Origin: Okamejei kenojei
Taxonomy: Eukaryota
NCBI GenBank assembly: GCA_035221665.1
Contig: CM069163.1
Span: forward strand, 17,856,001 to 17,920,000
DNA length: 64,000 nucleotides
Direction of reading: 5' to 3'
The notes below the pieces were generated by a model. That model was not told the origin of the DNA, searched no databases, and saw nothing but the letters and a program-made list of their open reading frames with translations. The position numbers and the translations under genes are program-made. Below are positions 1 through 64,000 of the stretch, piece after piece (the first letter of the stretch is position 1; each line of letters opens with the position of its first letter).

Positions 1-384
1 TTACAAAATTCTTAAGGGGTTGGACAGGCTAGATGCAGGAAGATTGTTCCCGATGTAGGGGAAGTCCAGGACAAGGGGTCACAGCTTAAGGATAAGGGGG
101 AAATGCTTTAAGACCGAGATGAGAAATACTTTTTTCACACAGAGAGTGGTGAGTCTCTGGAACTGTCTGCCACAGAGGGTAGTTGAGGCCAGTTCATTGG
201 CTATATTTAAGAGGGAGTTAGATGTGGCCCTTGTGGCTAAGAGGATCAGAGGGTATGGAGAGAAGGCAGGTACGGGATACTGAGTTGGATGATCAGCCAT
301 GATCATATTGAATGGCGGTGCAGGCTCGAAGGGCCGAATGGCCTACTCCTGCACCTAATTTCTATGTTTCTATGTTTCTATGTT
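1..384 (+). mobile_element. CR1-type LINE, 3' end (ORF2 C-terminus, 3'UTR, octamer tail)
   Basis: Frame 2 reads YKILKGLDRLDAGRLFPM*GKSRTRGHSLRI...FFTQRVVSLWNCLP...FKRELD, the typical CR1 ORF2 C-terminus. It ends in (TTTCTATG)n. Confidence 0.92.
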
Positions 385-971
385 CCTGTGCTGTATTCTT
401 CTATGTTTGAATTCCTGTTGAACTGTAGTTGGAAGAATGGCAGCATTAGTATGACTCATTACCATCTGTATTGAGCCAAAATCTGCAATGACTACATGTT
501 TCAATCAAAAGCAGAATACTGTGTTGCAAGGCATATGGCAACAACCAAACAAAACAACTGGTCCGTGTCGCATGCACTGACAACATTTTGCTTTAAAATG
601 TAATTTTTTGCATCTTGAGTGAGAAATAAAAGCTTCAAGAATATTGAAGAATGAGTGGAGAGCAGCAAACAAAACACCAGGCAGAATTTTTCACGTTAAA
701 CCAGCAACAGAACAATCACCAGCATCATCAAGATCTGTTGGAATGGGGAATTGGTGTGGGAGAGCAATCTTCACAAAGTAAAATGCCCTCATGAAGTAAA
801 ACAGTTCTAAACCCCAACATTTAATGAGTGTTGTCGTTCGGCAAACTAAGTGCATCGTCAAGTCAAGAATCATTAGATATGTACCAGTAATGATTCTTGC
901 ATGCTGCCGCTGTACATGCCCATTAACGCAACAGCACACACCAATACCACAATCAATAACCCCACCACAAT

Positions 972-1330
972 CAGTCTGAAGGAGGGTCCTGACATGAAAC
1001 GTCATCTATCCATGTTCGCCAGAGATGCTGCCTGACCCGCTGAGCTTATAAGAACAAGGGGAAAGAAGATAAGACTTCACTGTCTTCCATCACAGTGAGG
1101 AATGTGGGGGAGCTGCGGTGGTGGATGTTTATGTTAACGTTTATGTAGTTGTATGCCTTGCTTTTTCTGGTGTATGGTACATTTTTCTGGACCTTGAGTG
1201 TAATAAAAGTTACTTACTTTTTCTGACTGTATGGTAAATTAAATGTCACTGTACCTTAAATGGTACGCATGATAATAAAGGACCATTGAACCATTGCGCT
1301 ACACCAGCACTTTGTGTCTTTTTTCAACAC
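972..1330 (+). mobile_element. Penelope-derived short unit (degenerate hammerhead core) interrupted by a LINE/SINE 3' fragment at about 1047-1296
   Basis: ctgaaggagggtcctgacatgaaacgtc...gatgctgcctgacccgctgag resumes at about 1297 as ..caccagcactttgtgtc. The insert ends aataaaggaccattgaaccattg. Confidence 0.6.
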
Positions 1331-2457
1331 ACAAATAAATATGTAGTCATACATAATCCAATAAATTAGGAATTGTAATGCCGGGTAACCATAATAGTGC
1401 AAAAACCGAAGTCCGCAGTGCAACCAAAGACACAGTCCATAGAAAAGAATTGCTGAGGTAGTTGTTAATATTGTGCTTGCCCTTCCCGGAAATCAACAAT
1501 CACCTCCTTGATCTTGCTAACATTGAGAGCAAGATTGTTGTCCCGGCACCATTCAATCAGATTATCAACCTGCTCCCTGTTCTCTGACAGCAGTAACTCT
1601 TACTCTTATGTAGTCGGAGTGAAGTCAGTCTAGAAAACAACAACTCTAAAGATCCTGAGTACATGTTTATAACTCAACCCACTCATCGAATAACTCAGCC
1701 TTGGGTGGAAGTGAACATCTGCAACTTCTGAAACAGTACAACACTCTGTCCACACGAACAATGAATAAAGTTGTAATAATAAACAATTAAGAATAATAAA
1801 TAATCTTCACTGTTGTGCCGCTCTAATTCAATGAGGAAATGCCAGGATAGAAGTTCCTTAAAATTGAACTGCACCTTTGAGAATTCTGTAAATATTTTAG
1901 TGGCAAGAATGTTATTAGATATTCTGTTTCGGCTCAGATATATCCTTTGGAGTTATAACATTAGCCTTTCACATTGGAGAGATCACACATGCAAAGCTGA
2001 CAGCCAACCCCAATTGCATCAAACGGAAGGTTCTCGAACAGAATGTTGGTATGTCAGTGTGAATACAAAGCAATTCATAGCTTTAGAGCCCAATTCAAAA
2101 TGAGATGTCAGTACATAACTTATTTACTTACTTACTTTTTATTAAAGACTCAAGGTCCAGATAAAAGAGAAGACATTACATAGAATAAATTGCATACAAA
2201 AGCACAATAAATTACATACAATAGCACGATACATGTTTTAAGATCAAGAATTAAAAAAATCAGTGTCCTACAACAAGACAACTATACCAATGTCTCTACA
2301 GATGGGATTGGTAGCGTGTAGTGCTAAACCTGATGTTTTATAAGGCCAAGATGATTTCATTTTCAGATTCATTAATCCAGCAAATAAATTTATACATAAG
2401 ATTTCTTAAGACAGTTTGTAAATTACATTAAATTTCATTATAAGCTACATTAAGTCT

Positions 2458-2769
2458 TATTTCCTTTGCTCCATAGATGATGTCTCACCCGCTGAGTTTC
2501 TCCAGCATTTTTGTCTCCTCATATTTCGCTTGGGCAGTTTGCACCCCAGCGGTATGAACATTGACCTCTAATTTCAGGTAGTCCTTACTTCCCCCCTTCT
2601 CGCTCCTCCTCAGCCCTCTGGCTCCACCTCTTCCTTTCTTCCTCCCCCCCCCCACCCCACCCTCACATCTTTAGACTAAAGAAGGGTTTCGACCCGAAAC
2701 GTTGCCTATTTCCTTCGCTCCATAAATGCTGCCTCACCTGCTGAGTTTCTCTAGCATTTTTGTCTACCT
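2458..2769 (+). mobile_element. Penelope-like element 3' fragment in partial tandem (pLTR-like direct repeats)
   Basis: TSD ttaagtct at 2450-2457 and 2770-2777. Direct repeats at 2458-2516 and 2707-2765. The interior encodes LIFRLGSLHPSGMNID (GIY-YIG C-terminal motif), then a pyrimidine tract and a hammerhead-like core at 2676-2703. Confidence 0.8.
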
Positions 2770-3099
2770 TTAAGTCTCTGTAAGCTTGCTTTTCTGTAGT
2801 TTGATCACAGGTCAATTCAATCACATAAATGGAAGCCAGTCAAGTATGATGCAACCTCTCATCATGCCACATATAACCTGCAAAGTTTGCAAAGCTGCAC
2901 CTACTTCAGATCTCAAGTAATCAAATGATTCATTCCATAGAGGCTGAGCAGATGTATGAATGATGTTGCTCACAATTACCATTGAGGGACTTTGAAAGTT
3001 AACCAATTGGTTTAGGGAGACGTCAAGCCACCACAATGTCAAATTTACCATAACCAATGAAAGGGTTAATGTTCACGGTGATTTTGTAGACATTGGTGT

Positions 3100-3610
3100 T
3101 CGTTTGCTATTGTCACGTGTACCAAGATCCAGTGAAAAGTTTTTGTTTGCGTGCTATCCAGTCAAATCAAGTCATACTATAATATGTGTCATGCACAGGT
3201 ACAACAGAGTGAAAGATAACAGGACGCAGAATATCATGCTATAGCACTGTCACGTTAGAGTTACAGAGAAAAAGTCCATCATCCGCAATGAAGGAGATTG
3301 GGACTACACCCTAGCATATGGGAGGACCATTCAGTAATCTGATAACAATGGTGAAGGAGCTGTTTTTGAATCTGGTGGCATACACTTTCAAAGTTTGTAT
3401 CTTCTGCCTAAAGGAGAGGGAAGAAGAGTGTACGATTGGGTGATAAAGGTCCTCGATTATGTTGGCTGCTTTCCTGAGGTAGTCTAAAGTGTGTATGCAG
3501 TTGACGGTGGGGAGATTGGTCAGTGTGATTTTCATCCCCAACTGTTGGCAGTTTCATGCAGTCTTTGGGCAGAGCTGTTCCCAAACCAAGCTGTTTTGCA
3601 ACCCTGATAA
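3100..3610 (-). mobile_element. Rex1/Babar-like LINE 3' fragment
   Basis: Minus-strand translation LRKAANIIEDLYHP...TRFKNSSF..VIRLLN. Similar to the 16728-17325 copy. Confidence 0.75.
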
Positions 3611-3749
3611 TTAATGGTATAATAGATTCCCTGTTCTGAAAGTGACTAGTTCCACGTCACTGAAAGTTACCATTAAAAGGGTTAATTGCATCTTGTGCTG
3701 TTTGGTGTAATGTAAATATTGAGCCTGTTAACTTACTGCTTTTTAACAT

Positions 3750-3858
3750 CAATCTGAAGAAGGGTCCTGACCCAAAATGTCGTCTGTCCATTCCCTTCAT
3801 AGTTGCTGCCTGACCCGCTGGGTTCCCCCAGCAAGTTGTGCTTTGCTCAAAATCCCAG
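3750..3858 (+). mobile_element. Penelope-derived short unit with mutated hammerhead core, interrupted by the Rex1 LINE
   Basis: ctgaagaagggtcctgacccaaaatgtc at 3754-3781 followed by the family tail. The remainder resumes near 4673. Confidence 0.7.
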
Positions 3859-3859
3859 T

Positions 3860-4672
3860 AAGTATGTAAGTTAAGTAAGTTATATTGCGCAAGTATTCAC
3901 AACACAATGGTAATTGCCATGGGTGCAACCGCCCATCATCAAGTAACAAACAACATGACATTCAGTGACAGTTTACAAATGACTTAGAAAATCATAATAT
4001 TAAATAATAACTTAAACTTTAATGAAAACACAACTACATTGGATCAAGCATGTGAAATCCAACAAAATACCATATCCAAAGGGAGGCTACAGATTTTTGG
4101 CTGTTGAGGTAAGAGCAACTACTCGTGGATAAATAAAAACTGTTTTTAATAGTCTGGCTGATGGCAGCTTTGACAGTCCTGTCGCCTTCCAGAGGGAAGA
4201 TGATTCTAAAAGAGTTGTGGCCAGGGTATGAGAGTGGTCAGAGATGATCATGCTTCTGCTCGCTTCCTGCCCTTGCAGGTGGTACAGTTTCATCAATAGG
4301 GAAGGTTGTAATCCAAATAAGTTTCTTTGCAGATCGGACGATTTCACTGCCAGCCTCATAGGTGTCGTGGCTTGGTGAGCTTGAGCCAAACCAGACCATG
4401 ATGGAGCAAGTGAGAACAGACTCTAACGATGGCCGTGTAGAATTGGACCATCATTGCCTGTGGCAGATTGTGCTTCCTCAGTTGCTGCAGGAAGTACATC
4501 CTCTGTTGTGCCTTTTTGACTGTGGAGTCGATGGTAGCCCCCCACTTAAGGTCCTTGGAGATGATGGTACCCAGGAACTTAAAAGACACCACAGAAGTGA
4601 CTGTGGTGTTTTAGATGGTGAGTGGGTGAGAGGGGAGGGGGAGCTATCCTAAAGTCTACGATCAATTCCACT
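3860..4672 (-). mobile_element. Rex1/Babar-like LINE, 5'-truncated
   Basis: ORF 4356-4592 reads SFKFLGTIISKDLKW...KKAQQRMYFLQQLRK..LPQAMMVQFYTAI. Short (ACTTA)-like tail at 3860-3880. Confidence 0.85.
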
Positions 4673-5004
4673 GCAGTATAAGCAGTTCCTTTGTCTCGAC
4701 CCATTCCCATTCCTTCTATCTAGAGATGCTGCCTGTCTCGCTGATTTACTCCAGCTGTTTGTGTCTATCTTCGGTTTCAAGGTCAGTTTATTGTTATAAA
4801 TAACAATTAAGGTACAGTGAAAGTTTAAACCAACATCTGCAGTTCCTTCTTACACCTTTTATCTCTGATATTAAACATGAAGATTGAAGGAGATGTCATT
4901 GTTCCGAGACTTCAGTTGTATTTCTCTCTTCACAGATGCCCGAGTATTTGTAATTTTAGCATCTCCTGCTTTTATCTCAGAGTGACGGCATCTGCGGGGT
5001 TTTA

Positions 5005-5450
5005 GTTTTGCAGCGGCAGCGGCAGCGGCAGCTCCCGGTGACGTCAGCGCGCAGTGACGCGAGGGGGTGCAGGGCTCCGCCTCTCGGGCAGCGGCGCATG
5101 CGCGCGCGGTGGCTGCGGTTGCTTTGGGAGAAGCGGCTGCGCTCCATTCAAAGAAGGCGGCGGCGGCGGAGGAGAGGAGAGAGAGAGAGAGGTGAGAGCC
5201 GGCTCCAACGCTGAGCTGTGAGGCGGGAGGGGAGTGGAGTGAGTTGGGGGAGAGAAGACCGGTCCGCGCGAGGGAGGGAGGGTTTAAAACCGCCCCGCGC
5301 TGAGTCCGGCGGCGGCGGCGGCGGCGGTTTGCTATGCACCGGCGGGATCGCGCCCCGTCCGCTGCAGACTTTACCGGGGACAGGCTTGCACGCTAACCCC
5401 CCCCCCCCCCCACTACTTGCACACACACCGTGCCGTTTTACATGCTTTTC
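5005..5450 (+). promoter_or_regulatory. CpG island / probable NCS1 promoter with CRE, NRF1 and GC-box motifs
   Basis: Dense CpG in an AT-rich background. Full CRE TGACGTCA at 5039-5046, half CRE TGACG at 5055-5059, NRF1 palindrome GCGCATGCGC at 5094-5103, CCGCCC at about 5290, and GGC repeats. Confidence 0.8.
5110..5191 (+). other. NCS1: Probable non-coding first exon of NCS1 (start approximate)
   Basis: Donor-like AG|GTGAGA (gt at 5192) just downstream of the promoter motifs. TSS not determinable. Confidence 0.5.
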
Positions 5451-8400
5451 CAACGGCAGAAACTTTTTTTTTTCCCCAGCGCAATCACTGCATACTCTGC
5501 ACAAATTTACACAGATTTGAAAAATGTCCAACTCTTTCAACTTTAATTTGCAGCGATCCGCCTCAGATCAACACATTTTACCATGGGCCTCAAGTAGTTT
5601 CTTCACTAGAAATCGAATCAAGGAGGCGTGCATCGGATGATCGATTCCGTGCTGGCTGCTTTAAATTTTACAACTAAAACGGATTTTTTTTTAACCCCAA
5701 TAATGTATGGTCCAGTTTGAAAAGATAGTCTGTCCGTATTTCCTTAAAAAATACCAACCATCAGTCGTGTTGGTAGGTGGGCGTGGAATCCTTGCGTGCG
5801 TACTTTAATTTCGTTCTGTTTGTGGGTGGATTGGAGTGGTGGGTGTTGAGGGATGATTTTTAGATGACACGTATGAGCTGTATTTTGGAAACGGACTTGA
5901 ATTTGTTTTACTTTTTCAACCCAACAGATGCCTTTAAAACGCTTATTTCCCTCTCCAGTTTTTTTCAATATGAATTTCCCTTTTATGCGTAATCTGGAGT
6001 CTCTTCGAATGTCCCAGCGCTTTGGGCTGTTTGTTGTCGGGTATGATCTCAAGCCCGCTGGTGGGAGGAGCAATAGTTTACCAGGTTTTCTCTTTGTCTG
6101 CAATGTGTATGCCTCACGCTTATCTACATCGTATAAAGACACGATTTAGATTTGTAGCAGAGAAGACTCCTGATCTTGCTTGAAAATGCTAATTTTTGGG
6201 AATAAGATCGAAACAGGTTATGTTTTGTAACCAGAATACATAACTCCTAATAAATTTGATTTTCGTAGGAAATGTGTGCCCATTGAGCTTAAAATCTATT
6301 AACATCAAGTTGTACTTAAACCTCGGGCAATATTATCAGATCCAAAATGAAGCAATTTTAAATAGCACATTAAAAAAATGAAAACCACGTTGTATCTTTT
6401 TCTCTTAATTGTGTATATAACAAGCAATGAATCAATGGTGCTGCATTGCAAATTGACTTTTGTAGAATGTCAGATTTATGTTTTGTTACTTTAAAAAACA
6501 TGTTGCATAACATACTGCAAGAAAGAGTCAGACAAACATTAAAAGCAATTCAATAATGTATGTCTGCCACAGAGAAGCAACATGGGGCATTTTCTTTGGG
6601 GCATTGCACCTCTAATATTTCTTTATTTTAATATTTTTACTTCATTGTAAGCTAATATTAATTTGAATTGTTTATCTATTCTCTATTTTTCCTATGTGAT
6701 GGGGTTAAATGGTCAGTGTTGACAATTAGAACAGATTTGCCCGCAGTAAACCCGCAGAGCGTGAATACAAGTAAAATTAAGTGATTGCCGTTAATTTTAG
6801 TTTCAGTTATTCTGGACTTCATTTCCATAACTATTTTACTCCATTTTATCTGCTCATTTCGTATCAAAAGTGGTGCAAATTAACAATTAGCAGGAGTAAT
6901 TTGAAGTTGTTAAAAAACAATGTTCGAAATCTTTCTATGTGAGAAAAAAGGGAATCCCAGATGGTCTTCCTGTATTTATGATGCTTGCAAATTCTGCTGC
7001 ATACATCGGAAATGAGTGAACTTGTGGAGATACTGTTCTGCAAGCATTACAATTTGGGCATGTGTGGGAAGGATCAAATATTCACTACAGTGTTAGCCAA
7101 ACATTGTTTATCTTTGTCACTGTGTAGCACATTTTTATTACATATGAAATAATTTAAACCGGAATAGGTTCAATGATAAATGAGGCTTGAGCATTTTGAC
7201 TGAGAAGAGAGTAAAGCAAGGGCTCCAAGTCGACATGGTATGTCAAGATGGTGTTTATTTGTCATGTGCACTGCAGATGGACTATGAAAGTCTCATTTGC
7301 AGGCACATTATAGGTTCTGGTTTCTTTCTCCCCCCCCCCCCCCCCCCACCGGTAGCCATATAAATCTTAAAGGAAAACTATGTACACTTGGTAAGAACTG
7401 TGTTTAGTGCAGTCTCCTCCATGAAAGGACTCGGAACGCACTTGTGCAAATGTGAAAGGGGAAGGGGATATGTGCTGTTGTTTGTAGAACCAATACCTGG
7501 AGAAGAAAATGAACTGAAGCCTTGGGCAAGTATTCAGTTTAATTAACAATTGAGCAAGGATAAATCATGATAGTTTGTCGTCATAAACAATGGTTTCTTC
7601 ATCAAAGTAGTTATGTAACAATATCAATCTGTGTTCCATTTTGACCTCCAACTACTGCAGTCTATTCTCTTCTGAAAGGATATACTTGCATTGGAGCACA
7701 AACCATGTTCATGATAGTCCAGCCTTGAATCACTTTAAGACTTGATTGATGTACTTGGGGCAACTTGCCATTGGCATATTCCATATACATGTGTTTTGCC
7801 AGTTTAGGGCAGTCAAAATGAGGAAATTCTGTTTAAGATTCAGTTTATGGTTCAACTAATGCCAATTAATTGCATAATCGTCCATTTGCTCTGTTTGCCT
7901 TTCTACCACAGAACCTTTGAGTTTTTTTGACTCAAGCAGCTGTTCAAACCTCATTAATTGACACAGGCCAACATAGTTATATTTTCTTTGCAATATTATA
8001 CAAATGGTCCATTGTCTTTATTTAGGGGGGGGGGGGGGGGGGCCAATATTTTACAGTCATTTATTGTTAAATTTATGGTCCACTTCCACTCCATTGAATA
8101 TTAATCATGTACTGTTTCTCACAACACTCAACTTAAAGTGAAACTTGTCGAAAAGCCCACACAGTGCCATTCATTTCTATACTCAAAGGTAGTCATTTGG
8201 TCACTGCATGTCAACATTATTATGCTTTGTTCTGTTGTCAATTGTAAATCCTCATTTCATTTATATAAATTATTCCATTGCTTTGGTAACCGCCTGTGCC
8301 TCTACAGCTTCATCAATCTCTCTCTCACCAAATTATATGCATTTTCCCTAGTAATATTTCCTTTTCCTTACTGCTACAGACACTTTTGTGGCCAAACTCG

Positions 8401-8809
8401 TTAATAAACTGTCCCGTTCACAATTGACACTTCTTACCCTGAATATCCTTCCCATGAAGATTGAGTGACTTGAAACCATTTAAAAACGTACCTCCCCTCA
8501 GCAAAAAACTTCTGTTAACTTGCCTAAACCCTTCTCCTACTTTGAAAATGCCATAGACAAAATATTTAATTTTCTTCCCCAATTCAGAAGTACTTAGAGA
8601 AGATTATGAGCCCCAACGGATAACTGCTGCAAAAATAGAAGCACGGTTAAACTTCAATTTTTACCCTCTTTCTGTATGGACAAGGCAGAATATTTTTCCA
8701 GTGATATTCATCTACCATGTCCATTGCAGACCCATTTAACCCATCAACCCTGAAATTCGCAACTACTATGACCAACTAGACCAGGTAGACAACAGCCATT
8801 ATTTTTTTT

Positions 8810-9350
8810 GTCAATCGCTACTTGTATTGATGCATTGCCAGAATGAGGGGCCACACACGCCTACTGGGCGACATAGTACACTCACATTTTCGCTTAGGTA
8901 ACGTAAACAATGGAAATCTCTCCATTTTCAAGCAACATCACCCCCTTCCTCTTTTGTGCCCCACCCTGCATTTCTTGCAGTATTTTCACCCTCTTCCCCC
9001 TTTCAACCTCACCAATCCCTTCCTCTCGCTTATGCATTTAACTCCTCACCTTATCTGACTCTTCTTTTGTCAACTTTTCATCTCCAGTCCATGTCACTTA
9101 CTCCACCCATCTGCCAATCATCAGCTTATCGACCCACCACTTGCCTGGCTTGTCCCTCCCCCAACCTCTTTACCAGCTTTCTCCCCCCAGCTCCATCAGT
9201 CTGAATGAATGGCTCCGACCCGAAACATTGTAAAAAAAATATTGGGGGGGGGGGGGGGGAAAAGCAAATTCCATGTCCTTTAGAGATGCCTGACTCGTTG
9301 AGTTGCCCCTCATTTTGTGTTTTGCACTGATTCCCAACTGCACGGCTTCC
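8810..9350 (+). mobile_element. Penelope-like element 3' fragment (decayed GIY-YIG end, pyrimidine tract, degenerate hammerhead)
   Basis: cattgccagaatgagg...ctcacattttcgcttaggta resembles the same ORF end as 2517-2580. ctgaatgaatggctccgacccgaaacatt at 9201-9229. Confidence 0.65.
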
Positions 9351-9579
9351 TATATGGAATGCTTAAGCTATAATGGGAAACGAAGATGAAAATGTGTTGC
9401 AGTTCAGTTACATGATTACCCTTTGGTACGTTAATTGTAACAAACTCATTTTCAAGATATGAATGTCACTGACTAGATTGGCATTTATTGCCAATGCTTA
9501 ATTGCCCCTGAAGGGATGACAGTAAGCTATTGTCTTCACCTAAATGATAGTTTCTCTGAAGGCACTCCCACAGCACCTA

Positions 9580-9820
9580 GACTGTGGAATAGCATCCCTC
9601 TTCTCATCAGAACTGCCCCCTCCATCGACTCCTTTAAATCTAGACTTAAAACCTATTTCTACTTACGAGTGTTTCTTGAGGTCCTCTGAGGGAGCGCTGT
9701 ATGTATTCATGTATGTATTGTTATATCTGTGTACCATTGTATGCAGCACGTTAGTACCTGCACTGATGTAAAGCATCAACAAGAGTTGTGTTTAAATGCT
9801 ATAGAAATAAAATTTGACTT
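9580..9820 (+). mobile_element. L2-type LINE 3' end
   Basis: Translates LWNSIPLLIRTAPSIDSFKSRLKTYFY, followed by a 3'UTR ending aaatgctatagaaataaaatt. Confidence 0.7.
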
Positions 9821-10830
9821 GGCAGCGCTGATGGGTAAGTATTTCGATTTCATACTAGAGAATTGATATAAATGACCGGTGATTTATTTCAATGGGTTTT
9901 GATGGCAGAATGTGATCATTGCTCATGGTGGTTTTGTATCGAAGAACCCGGGTTCTGAATTTAGAGCCGGAGTTTAGTGCAGATAAAGGATCAAATGTGT
10001 GGACATTATAATCTATATGGCCTAGCCAATTACACTGCCTTAAGTAGCTGAGTTATCAGCGGTGCCTTGTCCAGCAATGCATTTTCCACTTGTTTTTCAG
10101 ATTTCCTGTCACTTGATCCTTTTCGCTGCAATTGCAATAAAAATCAATTTGACTTAATCATGTGACTGGGTAATTGCATCAATGCTTACAGTACCTGCAC
10201 TGTTTTATTTCTTCCAGGATTCCAAACCTGTGGCGTTGGTTAAACACTCTGTGCACTGCAATCCAGGACATCAATGCGTTGAGAGAGTTGACCATATGCA
10301 GTGCTGCATGCTGTGATCATGCTTGAATGGTTTAAAGTGCATATCCATCACATCTAAAAATAGACAGGAATAAAACAACTAATTAAGTTGATTCAATCCA
10401 GAAGATACAAAAGACAAAGAAAAGCTGAAAATGCCACTAATCTCCCCAAGGGGCTAAACTGAGCAAACCATCGCTGCAGCTAAAGACAGCAGGTATCAAC
10501 ACTACGTACCAAAGGACAGTGGATTTGAAGGAGTAAAGAAAAACCTGGAGTCAGTTTTGACATATTCAATGTTTGAACTACCGGTGGTGGAGGGAACAAA
10601 CAGTTTCCCAGTATTAAACATGCCAGGGAAACCACAGTTGAGCAGATTACGCAGGACGCGCAGGAGGCACCCTGAGAGAATCTTTGACAATTTCAGTAAA
10701 TAACTCAGCAACACATAATATTCTTTCTGGCCTGTTTGAATTCTGATTTCTTCAATCTTTCATAAGAGGGCGAGGCAGGACACCTGACTGAAAAGTGCAT
10801 TTTCCCATGTGGAGTTACAGTATTGCTGCA

Positions 10831-10899
10831 ATGGGCAAGTGCAACAGTAAGCTGAGAAACCTGAAGATGGTGGAAGAGCTGACAGCGAAGACGTAGTTG
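10831..10899 (+). CDS. NCS1: NCS1 coding exon 1 (N-myristoylation motif), disrupted as assembled
   Basis: MGKCNSKLRNLKMVEELTAKT* versus canonical [21 protein letters not shown]. Donor gtaag at 10900. Length is 69 nt instead of the 64 needed, with TAG at 10894-10896. Likely upstream acceptor ttttatttcttccag| at 10217. Confidence 0.85.
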
Positions 10900-12803
10900 G
10901 TAAGGTATTACATGGAAAATGTGGACAATATGAATACATGTATTTTCAAAATGTCAGTAAATATTTTTTTCACTACCTCTTTTGGATAGTCAATTAACGA
11001 GCTTGTTTATTCTTGCTGTAATGCAAAATGCACCACCCATCGCACACAGAATACACATACCCATTGAATTTGCCAGTCTATTTGTTGATTGGTCAAAAAT
11101 TTTACTTACTAACTTTCTTGGGTCACCTCCCTTCCATAAACAGTAAGACCCTATTAATCTTCTGTGCCAGACCTGCAGAATTTCCAGACTATTGGATGGC
11201 AATCCTATTAATACCCTCAGCACTCCCTTAAGTCGCACTTATTTAGAAATTACACAGTACAGGCGACTCTTGAATTAAAGCATAGCAATTCTTATTGATG
11301 TTTTCCATAAAACGAAGCAGCATTGTCTGCATGTGTACAAGAAAAGTGAGTTGAATTTTTTTGCATAAATTCAGTTTTATTGAATCTTATTCTACATCAG
11401 TTATTGGGGTAGTGATTTACAAACTCTACCAAGGCTAATTTATTTTACCTAATCAGCTGTAATGCAGGGATACCCTTTATCATAACGTTTCCAGTGAATC
11501 CAGTTAGTTTAAATGTGAGTGCAGGGAAATAGGGCCCCGGTGGGTTTCAAAGGAAGAGAAGAAATTGGGATCCGCAATGGGTCCTAGAGGAATGTGGGAA
11601 GCCAGGGCCCCAGCAGCTTTCAAGGGAGCACGTGAAGCACCAACAGATAAGAAAGATGCTGATTGTAAGGATTATCAAATAATGGGGGGGAGCAAGTAAG
11701 ATTACACTGATTACTTCCCCTTTGCTAAACACAATTCTTAAACTGATGTTTAAGAATCCTCCCGGCACCCAGCTAATGCAGCGTGTAACCGACCATCCTG
11801 TGCTATGTAAGATGTGTGTGTGTGCAGCTGTGCTGACACGCATAATTTTCCAAAGGATCGTAGATAGTCCTGTTGGCAAATCCCTTGCAGCGATATTTGT
11901 ATAGAGCTCCTTTTTCCCTTCCACATAATTTTGCGAATTGAGAGCTAAAAGCTATTTAGATTTTTTTTTGCCATCATAGTGTGAAATAACATGAACTTTA
12001 CTGATGAATCACCATCCTGAACAAACATTATAAGTGTATTCTTAGCATCAGTGGGTGTCAATTTCTCATGCTTGAAACTGTACTAGCGAGCATGGTTCAC
12101 ATCTGGAACATGCATGCTATCCTGTCCACCTGAAAGTTAACTTGCTATGCTCTTGGAGATACTGGTACAATAGTCAGAAATCTGATCTTTGGAACCTTAA
12201 ATTGTAGTAAACTAGTTAGGGAGCAAGTAAAGTAGGCCATAAACCATGATAAGAACATGGAACATAGTGCAGGTAAGTCTGACCAAACTGCCAGATAGGG
12301 ATTAAAATAAGATGCTTTACGTTAATCTCCCCGTGCATGTTGTAGTCATGCCTGTTGGCAGTAGGGTTGACAGAAGTGACCTCTTCCCTCCCTTTGTTAA
12401 GACAAACCTTTTTTGAACAGTTAAAGACATTCTGTAAAGTTCAGTTGGCACTGCTACAATGATAAATGAAACATTCAGGAGCTGTGGATTTAATTAGAAG
12501 CTGAATGTTATGTCACTGCATTTTAACACTATTCCTTACTCCACGATGATCTAAAAGGGCTTTGCTTCTATAAAGACAGTGGATTTCCAATGTTATTCAC
12601 AGTGGTTATAGAAGCACAGCAATCAGATGAACAAAGTGAACCTGTCATATAGGACAGTTTGCATGCGGACTACAGACAACTATGAAGTCATGGAACCCAC
12701 TGGTTAATTTTCAGCTTTGCCATTGATCATGTACAGTAGGATGGTTAGCCGGTAATGAGACAATGCGACTCCATGAACTTCCCATTCATCCCCAGAGCAG
12801 TTA

Positions 12804-12989
12804 CAGTGTCCTCCATAATGTTTGGGACAAAGACCCATCATTTATTTATTTGCCTCTGTACTCCACAATTTTAGATTTGTAATAGAAAAAAAATCATGTG
12901 GTTAAAGTGCACATTTACTGATTTGAATAAAACCATTTTTATACATTTTGGTTTCACCATGTAGAAATTACAGCAGCGTTTATACATAG

Positions 12990-13081
<92 letters not shown>

Positions 13082-13202
13082 ATTTCAGGCCACACTAATG
13101 TTTGGGACACAGCAATGTCATGTAAATGAAAGTAGTCATGTTTAGTGTTTTGTTGCATATCCTTTGCATGCAATGACTGCTTGAAGTCTGCGATTCATGG
13201 AC
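12804..13202 (-). mobile_element. Tc1/mariner (IR/DR type) right end fragment
   Basis: TA|CAGTG terminus, direct repeat taatgtttgggaca twice within the TIR, and minus-strand SMNRRLQAVIACKGYATKH* (Tc1 transposase C-terminus). Confidence 0.9.
12990..13081. repeat. Poly-C homopolymer (92 nt) inside the Tc1 TIR
   Basis: Directly visible. Confidence 0.95.
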
Positions 13203-13403
13203 AAAATACAACAAAAATGGATTGCACAAAGAAGCCAGATGGTTGGGAGTCCATTCTGACACCCAGATTTGCTTAGGGAGGTATGTGACCCAACTGTTAT
13301 CGGCTCGGCTGGTTTTTCAGACAACCTGCTTGAAATTTAAAGGTCAGGAGTTAGTAGTGACAAAAAAATTTAATAACATCATGCCATGAAAAGTTTCTGC
13401 AGG

Positions 13404-13605
13404 TAGACCCAAAATGCTGGAGTAACTCAGCGTGACAGGCAGCATCTCTGGAGAAAAGGAATGGGTGACGTTTTGGGTCGAGACCCTTCTGCAGACTGAA
13501 ACACCACCTATTCCTTACATCCAGAGACGCTGCCTGTCCTGCTGAGTTACTTCAGCATTTTGTGTCTATCTTCAGTGTAAACCAGCATCTGCAGTTTCTT
13601 CCTTG
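13404..13605. mobile_element. Fold-back (head-to-head) Penelope-derived unit
   Basis: Arms at about 13401-13475 and 13498-13572 are reverse complements. Possible TSD ctgcagg at 13397-13403 and 13606-13612. Mutated hammerhead core on the minus strand at 13467-13494. Confidence 0.75.
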
Positions 13606-14431
13606 CTGCAGGATATTGTACTGGAATGAAGATGTGAAATTGCTGCACTTTATAATGAGATTAAGTCTTAATGCATGATGTGTCAATGGTACTAATAGGG
13701 CTCTCGCTTAACTTTTTCCTGGTTGCCAGCTGGGCAACCTTGGCAGCTTTTTAGGTTGCCAAATGACAGTTTAGATGGTCATTTAAGATGGCTTGCATGT
13801 CGCATGCGTTAATGTGCTCGGATGAAGTGCGTTGTTACCAGTCGGAATTATACTCAATGAAGCATTCATATATTATTTCTGCTTCAAAGTCACAAACTAA
13901 ACATATTCACCAATCAAGACATAAAATATACCACAATGACATGCAACAAAATTATAAGACCATATTTCAACTCTTTTTACACATTGCAATTAATGCAATT
14001 TCTATTACTGCTTTCCATTTCCAAACAAAAATGTGGTTGGATTATTCAGCGTATGATCAACCTGTGTCAATAAATCATGGACCATGGTAACATATATGTG
14101 TATGTATAGTTGTGAATGTTGCTCATTAAATAACTACAGTACTGATACTCCATATTAAGAGCATTGATTTGCCGTTAAAATGAATTCTGTAATAAAGTGT
14201 CAACGGCAGCAGTGACAATCAAACACTGCGGTTTTAATGTTTCACGTGTTCACAATTTAATTAATCCATCTTTATGGATGAAAACAAATAATAACATTGG
14301 GAATTAAAACGCATTTGATTGCATTCCGTTATCAAACATAGTCAATGTTCGCACTGAAGACATTTCCAGCACAATAGGGTCAGGGAGGGGGGTGTGTGTG
14401 AATCAGTGTGGGGTGGATAGATGGCTGGAGT

Positions 14432-14464
<33 letters not shown>

Positions 14465-14559
14465 GGGGGTGGTTAGAAGGCAGTCAGTGTAGAATGGATG
14501 GATTGAGGCAGGTGAATTAACACGTGTTGGTTGGAGGTAAAATTGTGAGAGGAGAGCAC

Positions 14560-15200
14560 CGGGGATGTCAATGGTGTTGAATGGGGGGGGGTTCAGTACG
14601 GGATGGATGGGGATAAACAAAAGTGCTGGAGAAACTCAGCGGGTGACGCAGCATCTATGGAGCGAAGGAAATAGGCAACGTTTCGGGTCGAGACCCTTCT
14701 TCAGACTGTTCCCCCCATTCTTCTTGAATGGGTGGATTAGTACAGGATGGATGGGGAGGATCAGTGCAGGATGAATTGGGGGGGGGGGGGGGTCAATACA
14801 GTGTGGAATGGAGGGTCTGTGCAGGATGAATGGGCGGTCACTACAGGATGTATGAGGGGAAGGGGGATGGTGCAGGGTAAATGGAGGGTGGGTCAGTATG
14901 GGATGAATGCGTGGATTGGTACAGGATGGATGGGGGATCCGTACAGGATGGATGGGGGATCAGTACAGGATGGATGGAGGAGAAGTGCAGGATGGATGGG
15001 AAAGGGGTAAGTAAAGGATGAATTGGGGAACCAGTGTAGGATGGATGGGGGTGGCAGGAGAATCAATGCGAGGTGGATAGGGTGATCAGTGCAGGATGAA
15101 TAGGGGGGGGGGGGTGTAGATGGGGAGGGGAGCACAGGGGATGTCAGTGAGGACTGAATAGAGGCGGGAATGGGGATCAGTGCGGGATGGAGAGGAGGGG
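14560..15200 (+). repeat. Degenerate G-rich minisatellite, unit about 22 bp (ggatggatgggggatcagtaca)
   Basis: Recurring caggatggatgggg / gatcagtgcaggatga motifs, interrupted by a Penelope unit at 14617-14706. Confidence 0.75.
14677..14704 (-). ncRNA. Minimal hammerhead ribozyme motif (Penelope type), intact core
   Basis: Minus strand reads CTGAAGA-A-GGGT-CTCG-ACCC-GAAA-CG-TT. This gives CUGANGA, stem II, GAAA, a palindromic stem III (ACGT) and an NUH site. Stem I is only about 2 bp locally. Confidence 0.7.
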
Positions 15201-16727
15201 TCCCAGGATAAGGGGGTGGAGGGGGCGTATGAGAGAGGGGGCAGTTGGGGAGGGATGAAGGCAGGTCAGCGCTCCTCGGACAACATCGCCCCGCTGCCTT
15301 GGCCGTTGGGAACTCCTCGCCACCGCCTCCCTCCTCCGCCAGCCAACAGCAAGGTGCGGGGCCGAGCGGTGCAGCTCGGAGATCCTATAGCTATAAGATC
15401 TTTGGTGCAGCTGGTTCAGATGCGTCGGAGCGACAGCGGCTCCATCTCCTCCCCTCCCGCACCCCGCCCTACCTGATAACGGCCTCTGCTTGTAAACCCG
15501 CTAGCCGCGCTTTCAAAACAAACCCTCCTGCACGCTGAGGCCTCCCCATCCATCCCTCCCCACGGCCTCGGCGTGCGGGGGGGGGGGGGTTTGTTTTGAA
15601 AGCGGTTATCGTCGTTAGCGGGTTTACAAGCAGAGGCCGTTATCAGGCCGGGTGAGGTGTGGGAGGAGGAGGAGGAGCCGCTGTCGCAGCTGCTGCCGCC
15701 GCTGTTCGAGCCCCGTCATTTGCTCCGACCCTTCCTCACCCGCATCTAGTATCTTTGCCCCGCACAGCCGTCTCCGACACGAAACGTCGCATTCCTTTTC
15801 TCCAGAGGTGCTGCCTGACCCGCGGAGTTACTCCAATTTTTTGTGTCTATCTTCGGTACAAACCAGTATCTGGTTGCCAAGCTGGGCAAAATGACTCGGT
15901 GTTTAGGTTGCCCGGTGGCGCTTTGAATGGTCATTGGCACCCGGGCAACCGCTAATTTCGAGCCCTGTACTAACAGCGAAGACCAAAGTCTGGAAAACAA
16001 AATAATCTATCCATCTTCACAGTGTTCAGTTGTCTGAACCCCCTTTATCAGAATTCTGGATGTTGCCATTGACCAGAAATTCTAGAAATTGGAGCAGTCA
16101 CAAAGGTACTATGATTATTTTTCGCACTTGAAGATAAATATTCTGATCATATAGCTAGGCCCTCTAGTCTTAGACATTTCCACATTGGGGAAAGAGGTCC
16201 AGATTGTCCACCCTATCTATAATTTTACTTCATAGTTTTATAAACCTATCAGATCTGCCCTCAGCCATCAGTGCTCCAGAGAAAACAATCCAAGTTTGTC
16301 CAAACTCTCCTTATAGCTAATACCCTCTAATCCAAGCAGAATTCCTGTAAACCTCTTCTGCAACCTCGCCAAAGCCTCTACATCTATATTGTAACTGGGT
16401 GAGCAGATTCACTTAATGTCCCATTACTGTCTAAATTATCTCTTCTTCCACAAGTAAATGGCTGCAATTGCAATGTTTATTTTTTTTAAATGTACTTCAC
16501 AATTATATGATTAAATTTGTCAACCAGATTACAGTATACTCAGCCATCCAGTGCGATTGGGATGGTGCCGGCTGTGTGAATATGCCAATTGTATGAGAAT
16601 CGCTCCAAAACAAACCACTTCGCATCACACTAGTATTCCATACATAAACCCTTAAATACATTGATTTTAACAGCTTCTTCTGGTCAACCATCAGACTCTT
16701 GAATCACGCTAACACCTCTACTTCCTT

Positions 16728-17325
16728 GGAAGACTTAGGACATTTGGCATGTCCCCTATAACTCTCACCAATTTCTACAGATGCACCATAGAAAGCATTA
16801 TATCATGATGCATCACAGCTTGGTTTGCGAACAGCTCCATCCAAGACCGCAGGAAATTGCAGCAAATTGTGTTCGCAGCCCAGACCATCACACAATCCAA
16901 CCTCCATTCTATTGACTCCATTTATACCACGCTGCCTTGGCAAGGCCAGCAGCATAATCAAGGGCGTATTGCACCCTGGCCACTCCCTCTTCTCCCCTCT
17001 CCCATCAGGCAATAGGTATCGAAGTGTGAAAACGCACACCACCAAATTCAGGACATAGTTTCTTCCTAGCTGTTATCAGGCAACTGAATCATCCTACCAC
17101 AACTAGAGAGCAGTGCTCAACTACTATCTACCTCTTTGGTGACCCTCGGACTATTCTTGATCGGACTTTGCTGGCTTTACTTTGCACTAGACGTTGTTCC
17201 CTTATCATGTATCTGTACACTGTAAATGGATCGATTGTAATCATGTTTTGTCTTTCTGCTTGACTGACGCAACAAAAGCTTTTCACCGTACCTCATTGCA
17301 CATGACAATAAAATAAACTGGAACT
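16728..17325 (+). mobile_element. Rex1/Babar-like LINE 3' part
   Basis: RLRTFGMSPITLTNFYRCTIESI...CITAWF and CLGKASSIIKGVLHPGHSLFSPLPSGNRYRS. Tail catgacaataaaataaact. Confidence 0.88.
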
Positions 17326-18722
17326 GCACAACCCAATCATGATACTAACCTACTGTGGACCTTGTACTGGTTGTGCTACTTACTTTGGCTTGCACTATTA
17401 TTGCCTGGTTACCACGTGTACCTTATTGTAGTACCTTATATTTTGTGTTATTCTAATGTGCTTTTAAAGCTGCAGCAAGTAAAAAATAATCATTTTCTAT
17501 TCCCAGTACCAATGACAGTCAAACACTATTGCCATAATTGATTGTTAAATGCTGAAACATTGAACCAAATGAATGACTAGCCACCGTCACATGAAATAAA
17601 ATTGCAGCAGAACCTGGGATGCCAAATTCAAATTAATGTTTTTGAAGAAACCTCTTGAAATTGCCAGTTGCATGAGGACTCCAGATGCATAAAAAAACAG
17701 ACAAACATGAGTTGACTGCTTCTTGGGTCTTTTAAAGATTTTTGAGGAAAGTTTTTCTGTTTGACCACGATATCCAAAATGTCTGGATTTTGACAATTCC
17801 AGAGGCTTGAGCAGTTGGGTACAATAGTGCACTTCTGATGAGGTACCGAATTTAAGAAGGTTTATTATTTTGCTTAAAATGTAATGCAAGGACCATCTGC
17901 TCTTTCAAGTAGGCACAAAGGATTCCCCATTGCTATTTTGAAGAAAAAATCTGGATGGAATCTCTCGTGCTATATTTATCCTTCTGTCAACATCACAAGA
18001 ACATAGGATTTGGACATTATTATAATGCTTTATGTAGGAGCTTGTAATGTGTAAATTGTCTGCTGCGTTAACTATGTTATGATTACTTCAGACATACAAC
18101 ATTGGAAATGGCTTCAGAACATATGAAGGTTGTGAAATGCAGACTTAAGATTGAGCAATAGGGTCATAGACCTAACAAAAATCAAGTATGTGGACTTCAC
18201 TGAGCCCCCCCTTTGTACCAGTGCCCCTTTAAGTAAACATAAACATACCCAATAATGTTCTAAAAGCCTTAACACACACTGTTAAACAATAATAAAACCA
18301 GTACAAATTTGAAGTACCTAATAGGACACGATATTGGGTAAAATACCACTTGCATGAAATGTTGCAAATAGTGATTAATTTTGAATCACAAGGCACATTT
18401 GTGTAAATAGAGTGCACTTGACACAAGTGATGTGGGAACTGATCATATTCATGCAAAGTGTGATTGCCTTCTGAACAGCTATATGCATATAGATATTTAT
18501 CAGGAACTGCCGAGATAGGACTTGGTACTAACCTCATGGACATGCAGTTCCATTTATAGTAAAACTGCAGATAAATGCAAGGCTGTTTCTGTGGGAGCTT
18601 CAGTTTCTCTAGTTCTGGGAACTCTTTATCTTTGATTTTCTGTGTAAGCCCAGTTCTATATCACGTTATGAATAAAAATGAAATGCTGGAAATTATCAGC
18701 AAATTTGATGAGAAACGGAATT

Positions 18723-18751
18723 AACGTTTCAAGTTGATGACCTTTCATCAG
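18723..18751 (-). ncRNA. Minimal hammerhead motif, second (CUGAUGA) family
   Basis: Minus strand reads CTGATGA-A-AGGT-CATCA-ACTT-GAAA-CG-TT. Confidence 0.55.
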
Positions 18752-20639
18752 ATTGAAATGCTAATTCCCACTTTTTTTCATCTCCTTGTGCATAAATCTG
18801 AATATTTCTAATATTTTCAATTTCAGTTCTTCAGCAGTTTGCTTGCTTTTGAACACCATTTATAAACGGTCATAAAGCATATATTTGTGTCGTGGAATAC
18901 ATGTCTTAGAAAAATTACTTGGTATCATTTGATTCATACATCTGAAAATTGGTTTTATAGCAAAAACTATATTTTTAATTAGCAGTCTGCAGTCCACATG
19001 GTTTTAATGATTTTAAATCAAACACGTATAATGTCATTAGTTATTTTGATGTGTAATTTTAAGTTCCAAAGTGACATGCATAAGCATTATACTGAGAAGC
19101 AACCAAATCAGAAATATGCAAACAGTTGTAAATTTAGAAGTATGTGGAATCTCATTGGAGTCTTTAACTATTTTCCTGGGTAGGATGAGCTTTGTCATGA
19201 TACCTTCTCAACTCGTGTGACTGATGCAGTTTTTGCTTTGGGATTTTATGTTTTATAAGATTTTACTGAAAACCCAGAGCCAAGAGTCCAAATTCCAAGC
19301 TTTGCACGTGATGTAATGTTAATTGAATATATAATGATGTTGTAGTTGTACAGTATATTTACTTTTAGTTCTACATTTTTACTTTTCTATTGTTGAATTG
19401 CTAGAGTATTATTTCCTTTAGCTTCTTAATGCTTTAGAGAATTTTAACACTTTTTGCCAGAATAAATTCAGCCTGAGATATTTAGCACCAGCAAAAACAA
19501 TCGAATCCTCTGATAGAAATTGAATTTGATTTGTTCATTCAAAACAATGCACTGGTTTTAATATTCCCTATGTTGGCATGTGCAATTATAAAATGGAGAA
19601 TACTGTTTGTGGAAACGGTACAATGGAGATCTAAGAGTAAATCCTGCATATGCTGTTTATAGTCTTGTTGGGGTTGTGGTTTGCATTCAACCCTGGGCTT
19701 TTTCTGTGAACCGACAGCTACACATAATGCTTTAAAAAAATATTTTGAGAATGAGATGACAAATGTCTTTCTTATCACAATTAGGCTCGTTTCAGAGCTC
19801 TACTCATGTGAGATATTGCAATGTAAACATGAGGAAGGTTTCTATTTTTAGCCTGTGATTTTCAGATCCATTCCTGTCCTCTTCAAATGCCTGTCTAATA
19901 ATCAATCTCGGATAAGCCATTTTTCACAGGGTAAAGAAAACCTGTTGCTATCCTGCTTGGCCTTTATCAAAAGCATTTCATTTCCCAAGACTAAATGTGC
20001 CCTCTTTGCCTGTCCACTGCCAACCGAAATACTGTTGTATTCACCGTTTCCATCATCTGAGATAATCTACTTGTGTTTTCCCCAATGTTGCTGAAATTCT
20101 GATTCGTTTCTGATGAAGACTTTCAAATTAGGATTGCAACCAATTTTATTGACTGAGTTTGTATTTAGGTACAGTTATTTGAATCCTAACTGGAATACAG
20201 TCTACCAGTGGGAGAAGCATCTGTCCAAAAGGGCAATGAAGGACATGACCATCGCACAGTTCTTGTCGAGACAAAGAAGTATCTTCATGCTGAAGACATA
20301 CCCATGGGGTATTGAGTGCCACTACAATTGTGCTAAATGGGAGGTTCAGATAATATCTGGAAGACCCCAAATTGAACATTATTAACAGCGGAAATGTACA
20401 TGACTATAATCTAATTTCATGGCCATGGAATGAACTTGGGTCCGATGCTGAATGCAAAAGAACTTGCTGGTAACAGCAACAGGCATGATAAAAAATGAGG
20501 TGAAATGGCAACATGGGATGTCATGTGCTAAACCACATCTGCAGAAACAACATGCCGTTGACAGGGTTAAGTGATTTTGCAACCAACAGATCGAATGAAA
20601 GTTATGCAATTGTACCAAAATCGGCATGCATGATGGTGA

Positions 20640-21330
20640 ACAAATAAACCATAAACAGGAGAAGTTTCAACATTCCCCCCCCCCCCCCAAACTATTGAGG
20701 GATCCAGCCTGTGAACATTAGACATGGCTGAAACATTCATAACCACACTCAGCTAGAAGTGTCAAATAAATGACCTGTCTCAGCAGCTTTCTGAGAACCC
20801 ACCATCGCAAAGGCTCGACTTCAACCAATTCAATTCACTACGTAAGATGAAATGGCTGTCAATGGTTGACTCAACATTCTGGTTGCAGCACTGAGAATTG
20901 TACTTCAGATCTAGTTGTGCTTCCTTCTAAGCTATTCTACCTGGCATTGGCGAGACTTGTTCACAAAAAACAGGATGAATCCAATCCAGTTAATTACCAC
21001 TCAATCACTATTCTTTATCAACAGCAATTTGACGTTATCGACTTCACAACTAAGTGGCACTCACTCGCCAATAATCTGCTGAAGAAGGGTCTCAAACCAA
21101 AATGGTGCCTGACCATTCACTCCCCAGATGCTGCCTGACCTGTTGAATTTCTCCAGCACGTTGATTTGCTCAAGATTCAGGCACCTGCAGTTTCTTGTGT
21201 CTCCATTTATCTGCTCATTGATGTCCAATTTGGGCTATACCAGGCCACTTAGTTCCGGACCTTATCACCATCTTCATCCATACATGGACCAAGCAGCTCA
21301 GTTCTAGAAGTAAGATGAGCATGTCTGCCC
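20640..21330 (+). mobile_element. Old CR1-like LINE fragment with nested Penelope unit (21079-21205)
   Basis: Decayed RT-region motifs (KKQDESNPVNYHSI, tccaatttgggctataccaggccac). The nested unit starts ctgaagaagggtc. Confidence 0.55.
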
Positions 21331-21994
21331 TTGTATCAAGCTGTACAACCCAACTAAAAGGAGTCTTATTAGGGCTACTCAAATCATCAAACTTGAACCA
21401 TAATTTCAGAGTCTGAGAATAGATTTAATTAAAAGTACTTGAATCACGTGTCTTATTTTAATGTTTCAGCACTTTTAATGAAATTAACATTTTTAATGAT
21501 TAGAGGCATGTAAATTTCACTTTGAAACAGATAAAATGAAATGGACTATCAGTGATAATATCCATTCTGTGCTAAGTGTTGTTTATTGCAAGTACAGATA
21601 CTGTTATCACAAATACTTAATATAACAACACTAATTAGAGATGCTGATGTTCCCTGAAACTGAAAATCTAGGCTATACAGAATACAATTGTAGTAAATTG
21701 CCCTCAAATCTAATTAACTCCGTTCACTTCAAGACTCTTTTGTTGATAATAAATTAAAGAACATTGGCTTCAGGAAAAGTGGTTTCTTTTAAAAATCCAA
21801 ATAAATGAGTCTGTATAAGTGAAGTGACTTTCATTGGGCCTTGATTATCTTTGGAACTGGCTCTGAGCCCAGCCTGTTACTGCGGTTATGAAAAGCATAG
21901 GTTTTAAGTCCATTAATGGGGCTAGTCTGCACCAAGAATTTATGGATTTTCAGCATGAAGCCGTTCCCAATTTATCCTTGAAAGCTTGAGTTGT

Positions 21995-22690
21995 TTTCAG
22001 GACGTATGACAGGTCATGGATGATTTGTTCTCTCCATTTCTGAGGAGGTTGATAAGACGTATGATATTCTCATAGGTAGAGCAGCAGATGTTGGATGAGG
22101 CTGGTTGGTGGAGGCTTTGGAGGTTCTGCTCCACTTCACTTTTTGTGTTGATTCTACATGCGCCCACTGAAGATTTCATGTTTCCTGGATGTCACACTCC
22201 ATTTGAAATATTCACAGAGGAGGTAATTCCATGAATCAGTGACATGTTATATTTTTGAAGGAAGGTTTGCGAAAATCCTTTAAGCAATTTCTCTGTCCTC
22301 CTGGAGTTTGTTTTGCCATGACAAACCTTGGAGTGGAGTGCTGATGTGAGGAGCTGGTATCAGTATAAATAGTGTGACAAAGGATTTGGAAAACTTTTTA
22401 AAAACACCAATGGTGGTACCTTTTCAGTGCATTGATCTGCCCATTGTGGCCATTGCATCTCTCTGAAGAGTACAGGAAAATGGGGATCATGAGCTTAATG
22501 CCAAGCCTGATATCTTGACGAAACATTCTTTTCCATACATAACCAAAGGCTGCACTGATTAATTTTGGCACCAGTGCCTGTCTTTTTGCAGAAGTGATTC
22601 CTGACTTGTGTGAAGAAATCCATGTTTTCTGGCATCTTGCTCTAGATCTTAAATGTTGATGGCAGTTTTTTACAGGTGGAGGCAGGTTGA
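21995..22690 (-). mobile_element. Decayed RTE-type LINE fragment
   Basis: Minus ORF has SAAFGYVWKRMF...LYSSE...ALKRYHHWC, resembling the RTE RT thumb region (SAAFGRL..R...LLYG.E.W...LE.FH.RCLR). Confidence 0.6.
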
Positions 22691-22886
22691 TTGAGGAGCA
22701 ATGTTTTATGTATACAGACACTCCTGAAAGGAATCCAACGTAACCGAGAATTGCTGTGCCTGTCTAGGGTGTTCTCTTTAAGTCAAGCTCAAGTAAATGT
22801 CACAAATCTGTGGATTTTTTACACTACTGTATCATTGTGCATGATAGACCTGGACATCATAAACTCTCATTTCCCTTTCAAATTTA

Positions 22887-24272
22887 GGCTGTGGGCCGAG
22901 CATCGAAAATGTGTATAGAATTTGACTTTTGTGACCCATCTCTTGGATCTACTTGAAATTTGGCATAGATTTAGATTAAAAAATAATTGAGAAGGAAGTC
23001 ATAACCCGTCAGTGCCAGCTGTTGCACATTAATTAGTTAAGCTAATTAGAAAATGAGATTGAAGAAGTAAGCGCCACCTGGTGTTCAATGCTCATATTAC
23101 TCCATGGGAGCCTAATTCCGTGCTGCTGTCTATTTAAACCATATATTATTATACCATATATGTCTGAAGAAGGGTCTCGACCCGAAATGTCACCTATTCC
23201 TTCGCTCCATAGATGCTGCCTCACCCGCTGGGTTTCTCCAGCATTTTTGTCTACTTTTGATTTTTCCAGCGTCTGCAGTTTTTTTCTTGAACATACCATA
23301 TTGTGAATATGACTGGAGTTGTAAAGAATTATATTTTATAAAAATAACATAATTGTGAATGCGTATTTTGAATGAGACTGCCGCAGAGATCCGGCTCCTG
23401 AACTCGCCTAATTAATGGGTGAGGGCAGTTCCTGTGGGTTCCCCTGTTTACTGAACCCCACTGACTGCCAGAGTGGGGGTCACGGCAGTAGTGGTACTGG
23501 GGCAGTGCCAGGCTGTGGGGAAGGCTAAGGCATCTTCCACTGAGAGGAAAATCCCTAACCCTAACCCTAATTTGCACCCCTTCCAGAGCTGCCCACGGTT
23601 GGAGCTGGAGCCGCTTTGGGACCAGCTACGGGCTCCGTAAATGTGGCCGCTCAGCGCGCCGACCTCAGCCAGCATGCCCTTCTGGATCATCATGGTGATG
23701 ATGGTGGGGAGCACGCCGCCTGGGCCACCTTCAGCACCCCCATAGTGCCGGTTCCGTCAGTCTGCCCGCTCGCTCGCTGCAACACCGGCCGGCTGACAGC
23801 CCGACCGACCCCTCGCAGCATCCACTGGCAGCCTGACAGCCTGAACGACCCCTCGCAGCACCAATCGACTGTAATCCTAACCCTAGCTCTATATTTTTAT
23901 TTATCATTTTTATTTAACAGTTCACATCATAACTTTACAAAGATAAATCAATTGTAAAACAAAATTATCAGCAAAGTTAGCATTACCTTTATTCCTTCGA
24001 AACCTCGCTATTGCTTTGATGTAATTGGGAGGCAGTCATGATCCCAGAGTGCTGCCATGAAACAAAGCGCGTGATTGGTCAATTGGCATCCGACGCAATG
24101 TCAAATGTGCATTGATTGGACAATTACTACTCGGAACATTGGAGGTTTTTCTCATATTTTAAAAATATGTGCATGTTTTGTTCTTGACGAATTTCAGGTA
24201 TGATTTCTATAATATTTTTACACAATATGTTAAAAATACAGGTAGATACATGATTTACCATGGCCCACAGCC
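22887..24272. mobile_element. Non-autonomous TIR DNA transposon (GG...CC termini, TA flanks; ISL2EU/Harbinger-like)
   Basis: ta|GGCTGTGGGCC (22887) ... GGCCCACAGCC|ta (24272). GC-rich core with no transposase. Confidence 0.6.
23160..23292 (+). mobile_element. Solo Penelope-derived unit starting at a near-intact hammerhead (23164-23191)
   Basis: TSD ataccatat at 23151-23159 and 23293-23301. CTGAAGA-A-GGGT-CTCG-ACCC-GAAA-TG-TC. Confidence 0.8.
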
Positions 24273-24456
24273 TAATTAGAATGTAGTGCACAAAATTATG
24301 GTCAATTTTTAGGCATAGGAATGATAAATGAATTGGCTCATCTTAAGAAATTGAAAATACAGTGGTCGTACTTATGGTCAGTATTTATAGCTTATATTTA
24401 GCTATTAAACAAGTGTCTAATAGCTAAATATAAGCTATATATATTATATATACATA

Positions 24457-25218
24457 CAGTGCCCTCCATAATGTTTGGGACAAAGACACATCATTTATTT
24501 ATTTGCCTCTGTACTCCATAATTTGAGATTTGTAATAGAAAATAGCACATGTGGTTAAAGTGCACATTGTCAGATTTTAATAAAGGCCATTTTTATACAT
24601 TTTGGTTTCACCATGGCCTGCGCATCATGGCGGCTGAAGGTACTGGCTCACATATCTTCATTGATAATAGCATAACGAATTCTGAAGTGTATAGACACAT
24701 CCTATCTGCTCAGGTTCGAACAAATGCCTCAAAACTCATTGGCCGAAGGTTCATTCTACAGCAAGACAATGATCCCAAACATACTGCTAAAGCAATAAAG
24801 GAGTTTTTCAATGCTAAAAAAATGGTCAATTGTTTAGTCGCCAAGTCAATCACACGATCTGAATCCAATTGATCACGCCTTTTATATGCTGAAGAGAAAA
24901 CTGAAGGGGACTAGCCCCCAAAACAAGTATAAGCTAAAGATGGCCGCAATACAGGCCTGTCAGAGCATCACCAGAGAAGACACCCAGCAACTGGTGATGT
25001 CCATGAATCGCAGACTTCACGCAGTCATTGCATGCAAAGGAGATGCAACAAAATACTAAACATGACTGCTTTCATTTACATGACATTGCTGTGTCCCAGA
25101 CATTATGGTGCCCTGAAATGGGGGGAATACGTATAAACACAGCTGAATTAATACATGGTGAAACCAAAATGTATAAAAATGGCCTATAATAAAATCTGAC
25201 AATGTGCACTTTAACCAC
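24457..25218 (+). mobile_element. Internally deleted Tc1 transposon (DD34E transposase remnant)
   Basis: TA|CAGTG left TIR is joined at catgg to MAAEGTG...FILQQDNDPKHTAK...DLNPID...SMNRRLHAVIACKG. The right TIR is truncated at 25218. Confidence 0.92.
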
Positions 25219-25509
25219 TAGCTATTAGACACTTGTCTGATGAGTAATACCATGCTTAATTTAAAGTTGGCTAGTATGTGCCCATGTTTCAACAAGCTCA
25301 AGACCATATTCAGTGTCAAAGGACAATTGGCAGTACTATGAAGGATTATAACACAACTGTGTAATGGCAGAAACAATTAACGAAAGCTGCCAGTTTGTCA
25401 TCAGAATTTTTGTTCATGCACAGAGAAATGCAATATGATGGACATGTTATTGGCTGTCCTGCATGTGGTGTTGCTTCTTAATGTCCTCATCAATTACCAA
25501 TGGACAATA

Positions 25510-26415
25510 AAGGAATTAAAGGTAATGTTAGGAAATTTGCAGGTGACACAAAGCTGGGTGGCAGTGTGAACTGTGAAGAGGATGCTATGAGAATGCAGAG
25601 TGACTTTGATAGGTTGGGTAAGTGGGCAAATGCAGCATAATGTGATATCCACTTCAGTGGCATGAACAAGAAGGCAGATCTGAATGGTGTCATTACAAAA
25701 TGGGAAGTGCAACAAGACCTGGGTGTCCTTGTACATCAGTCACTGAAAGTAAGCATGCAGTAACAGCAGGCAGTGAAGAAAGCTAATGGCGTGTTGGCCT
25801 TCATAATGAGAGGATTTGAGTATAGCAACAAAGAGGTCCTTCTGCAGTTCTACAGGCCCCTGGTGAGACCACACCTGGAGTATTGTGTGCAGTTTTGCTC
25901 TCCTAATTTGAGGAAGGACATTCTTGCTATTGAGGGAGTTCACAAGTTACGTAGGTTCACGAGTTTAGTTCCTGGGATGGCGGGCCTGTCATGAAAGAAT
26001 AGAACGACTGGCCTTGTATTCAATGGAATTTAGAAGGATGAGAGGGATCTTATAGAAACATATAAAATTATTAATGGATTGGACATGCTAAATGCAGGAA
26101 ACATGTTCCCGATGTTGGTGGAGTCCAGAACCAGGGGTAGACCATTTAGAACTAAATTGAGGAAAATCTTTTTCACCCAGAGTTGCGAATTTGTGGAATT
26201 TTCTGCCTCGGAAGGCAGTGGAAGCCGATTCACTGGATGCATTCAAAAGAGAATTTGATAGAGCTCTTAGGGCTAACGGAATCAAGGGATATGGAGAGAA
26301 GGCAGGAATGGGGTACTGTTTGTGGATGATCAGCCATGATAATGGTGAATGGCGCTGCTGGCTCGAAGGGCTGAATGGCGTACTCCTGCACCTATTTTCA
26401 ATGTATCTGTGATTT
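25510..26415 (+). mobile_element. CR1-type LINE, 5'-truncated
   Basis: KFAGDTKLGG (FADD variant), KKANGVLAFI..LVRPHLEYCVQF, WNFLPRKAVEADSLDAFKREFD, and a CR1 3'UTR. Confidence 0.92.
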
Positions 26416-27091
26416 TCCTGTAAAGATGCAAAACGCGGTTTTTCCCACTGTATCTTGATACACGTGATAATAAACCAATTACTGCAAATAAATTTCCAAT
26501 CATAATCATTCCTTGTATCTATTTTTACTTTCACAGAATATATGATATGTATTTGAATACTGAAAACGGATTATTTCTCGTAGAGGAAAATAAGAATAAC
26601 GGGGAAAAGAGAGTAAAAGAAAATGGAAGGCTTAGTAATTCAGCACTTATTTCTGGTGCAAACTGTACTTTTCCTATTCATCTTTGCTATTAATTGTTTT
26701 GAATTTCGTGAATCTAATGAAGTACAAGAGATTTAGTTGCTGCTATTTAAGGTGTATTAAGCCACTGTGCTTTGATTCATACAATGACCTGCAGCCTAAT
26801 GATTTGTTGCTGCTAGGCACAGATTCTTGGCATATTCTTTCCACGGTGGACTAAAAGACTGGTTCCTTTGCTTGGAAAACATGGAAATGGGTGTGTTAGA
26901 TTGAATTGCGCAGAAATTCATTGATTTCAGGGGATGATGAATCTTTTTAATTCAATCTGTGAAGAATGTATTGAAGAACATAAAATATTCCTTGCATTGT
27001 GATTAAAAACGAATAGAGAGGGCACATTAAGTAAATGCATGTATAAATTAGGACTATTTGATGAATCTGGACACTTGTTTTTCTTTTACAG

Positions 27092-27116
27092 TTACTGAGA
27101 AAGAAGTCCAACAGTG
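27092..27116 (+). CDS. NCS1: NCS1 coding exon 2 (25 nt)
   Basis: ttttcttttacag|TT ACT GAG AAA GAA GTC CAA CAG TG|gtgagt = (F)TEKEVQQ(W). Confidence 0.95.
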
Positions 27117-30100
27117 GTGAGTACAGTGTTCTTAATACTTTAATAAGAAAAAAAGCAATTAAATGTGAAATGAAATGTATCAGTGTACATTGGCAAAAAT
27201 CCTGGATTTTAGAATTGAATTTTGCTTGTAAAATGTAGTAGATGATGTAAAATGATCTCAACCAGGTGATGTCCAGAACACTTATTGCAGCAAGGATCAG
27301 AAAAATCAGCTAGAATTTTGGTTTCCACTGGGACCTGCTGGAAATCTTTGGTCAAGCAGGACAAAATCTTTTGTCAACCTCTATGGTTAGAAGACTCTTT
27401 CCATCTAGGATGTTATTTAACTGACATTTATTGAGTATCGCTGGAGAAATTCTCTATGAGAATGGATCCATACTCTGCCACATGATTTTCGAGCTCATGT
27501 CAAATATTTACACTGATGGAAAATTAGCACCATTGGGTGAAAAATTCTTCAATTAGAGTTGAGATATTTTGTTAAATCATGTACTTACTGCTTTGGAAGA
27601 TGGTGAGGTGCCCGACAAGAAAAAAAATGCCCACAAATCTAGCATTTTCACCCTTGAAGAGCAACAAATAGGTTAAAAATGCATACAGAATCTTTTGAGA
27701 GCTTACTTTTTTAATCTTAAACTATTTTTACACATCTGATAGTTTCCTGGCTTTGTAGTCATCCTCAAACTCAAGGCGACAGTTTGTTTTTATAGTGCTT
27801 ATTTAAGGTTTTTGTTTCCCTTCGTAACAGCTGTGGCAAGTTGTCTTTGACATGACGCCCAAACCACCAGTCGTGCCTTTGGCATTGCTGTGCTTCCATT
27901 TACACAAAGGAATGATTGAAGATGATGTTCAGTTGGACTTGTGAATGATGTTAGTCCGACTGCAATCTGATACAAATATTTCATCATGTTGTTGTCCAGT
28001 CAGTACTATGGTACTTAAGCAGCTCTCAGAGTTTAGCTGGTCTGTTGACTTGAAGGAGAAGGTAACTGGGTAATTGATGAGGAAATGAGCAGAATACACA
28101 AATTGACAGACTTAAGAGAACAGAATGCAGGATGACAGTTGAAGGTCAACCCCAAGAAAAATGTACCCGTACAATCAGGTTTTAGTTTAGTTTAGAGATT
28201 CAGTGGGCCCTTTGGGGCAAAACACAGAGAATAATATCCTACGCCTACAATCAGGAAAAACCTGGTCTTTTAAGAAAACTCTCCATTAAATTCATGCTAA
28301 TTTTGTCAAATGTGTTAATTCTGGGTAATCTTTATAGATTTTGGAGTATAATACAATATTTTGGATTGTTTTTATATTAGACATGTAGATAGTTCACCGT
28401 ATCTAATCAAAATAGTATTTGTGATTCCTCTAATTTTACATTACATCTTGTTGGTTATTCCCAGCATTGCAAGAGATGTTTTTTCAAATGTTTCCCCCAG
28501 TGGATTAATTAGTTTAGTTAAGCAGGAGATGCTGAACAGTTACCAGTTGTATATGGTATTATTAGTCTGAAAAAGGATCCCAACCTGAACCAACGCCGCT
28601 AATCTGAAATTCTGCAACACCACAACAGTTCAGGTAGTATTTAGAAACATTTTCAGATCAATGACCTGTCATCAGACCTGAAAGATATATTTAACTGCAA
28701 CTGATAGAGAGACAACAAATTCCCCATATGAATTAATCATGCTGTAATGGCATTCTCATGGTCTGAGTTCCAGCACAAGGGTTCAAGGTTATGCCCTGTA
28801 AAGACTTGTTTTATTTGATAATTTTGCCTTGTCTTCCATGGGAGAATTATAAATGTAGGATCATTTTACTGAAAGTAATTTGTTAACCTGTGATCAATCT
28901 GCTTGAAAATGTTGCATACGAATCCTGCAATTCAACCGGTTCTCTACAATACTCAAAGCTTGTGTGGGCCTTCTTACTTGTCAATTATTTACATTTTAGA
29001 AAGGACAATTTGAATTTCTTGATGACTTGGGATAGCTTGTTGAATGGAGCACTAAAAATCTACAAATCAGACTTATCCCAATGAGTAGATAGATCACGAT
29101 GACCATATTCAGGAGAATCTTGTAGGCCTATGTATGCCCATGCTCAAAAGGGGCAAATATGTTTCTATGTCCTTTTGATCTTTTTTCAGGGAGTGCACTT
29201 GAAAGAATGATGACAAAGGAGGACGGGGTCAAGTATTAAAAACTTTCAAATTTTGCTTTAAAAGATTTTTTTCAGATTTATTAAAATTAGTTCCAGAATG
29301 TTTGCAAATAATTAGTCTTCAATTGTTGGGGACCGCCTTGCCATTGGACCACGATTTTGTTCTGTCAAGTTCACGTGGTAGCTTGTGTTTAATAGTTGCA
29401 CCATTGAAAGGAATTCACATGAAGCTACCATCCACTCTTTGGCATGGAGGCAATCCTCAATCCTGAGGGACTGCCAAAAAAAAAGAAGAATATTGTGTGT
29501 TGTTTTCCACCGATTTGACAAAAGTGATGTATTCCCCTTCTGCAAACATATTGGCTTCCCTGTTAAAAGTCACTCTTTTCCTTTAAGGGAGAAAACTTTC
29601 CTTGCCCAATCTTGTTCCACTTTGTACACATTGGGAAGTTGCTAATAAAATAAATAAGCAATTTGCAGGTATTGCTATGAAGCATTTTTGTTCAGTAAAA
29701 AGGTAGTTAAGACTGTCAATAAACATAATTATTCTGCTGCCAATTTTACGTTTGCTCAGACTGGTAGCAGGAATATGATGCTTTTGTTGATGCCACTTTG
29801 TTTTTGATCTCCTGCTTGACGCTTTCCACAATGACATTTGGAACATTGCGGAGTCTTTTAAACAACCAGCTAAGCAATCCATAATAAGTTTCCAATATGT
29901 CAGGTAGAATATAATTGTACAGAAAAGTCAACAACTCATGGGGCATTTTGTCTATGTTTAGCATTATGTTTATTCAAAATTTAATTGTTCTGTTTTCTTT
30001 TGATCGCTAATTAGTAAGCATTTCACATTTGAATAATGAACATTTTATCCGTTTGGCAAAATATTAATTCAGTGAAATTGTCGTCAAATTCTGCCATGTA

Positions 30101-30235
30101 TTTTTTTTAATTAGTTTTTTTTTAAATTTTTAGCTATGAGTAGAATTTCAAAAAGTAATATAAAGTTTGAGGATAATGTGATGGTGGGAAATTTTGTCTC
30201 GTGAATTTGAGCTTTGAAGAGGTGATTGTTAAATG

Positions 30236-31370
30236 ATTGTTAAGGCCCGTGCGGTCGGCGTCGTCAGCATGAACTTTTGCAAGGTGTTTGACCAGGTACC
30301 GCATGATAGGCTGGTTTGGAAAGAAGGATAACATGGGATCCAGGATGAGCTAGTCATTGGTATACCAAAATTGTCTTGAAGGTAGGACACAGAGGTTGGT
30401 GATAGAGGGTTGTTTTTCAGACTGGAGGCCTGTAACAAGTAGACTTCCTCAGGGATCCGAGCTGGGTCCACTGTTATTCATTATTTAAATTAATTATTTG
30501 GATGTGAATGTAGATGGCGTGGTTGGTAAGTTTGTAGATGGCATTTAAATTGGCAGTATAGTAGATAGTGAAGAAGGTTATATAAGATTACAGCTAGATT
30601 TGATCAACTAGGGAAATGGGCTGAGGAATGTTAGATAGAGTTTATTTAAGATAAAATTGAGGAATTGCATTTTGTTGAGATGAACCAGAGCAGGACTTGT
30701 ACAGTAAATATAGGGCCCTAATGAGTGTTGTGGAACAAAGACGAAGGAGTGCAGGTACATAGTTCCATGAAAGTTGTGGCGTGTTGACAATGGTGAAGAT
30801 GACATTTGAAACATTTGTCTTCATGGGTCTGGGTATTGACTACAGGAATTGGGATGTTGGTAAGACCACATTTGGAGCACTGTGCATGGTTCAGGTTGTC
30901 ATTAGCCTGAGAGATGCAAAAAGGATTTACAAGGCCTTTGCCAGGTCTGGAGCCTTTGGGTTACAAGGAGAGGGTGGGTAGGCTAATTTTTTCCCCTGTA
31001 CATAGGAGACTGAGGTGTGGATGACTCAAAGATATACAAAATGATGAAGGGCATAGATACGTTGAATAGCCACAGTCTTTTTCCCAGGGTCAGGGAGACC
31101 GAAAACTGAAGAGCATAGGTTTAAGCAGGAGAGAGGAAAGGTTTGATAGGAATCTCAGGGACAATGTTTTCACACAGAGAGTGGTGCGTATATGCAACGA
31201 GGTGGTAGAGGCAGGTACAATTTAATCATTTATAAGACATGCACAGATACATGGCTAGGCGATGTTTGAGGGATATGCGCAAGGCACAAACAAGCAGGTG
31301 TAACCAGGTTGGCAACTTGATCAGCATGGACGTGTTGGGCCAAAGGGTCTATTCTGTGCTGTTTGCATCT
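30236..31370 (+). mobile_element. Older CR1-type LINE (RT region to 3' end), heavily mutated
   Basis: Decayed AVDVVYMDF.KAFDKVPH, PQGS.LGP and KF.DD motifs, plus ttcacacagagagtggtg and a CR1 3' end. Confidence 0.85.
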
Positions 31371-31722
31371 GAAAGATAATCTATTCATTAAATTGAGGAG
31401 GTCATTTTTGAAAATCAATGCAAATCCTTAATGGAATTGTTTTAAATATTGTGCCCCTCAAACCACTCCTTCATTTAATAAGATCATGGCTGATCTAATC
31501 TTGGCATCAACTCTACTTCCACTATTGCTCAAATCTCCTGATTTCCTTGTCATCCAAACCCTGACAATCACAGCCTTGAGCACATTCTGTAACTGCCGAG
31601 GCAGATAATCACATGATTCTCAAACTGCAGAACAATTGCTTCTCAGTGATGTCTTAAATGGGGATGCTTTTTATTCTGAAGCTATGCCTCTACATTTTGC
31701 AGTCAGGTGAGTCATGTTCACA

Positions 31723-31950
31723 ACACAGTGGCATGACTAGTAGAGCTTTTTCCTCAGCTTCAGTGGCCTGCATTCAATCCTAAAGTGTGTGTGGAGGTTG
31801 TATATTCCCCATGTCAGTGCTTATAGTTCATCTGTGTGCTCTGATTTCCTCTAACATCCCAATGATGTGTGGGTAGGTAGATCAATTGCCTTAGTCAATT
31901 GCTGTTAATGTAGCAGAGATGATAGAATTGGTGGGATTTTCAGGAAAATT
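31723..31950 (+). mobile_element. tRNA-derived SINE (V-SINE/HE1-like), decayed
   Basis: A/B-box-like head and the central tgtgtggaggttgtatattcccc...gatttcctctaacatccc domain, shared with the 44911 copy. Confidence 0.6.
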
Positions 31951-32699
31951 AATGAGGAAAATAGGTAATATTGTTACCATCATTTTGGCAAGCTTCCCTC
32001 AGAATTTTGTATTTGTCACTGAAATCAATGCTCTTCCAAACTCCAATGGGAATTGGCCTCACCTGCTCTTCTCTGTAAGACAACTGCTACGTCCCAGGAA
32101 TCAATCATTTGAATGAAACGTCACTGAATTGTCCCAAAAGAGACCAAAAACTGTACATAACACCCGTGTAGTCTCATTAACAGTCTATATGAAAGTAGCA
32201 AGACTTATGTACTTCTAACTTTGTATTTTATATCTGAGGACACATAACCCTCCGTATAGCAGCAGTTTACTGTTTCTCTTTTAATAATAACTTTTTTGTT
32301 TTTCATATCAGCGGAGATCTACAGATTTCCTTGTGTTACATGTAACATTATTCAAATGTTTCCACTTTCACCTTTCTTTTTCCCTTTGTAAATTTCCTGC
32401 ATCTTCTTTAAAACTCGTTTTGTGCCTATCTTTGCATTATCAATAAAGCCAGCTTACAATTTACATCACAGCTTGAGTCCAAATGTAGAATTGAAGAATG
32501 GAATTCCTAATCATTGATGATTGTACCATTTCAAATTCATTTGCAACTCCCCAGCAAATGAGGCAATCCATGATTGCATGCAGCATAGCCAAGACAACAT
32601 TTAGCTGTGCAGTGATGTGTTGAGTAACATTTGTACTGCAGAAATGGCAGGAAATAATCATCTCCAGGATGAGAGAGTCCAACATTTAATTTGGATCCA

Positions 32700-33340
32700 G
32701 CATTTTGCCAATGATAAATGTACAACTAACTGGCCTATAATTTCCTGCCTTCTGTTTTCTTTCCTATTCAGTGTGATTACCATTGCCAATTTCTTCCTAA
32801 TCTTCTCGCATGGCATTGCAGGGTCGCCATTAACCAGACCAGCCATGTGGAGAAAAAAAAATGTAGCTCTAAGAGCGGATCAGTGGCGGGGTATTCTGCA
32901 ACTGTGACATGTCTCCTGATGACTGAAAGTCATTCTGCTGTCTACTGAGCATAAGTCAGAGGAGGAATGGTGTGCTCAACACTTGCATGGGAGTATGATG
33001 ACCCAGCAAACCATCAGGCAGTTCAGCACCATCGAGGTCCAAGCACCGAAAACATTCCACCCCCTCTCTCCCCGCACCTCACCAGCAGCGCCCAAGCCAC
33101 CGATTTTCTTCATTCAAAGCAGCTCTTTGAGAATACCACGATCAGCACGTTCCTCTCCCTGTCACATACCATTCTTACTTGGAAATATATTGCTGTTGCT
33201 TCCATGGTTGCTGGTTATAAAATTCTTGAGCTGATTCCTATTCTGGGAGTACCTTCACCACAGACTAGTTTGGTTCAATAAAGTTTTCACCACTCACTTG
33301 ATGTTATTTAGCAATTACTGTTAAATGATGGCCTCATCCC
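32700..33340 (+). mobile_element. Old CR1-like LINE 3' fragment
   Basis: taagtcagaggaggaatgg..tgctcaacacttgcatgg..cagttcagcaccatc resembles decayed ORF2 (VRS.MEY...W...L..IQ). The 3'UTR is of the old CR1 type. Confidence 0.5.
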
Positions 33341-35267
33341 AAAGCATGAATTGAAACAAAAATTACACTCTACCTCTTCCCTTGGCTTTAATGGGGATTG
33401 CATGTGTTGAGGTCTCCAGTACTGATTTCTTGGCATTCACTAGTTGCAGCTTGCCACTCTTAAATTACCCATTTACCACCATCTAATTTCCCTGTTAGTT
33501 AGACAGTCCTCTACCCATGCTAATTTATTACATCTGAACATGTGAGGTATCTTGTACAGGTACCTTTTATTGAATGCCTTTTAATAACCAAGATATTCTG
33601 TACATTTCTCTGCTGTGGATGGTGTTTTAATTCGGTATATGAGCACCCGACCTTAAACATAGCTTGCCTCATAATTTGGGACCGTTGCTAACAGTATGAT
33701 AAGCATAGCTATTGGTAGTTTCATTCATTCAATAACCATATTTTATGTTGGCTATGAATTTTCCAGAATTGGGTGGTGATTCTGAATCTATGATGTTAAT
33801 TAGGTTAGAAACCACATTTAGAGTCACAGTCAGACGGCATAGTCACAGGTCCTTCATATGAACACATCCATATCAACCAAGGTGCCCTGTCTCAGCTAGC
33901 CCCATTTGCCCATGTTTAGCCGGTATACCTATAAACCTTTCCTTTCCATGTGCCCGTTAACTTACTGTTAACTATGAATAGTCCTCCACCCTATTACTCA
34001 GACCATTTCCAGAGTATAACCATAGTTTTGATAGAGAAAACAGAAAATTTAAAATACTGGGCATGAATGAAAATGAGAGGAGGGAAACATGAATGCTTAT
34101 TTATCCACTCGGCATCATTGATAATTTCTGTCCCTTTAATTCTCAACCTCATGGAGCGAAGACAGGAGAATGGGGTTAAGAGGGAAAGATAAATCAGGTA
34201 TGATTGAATGGTGGATTAGACTCAATGGACTAAATGCCAAATTCTGCTCCTATGAACTTATGAATACAGATGAGTGGAATTTTCTAACACCTTATGTAGG
34301 TGATTAATAAATGATTACATGGAAATAGAGAATCCAAAAATGCAAAAGGTAATTCCATATTTCTGTGATTTGTAACAATGAGTCTATTCAGAAATCATTG
34401 TTAGATTGTGACAAACACAAAGTGAAATATTTTCAACTTGTTGGGTGACATTCTGCTCATGGGACAGATTCTTTATGCTTTGTCTTACCCTCTCCTTCAT
34501 TGAATTGAATTAGATTAAACCTTAATGTTTGGCAAAAATGTACATTGCTTCACTGATGGATTTCAATTGTTTTGTGAGGTGGAGAAAGAAAGTCAGCAAT
34601 TTGCTTCTACATAACTCTTGACCAGTGTATGCCAACCTGATTCACAAAAAGCATCGAAAAGGTCAACTTCAAAGTTTTTCCATGTAGGATTTGTGCATTT
34701 GTTTGGATTGTTGATCCTTGACATTTAGAAGTTCCTCTACAGATTGCATTTCTAATTGCTCTTTTCTTCCTTAATTCTTTCTCAAATGCTGCAGAGACTG
34801 CTGCAGTACTTGAGATTTGAACCAATGAACAATTGGTTTGAAAGGTATGGTTAGGGATTAGTTTTGAATGGACTGTTCACATGATATTACCAGCAGATTC
34901 AAAATAGTATTTTAATGTTTGACCTGCAGGAGAAGTATCCAAAAGCAAACAATGTTTATTTAACGTCAGCTTAAAAATAGCATCATATTGAAAAACAACA
35001 ATTTGTTTAACAAGAAAGGTTTAACTTCAACAAATGTAACTGTATATATTTAACGGCATATTTCAAAGAACATCATACTTAACCAAAAATTTTATTCAAC
35101 AACAATAGTCAGATCAGACAATAACATTACAATTTACATCAACTCCAATGAACTTCAACAAGACAAAAATATCTTTATTTTTTCACCACATTAGAAAGAG
35201 CATAATTTCGTATGTTTTTAATAATGTACTTTGTACATTTATGTACTTTTGTACTTTTCATTCTTTA

Positions 35268-35543
35268 TGGGCACTTTGCCCCTGGCTATCTTCAGCCAAA
35301 TAATCTAAAAAGGTTTGAAAGTCGGCGCTTTATATACCCGCTTCACCGGGCGTCACCTGCAGGATAGCATACGTCAGCGTGTGACAGGGCGCACAGCGCG
35401 ATAGGACACCCAGATGTTGCCTGAAGATTTTGAACATTCCAAAATCCAGGGGCGGCAAGGAGACACGTGGTCGCTACATGCGTCATGCCCCGACAACGCT
35501 GCGACAACTTCTTTTCAGGCTGTCGCCCAAGTGGGACAGGCCC
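35268..35543. mobile_element. MITE-like DNA transposon remnant
   Basis: CpG-rich patch in an AT-rich intron ending caagtgggacaggccc|tta (Harbinger-like terminus). The left end is degraded. Confidence 0.45.
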
Positions 35544-38188
35544 TTAATCCAAATCCAGGCTGTCCCAGGTTTGACAGAAGTGAGAATTAGCATGACATCT
35601 AAACAAAACTCAAAGAGTTCTATTTCTGTAGAATCAGAGACCACAGGCATTGTTAGAGCAGCAGTGTAATTACTGTTCTTTCAGTGCCAATTTCTTCAGG
35701 ACTGGAGGCAACATTTTACAATTGTGTTTGTGTCATTGTAACATATTTGAACCCAGATATGTCCGCATCACTAATTTAACAAGAACTTTTATACTTGGGT
35801 TATGACATCATCTTTTGAGACCGAATTGAAAAAATAAAGATAGAATATATTGCCCTTTGGCTTTAAAACAGCAGGCAATGGGAAGGATCCCACTGAAAGT
35901 GCTTCCACTCATTTATGCCACAACCTTGAAGTGCTGTACCATGAAATGAAATCAATAAAATGAAGTCATCTCAGTAACTCCACCAAATGTTACTTGTTTC
36001 ATTTTGGCTCTGTTTTAGATGCCTTTGAAAGAAATGGCTCTCTTCGTATTCTTTTTTTACAGAAGAAGACTTTGTGAGGCTTTGTCTCTTTCTGGTTAGT
36101 ATTTCAGGTTGAAGTTAGATGCACTGGCACAAATCATAATCTTATATGCCTTCATCAAATTCCCCTTCTGCAACACAACTTAGTTAAATTCTCACATTTC
36201 CAGAACCATGCAGGCAGATCTGCCCTGCGCCCTCTTTGTCAAATGTAGAACTAGATACAATATTCCAGATATGGTCTAAGTAACTAAGTAAGTCTAAGTG
36301 AGCTTTACAAAGCTTCAGCAAAATCTCTCAACTCTTCTACTCAACAGCTCTATTTATCAAACTTAAGATCCCAGATGTTTTGCTTAGTATTCATAATGTC
36401 ATGCTACTTTAAAAAAATCTGTATGTAGGAATCCCTATTCCTATGTTCCTGTACACTATTCATTTCAGTGTCACTAAGACTGTTGCTTCTTGTTTCTTTT
36501 GTCTGTGGGTGGTGTCAGAAGACCATAATATAAAGCCCATAAATATAATGAGCAACCCTGCATATCTCTTGGGGTTTCATCTGTGGCACACTATTTATTA
36601 TATGTAAACTCCCCCTTTGTCAGTACCAGAATAAAGTAGCATGTCTAAAGAAGAGTCCCAACACAAAACAACACCTATCCATGTCCTCCAGAGATGCTGT
36701 CTGACTCGCTGAGTTACGCCAGCACTTGTCTTTTTTTGTAACTAGCACCTGTACTTCCCTGTTTCTCCATAATAATGGCAACTGGTGAGCAGTGCAATCC
36801 GATACTCTCGTCATTAGTTTGTCTTGTGTTCAATGTCCTCTCTTCAGTTACTGCGTTGCTTAATCGAGTCTCCTTATTATTCGATTAAATACTTCCATCA
36901 GCATTCAGTCAGAAATAAAAATCAATTTAATGTCTTTAAATAAATTTAATTGGCATAGATTTTCCTGAGCACAAGAAAATAGATTTAAATGCTTTTTCAA
37001 AATTGCTGATAATTCTCATGTGACATTAGTTACCTGGTTAATGTTACTGAATCAATGAAGTACAACTTACGTGTGTATACAATAGCACTTTCGGTTTACA
37101 AAAACATCCCAAAATAATTCACAGGCATCTTCCCAAACAATAGTATCCACTGTGCCGAACAGGGCAAATGACAAGACGTTTGGCCCAAAGAGCTTTTATG
37201 GTGTGTGTCAAGTTAGTAATGAGCTTTAGGGAGTTCTGGAGCTAAGAGTGTTGGAAGTTAAAGACAGGCTGACTGTGATTGAGTGATCAAATTTGAGAGG
37301 TGAGCAAGTGGGCATGATGCAAATGTGATATCTCGTTAGATTGAAGAGCTTTAAGTATTTTTGGAGATCAATAAGGCAAAACCATTGAGAGGTTGAAACT
37401 AAGACGTTAAGAAGTAGGAACTGCAGTAAGCTGTTGGGCACTCAAGCCTACTCGGCCATTCAATAAGACGGAGGTTGACCCAACTTTAGAGTCTACTTTG
37501 CTGCCCTTTGATTCCCTGACTGATTACAAAGTTATCTCAGCTGTGAATAAATGAAGCAGGTGCTTGCACAGTATGGAGCCGGTTCAATGGAACTTTATTG
37601 TTACATGCACCAAGGGTACAGTGAAATCCCTTTTTTGCAAAGGGAAGAAACTAAATGTATCTATTTGCTGAATTGTGAATGAACAATGACAGCTGACCAT
37701 TTACCATAGCACTTTGTACATTACCCGCAAAAGTGGCTACTTTGTTAGAAATGTTGAAGCCTTTAACAACCAGTTATTTTAAGAAAACTATGTAACAAAT
37801 AGTAAGGTGATAGGTTTGTTATTTCTGATCTTGTGATATTGCTGTTGTATCTAAGTATACACAAGTTTCTGTGATGGTGAGGTTATTGATAAATAATTCT
37901 ACAGCAGCACTAAATAGCATAGAACATTTTGTATAATTTTTCAAATTAACTGGTATATCGGCTTTGCAATTTGAAAGAGACGGGAAAGTTTCAACATCAG
38001 GATAAGTGATTAAAATGGTGATTGTACAAGCTTTCCTATTTAAAATAAATATTTTAAAAGTATGTATATATTTTGTGCAAATGTATTTAATTTGGGATGA
38101 GTTTTAATTAAAATGTAATTTATTAATGTACTTTTAAAATGTATTAATTTAATTTTTAAGTAACCCATGTTAATATTTTGTTTGATAG

Positions 38189-38327
38189 GTACAAAGGTTT
38201 CATTAAAGATTGCCCCAGTGGGCAACTTGATGCAGCAGGCTTCCAGAAAATCTATAAGCAGTTCTTTCCCTGTGGAGACCCTACGAAGTTTGCTAAATTT
38301 GTCTTTGACGTTTTTGATGAAAATAAA
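38189..38327 (+). CDS. NCS1: NCS1 coding exon 3 (EF1, start of EF2)
   Basis: ag|G TAC AAA... = [46 protein letters not shown]|gtgagt, 139 nt. Confidence 0.98.
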
Positions 38328-38984
38328 GTGAGTCGCTCATTTCACATTTTTATTGGTGTAAATTAATTTAATCTGTATTTAAGATACTTTCAGCAATGTG
38401 TATTATTTCAAGTTTGGTTAAAAGTCATGTATTAAAATTGGCAAACCATGATTAGATCGGAGATTTGTTGGTGTTATTTCAGTGGATACATTTAATAGAT
38501 TGTTAAAGTTAAGATAACAGTTATTTTGTTTGGACTACAAGGAAGACTATCCAGTTAGCATTAGGTTCTGCTGTAACAAGAATGTGCTGTTAGTGAATTA
38601 ATACATTTACATTGCGAGAATGTGATTGCATTAAGACAAGGGTAAATAATAAAAATAGAGAATACTGAAACATGCAATTGAAGGCACTTGTATGACTCTT
38701 CTCTTTCTCTCCTTGACTTTATCACCCTATCAGGTGATATGTTATTGACCAAAGTTATTATGAGCCCACAAACTCCAAAAGCTGTCTTGTTCCACCTGGC
38801 TTCTCAAAATGATTCCCATACCCCGACTCCCGGTTTATTTGGCTCTTTCTTCTGATGTTGAGACAGCATCCAAGATCAGACAAACCATAGGTTTATGCAA
38901 TATTGGACAGAGTTGACAGGGTCAATGGCCTGTTCCTGCATATATTTTGAGACAATTCTCAACCAGATAAACTGTTTTGTGCAC

Positions 38985-39308
38985 ACCTGCTTTCAGCCAA
39001 GGCAAGGATTAAGTTTCCCTTGTCCTTAAACCCCACCAGCCTCCATATTCCCAGCATCATCAAAGAAAAACCACTCCTTCTTCAACTCCATGGTTTGTTC
39101 TTAAATCTCAACCAACCATTCCCCTTTTGTGACATTCCCTCTTGCAAGTGCAGGACATGCCAGATCTACTTACTCTCCCCCCGCCCCCCACCCCCTCACC
39201 TTCCCACCATTCAGAGCCCAAGAGGTCTTCCAGGTGAAGCAATCATTTGCTTGCACCACTTCCAATTTGGCCTTTTGCATTTGATGTTGACAATGTAGTC
39301 TCCTCTAA
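38985..39308 (+). mobile_element. Decayed Penelope-like (Neptune-type) linker/GIY-YIG fragment
   Basis: Fragments PTSLHI..II, CKCRTC, TIQSP, FQVKQSFACTTSNLAFCI*C*QCSLL match the Cys-rich linker and GIY-YIG start of PLEs. Confidence 0.65.
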
Positions 39309-39743
39309 ATGAATATTGTTTGGTCCTTTACATAAGCATTTGTTCACTTTGCTACATTTTGAAATGTCCTCCTTTGATTTGTCTATAAAATACAGAAGCC
39401 AATTTCTGACCAGAAAAGTGATAATGGCTAGTTTGTCTGTTCTTGTTACATCAGTTGAGGAAGAGCTATTGGCCAAGATTTCTCCTTTCTGAATGCTGCC
39501 ATGAGATTTTAATTAATTTAAAAGAGATGGATGTGACTATGGTTGAACATGCCACCAATTGATATCATCCTCTCCAATGCAGCTTTCACTTGTAAAGCAC
39601 AGAAATGTAAGTGTAGATTATATGCTCAGGATCTGGAATAGGGTTTAAACCTCATAATTAAAGTGTGGATGCATTACCTCAGAGTTGCATAGTAATGTTT
39701 TGCATGCGAGTTGACGAATGTGCTTTTTTGAATGGATTTTCAG

Positions 39744-39822
39744 GATGGAAAAATTGAATTCTCTGAGTTCATCCAAGCACTTTCAGTAACTTCACGGGGA
39801 ACTCTGGATGAGAAACTACGAT
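39744..39822 (+). CDS. NCS1: NCS1 coding exon 4
   Basis: ttttcag|[26 protein letters not shown](W)|gtaagt, 79 nt. Confidence 0.98.
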
Positions 39823-40818
39823 GTAAGTAACTCATTTCACTCGAGTCATGTTCATTTACATTTGCAGATGTAAACATACATTTCAGCAGTTTCCAACTAC
39901 TCAATTTAAGTTGAGGTTTATGCCTATAGCCAATTTCTTTTAGCATTTTTTGACGAACACCAGTGCTATGTAATTTTCATCATCAGTGCTATGTAATTTT
40001 TGTGTTTTTTTTAAGTTTTAATTATCGTGAATGTTTTTCATCCATTATCATTGTCAGGTTTATGTTGAATGATTTCAAGCATGTAGCCATAGTTGATGAT
40101 ATTTGTGCCTAACCCTAAATTGAGTGCAATTTGGTACAATGATTTGCTCCGTCATCTAAGTAGGACAGTTAAGAATGTACCGGTTAACATAGGACTGGGA
40201 TCATCGAGACCAGCAAGTTGTCAAGTTTCTTCTCCTAAAGAGCAATAGAGAATCAGTGTTTTTTTTTAGATAATCCAACAATGTCTTTGATTCTAGGTTT
40301 TTATGTAAATTATTCAGATTCTCAAACTGCCATTTTGTGATTTTTTTAAATTAATGTCAACTAGTTTATTGGTCTAAATCTTTGGATTATTTGTCCAGTT
40401 GGTTAAACACCAAACTCTTGTGCCCAGATATTAACATGGAAGATGCTATTTAGGTAATAGTGGATCTACAACCAGTCATACCTCATCCAGCAATTTAAAA
40501 TACATCCCGTATATATATAACAAATTTGTAGTGCAAAATATCTGTATCTACTGCTTTACAATGTTTAATTGAAAGCACATTTCACATTCATTATTATGTG
40601 TTACTAAAATCCTCAACTTTATTAATGTTCCCTCGTCTACAAGAGTTCTTACATAATTGTCCCTCCTGGGAATCTTGGTTTCAGAGCCGTTGTCAACTTT
40701 GGGCAGTCAGTTGTTGAAACGTGAACATTTGTCTCATTACAGAAGCCTATATTTCTCCAACAGTCTGCCGGAGGGTGTTAATTCTGAAAGTTCAATAATA
40801 CTTGATATGTTGTTTCAG

Positions 40819-40907
40819 GGGCTTTTAAACTGTACGACCTAGATAATGATGGCTACATCACCAGGACGGAGATGCTGAATATTGTGGATGCTATTTATCA
40901 GATGGTG
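40819..40907 (+). CDS. NCS1: NCS1 coding exon 5 (EF3)
   Basis: tttcag|(W)[29 protein letters not shown]|gtaagt, 89 nt. Confidence 0.98.
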
Positions 40908-42452
40908 GTAAGTAAATCTTAAAGATTAACCAATGTTTTTTTGTCTTTCAGTTTTGAATATAATACTGCATTCTCTCATTATTTCTACTTGAAGAATTCT
41001 GTTCTGATAAAGCATAAACATAATATTTTGTACAATGTCTGCCATTGAAAAGTTGATCCATTTCTAACACGTACCTTCAAACTTGCAGTAGAACATTTTT
41101 ATAACTACCAAGATCTTGACATTTTTCCTGAAAATTCACGTGGGTAAATATAAAAAGCTGAATGAATTAAACTGGCAGGCCCTGCGTTTTTCTGTGTGTA
41201 ACGTATTGTTCATTGTAAGGTGATGGGACATGCCCAGTAGACTAAACTTGCATAAGCAGGAGATGTAAGACCAAATTAGAATCAATGTGATATGAAATTA
41301 TGGAAATGTTTGAGTAAAAGCGAAACCTAAGCAGGTTAGGATAGTCTCTGTGGAAAGGAGAATTTGTTTAAGTTTTCTCGATGAGAGATTCCTTCATCAG
41401 ATGAAGGGGAGAGAGGATAATAATTTCAACATGGAAAAAAATAAAGTCAATGAGGCAGGAGGTGGCATCTTGAACCAATACTAACTATTGGCTCATGTAA
41501 TGTTGATGGTTGCCAGGACAAAGAGGAACAGACAAAAAGGATGGTTGGCAAAAATGTTAGTTTTCAACAGATAGGAGAAAAAAGTAATAATTATCTAACA
41601 GGTACAGAGAATTTGACATTGCATCCGTAAGCCAGCACTGTACCCAGATGGAAGAAGAACTTGAATTAGATCTTGGGATAACCAAACAGGAGGCCACGGA
41701 CACAGAGATTACAGTGAAAAGGCGTTGATGTATCAAACAGGCAGGAAGTTATTTCAGCCTAACAAAATATCTTGTATATAGAGATTAAAGAATCCATGTG
41801 AGCATTAGTGGAACATTGAGTTTGCACCTCCTGTGGTTTTAAAGATTTTCTTTACATTTGCACTATATTAAACACTCTAACCAGCTCTTTCTATTGAACC
41901 AGTGAATTATAGTTCTTATTCTTGCTGGAGCCTGAAAACCATGACTCCAGGTTCATGAATAGCTTGTGTCATCCATCAGGCTGTTGAACATTGCACCACA
42001 CTAACCTCACCAATGACGTTCATTGATTACATTAAGGGCACTGGATTTTTTGCACCAGTATTGTTATTAATTATTTTATTTTTTTGTATATTGTCTAGGT
42101 GTGCATTGTATTTACAGGCCTGTTATGCTGCTGCAATTAAGAGTTTCAATGTTCCGTTGTCAGTATGCGTAACAATAAACACTTTTGACTCTCTTTAGCC
42201 CAACCTCCAAATGTATATTTCTGCAGTTCTTCTTCATGTCATATAATATTTCAGAACTCTGGGCAAATATACTGATTTTATTTAACTTTGGGAATAAGCG
42301 ACCAAGTTCTTTTAAACATTGGAAGTGCAGATGTGACAGACACAAACTTAATTTCCCAATCTGATTGAAGTTTGGCTGGTTAATATGGAATTTTATCTGT
42401 TCTCATTTAATTTCTTGGCGTTATGTTTCATGCATTATTTCTGGGTTCTTAG

Positions 42453-42530
42453 GGTAATACTGTGGAGCTGCCTGAAGAGGAGAACACACCAGAGAAACGA
42501 GTGGATAGGATTTTTGCAATGATGGATAAG
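42453..42530 (+). CDS. NCS1: NCS1 coding exon 6
   Basis: ttcttag|[26 protein letters not shown]|gtaatg, 78 nt. Confidence 0.98.
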
Positions 42531-42644
42531 GTAATGAGTTTTATCTTTATTTTGTGTCAAATCATAAATTAATTTAAAAGTCTAATGCTGGAAGAAAGTT
42601 GGTCATTTTCAGCAGCAGTTTTTATCCTATTGAATGGCTAGTTT

Positions 42645-43105
42645 TATTTTGGAGAGACAGCATGGAAACAGGCCCTTCAGCCCACTGAGATTGTGCCGAC
42701 TTGCGAACACCTATACACTAGTTCAGGATGAGCCCGTATCTCTGGCACTGAGGCAGCAAATCTACCGCCACGTCAGTGTGCCACTCTTCTCTGTATTATA
42801 GAACTCACCCACTCTTCATTTATTTGTTTGGAATGACAATTGGATGGGTTCTATGCTGTTTAGTTTTAGTTTAGAGATAGAGCATGGAAACAGTCCCTTT
42901 GGCCCTGTGCATCCACACTGACCATTGATCACTTGCTCATGCTAGTTCTGTTATCCACTTTCTCATGCACTCCCTATACACTTGCAGCAATATACAGAGG
43001 CCAGTTAATCTACAATCCTGCATGTCTTTATGATGTGGGAGGAAACCTAAGCACTCAGAGAAAACCCACATGGTCACAGGGAGAACATGCAAACTCCACA
43101 CAACG
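42645..43105 (-). mobile_element. Two adjacent tRNA-derived SINE fragments (about 42645-42785 and 42858-43105)
   Basis: Both start (on +) gagacagcatggaaacaggccctt-like. The second contains the reverse complement of the V-domain (ggtcacagggagaacatgcaaactccaca). Confidence 0.75.
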
Positions 43106-43226
43106 AGATTGAATATTGTTCTTAGAGTAATTGAGATTTAAAACGTGGCCTTGTACTTAACTGAGCAGTTGACTGCCAAAACCTGGACGTTGTATTTCCA
43201 TTATTGTGACTTTATTTATATTACAG

Positions 43227-43325
43227 AATGATGATGGGAAGTTAACGCTACAGGAGTTTCAAGAGGGTTCAAAAGCTGATCCATCTATTGTCCAAGCGCT
43301 TTCGCTATATGACGGTCTAGTATAG
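43227..43325 (+). CDS. NCS1: NCS1 coding exon 7 (EF4, stop)
   Basis: ttacag|[32 protein letters not shown] with TAG at 43323-43325. The exon continues to a donor gtgagt at 43351. Confidence 0.98.
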
Positions 43326-43779
43326 CCTATGCAACCTCCCTTGTGCCATGGTGAGTTACGGTCACTTCTGCTTGTGTTTTTAGGTGGTACTTCAAATTTT
43401 ATGTACTCGTGTTTCCTGTCTGAAAAAAAAATCTAGAATAGTTAAATGTAGTATAAACATTATTTAAAAAGCACTGCTTGATACTGTCTTAACTATAATA
43501 GGAGGAAGGATGCTGTTTTAACAGTCACAAATAGTTGTGGTTGGTGCTCTTAGCTTGCACATTGTGCAGCAGTCGATTTAAAAAGCTTAAATTGACTCCC
43601 TCATGTATATTACTGAGCTTGTTGTTTATTATTGTTAGTCAGTGAGTATAACCACGTTTATACTTTGAATGTTTTTGACAAACACCTGACAATAATTTTT
43701 CATTGTTCGCTATTAATGATGATTATTCCACTTACTGAATGTCCGCTATTTTGGTGGATAAAGGTTTTAATTTAATGAC

Positions 43780-44638
43780 CTACTTGAAGTGGGACCCGTT
43801 TGGGGGAAGGGGGGGGGGGGAAAGGGGAAAGGGGGGAGAAAGGGGAAGGGGGGAGAAAGGGGAAGGGTGAGAAAGGGGAAAGGGGAGGGGGGGTGGAAGG
43901 GAAAGGGGGGGGGTGGATGGGGGAAGGGGGGCGACAGGCTACACGCACGCACGCACCCCCTTGGTATTATATAAACATTATTCATTCACTCCTTTTACCC
44001 CATCCCCTGCCCTATCGATTCGCATATAACCCTCAACTGCGCAGATGTGGCTGGGGGAGGGGGGGGTAAGAGAGGAAGGGGGGTAGATATTGTGTGTGCG
44101 GGGGGGGGGGGCGCGGCATCACAGGGGAGGGCTGGTTCCCGAACGCAATACTCCACCACTCACCCATAGGTCCCAATATTCACCACTCCCTAGAGAGGGA
44201 GCGTGGGGGCAGTGAGGGAGGGGGGACAGAGAGGGAGGGGATAGAGGCAGCACCTACCCAGGTCGTAGAGCAGCAGCCTTCCCTGGCATGGACCCGAGCG
44301 AGGCCCGGAGCGATCTGAGGACGGTCAAAAGCAGCAGAGAGCCCACCCACCCGCGTGACAGACGATCGGGCATGGGAGACTGAGAGGAGGTCGTCCCCCG
44401 TGATGGCCAGAGATCACCAGGTGGGATTGGGATCACCAGCGTCGAAAAGGCATCACGATTTCCCTAGTCCCTGCGATCGATGGAGGAATCGCAGATCTCC
44501 ATAGATGGCGTCTCCCAGAGGGAGTAATGGCTGCCACGGCCACTTCCCATCGCGCTGCCCTGCACCCGCGCGGCGATAATGGCCGCAGCCGCCACGCACA
44601 CACATCCACATCTAAGATCAGAGCGTTATAGTTATAGT
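43780..44638 (-). mobile_element. GC-rich non-autonomous element, possibly Helitron-like
   Basis: Sharp GC/CpG-rich block in the intron. The minus strand starts CTATAACTATAA.. and ends ..aacgggtcccacttcaagtag. No TIR or TSD seen. The canonical TC/CTAG ends are imperfect. Confidence 0.35.
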
Positions 44639-44910
44639 TCTCTCCTTGTTCTTGGATGAGGTCAGAGTGGTTCTTCTTTAATCTGTTCCAGTTCTTGCAT
44701 ATCCATACATGCATACTTACCAGCAGGGGTCACTTGATGACAGCCAGAAACGGAATCCTTTGCTGATTTTTTTTTTTGCCCCTTCCAACTTGCCTAATTC
44801 AAAACTTACAGTAACCTTGGAGAAGATCAATTTTATGAATGCAAACTAGTAATTGATCTAGAGAAAAGGAAACAATCAGAGGTTACACACTTTGAAAAAA
44901 AGAACTAAGT

Positions 44911-46545
44911 GGGCAGCACAGTAGTGCAGCTGGTAGAGTTGCTACCTTATAGAGACCCAGGTTCAATCCTGACCTCGGGTGCTGTTGATTGCATGTCATC
45001 CCTCTGACCTCCTGGGTTTCCTCCAGGTGCTCTGGTTTCATAGAAACATAGAACATAGAAAAATAGGTTTGGCCCTTCGAGCCAGCTCCGCCGTTCAATA
45101 TGATCATGGCTGATCATCTAAAATCAGTACCCCGTTCCTGCTTTTTCCCCCATATCCCTTGATTCCTTTAGCCCTAACAGCGAAATTTAACTCCCTCTTG
45201 AAAACATCCAGTGAATTGGCCCCTACTGCGGCAGAAAATTCCACAGATTCACAACTCTCTGGGTGAAAAGGTTTTTCCTCATCTCAGTCCCAAATGTCCT
45301 TCCCCTTATTCTCAAACTGTGACCCCTGGTTCTGGTCTCCCCCAACATCGGGAACATTTTTCCTGCATCTAGCCTGTCTAATCCTGTAAGAATTATATAT
45401 GTTTCTATGTGATCTCCTCTCATCCTTCTAAATTCCAGTGAATACAAGCCCATTTGACCCATTCTTTCATCACAGGTCAGTCCTGCCATCCCGGGAATTA
45501 ACCTGGTGAACCTAAGCTGCACTCCCTCAATAGCACCAATGTCCTTCCTCAAATTAGGAGACCAAAGTTGCACACAATACTCCAGGCGCGGTCTCAGCAG
45601 GGCCCTGTATAACTACAGTAGGGCCTCCGTACTCCTAAACTCAAATCCTCTCGCAATGAAGGCAATCATGCCATTAGCTTTCTTCACCACCTGCTGTACC
45701 TGCATGCTTACTTTCAGTGACTGATGTACAAGCACACCTAGGTCTCGTTGCACCTCCCCTTTTCTTAATTAGACACCATTCTGATAATAATCTGCCTTCC
45801 TGTTCTTGCCACCAAAGTGGATAACTTCACATTTATCCACGTTATACTGCATATGGGCACTCACCCAACCTATCCAAGTCACCCTGGGGCCTCATGGCAT
45901 CCTCCTCACAGCTCGCTCTTCCATTCAGCTTTGTGTCATCCACAAATTTGGAGATGTCACATTTAATTCCCTCGTCTAAATCGTTAATATATATTGTAAA
46001 TAACTGGGGTCCCAGCACTGAGCTTTGGGGCACCCCTCTAGTCACTGCCTGCCATTCTGAAAAGGACCCACTAATTCCTACTCTCTGCTTCCTGTCTGCC
46101 AACCAGTACTCTATCCATGTCAATATCCTACCCCCAATACCAATACTCTAATTTTACACACACTAATCTCGTGTATGGGACCTTGTCAAAGGCTTTTTGA
46201 ATGTCCAGATGCACCACACCCACTGGCTCTCCATATCCATTCTACTTGTTACATCCTCAAAACATTCCAAAAGATTAGTCAAGCATGATTTCCCTTTCAT
46301 AAATCCTGTCACTGCTTTCCAAATGCGCTGCTATAACATCTTTAATCATCGACTCAAGCATCTTCCCCACTACCGATTTAAGGCTCTTTTATCCCAAGTA
46401 CGTGCGGATTTGTAATTAATTCGCCTCTAAAATGGCACATTGTGTAGGGAGTGGATGGGAAAGTGGGATGACATAGAACTAGTGTGCACAGGTGATCGAT
46501 AGTTGGTAGGCTGAGGGGTCTCTTTCAATGCTATTTCTCTTTTTT
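44911..46545 (+). mobile_element. tRNA-derived SINE split by a CR1 insertion (halves 44911-45038 and 46386-46545)
   Basis: Head gggcagcacagtagtgcagctggtagag..ggttcaatcc and central tgggtttcctccaggtgctctggttt. It resumes with atcccaagtacgtgcgg after the LINE. Confidence 0.8.
45039..46385 (-). mobile_element. CR1-type LINE, 5'-truncated
   Basis: Minus ORFs WIEYWLADRKQRV...GVPQSSVLGPQLF..YINDLD...KFVDDTKL and FTQRVVNLWNFLP. (CATAGAAA)n tail at 45039. Confidence 0.95.
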
Positions 46546-46620
46546 TTAAAGATGTCCCAATTGTTTATGTAAATAACTGCATTTGTTGTGGTATCCTTTT
46601 TACTGTTGCATCCTTTCCAG

Positions 46621-48600
46621 ATGACCAAGGACTGAACCATTTTGATGCCATTTGAACGGTTCTGTGCAGAAGCTCGATGGTCCGGCAGCCACTCACCTTC
46701 ACTCAGATGTGAACAGGAGTGCACGAGTATGTGCAAGCTGAGCTCTTTTGCTTGTCTCCATTTGCCAATCTCAGCTTAAGAACCCAAAATGTTTTTTTCA
46801 AACTTGAATTCAGCAGTAGTCAAATGCCTCCGTTTTTTTTGGAAAGACGTGAACAAATGGAGCATGAATCTTCGCCTTTTTTTTGTACAATATTTGACAA
46901 TTGAAATGCTCTAGTTGTGAATGTTTCGTTTGGCTGACCTGACCGCCTCAAATAGTGATTAAAACAAAAGAAATTGCTGGTCTTTATTGTCTGAAAATAT
47001 TAGCTACAAAGTGAGGGTTTTGTGAGTGTTTTGTGCTTTGTGGAAATGTTTATCATGTATACTCTTTTAGTTGTGGGATTGCAATGTACTCTGGTTGTAT
47101 CATTTATTTTACAGAAAAGCAAACCATTTTTTAGAATCATGCTAACATTTATCAGGCATTAAATCTGACGTGTATGTTCTATGACTGAACGTTGTATTGT
47201 AACTGGTCCAAACTCCAAGCATTTATTGCAAATATTTTCCAAATTCCATTACTTTGTTCATTTGATGTTCTGTCAGAGACTGTGAAATAGGAATGGGCAG
47301 ATTGGAATGTATTATAGAGTTGACAAATATAACGACAAGAAATCTGCCTTTGAAGCAACAAAGCTGTTGTTGATCTTGAGCTCATGCAATACACGTTCGC
47401 CTGTTGCTTTCCCTATCATATAGTTTTAGATCTCAGCAGTGCATTATTTTATATTCCTCTGATCAAGAGATAAATAGTCTGAAATCAGGGGTTTCCATGG
47501 TTAATATTAACACCGCACCACATAATCATTGTTGTGAATGGAGACTGCCATCACCTGATTTGAATTCAATGTTGAAACTACATTTCATCATGTTCTAGAA
47601 TTCATATTAGAATTCCTATCGGTTTAGTATATTGAATGAAGTTTTCACAACACTACTTATAAAAGCCATGGAATCTCTCATTCACATCCATAGCTACTTT
47701 AACCCTGGACCATCTAATAGTTTTGCATATTGCACATCAGTTTTTTTTGTACTTAAAAAACAAAACTTTTCTCTCCCCATTTAATGATGTGACAATGGTT
47801 TGGACTCGAAAGAAATTTTGTTCCTTGGCATAAAAAATATGTGGGTTTATAAGAAAATATCAACCAAGACGAATATATGAAAACTATATTTTGTTTGTAT
47901 TGCATATGGGCATGAATGGGATGAATTTAATGTGCGCAGATCTTTGTTGTTATAGTTTGTGGAATCGCCTCAGAATGCTGTTTACTCTCTGAATTGATCT
48001 ATTTAATGCAACCCCTATTTGTTTTGGATTACTAAATCCTTTTAATATTTTTATTATATTTAATTGTTTTAAATTAAAAGATAGAATTGATAATTTCTGC
48101 ACGGTGATGTATTTTGTAAGTTACAATGGAAAGTGTACCTTCAATATATTTAAATTGTTTTGCTTAATTCTGTAAGCTTGATGTATGCTGTAGTGCACAT
48201 TGCTCACTTAACACATTGCAAATTCCAACAGTCCGGATAAATCACATTATACAGTTATCCAAATTTCTTGCACAATTGTTTTTGGAACTTCCAGTGGAAA
48301 CATTTCGGAAGTTGTATAGACTTGTGACAGATGTATTGTCCTTTCTCTGTCTTTCTCTTTCTCCTTTCTCTACCAAATCACACATGTATTTTTTCCTCAT
48401 GCTCCATTTTTTTGCCTCGGTGCTTGGTTTGTTTTTCTTATTCACACCTTTTTATCTGAGTGTTCATAGCGTTCTACTGTTACGTGCTACTGCTAAGCAT
48501 ATTTATCAGTCCGTGTAAGCAGAGCATGTTTGGTTGCACGTTGAACAAAATAAGCAATTTTCAGTCAAAAATGATTAAGGAATCTATCAATCCCGCTAGT
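46621..48600 (+). other. NCS1: Probable non-coding terminal exon (3'UTR) of NCS1; 3' end uncertain
   Basis: Strong acceptor tttttactgttgcatcctttccag| at 46620, followed by over 2 kb of AT-rich sequence with no recognisable interspersed repeat. ATTAAA at 48073 and AATAAA at 49662. Confidence 0.55.
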
Positions 48601-50152
48601 CTTTTTGGCTTGATTATAGTTTGTTTAGATGAGGCTATATTTTTGGATGACATAAATATCTTGTTTAAGTGATGGCACGCTATAAAGAGCAGGAAACATT
48701 GGAGCATTATCAGCTTGACTTCAGCAAAACAAAATGATTCACTCAGTGCCGGCCAGCAGTCATCTCTCTTCTTGGTACTTTTTGTTCTGGGTAAACACCA
48801 GCAAAATTTAGAAAGAGGAAAGGCTACTTCCCTACTTCTTCTTATCGAGGCCACATCACAAGATTAGAAATTGTTCAGCCAGAGTTGAACATACTTCTCG
48901 GCATCTGCATACAATGGTTTCTCGTGCGTAGTGGTGGAAAGATTGGTGGAAACAGGGTTGCGACGTGAACGCTCTTTCCTTGACCCTGCTTCCCATTTGT
49001 AGATGATTTATCCACTCCATAATTTTTGAAAGCGATGCGGTTCTTCTGTGAACACATCCATCAGTCTCACCTCCAGGGCACGTTGCTCATCAGTTGGGAA
49101 AGTCAAGGATGGGCTTTTCAAAAGTGTTCAACACTGCTTCAAGACCTCCGCCCCCCCCCCCCCCCCCCCCCCCAAGGAAGGAGGGAAAATTTTCATCAAA
49201 TAGGCTGCATCAATACTTTCATCCTCAATGGGGAAGACATACAGAGGTTGACCCTTTCGACTTCAATTTTTTTTTTAAACATTAGTTCTATTTGGAATGC
49301 TTCCAGTATTTGAAGTTAATATTTCTTTATGTGAAAATGGCCTCTTCTGCTGCTGTATTGGGACATAGATAGTTGTGATCTGTTCAGGCAAAAAGTTAAA
49401 ACCCGACCCAACTACTGAGTCTGAGGACTTGCCACTTTTTTTCATGCTCCACCCAATCCTATTGACTTAAAATGATCTCAACTATGCTGCTGTTCAGAAT
49501 CTCAACCTGGCCAAGCAGAATGTGCCTGGTTAACCCAGCATTTTTGACCCCCCATCTGTGTCCCCCATTGATACAACGTTATCCCCATGCAAAACCCTGA
49601 AGCCCATTTCTTTCCTGTCACTCATTCTAAATTATAGCATATCGGGCAGCTTCTGTAGAAAAATAAACAGCATTAAAACCCTTCATTGAAACTGGGAAAG
49701 GAAAAATTGGCTTCATGTTGTATTGGTGAATATTAAACTGCAGTCAAAGTGGTGCTCTTTTGCACCTTCTGTCACAAAGGTCAGAGTGTTACTGGTACTT
49801 TCAATGATCGCTTGTTGTTTCAGGAAGAACTTGATGCCATTGTCAAAGGTACTTAAATATTGATACTTGGAAATAACTGAGTTTTTATTGGCAAGTTCCT
49901 CTTTTAATAAAAACTCTTCACTTTTGCTAAATTATTTTCAAATGCATTGAAAATGGCATAGAAATGCACAAGTGCGACAGACGCATCTTAAAAGTTTGAA
50001 CTCTAGAATTTTGTTTTTTCTTTTGGTCATAGAAGCTTAATTATTGCAATTCAATGTTTATACTGTACATGGGATGGAGCTACAAAAAGTGTGCTGGAAT
50101 TATTGTGGATGTATCTCTTCAAATACTGTCTTCTGAATCAAGTTGCATTTTA

Positions 50153-50370
50153 TGTGTAGGAAAGAATTGCAGATGTTGGTTTAAACCTAAGGTAGACACA
50201 AAAAGCTGGAGTAACTCAGTGGGTCCATCAGCATCTCTGGAGAAAAGGAATAGGTGACGTTTCGGTTTCTGGTCTGAAGAATGGTCTTGACCCGAAATGT
50301 CACTGATTCCTTTTTCTCCAGAGATGCTGTCTGACCTACTGAGTTATTCCAGCGTTTTGTGTCTATCTTT
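50153..50370. mobile_element. Fold-back Penelope-derived unit with hammerhead-like core at 50274-50301
   Basis: Arms at about 50190-50265 and 50291-50370 are reverse complements. Confidence 0.78.
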
Positions 50371-50954
50371 GTCAGAGGTAGGATAAAGTTCAGATGTATG
50401 TCCAAACTCAGCACACAACACAGTCTAGGACATGATACTGGCTTGCAAATCCAAAAAGGAAAGAGAACATACTTAATAGATTGTGAAAGATTATGTTGCA
50501 ATTGGGGTCTTAAGTTTCAAGCACTAGAAATTGTTTGGGGGAATAAAATTCCAGGACTACCAATACAGAGTGAAAACACAAGATACAGGAAGTGTCAAGC
50601 AAGATAGTTAATATTTGATAGAGCAGGGCTGGTGTTTCAGACCAAGCCAGCTCTACTTCCTGCCTTCTCTCCCCATTCATCAGCCTTTCTGTTCTCAGAT
50701 TGTTGACATTAGATGAGTTTAAAATACTCCAACACCCCACGTCTTTGTCCCGATTCCATTTTCTTTTCTTCCACCCGTTTAGGTAGAAATGACCACATTA
50801 AAAATGACCACATTAAAACATTAAAAATGAAGTACTGTTTGATCTTGAGTTCAAAAAAAGTATGCCCTAACCCAGTGTATTTCTAGATTTCTATTACTAA
50901 CATTCCCAACCCAACCTATGCCCACATCATGCTAAAATTATTATATTCATCAAT

Positions 50955-51175
50955 TGCAAAACTGTGCTGGAGGAACTCATCGGGTTAGGCAGCATCTTGA
51001 GGGAATGGACAGACAGCTTTTTGGGTTGGGACTCTTCTTCACACAGAGGATTGACAGGGTGGGTCTCCAGCCAAATTGTTATCTGTCCATTTCTCTCCAC
51101 AGACACTCCCTGACCCACTGCGTACTCCAGCATTTTGTTTTGTTCATAATTCCAACATCTGCAGTTCCATGTTCT
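50955..51175. mobile_element. Older fold-back Penelope-derived unit
   Basis: gtgctggaggaactca..ggcagcatc in reverse orientation and cctgacccactgcgtactccagcattttg in forward orientation. Confidence 0.65.
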
Positions 51176-52479
51176 TCAGTTGCCCAGACTGAAATAATAG
51201 GTTAAAGTCTGTAAAGTGCAGCATGCATTCTATCCACAGAAAGTGCAAACCATATTCCTCTTTGTCAGTATGCATACTGACTCTCTTTCCCCAGTGTTCC
51301 AAAACATCACCCACCCTGGGGAGATTTTCCAGGTTAGTTCAGATTATATTTACTTGGATATTTAAGGAGCTCTGGGTGCTTGAAATTTTCATTTTCATTC
51401 TGTTAATTTTAACAGTTTGCTTATTGACCTATGTGTATATTTGTTTTCAAAAGAATGTAATATAATTTTCCATCTTAGTCATCTTGACGCGAGCTTTATA
51501 ACGAGCAGTGTCATGGAATTTCGCAAAAGAATGACCAACCCCCTATCCTGCTGTGAAGGCTTTTTATGCAGAACATCTACATCAGTGGAATTATTCTGAA
51601 ATTATAAAATTTCCTGATAATGGAGCCTTGTGTTTGTTGATTGTGCTTGTGCTATTGAAATTACCAGAATAATGTTTGCAGTCATTGGAGATCTGTGGAG
51701 ATGAGATACGTACATGAGCCTACTTGATAGTAGGGATGCGCACGGTAGGCCAAATGGCCTCCTTGCTGTATGACTGACACCAGCCCCACACTTTGTATTT
51801 CCAAGTAAAGTTGACACAGACTTATTACAGTATTGGGTAGTGATATGTTTGTACTAATTCAGCAGCAGCATGCTAAATAGAATTATCTCGCCTGCAGTAA
51901 AATTTATTTCTGTGAAGCAATTAATAGAAATAAAATGTTAGACGTTTATCTAATCTTTAACATGCAACGAAAGGCGTAGACCTCAAATAATTAGTTTTTT
52001 TTTGTTTTGTTCTTTAAATCTCAGCATTCAAGCTGAACGCCTGCTATTCTCACACTAATTACTAAAGTTCTGTCGGAGCAGTTTGAACAAAATATATTTT
52101 CATTCCAGGGAATAGATTAGTTTATGCACTGTGGATCCGTTCACTCCCTTTAGTACTTCACTTTGTCATTTATTCAGTATTTAATCAACATTATTTTCAC
52201 AGTGGTAAGGTCTGTTGCTTCCTGAAATGTTTTTCAGTTGATTCACTTATTCATAGTTTTTTCATCAGTCAATAAGAATCTTGGCTTCTCCTGAAGTCAT
52301 GGCTGTTCAGGACTTTGACTAGAAAGAGAGCTTCAGCATCCATCTCCGATATGCAACTTGCCCAATGGAAGTCAGTGAATTCTTGACTCAGACAGGATGA
52401 ATGAATATAACAGTAATAAGGCTAAATAAATTGCCACAGAAAATGCTTGCTTTATGTCATTTAGTACAAAAGTATAGTT

Positions 52480-53050
52480 TATCCACCGGAATTAAATAGC
52501 AAGTGCTCAGTGAATGGCAAGACTGGGGAGAGTTGTAGAGCAGAAGGATCTAGGAGTGCAGGTTTGTAGTTACAGGTAGACAGGGTGATCAAGAAGACTT
52601 TGGTACATTGGCTTTCATCATTCATGGCATTGAGTATAGAAGTGAGGATGCTATGTTACAGTTCTATAACACATTGTTGAGGCCACTCAACTGTTAAGTT
52701 TTGGTCATCCTGCTATACGAAGGATTTTGTTAAGCTGGAAAGTAGAAGATTTGTGAGGATGTTGCCAAGACTTGAAGGCCTGAGCTATGGGGAGAGGCTG
52801 AGTTTGGAGCACAGGAGGTTGAGGACTGATCTTATAGAGGTTTATATTTCACAGAGGGTGGTGGGTGCATGGAACGAGTTGCCAGAGGACGTCATTGAGG
52901 CAGTTGCTATAACAACATTTAAAAGTCTTGGACGGGCACATGTATAAGAAAGGTTTAGAGTAATATGTGGTTGTGTTGGCTGGTAGGATTAGTGTAGATG
53001 GGGATTTTTGGTCTGTGGTATTTAGTCTATCAGAGGAAATTCTGTTTGCC
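52480..53050 (+). mobile_element. Decayed CR1 fragment
   Basis: RMLPRLEGLSYGERL..LEHRRLRTDLIEVY..QRVVGAWNELP. Confidence 0.85.
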
Positions 53051-56000
53051 ATACTTCAGCAACAGACTCCCCAGCAAAAGTAATGCCCTCTCTTTAATTT
53101 GTGCATGACCAGGTGGTCTTTCTCTTTTTCCTCACATTTGTCTGCTTCTGTGTTACAGCAGCAGAATCAGTTGTGCGTTGCATACTGATTGAAAGTCACT
53201 GGTGGTTTCTACGCAGAGGCATGTCACGTGCATGGAAACCAGCCATTGAACTTCATATTGCCCACCAGTGCTAGATTCTACATCGCAAATCAATTACAGA
53301 ACGTTAGAAAGCATGTTACATAGAAATTTCAGGACATTGTGGGTGAAATGTCTTAAGTTGAAGTACAAAGTGTACAATAGCCCATTGTACACCTGACAGT
53401 TTTCTTTTGCACTACCTGCTAAATTAAATGTATTTTACTCCAGAAAAGAACAAAATCGTTTGGATTCAACAGAACACATTTTATGGAAACAAAAACCTCA
53501 CTGATATGTTGAGTGTATTTCAAACCAGTATTTCAAACCATATGTGCTGTGCTCATTTCACCTGAAGACTCTGTAATCTGGCAGAAGCAAAAACGTAGGA
53601 TTATTTATCGAATCCCTGTTCAAGCTTTTTCTGCAGTCAAAAATGGGCTACAAAAATGCTCTGATCAGTGACTTTTAGCAGTGAAACCAACACACCTTTC
53701 CGTTAAATGAATTCAGGGATGTAGTTTCCACTGAAAATACCTGCTGCCTATTCCAGAGATCCAATTTTCTTGTAAAATAACCAACATTTATCCAATTTGT
53801 AAAATTTGTTAAACTCGAGATTCATAACATCATGTTTTGTACTATCAAGTAGTTTCTTGAATATATAATGCATTTCCACAGATTGCACAAAACCAAATTG
53901 AGTTTCTCTCTCAGGTGTGCTTTCTTTAAAGAAAACACCAACCTCATTCCTAATATCTGGTTGTATTATGCTGGTTTATATTTTATCAAAATGTATATAT
54001 TGTTAGGATAAACATTACATTCTGTGCCCGGCTCTCTTAAAAGAATGAAAATGGACTATTTCAGGTTAAATTTCTTTCCCAGGTCTTCAGTTAAGTCTTG
54101 GAACCAAAGGACTTTAGGCCAAGTGCTGGTCTTTTACTTTTGGGGATTGCTGATGCAAAGTTGATGTGGCAGTTCAATATTGACATTTTACCTGGAGAAT
54201 CAGTGGTTCTGATTAGATCAGGTTGTGTGAGACCAGAGACTTGAAATTCGAGAGGGATACATTTCAACCATTTTGTTTTTTAAAGTGAGGAAATTCTCAA
54301 CCTAATGTTTTTAAAGAACAGCTGATATGAAAAATCATTAAATTAGTTACTTGTGATTTTCATGCCCATCCACTTTTTATTGCGTGATGCACTGACTTCT
54401 GAGCAGCAGGCAGGCATTGAACAACAATTCAGGATAAATGTGCTGGGTTTGCTGCGTGGCATTCTTTTCTTCCTTCGTGATAGCTTGTTTATACTCTTGT
54501 CATATTTAAGTTTATCATCATCATTCTTCATGTACACTGCCAACAGCATCAGCAGCAAAATGGCTGCAAATTAACTATTACTTTACTGGTGTATGTATTT
54601 GGTGTGACCCGACAAGGGGTCTTTAAATGTTTGAGAATCTGGCATGACTTGATTTGAAATGTTGAACTCTTATGCACTGTACAGTAGCAAATTAACTCGA
54701 GGGGCCTAGCCCTGAACATTGATAGATTTGTGACACTGCTGGTTGATCAAGCAACAATGCATCCCGTAGTTGGTACTAAATGTTTGGCAAATTGTTAACT
54801 TTGTCATCTTTTTCCTGTTCAGGTTTTTGTATTGCCAGTAATGTCATGGGCTGAAGATATTTGTATAGTTTTTTTTTTTTTAAATCTGATGACCTTAAAG
54901 CATTAACTCAGCACATTATCTGGTCTTCTATAGCACTGAGTATAACATTTATTGAGGTGTTATTTGGGCTGATTTTGTACCGAGCTGAGCATGATTGTTA
55001 TTCCTACATTCGTACTAACATTACTGTTCATGGTTAGCTGAATATGGTATGTATAAGGCTAAATGAATCAAAAACATGTTGGAAAGAAAATGGGCAGTGA
55101 GCTGTGAAAGAGCAGATCGGGCAGTGAATGTGGAGAGAAAATACTGAGCTAATACTGCAGATGAATAATCTTGCAGCAGATCTGGCCGGTACTGATACCA
55201 GCAGGAAATCTCAAACCGTCATCTCAAACTATTAATTTTGATATTGAAACCCGAAGTTTGTCAGCTTCCCGGAGGCAGGATTAGATGTGGATTCTTGAGC
55301 TTGTGTTGAACCTAGTTGGGATGGGATAGTATTCGTACGGGACATTCTGCGATGTTCCCCGAAGCCTGAGGAATGGCACCTCATCTTCTGACCACAGTCA
55401 TTAGGATACATCAGTTTCAGATAACTTGCTGTGAACCGAGCAGAACATCTGCAAATATCAACTTGATTTCCCTCTCTCTGCAGACGCTGTTTGGTCTGTT
55501 GGGAATTCCAATGATTTCAGACCTCACGAAACATGTTTCGCCTGCATTTCATAACTCCTACATGTCCCTGTGTTTGTTTTCTCTCCAACTTCCCTCTTCA
55601 ATCTTTCAATTAGATTGTTTCAGAGACAGCAGTCATCTCAACAAGCCTGGTTTCGCCCTTTGTCCAATGCGTTCCTCCTCCACCCTCTCACTTTCCACTT
55701 CTGATGAAGAGGGCATCGAAATAAACCATTAAGTCCGTTTCTCTTTCCAGAATTGTTGCCTGACCTGCTGAGTGTTTGTTATTTCAATAAGTGTTTACAT
55801 CTAGCTTCCCCAACAGCTCATTGGGTAAAAGTATTTTCTAGTACAGTATTAAACAGTTCAGCCAAGCTCACTGGTTTAATTCCTGGACCATGCTTGAGTC
55901 ACTGAGATCATGAGACACTGCAGTAAAGGTGCATCAAAGCTCTGTCTAGATTTGATCAGTCCACTGATCTCATGGGTAAAGTTACTGAGGACTGCAGGTG

Positions 56001-56529
56001 CCTGTGTAAACATTTAAGAATTAATATCTTCAGGAAAAGTGCAACCTAACTTGTGTCACAATTTGTGTTAATGTTCCTTTGAAGAGCAGCCATTGAAAAA
56101 CCTCTGTACTGAACTCTGCACTCTTTGCTACTTTCTGATCATGTCATGAGCCAATGCCAGAGACAAGATGCACCTCCATTAATTTTGCGCAGTTCCAATT
56201 GTCTGGTTTGACCGCATGTCCCAGTTTGTCTTCATGTTAAATATCTGAACTTATGTGAGCAATGTATTGCATGTGATATGTGAAGCACTGATTATACAGC
56301 AATATTTGAGCAAATAAGGTCAATAAAATCTTGAAGGCGTGATCTTACGTATTTTGACTTTTTTATTTTTAATGTTTTTTTCTTTCTAACTTGCCAGTTC
56401 CTAGAAGTGGCTATCTTCAGTTGTGAAGCTCAAGACAAGTTCTTGGAAATTGCACTGCAGGCCATTGTCAGTTGTGCCAAGAACAGCAGATAAATACTGC
56501 CTCCGGGACCCGTTAATCTTTGCTCACTT

Positions 56530-56720
56530 GGTTTAACCGGAGGAAGCTATCGAAGTAGATGCAGTTACGACTTTTAAAGGACATTGGACAGATATATGTT
56601 TACGAGGAGTTTAGAGGACTATGTGCCACATGGAGCCAAATGGAACAAGTCCAATGTGCCTACAGTTAGCATAGCATCGACAAGGTGGGCCGAAGGGTCT
56701 TTTCCATGCTGACACAGGTC
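56530..56720 (+). mobile_element. CR1 3' end fragment
   Basis: cttttaaaggacattggacagatatatg...gtgggccgaagggtcttttccatgctg matches the CR1 3' ends elsewhere in the window. Confidence 0.65.
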
Positions 56721-57552
56721 TCTGACACGGGGACTTAATAACAAAGACAGTTTGCATTTATATATTCGCTTTTATATGGTAAAGTGCTACAGGGGTGTCA
56801 TTAGACAATGAGCAATTAAACAGCAGCCTGTATGATATCAATAATCAGTGGTAAAGATCTACGTTTTCCACAATATTGAGAGACTGTTTGGTTTAAGGAG
56901 AGATCTTAAGAGTTAGAAAACTTGGATCTCTTTGCAAATGATTAGCCTGAAAGAGATTACAGGGTTATGGAGGGACCATACAATGGAAGGATTTGAATTT
57001 TAAATCCAGGTGATAATGGACGTTCAGCAAATGCAAATCAATGAACATGGATCTGATGAATGAATGGGACTTAGTCCGTTACGGTATGAATTGCAGAAAC
57101 ATTCTGGAGATTGTTTTAGGTGCAGATTCAACAAGATTATGTCTATTCAATGTGTAAAAGGGAGGGTTAATCCAGTATAGATTTTACAGGTGTGCCCAGC
57201 ACTTTTATCAATTTGCCTTTTATTTCATACTACTTACATTCAAAGGTTCTGACTGCTGTTTGCAGCATTGGAACCAAAACGTCGTGTATCTGCACCACTG
57301 ACGGAAAGCCTGAATCCTTGCAATCTGGGGCATGAGTGCTTTTGGGTTGGTAGTTTAGTCGTCAGTTGAAGGAAAGGTAATTTTAGTAAAGAAGATCATA
57401 CAGTCTTTTAATCTTAAATGATTTATGCTGTACATATTGTTGTACAAAGCAATTTATGCTATATGCAGAAAACATTTTTTATTTGGCTTGTCCGCTGATT
57501 TGACCAAAAAGCTTTCTAACCCAAAGAACTAATTACAACTAGCCTTAAATGA

Positions 57553-57638
57553 AGAAGGTCTCGACCCGAAACGTCGCCTATCTCCTTCGCTCCTTAGATG
57601 CTGCTGCACCCGCTGAGTTTCTCCAGCTTTTTGTGTAC
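57553..57638 (+). mobile_element. Solo Penelope-derived unit truncated within the hammerhead core
   Basis: TSD ccttaaatga at 57543-57552 and 57639-57648. (tga)agaaggtctcgacccgaaacgtc is followed by the family tail. Confidence 0.8.
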
Positions 57639-60559
57639 CCTTAAATGATACTTGTTGCTCCCAGAGTCAATGGTTTGGTCTTTCCCTCCTGTGTGGTGAA
57701 AAAAAACCCAATTACTGAGTCTGCTGTTCCTATCATTGGAAAAAGCTATCTTCCGACAATTCAATGACTCTTCATGCTATCAAGATGTTGAATACAGCAA
57801 AGGTGCTGGGTCCACTTAACATCCCAGCTGTAATGCTGATGCCTTATACTACAGAACTAGCCAGGCCTTTAGCCAAGGTGTCACAGAACAGAATGCATCA
57901 ACTTGACCATGTGAAAAATTGGTGCAGGTGGAACATACATGGGCAATGTGAGAAATGCAATCTGTGTTCTGCCGTTACTTTAGTCTGTTCTGGGTATTTC
58001 ATCAGCTTGCTATCATGTGGCACTTGCTCCTCAATAACCTCCTCTGTAATATTCAGTTTCGGTTTGCCAGAATCATCACGCTCCAGAATTTATTAAAGCT
58101 TTGGTAAAAAAAAAACAGTGCTGCTTTTTTGTGGACAAAAAAAATATCTTTAAAGATAAAAAAAAGTTCACTCAATTAACTGCTGTACATCAATCTAGTT
58201 TAGAACGTTCTATAGGTGCCGGTACACTAACACAGCACATGCAGTCACAAAAAAACACTGGTCCAAACCTGAAAGAGCTGAACCCCAAAGACAAAGTAAG
58301 AGCCCTGACAAAAGGACCCTGTTTACATACGAGTGACATCAGGTTTGCACAAACTTGAAGTCATTGGGAATCATCAAATACAGCCCATCTAAAATATATA
58401 ATTTCCTTCTGGTGATTTTTATCTATGTTGATGCATTTTTTGGCTGTGGTTAACTTGATATTGGAGGTCGAGTGTTTAATATTATTTCAGCTGACGGAAG
58501 TTTAATTCGCTGTTTAGAAGATGATTACCATCTTTAGAAGGTTTTCTTTGCACTTAAACTTTTTTAGCAGCTAATACTCCACAAATCTCACAAATCCACA
58601 AAGAGAGTTAATTGCATTATGTTCAGGATGTTACATTTGACAGAAATATGTGCTGAAGTAAAGCTCAGTTAAACTCGCTGAGAGCAATTTTTTGAGAATG
58701 GATACCATGTGCATCACTTTATTGTTAGTAAATTTCTCTTCCCCATCTCATTTATCCAAACCCTTCCCTCCCCAGAAACACCCGCTAGCCTTTTCAGTTA
58801 ATTGATGCTATCGCTTCTCTCACCAGCTGTGCTGGCTTATCCTACATTCTCATCATCCTTTGGGTTTGAAAGCTTCACCAAACTTTCTTCTAAAGTTTGA
58901 GTTTTCCACTAGTATTGCCAGCATTGGGGTTGTATAAAATCTGCAATAACTCCCTTCCCACTCCTGCACTGGTACGTCTGGTGTCTCCAGAGGTGCATCC
59001 TTGATCCTCAGACATTGTTCACCCCTGTGCCACACATCCAAAAATACTGCACCATTTTTGTATGTATTCCAGATCCACCAGTTCCACCTCAGTAACACCT
59101 ATGTGATCACCTCCATTCCAAATGATATTCAAAGTTTAGTGTTTTCCCAACATCCATTAATGCAAAATTTATTCGTTAACTATTGTAGGCCCCTTACAAA
59201 GTTCTGTACAATCTGTTCTTTTCCTCTCCTGAGCAATGAGGCAATAGCAGACTGCAGCACTAACATCATGTCTGATGCAGAGATGAGCTTAAATCCCAGC
59301 CGATATTGCTCAGTCTGTTTATTTCCATCCCTGTGACTCTGCCTGTACTCGATTTCTGCTTGAGCTCATATGCTGTGGAAATTCTCGGCCCGGCTTTGGT
59401 AACCTCCAGACCTGCACCATTTATTGTTGCCAATCACATCAATATTTCACTTTACCAATTAATGTTGACTTTTGGTCATTTAAAAAAAAAGTAATCTTGT
59501 TCACTCAGGCCTTCAGATGCGCAGTAATGGGGATAAATTGGAACAGTATGAGCAAGGCGTGTGTCCGGTCACTCAGCAACAGGAAATAAGTCGTAAGTTG
59601 AAACGGGGTACAGGAACAAATCACCAGGATGTTACCTGGGCTTCCAGCCTTGAGTTATACAGAAAGGTTGGAGGGGGTGGGGGTGACTTTATTGAGGTGC
59701 ACCAGATCATGAGGGGCATTGATTAAGTGAACACTCAGTCTTTCCCAGAGTAGATCATTCTGAAACTCCAATTTGAATACATTTAATCATTGGCTTAACG
59801 TGAGAAGAGAGACATTTAAGGGGGACCTTGGGCAACTTTTCACTCAGCAGGTAGTCCATATCTGGAAGGAGCTGCTGATCCTAACAATGGTGTTCATTTT
59901 TCTTGAAAGAGTTGCAGTGTAAAACCTACACTGGTCACCAGGTGGCAGAGTATCACTAATTTATGGTTACCTAGTAATTTATTGTATTGATTATTATATA
60001 ATCAATAATAATTGATTATTTTATATATAATAATCAATAATGCATAAAATTAAAGATTCTGTTCTGTTAAGCTGCAACAATTAAGAATGTTATTGTTCCA
60101 TTGCCAGTACATATGACAATTAAACTCTTTTGACTTTTGACTTCAAATTCCGATGCCACGTCTTGCTTTGCATTCTAGTTTTCTTGTTGTTTTATCACCT
60201 TTGGGTCACGCTGCCACTTGCAGAAGCAGCCACGAGCAAGTTTGCTTTATGGATTGTCAACCACCCCACATCTCGATCCCATGATAGTGTCCTGATGTAT
60301 TTGTAGTCGAGACATCTGGAGTTTTCCAACAATTTCTTCCCCCTCTGGAGAACATTCACTGTGTGCTCTTGTCTTGGAACTTCCCAAACTGATTTGTAAA
60401 AGTCAGCCAAGATTGAATAATGGTTTTTGCTGTGGTTCAAAGCATCTTCTGCAGTAGGAGCCGCCAGCTGGTCACTACGTCAGGTGTCAGGGCAGAGAGT
60501 GCAGTGAATTGGCAATGCAGACCTGCTCATGAATGCCAGTGATCCAACGATACAAGTAA

Positions 60560-61045
60560 CAAATCTCTCCCCTCTCACCGTATGTCTATGCGCTCCAGTT
60601 TTAAAACCCTCTACCCTGGGGAAAAAGACTGCAAGCTACCACTTTAGGCCTCAATAAGGTCACCTCTCAGTCTCCTATGCATTGAAGAAAAAAAGTTCCA
60701 GCCCATCCCACCTCTCCCTAAGACTCAAGCCCAAGTAATGTCCTGGTAAATCTCTTCTGCACCCTTTCCAACTTGCAATCCTTTACATTCATCTCTTGAA
60801 GGTGGCTCTTCTGACAATTAGCAGTCTCTTAGTGCTGAACTGGAGTCATAGAGTGATACAGTGTGGAAACAGGCCTTTCGGTCGAACTTGCCCACACCGG
60901 CCAACAATGTCCCAGCTACACTAGTCCCACGTGCCTGTGCTTGGTCCATATCCCTCCAAACCTGTCCTATCCATGTACCTGTCTAACTGTTTCTTAAACG
61001 ATGGGATAGTCCCAGCCTCAACTACCTCTTCTGGCAGCTTGTTGC
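60560..61045 (-). mobile_element. CR1 fragments (about 60560-60780 and a 3' end at 60845-61045)
   Basis: Reverse complement of CR1 ORF2/3'UTR motifs (ccatatccctccaaacctgtcctatccatgtacctgtctaa; cccagcctcaactacctc). Confidence 0.75.
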
Positions 61046-61467
61046 CTGGCGTGATGGTGGTTAAGATGCTTCTAGATAGATACATGGATATGCAAGGAAC
61101 GGAGAGACATGGGTCATGCGCAGGCAGACGTGAATAATTGCACTAGGCTTTGTTTTTGGCACAGACATTGTGGGCTCCGAGCTGATCCCAAGGGGATGGA
61201 AGCAGCTCAGTTACATGTCGGGAACTCACATTATCCAGAGTTGTCATCAGTTGCCCCAGTGAAAAGAGGAGGGCTGGTACCCCTCCCATGCGCTGTGGCT
61301 TTGACCTGGCCCAGCACAGGGCTGTCCCTTCATTCCGGGCATCATAAAGATCAAGCCCGCAAACTAGGAAAGGGAATGAGAGAATATGACAAATGAGGTA
61401 AATGCAGAAATGAACCAAAATTGGAAATTAAATAATTTACATTTTGAAAGGGGGCATGTTAACTTGT

Positions 61468-61665
61468 GGAACTCTGTGCTGGAGGAACTTTGCAGGTCGG
61501 GTAGCATCTGAGGGGGAAAACGAACAGACGACATTTCAAGTAGGGATGCTTCAGCCCCAAAATGTCGTCAGTCCATCCCCTCCACGGACGCCGCCTGACC
61601 GGCAAAGTTCCTCCAGCACTTTGCGTTTTGTTCAAAATTCTAGCATCTGCAGTTCCTTATGTCTT
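61468..61665. mobile_element. Fold-back Penelope-derived unit
   Basis: gtgctggaggaactttgcaggtcgg and cctgaccggcaaagttcctccagcac form inverted arms. Confidence 0.7.
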
Positions 61666-63049
61666 GTTATATGAATGTTAGACGTTCTGAGTGAAGCAAG
61701 TAAGAGTTCGAAGGCTTGTTCCAAATAACCAATGTCAATGAGAAGTGTCAGAATGTAAAAAGAAGTGGATTTGCTGAGAAGTGTCAGTGGTTTGAATCTC
61801 AACCTGCGCTGGGCTGCATCGCAGCAGAGGGGCTGAATGTAACCCGAGGCACAGCTTCACCTGCGGCTACTGGCAGAGAACTGGACATTTGTCTTCTCCG
61901 TCCTTGCTCAGGATATTAATGAGGTCTCTGAGCAATTCCACAGACCCTAACAACTGCCTCTGCCTTCCCCGACCGGTTTGTCCCACAGCCTCCAGGATAG
62001 TCATAAAAGAGTTAATGTCTGAACTGTTCTTCTCTGTGACAATAGATAATATAACTTGGCTAACAAGGAATCCTGAAGATAGTGTATGTCCGACTTGGGT
62101 GTCCTTCATCCCATGGAATGAACAAAGCAAAAAATAATTATATTCTTGGATTCCCCCAGAGGCTAGTATGGGGGTGATTATAAGCGCAAGCAGAGAGAAT
62201 TAATTATTTCTATCATTCTTCATGTCCTCTTAACAATGTTAAATAGTAAACATATTCCAGAAAGCATTAAAATGAAGATGTAAGTCTCTCCCAAAGTGCA
62301 TTCTGCAAGGACTATTTTAATCTGTTATAGTAAGCAATATTGCTCCTTAGTTCTGGGACATAAACATGATTCATCTTCTCAGACAGTAAGAATCTAACGT
62401 CGTCATTCTCCTAATTTAAAATGTCAAAGTTGCTCTCTGACAATTAATCCAGCCCACCCTGGGCTGAGGTGAAGGGGCACCTCGTGCTCAGACTGAAATC
62501 TGAGCAATGGCTACATCAGTGAGTTGAGACTTAACATGAGAGCCCTGCAGCAATGGATCATTTTTTTCACCGGCCTCTCAGCCAGATAAGTGCCTCTGCG
62601 GCAGGAAGGGGTGTACGGTAAATGGCAACATTTCACGAGTGCCCCATAAATTTTATAATGTTGTATTGTTGCAATAGTCATCATTTACTGTGGTGATCCC
62701 CAGGAATCTCACACCTCTGTGAGACTTTATTCCCTAGAATTCATATCTGCCATTCCCAGGACAAGCTTTTCATTCCAATTACATCAGCATAGCATCAATC
62801 TTCCTTTACATGGATTCCTGCAGCAAATGGTTCCAGGGGTTTTTTTTTTTTTAAAACATTGGTTTTCAATGTGTAATGGTGTGAGGGCATTAGTATATGG
62901 AGCCTTCAGAGCAGACACAACAAGCCATGGGCGTGTTCTTCAGCATGAGGCCCATGACCATGGAATGTACCAGTCTGCAACATTCATTGGCAGACAGCTC
63001 CTCGCAAAGTAAACCCATGTCCCTGAGAAAGACATCCTTAAAGTTGTAG

Positions 63050-63290
63050 AGTTGTACAGGGTGGAAACAAACCCTTTGGCTCACTTTGTCCGTGTCAAAC
63101 GAGTTTGTGAACTGGGCTAGTCCCATTTGGCCGCTAGATCTCTAAACCCTTCCTGTCGATATATCTGTCCAAAATGACTTAAATATTGCAATTGTATTTG
63201 TTTCTATAGCTTCTTCTGACAGCTCCTTCCGAATACGTGCGGCCCTCTAAGTGAAAAAGTTGATCATGAGGTCCCCCTACTCTTAAATCT
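63050..63290 (-). mobile_element. CR1 3' end fragment
   Basis: tggaaacaaaccctttggc...tctaaacccttcctgtcgatatatctgtcc is the reverse complement of a CR1 3' end. Confidence 0.65.
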
Positions 63291-63725
63291 CTACAGCAGG
63301 CAGGTTTGCCAGTGGTACACGGGTGGGTTTAAAATAAACAGTGGGGGGGTGGAGTCAACAACGTGGAAGCGTACGCGTGCAGTTAACGGGAAAGAGTGTA
63401 GGAAAGGTCACGTTTAAACTAACAGGGCAGGGGGATGGGAACCAATGCAGGGAGAGAGAGGAAAGGAAGACATAAGTAAAAGGTAGAAGGGAGATAGGAA
63501 AAACAAACTTGAAAGCTTTGTGCCTTAATGTGAGGAGCTTTCGTAATAAGGTGGATGAATTGAACGTGCAGTTAGTAGTTAAGGAATATGATATAGTTGG
63601 AATTACAGAGACATGGCTCCAGGGTGACCAAGGCTGGGAGCTAAATATGCAGGGGTATTCAATATTCAGGAAGGATAGACAGAAAAGAAGAGGAGGTGGA
63701 ATTGCTGGTTAAAGAGGAGATTAAT

Positions 63726-63779
63726 GGGGTGGGAGGTTGCAACCTTCATATGGTCCGCCCTGTTTCAACGAATGCAATC
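63726..63779 (+). ncRNA. Minimal HDV-like ribozyme motif
   Basis: P1 GGGGTGG/CCGCCCT with first-pair G.U, P2 GGTTGCA/TGCAATC, P3 ACC/GGT, 7-nt L3 TTCATAT, J4/2 CGAA. Confidence 0.78.
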
Positions 63780-63864
63780 GACCTGGTGTGCACAATCAAA
63801 TAAGATCAAATAGAACAAGTTGTCCTACAACTTTAGGCTGTGCACGCCACACGCAAGAAGAAGA
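63726..63864 (+). mobile_element. Short non-autonomous retroposon with (AAG)n tail and 5' HDV-like ribozyme
   Basis: TSD aggagattaat(g) at 63715-63726 and 63865-63876. Tail gcaagaagaaga. No tRNA A/B boxes seen. Confidence 0.85.
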
Positions 63865-64000
63865 AGGAGATTAATGCAATAGCAAGGAGAGACATTAGCT
63901 TGGATGCTGTAGAATCGGTATGGGTAGAACTGCGAAATAGCCACGGGCAGAAAACGCTTGTTGGAGTTGTATACAGACCACCCAGCAGCAGTAGGGAGGT

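Follow-up and report, generated by a model that had tools for sequence, protein, structure and literature searches.

How a short insert came to carry the segment that follows a hammerhead ribozyme twice, on either side of a single hammerhead, is the question raised by positions 2458-2769 of the window, the 64,000-nucleotide stretch of Okamejei kenojei contig CM069163.1 analysed here. The insert comprises 312 nt and lies between two exact 8-bp copies of a target-site duplication (TSD), TTAAGTCT, at 2450-2457 and 2770-2777 on the forward strand, the left copy abutting its 5′ end in an AT-rich target and the right copy its 3′ end, where the first T of the duplication is also the element's usual next base. 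When 200,000 pairs of window positions were drawn at random, 118 gave a boundary-anchored 8-mer match, and a TSD by chance was rejected on that basis. Between the duplications, all on the forward strand, an upstream post-hammerhead copy (2458-2516), the last codons of the open reading frame (ORF) of a Penelope-like element (PLE; 2518-2582), a pyrimidine-rich tract of 3′ UTR (2583-2674), a minimal type I hammerhead motif (2676-2703) and a downstream post-hammerhead segment (2704-2769) follow one another. Counted from the predicted cut (2703|2704), the upstream copy spans +4 to +62, three nucleotides after the cut being gone, and the downstream segment spans +1 to +66. The stretches 2458-2516 and 2707-2765 are identical at 53 of 59 positions at an offset of 249 nt, and the insert amounts to 1.25 units of 249 nt with one hammerhead; Tandem Repeats Finder reported no array at this locus. 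At the junction (2516-2519) the end of the post-hammerhead segment meets that of the ORF across an (A)CCT microhomology present in both, and the insert's 3′ end (2766-2769) halts at that same ACCT, which we take to be the short class of 3′ ends and a putative start site of reverse transcription. A first-pass annotation had described the TSD, the order of the parts, the two segments 249 nt apart and a 5′ end 3 nt downstream of the predicted cut, and each of these descriptions stands; its explanation, a retrozyme-like unit templated by a cleaved or circular RNA, is weighed below.

Logan contigs from four of 24 runs, representing four organisms and four studies, were aligned to 2300-2900 at 82% likeness (48,719 to 61,495 aligned contigs per run). 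The ORF end at 2518-2582 consists of 16 open codons (2518-2565) followed by frameshifted sequence; judged by eye, 2 nt have been lost after these codons relative to most aligned contigs, and the 30-nt consensus upstream of them in the contigs is stop-free in the same frame. From a general resemblance and from its position we presume the 16-codon remnant to be a GIY-YIG C-terminus. Protein searches with the 45-aa frame that spans the junction gave nothing or only chance-level matches, the peptide being too short to confirm GIY-YIG; Pfam recognised no PLE ORF remnant among 249 frames of the window, and a reverse transcriptase (RT) ORF of telomerase-like type is absent from the 312-nt fragment. 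A motif pattern for the ORF end had no match in viral contigs, a collection that does not hold the host, so that this result is uninformative, and its sole match in metagenome contigs (L001), again a collection without the host, was GC-rich, unrelated and discarded as chance. The pyrimidine-rich tract ends in AG right before the hammerhead, possibly an intron acceptor.

The consensus core of 12 hammerhead units in the window reads CTGAAGA, one unpaired A, helix II GGGT/ACCC, GAAA, CG and TC, and it matches the minimal hammerhead motif, in agreement with the annotation's assignment of the locus to a PLE-type end module. The copy in the insert reads CTAAAGA-A-GGGT..ACCC-GAAA-CG-TT, the core G5 being replaced by A at 2678. 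Among the aligned contigs, G at this position accounts for about 95% of the depth in run X1 and for 94% in each of the remaining three, summed contig depth not being taken as copy number. The substitution had been noted in the annotation and is well borne out; judged from the sequence, it supports the view that this hammerhead is probably dead. Rfam gave no hammerhead match at gathering level and, up to an E-value of 10, solely sub-threshold unrelated families. A hammerhead motif pattern had no match in viral and prokaryote genome contigs, collections in which the host is not represented and which are for that reason uninformative.

The relative age of the two post-hammerhead segments was assessed against three window copies of the same subfamily. 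Each segment carries three private changes in 59 nt (for the downstream segment within 2707-2765), and no derived change is shared. Equal numbers of private changes with none in common indicate that the two segments are equally old, and together with the one enclosing TSD this fits a single event in which both were copied from similar templates. A late local duplication was rejected, given the lack of a shared derived change. The decay of the insert as a whole is about 5%.

The window is dense in copies of the family to which the insert belongs. Scanning it with a profile made from its own copies gave 22 matches, from which a weak 36-nt match at 1290-1325 (E 0.027) was left out, giving 21 units at 16 loci, or about one locus per 4 kb; the profile row at 2461-2540 was taken as 2458-2516, and the row at 9270 is the downstream half of an interrupted unit with its hammerhead at ~9198-9230. 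By their starts, the 21 units divide into thirteen that extend to the hammerhead's 5′ edge (−27 to −31, the point at which the reference starts) or beyond it upstream, seven with starts between −8 and −23, and the 2458 insert as the only one to start past the cut; 20 of 21 keep sequence upstream of the cut. Most 3′ ends lie around +52 to +68 or +93 to +100, the alignment ends of old copies being imprecise. Five of the 16 loci are double insertions, and four of these are head-to-head inverted (13403-13605, 50158-50371, 50957-51176 and 61477-61666), each of which pairs a long arm (+96 to +98) with a short one (+52 to +68); their tail-bearing arms start at −8, −10, −20 and −11, respectively, and accordingly run through the cut site. 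TSDs of 9 bp and 10 bp flank the copies at 23162 and 57550. At 12 other loci the best TSD matches are 4-7 nt and inside the null, and the same holds for the candidate TSDs of the four head-to-head doubles. An older fragment of another subfamily at ~8845-9330, with ORF end, long pyrimidine tract and hammerhead, is broken close to its cut site by runs of A and of G and shows no upstream post-hammerhead copy. Many short copies have their start on the hammerhead's 5′ edge, not at its cut (e.g. 23162-23292, 57550-57638 and 14614-14706), some of them with TSDs of 9-10 bp; this edge, preceded by the pyrimidine tract and AG, may resemble a splice acceptor. Elsewhere in the window a GC-rich, CpG-island-like stretch with one sub-cutoff Pfam match lies at ~4870-5680, about 2 kb from the insert, a pure C run of 92 nt occupies 12990-13081, and Pfam matches to PF09004 (4359-4610) and PF00078 (45845-46147), both on the reverse strand, are presumably LINE remnants.

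The junction 2516|2517 occurs once in the window, and the aligned contigs show the two sequences from which it was made. Contigs matching up to 2516 continue as an ordinary extension starting ACCT (432, 395, 341 and 263 contigs in the four runs), and those matching from 2517 arrive from the ordinary upstream ORF with an A before CCT (364, 353, 350 and 312); the ordinary order of ORF end and tract is also present. ACCT thus stands at the joint in either parental sequence, and it is the window that has lost the A. None of the 32 pieces listed, out of 213,501, bridges the junction, which is a weak test because short junction contigs, including those of the insert locus itself, would be missing from such a list; two of the listed pieces extend as far as the junction and break off there into additional letters that do not match. 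At the 5% listing level, none of the four runs showed an A inserted at 2516. Upstream of the insert, 2303-2425 is another repeat, found in many contigs at 85-90% in all four runs, and only ~2426-2457 of the 5′ flank is unique. Single-copy contigs of the 3′ flank end at 2778-2783 in three runs and neither show nor exclude the insert there, and no empty site was found among the 15 joints listed of 233.

Eleven of these 15 listed joints are head-to-tail. Nine of them land at the start of the hammerhead (2679-2682), one at +14 and one at +1. Most comprise 1-6 contigs per run near single-copy depth with scattered upstream ends, as expected of independent events; one reaches a depth of 359 in run X1. 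The joint on +1 (2514 to 2704) is represented by two contigs of depth 99 in run X9 and one contig of depth 381 in run X10, and could be either a small 58-nt tandem or an event on a cleaved template. The largest mixed-flank class of loose ends among the 24 rows listed of 1,717 lies just before the hammerhead and not at the cut (744, 621, 710 and 443 contigs). The position of 5′ ends relative to the cut speaks against the retrozyme-like reading in the window (one of 21 units starts past the cut) and in nine of the 11 listed head-to-tail joints; the single listed joint class on +1, present in two organisms, counts in favour of the annotation's wider idea. Two further kinds of joint were observed. 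Those from 2500-2516 to 2679-2682 are head-to-tail dimers of a ~90-nt hammerhead module with scattered junctions; with two hammerheads each, they would be better retrozyme candidates than the 2458 insert. Those from 2715/2716 to 2682/2683 represent a 34-nt go-back seen in each of the four organisms, with as many as 15 contigs in a run and depths mostly from the hundreds to above 1,000; it repeats helix II through +13 without the CUGANGA core.

The most plausible explanation of these observations, and one that we consider probable, is that the insert is a single 5′-truncated head-to-tail insertion of an abundant PLE whose RT jumped back to its internal start site. The element is best read as endonuclease-positive, with a putative GIY-YIG protein. 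We infer the enzymatic steps as follows. The element's endonuclease would cleave the two strands of an AT-rich site 8 nt apart, and target-primed reverse transcription would start inside an uncleaved RNA at ACCT, ~66 nt past the hammerhead cut site, the 3′ end common to many short copies. The RT would then copy about 250 nt, passing an intact hammerhead and the pyrimidine tract and reaching into the final codons of the ORF. On meeting the next ACCT there, the cDNA may re-anneal to the ACCT of the start site on the same or a second RNA, a template jump by the PLE RT on a 4-nt match, with the loss of one base and the copying of 59 nt more. Synthesis would stop at +4, either truncated in the ordinary way close to the hammerhead or because a cleaved RNA ended there, and the product would be joined to the target; the inserted copy would later decay by about 5% and lose G5. 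That the joint falls on the very ACCT at which the insert ends on its 3′ side counts for a jump back to the start site, the one TSD around two copies of equal age counts for a single insertion, and the frequency of doubles in the window counts for a one-off head-to-tail event. The start at +4, unique among the 21 units, speaks against this jump-back, since it fits the end of a cleaved RNA.

The joint could instead have been present in the template. The insert would then be copied from a master locus already bearing the junction, an ORF-less 249-nt retrozyme-like unit of a small family, either as a linear multimer cleaved at the upstream hammerhead, which explains the +4 start, or as a circle copied 1.25 times; we regard this as possible, if doubtful. 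The 249 nt of the unit falls within the 150-450 bp reported for metazoan retrozymes (PMC7229834), its lack of coding sequence beyond a 16-codon remnant and its 8-bp TSD agree with retrozymes as well, tandem PLE-derived retrozyme families are described from one chondrichthyan genome (Li 2026, bioRxiv 10.64898/2026.07.22.740005), and a circle model has been proposed for PLE tandems (PMC4209133). The 5′ end 3 nt from the predicted cut and the joint class landing on +1 in two other organisms point the same way. Active retrozymes, however, are recognised by two consecutive hammerhead-bearing units (Li 2026), and the insert has a single hammerhead, mutated, in place of two complete type I units. Retrozyme circles are also highly self-paired (PMC7229834), but the 249-nt unit folds no better than shuffled sequences, whether linear (z −0.33) or as a circle (z −0.24 and 42% paired, with 77 of 200 shuffles doing as well), a test weakened by the decay of the copy. 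The absence of a bridging piece among those listed, the absence of an inserted A at the 5% level and the ORF-end fragment at ~8845-9330, with no upstream post-hammerhead copy, weigh against a master locus too, and under a crude uniform null a start within +1 to +4 has a chance of 0.65 among 20 units and of 0.23 among five doubles. A circle, moreover, has no end at the cut and cannot explain the +4 start, which only a linear cleaved RNA can; rolling-circle copying was therefore rejected as its cause, and a stop near the cut and a circular template are alternatives that lend each other no support. With one hammerhead, 1.25 units and such a circular fold, the proposal of a retrozyme family with a circular template is not upheld for this insert.

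A deletion after insertion would produce the same arrangement by another route, and we hold it to be improbable. A long PLE copy running from hammerhead to hammerhead, made from cleaved RNA, could have lost its ORF between ACCT motifs, which yields the same order of parts within one TSD, accounts for the start at +4 and has a precedent in the microhomology-mediated deletions that disable many Penelope copies in Adineta (PMC3846280). Such a deletion must nevertheless begin exactly at the ACCT of the insert's own 3′ end, a coincidence here that is expected under re-priming, and the interior of the insert holds no remnant of a PLE ORF, nor was any recognised by Pfam in the 249 window frames. Highly improbable, finally, are two separate events, in which a second short copy or a local DNA duplication was added to the 5′ edge of a fragment already in place. 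The density of the family, with 16 loci in 64 kb, would favour repeated hits, and the PLE endonuclease has been reported to cut its own ORF-pLTR junction in vitro (PMC11167929), yet one TSD surrounds everything, the upstream copy has none of its own, and the copies are equally diverged with no derived change in common.

The insert is an ordinary decayed PLE end insertion, and a PLE origin of animal retrozymes has already been argued by Li (2026), from phylogeny and, in the account given there, without a mechanism; a literature search joining hammerhead ribozyme and elasmobranch found no paper. As one dead fragment the insert matters little, a state of affairs that a joint recurring in many copies would change. 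One may speculate that the locus is a snapshot of the birth of a retrozyme, an unlikely view that draws on the presence of ACCT both at the RT start and in the last ORF codons, which lets one jump create an ORF-less 249-nt unit. Should the junction without the A identify a family in which 5′ ends pile up at +1 to +4, cleavage products of minimal hammerheads would be retrotransposed in vivo, in contrast to the in vitro work on an Anolis element in which cleavage was found unneeded (PMC11167929). If that family is true, a concrete route from pLTR to retrozyme would be at hand, the mechanism that the phylogenetic argument of Li (2026), as presented, lacks.

Known systems resemble the insert in separate respects. 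The minimal hammerheads of PLE pLTRs (PMC4209133) share with the window consensus the CUGANGA core with one unpaired base before helix II, GAAA, the palindromic CG at 15.2-16.2 and a short helix I, whereas in the insert G5 is an A, and a second hammerhead close by, with which a dimer could fold, is missing. Like the non-LTR retrozymes described in PMC7229834 and by Li (2026), it is a 249-nt non-coding unit with a type I hammerhead, a TSD of more than 4 bp and an origin in a PLE terminus, but it differs from them in lacking at least two hammerhead-bearing units in tandem and in not being self-paired. PLE copies typically carry a pLTR, an optional tail and an inverted 5′ companion (Arkhipova 2013, PMC3846280; Craig 2021, PMC8557442), and the four head-to-head doubles of the window show the optional tail of 30-40 nt on one arm. 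In the same two sources, endonuclease-positive PLEs have TSDs of 8-10 bp at AT-rich targets, tandem and inverted doubles and two classes of 3′ ends ~30-35 nt apart, as in the window family, and their truncated partial tandems follow the insert's order of ORF end, UTR, hammerhead and post-hammerhead segment; the tandems described there are far longer, and the upstream copy of the insert differs from them in being post-cut only and joined to a truncated ORF end, not seamlessly. A functional parallel is PAc, a Poseidon element of Anolis (Frangieh 2024, PMC11167929), which is a different element in another host and for which a jump back to the start site is not known to be described. In vitro, its RT initiates internally at fixed sites downstream of the hammerhead, on AT-rich targets and with no need for hammerhead cleavage, and the report gives no RNA-seq reads ending at the cut. 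The 3′ ends of the insert family likewise lie at fixed internal sites past the hammerhead, and uncleaved RNA is the usual template of PAc, as proposed here for the insert.

Follow-up and report, generated by a model that had tools for sequence, protein, structure and literature searches.

A 139-nt retroposon in the window, the whole stretch of 64,000 nucleotides from the skate Okamejei kenojei that was analysed, belongs to a family of short elements that descend from a LINE. The copies are bounded by target-site duplications (TSDs), begin with a covarying double-pseudoknot fold of the HDV type and have a 5' segment that is complementary to the cognate 3' end. The family comes from a Vingi-like LINE by internal deletion, and we think it probable that in its RNA the head cleaves itself, a helix (the clasp) joins the two ends and the LINE protein inserts the product.

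The insert and its host site have the following features.

63491 to 64000, + strand: disrupted ORF for the endonuclease of a host LINE, split by the insert
63715 to 63725, + strand: left TSD, 11 bp
63726 to 63864, + strand: short element, a copy of subfamily A, with genome-wide matches near full length
63855 to 63864, + strand: (AAG)n tail, common to the short element and its partner LINE
63865 to 63875, + strand: right TSD, 11 bp

The sequence-only reading had measured 138 bp for the insert, and recounting of 63726-63864 gave 139 nt. Its TSD of 11-12 bp was recovered as 11 bp with one ambiguous G. For the host, a CR1 endonuclease ORF had been named. The endonuclease fragment was confirmed; it carries a frameshift just upstream of the insert and matches Pfam Exo_endo_phos with an E of 0.0027, which is below the family cut-off. 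By its motifs we take the host LINE to be CR1-type. No empty host site spanning both flanks was found among the genome loci examined.

The genome (2.76 Gb) was then searched for the family that had been proposed. All 40 scored matches were 94-100% identical and nearly full length, and the exact patterns for the ribozyme core and the 3' end matched 11,995 and 9,095 times, respectively, with 0 matches for the control patterns. When the first 30 copies were taken by their 3' end, not selected for the head, 26 began at the same G (G1), in agreement with the claim that the predicted cleavage site coincides with the 5' boundary. Of 78 distinct copies, 55 had recognisable TSDs, which measured 9-20 bp and in most cases 11-15. 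With its own TSDs, its tail and many dispersed copies the element is of the SIDE type, a bipartite non-autonomous LINE. The copies fall into two main subfamilies, which are told apart by position 8 (linker), by position 45 (CGAA or CUAA) and by their middle part. The element was also present in contigs of all 24 sequencing runs listed (13 studies, 10 coded organisms), and four of these runs, examined as contigs, had the same two boundaries and variants as the genome. One short copy (L031) has a small inverted duplication recreating a 5-bp P4-like hairpin, and at L145:1002-1138 and L407 short elements are inserted within copies of their own partner LINE.

The head of the window copy has the following elements, numbered from G1 as in the CPEB3 ribozyme.

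63726 to 63779, + strand: predicted P4-less HDV-like ribozyme fold, from descriptor, covariation and CPEB3-equivalent numbering
5' of G63726, + strand: predicted cleavage site
63726-32 with 63755-61, + strand: P1, with G1.U36 at the first pair
63733-34, + strand: J1/2
63735-41 with 63773-79, + strand: P2
63742-44 with 63752-54, + strand: P3
63745-51, + strand: L3
C63747-G63762, + strand: P1.1, a single pair
63763-68, + strand: 6-nt stub in place of P4
63769-72, + strand: CGAA (J4/2)
C63769, + strand: predicted catalytic C
63736, + strand: A11G change, giving G.U in P2 and permitting 63733-37 to pair with 63742-46, a predicted misfold
63749 to 63750, + strand: C24T and G25A, by which the window copy loses the G25.U20 metal-site wobble

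Every helix of the sequence-only reading, together with J1/2, L3, the stub and CGAA, was found again at these positions. P1, P2 and P3 are nested in the order of a double pseudoknot and covary, and P1.1 is formed between L3 and the base following P1. The P4 helix is absent; 6 nt separate G37 and C44 in the short element and in the partner LINE. A descriptor search, which had been suggested as a check, gave a divided answer: with a relaxed L3 it found the site, whereas the strict-L3 version missed the window copy. In the 64-kb window the relaxed descriptor matched a single site; dinucleotide shuffles, 10 wide and 30 compact, had no match, and a looser descriptor had 0 matches in 200 control windows. 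The Rfam models for HDV and CPEB3 expect a P4, and scanning of the insert with Rfam gave no HDV or CPEB3 match even at E<=10. Pseudoknot-free folding of the 54-nt head resulted in an unremarkable energy (z -0.17) and did not recover the HDV-like fold. The missing Rfam match and the ordinary folding energy would suit a chance fit of the ribozyme-like order in an ordinary repeat. The zero count in the 40 shuffled and 200 control windows argues against this, and the covariation described below, seen in eight families precisely at the 5' end of the element, effectively refutes it, so that we give a chance fit almost no credence.

The heads of the family were compared in a sample of 70 gapless copies that is biased by how the copies were found. 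All 17 pairs were present in 46 heads, the core (G1 pair, U20, G25 and catalytic C) in 50 and both in 31; C44 was kept in 68. The window copy lacks G25 of this core. Frequent variants lie at tolerant or CpG sites, namely 8 (linker), 32 (U-A or U.G), 42 (loop) and 45 (CGAA or CUAA). An A17.C29 mismatch in P3 occurs in 539 copies, compared to 11,995 with U29, and the C29 copies are possibly a small lineage that moved despite the weakened P3. In J4/2, CUAA is found in the LINE and in subfamily B and CGAA in subfamily A (window 63769-63772). The UAA in J4/2 lies outside the long frame of the LINE; R2 SIDEs lose a stop codon in J4/2 (PMC3414825).

The window copy differs from the family at head positions 11, 24, 25 and 42. 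G11, which is found in 4 of the 70 heads, allows an alternative hairpin of -14.4 kcal/mol, compared to -12.4 for P1 plus P3; in a copy with A11 the hairpin reaches -11.0. The ATAT in L3 had been read as CpG decay of ACGT that removed the equivalent of G25, and this reading holds because most copies have TTCACGT as their L3 (C24 in 66 of 70, G25 in 56 of 70). The G25.U20 wobble has a role as a metal site in the CPEB3 ribozyme (PMC4836649). Judged by the three changes A11G, C24T and G25A, the window copy is probably crippled, being dead or slow.

An autonomous LINE sharing both ends had been predicted, and one was found. It was detected with a pattern that excluded full-length copies of the short element, for which 100 of 807 matches were listed. 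A foreign upstream sequence recurred in 2 of the 100 listed matches and defined the LINE family. Stepwise extension in the 5' direction uncovered a broken single ORF with endonuclease and reverse transcriptase (RT) and without RNase H. The copies share the tail and are 5'-truncated, with 543 3' ends and 46 candidate 5' regions, many of which start with, or inside, the ribozyme head. The short element is composed of the first 77 and the last 40 nt of this LINE.

63726 to 63802, + strand: part from the LINE 5' end, 86% identity over 77 nt, compared with L194
63825 to 63864, + strand: part from the LINE 3' end, 97.5% identity over 40 nt, containing the last codons, the stop, a short UTR and the tail
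63817 to 63833, + strand: 7-bp inner hairpin at the deletion junction, not in the LINE in that form

Since both ends derive from one autonomous LINE and no ORF is left, the element is an internal-deletion derivative of the SIDE type, and the term SINE-like of the sequence-only reading does not apply. A true SINE with a Pol III-type head derived from tRNA, 7SL or 5S was rejected, as such a head is absent and the ends come from the LINE; ARAGORN found no tRNA head on the short element. A theta ribozyme was rejected as well, with no adjoining tRNA by ARAGORN and a retroposon instead of a phage context. The loci L106 and L111 are older, intermediate deletion forms. The LINE head already lacks P4, which excludes a ribozyme that shrank in the short element only, and the P4-less form arose in the partner LINE, from which the short element inherited it.

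The derivation from a LINE of the Vingi/RTE type had been proposed as well, and the partner is Vingi-like by its architecture and by its motifs. The closest intact protein, P0001 (1019 aa, 77% identity in RT), and three relatives have an APE endonuclease and RT, no RNase H and a single compact ORF, which is the layout of Vingi (PMC13708176). The atlas and PDB searches with the partner proteins returned no named clade reference. RTE has the same domain layout, and our preference for Vingi over RTE is an assumption made on these motifs. In L171 (G000:C7:70068258 onward) the frame is open from the second ribozyme base through the 5' region into the start of the endonuclease, with an in-frame ATG at the border of J4/2 and P2 that may bear on translation of an uncapped RNA. 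The LINE copies L152, L170, L172, L185, L363, L371 and L403 have 5' inversions or internal deletions. Such copies place the head beside distant parts of the element and are a ready source of short derivatives.

Five more Vingi-like LINE families and one cut copy were found by a protein search of the genome, at the following loci.

V2: L343-L345, L352, L361, L366-L370
V3: L357, L358, L371-L373, near-identical copies that look young
V4: L404, L409
V5: L391-L398
V6: L399-L402, L406, L410
L408: listed beside the V2-V6 loci

Each of V2-V6 has its own HDV-like head, including a P4, and an AAG tail. Like V2-V6, two LINE families from metagenomes have the fold in letters of their own, with a true P4. 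The second metagenome scan comprised 78 loci; the single-protein metagenome scan and the viral scan gave no related loci. A scan of prokaryote genome bins yielded 47 loci (L289-L335), mostly partial or distant, whose sequences resembling non-LTR RT are probably eukaryotic contamination and were left out of the analysis. A loose descriptor fitted 11 of 16 regions without mismatch and then 8 of 11 further regions. It missed L341, L231, L215, L211, L222, L409, L392 and L408, which are damaged, cut or atypical, and the strict descriptor had 0 matches in the 78 metagenome loci. At L211:424-560 a metagenome Vingi-like head looks HDV-like by eye, with a hairpin in L3, and does not fit the descriptor. 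The P4 slot measures 17-45 nt in all families except V1, which has the 6-nt stub, and a genome search for variants with a long P4 had 12 matches, all of them short-element copies with small insertions.

The stem covariation that had been named as a check was then scored on ten intact heads. In P1, P3 and P1.1, 110 of 110 cells were paired and 7 of 11 pairs were doubly changed; as the rows are related, these figures are not probabilities. P1.1 is C22-G37 in 8 of the 10 rows and U-A in 2. The covariation score was reached by 0 of 500 shuffles. P2 was left out of this count; with 14 rows, including four 5'-cut copies, 4 of its 7 pairs were doubly changed and 89.8% of the cells were paired. The catalytic C and the J4/2 purines were kept in every family parsed. 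The sequence 5' of G1 was unrelated between LINE copies, with an identity of 0.25-0.29 compared to 0.72-0.94 in the head (V1, V2 and V3 with 5, 7 and 4 copies), showing that the element ends at the predicted cleavage point. We conclude that the HDV-like fold is well supported, since families with different letters keep it by covariation.

The sequence-only reading of the insert had not included any pairing of the 5' part with the 3' part. Such a pairing is predicted here by folding and by a duplex test, between two segments that are about 3 kb apart in the full LINEs.

63784 to 63794, + strand: predicted 5' strand of the clasp, from the LINE 5' segment
63839 to 63849, + strand: predicted 3' strand of the clasp, with its end at the terminal motif that precedes the tail

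The 3' half of the element has a stable predicted fold (z -3.0), formed by the 11-bp helix between LINE-5' and LINE-3' segments. The segment that directly follows the ribozyme is the complement of the 3' end of the same LINE, in a fixed register, with 8 bp around a palindromic hexamer in the partner LINE and 11 bp in subfamily A. For the duplex test, the 35 nt after P2 were paired with the 40 nt before the tail motif of natural copies; wider windows were used in the first version. In five families the cognate pair was the lowest in every row and column, and the cognate matching ranked 1 of 120. With eight families, no other of the 40,320 possible matchings was as good as the cognate one, and the cognate pair was lowest in 6 rows and 7 columns out of 8; three of the families were added after the pattern had been stated, the windows were set after the first families and the copies are decayed. 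The best duplex starts 5-8 nt past P2 in 7 of the 8 families, and in 7 of the 8 its end lies 0-2 nt short of the tail motif. Among 500 shuffles, as good a duplex was obtained 5 times for V1, once for fam2, 6 times for fam3, 0 times for V4 and 5 times for V5, a strong result, and 179, 150 and 113 times for V2, V3 and V6, a weak one. Thirty further copy pairs of V2 and V6 had clasp z values from +0.9 to -2.4. Internal windows were as good in 3/287, 1/301, 0/302, 0/302, 0/251 and 4/269 cases in six families, and in 43/309 for V2 and 85/357 for V6.

The complementarity of the ends could also be a by-product of template switching, inversion or palindromes that has no role. The 5' inversions are common among the LINE copies, the V1 and V2 segments contain palindromic hexamers and three of the eight families were no better than shuffles. 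Unrelated sequences, however, take the same register in families whose RT segments have roughly 35-77% identity to a single reference. In 6 of the 8 families almost no internal window is as good as the terminal one, and subfamily A lengthened its clasp from 8 to 11 bp. We therefore regard a mere by-product as unlikely. A helix between the two ends would explain, in our model, why both ends are retained.

Taken together, these findings point to a bipartite derivative that is mobilised by its partner. Following the precedents of R2, L1Tc and RTE (PMC6765202, PMC3414825, PMC4035085), the element RNA would arise within read-through transcripts of the host, and the head would cleave just before G1, free the element RNA and leave a protected 5'-OH end. 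By joining head and tail, the clasp would then likely present both to the LINE protein, which, again by precedent, would insert the RNA by target-primed reverse transcription from the AAG tail. In this way the clasp would favour full-length insertion and explain the retention of both ends. Of 30 short copies, 26 extend to G1 in full, while the LINE family has 46 candidate 5' regions for its 543 3' ends.

The self-cleavage is a prediction, and the absent P4, the one-pair P1.1 and the 2-nt J1/2 speak against it. An engineered ribozyme with J1/2 spacers of 0-1 nt had little activity (PMC4908430). The spacing from G1 to P3 is the same as in CPEB3, and P4-less HDV-like ribozymes cleave in vitro (PMC10879173). 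If cleavage in the P4-less family were slow or vestigial, the fold could serve mainly as a nuclease-proof cap or as a protein-binding site, in line with the minimal P4, P1.1 and J1/2, with the 539 copies that have a mismatch in P3 and with the finding that the ribozyme structure itself raises the use of R2 templates (PMC11331408). In the same R2 study, however, a catalytic-C mutant was severely inhibitory, and none of the parsed families has lost the catalytic C or the J4/2 purines, with C44 almost invariant in the short element. Given also the in vitro activity of P4-less forms, a cap or binding site as the main function seems quite improbable.

A further possibility is that an internal Pol II promoter within the same 77 nt sets the 5' end and that the ribozyme is a back-up, in which case the element would not be promoterless. 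In the Ingi clade, the sister of Vingi, Pr77 combines the functions of a promoter and a ribozyme (PMC4035085). The 23 nt beyond the ribozyme that the short element has kept would fit such a promoter. These 23 nt are explained by the clasp, the letters of the head are wholly different between the families while the fold is kept, and the head is not derived from a tRNA. We thus consider a promoter to be very improbable and prefer a ribozyme head that is released from read-through transcripts.

Ribozyme-headed deletion derivatives are already known from R2 SIDEs and NARTc. The R2 SIDEs and the R2/R1 hybrid SIDEs of Drosophila likewise combine an HDV-like head with a LINE 3' end and are mobilised in trans; they belong to the R2 clade, are specific for rDNA, have about as many copies as R2 or fewer and carry a large ribozyme (PMC3414825). 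In contrast, the skate element is dispersed in more than 10,000 copies of 139 nt with a P4-less head of 54 nt. NARTc, RIME and SIDER of the trypanosomatids are dispersed derivatives of an APE LINE of the Ingi clade with an active head (Pr77), but their partner has an RNase H, their 77-nt head has a P4 and is also a promoter, and their hosts are protists (PMC4035085). Vingi LINEs share the single ORF with APE and RT and without RNase H, and their bipartite derivatives, for example Vingi-1_EE, share the internal deletion with both ends kept (PMC5786205). The minimal HDV-like ribozymes theta and drz-Mtgn-1 are double pseudoknots without P4, too; nearly 99% of these minimal forms are found in gut phages, often beside tRNAs, and the eukaryote search of that study covered human, mouse and protists (PMC10879173). 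The skate ribozyme differs in heading a vertebrate retroposon. With CPEB3 it shares the one-pair P1.1 and, by number and letter, G1.U36, U20, U21, C22, A23, G25, U26, G28, G37 and U38, whereas CPEB3 is single-copy and intronic, has a P4 and was shown to be active (PMC4836649).

A search of article texts found no report of the 139-nt family, of a Vingi ribozyme or of ribozyme-headed derivatives with Vingi-like hosts, and within the same scope no P4-less vertebrate form and no end-to-end clasp. Elements that now go under the name Vingi may contain some of the ribozymes validated in 2009-2011. PMC5786205 lists ribozymes in six clades, Vingi not being among these, and leaves unexplained why bipartite derivatives come from a few LINE clades only; PMC5753468, PMC3391268 and PMC3747384 provide background only.

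With our results, at least six families of Vingi-like LINEs in a single genome have HDV-like heads, and a vertebrate is found to hold more than 10,000 copies of a predicted P4-less ribozyme, a form that reports have until now placed almost exclusively in phages. The clasp offers a directly testable answer to the both-ends question raised in PMC5786205. Vingi-1 and RTE-1 are used as templates for RNA-based gene insertion that are flanked by both UTRs (PMC13708176), and a ribozyme with an end-to-end helix would give a concrete rule for such templates. We see about an even chance that Vingi-like RNAs in general carry a conserved end module, consisting of a self-cleaving HDV-like head and, directly after it, a helix to the bases before the tail, and that their protein recognises this clasped form and needs both ends in a good template. 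If this is true, it explains why the clade spawns bipartite derivatives and why these insert at full length, and the 139-nt family would be a minimal template provided by nature, from which a design rule for gene writers based on Vingi could be taken.
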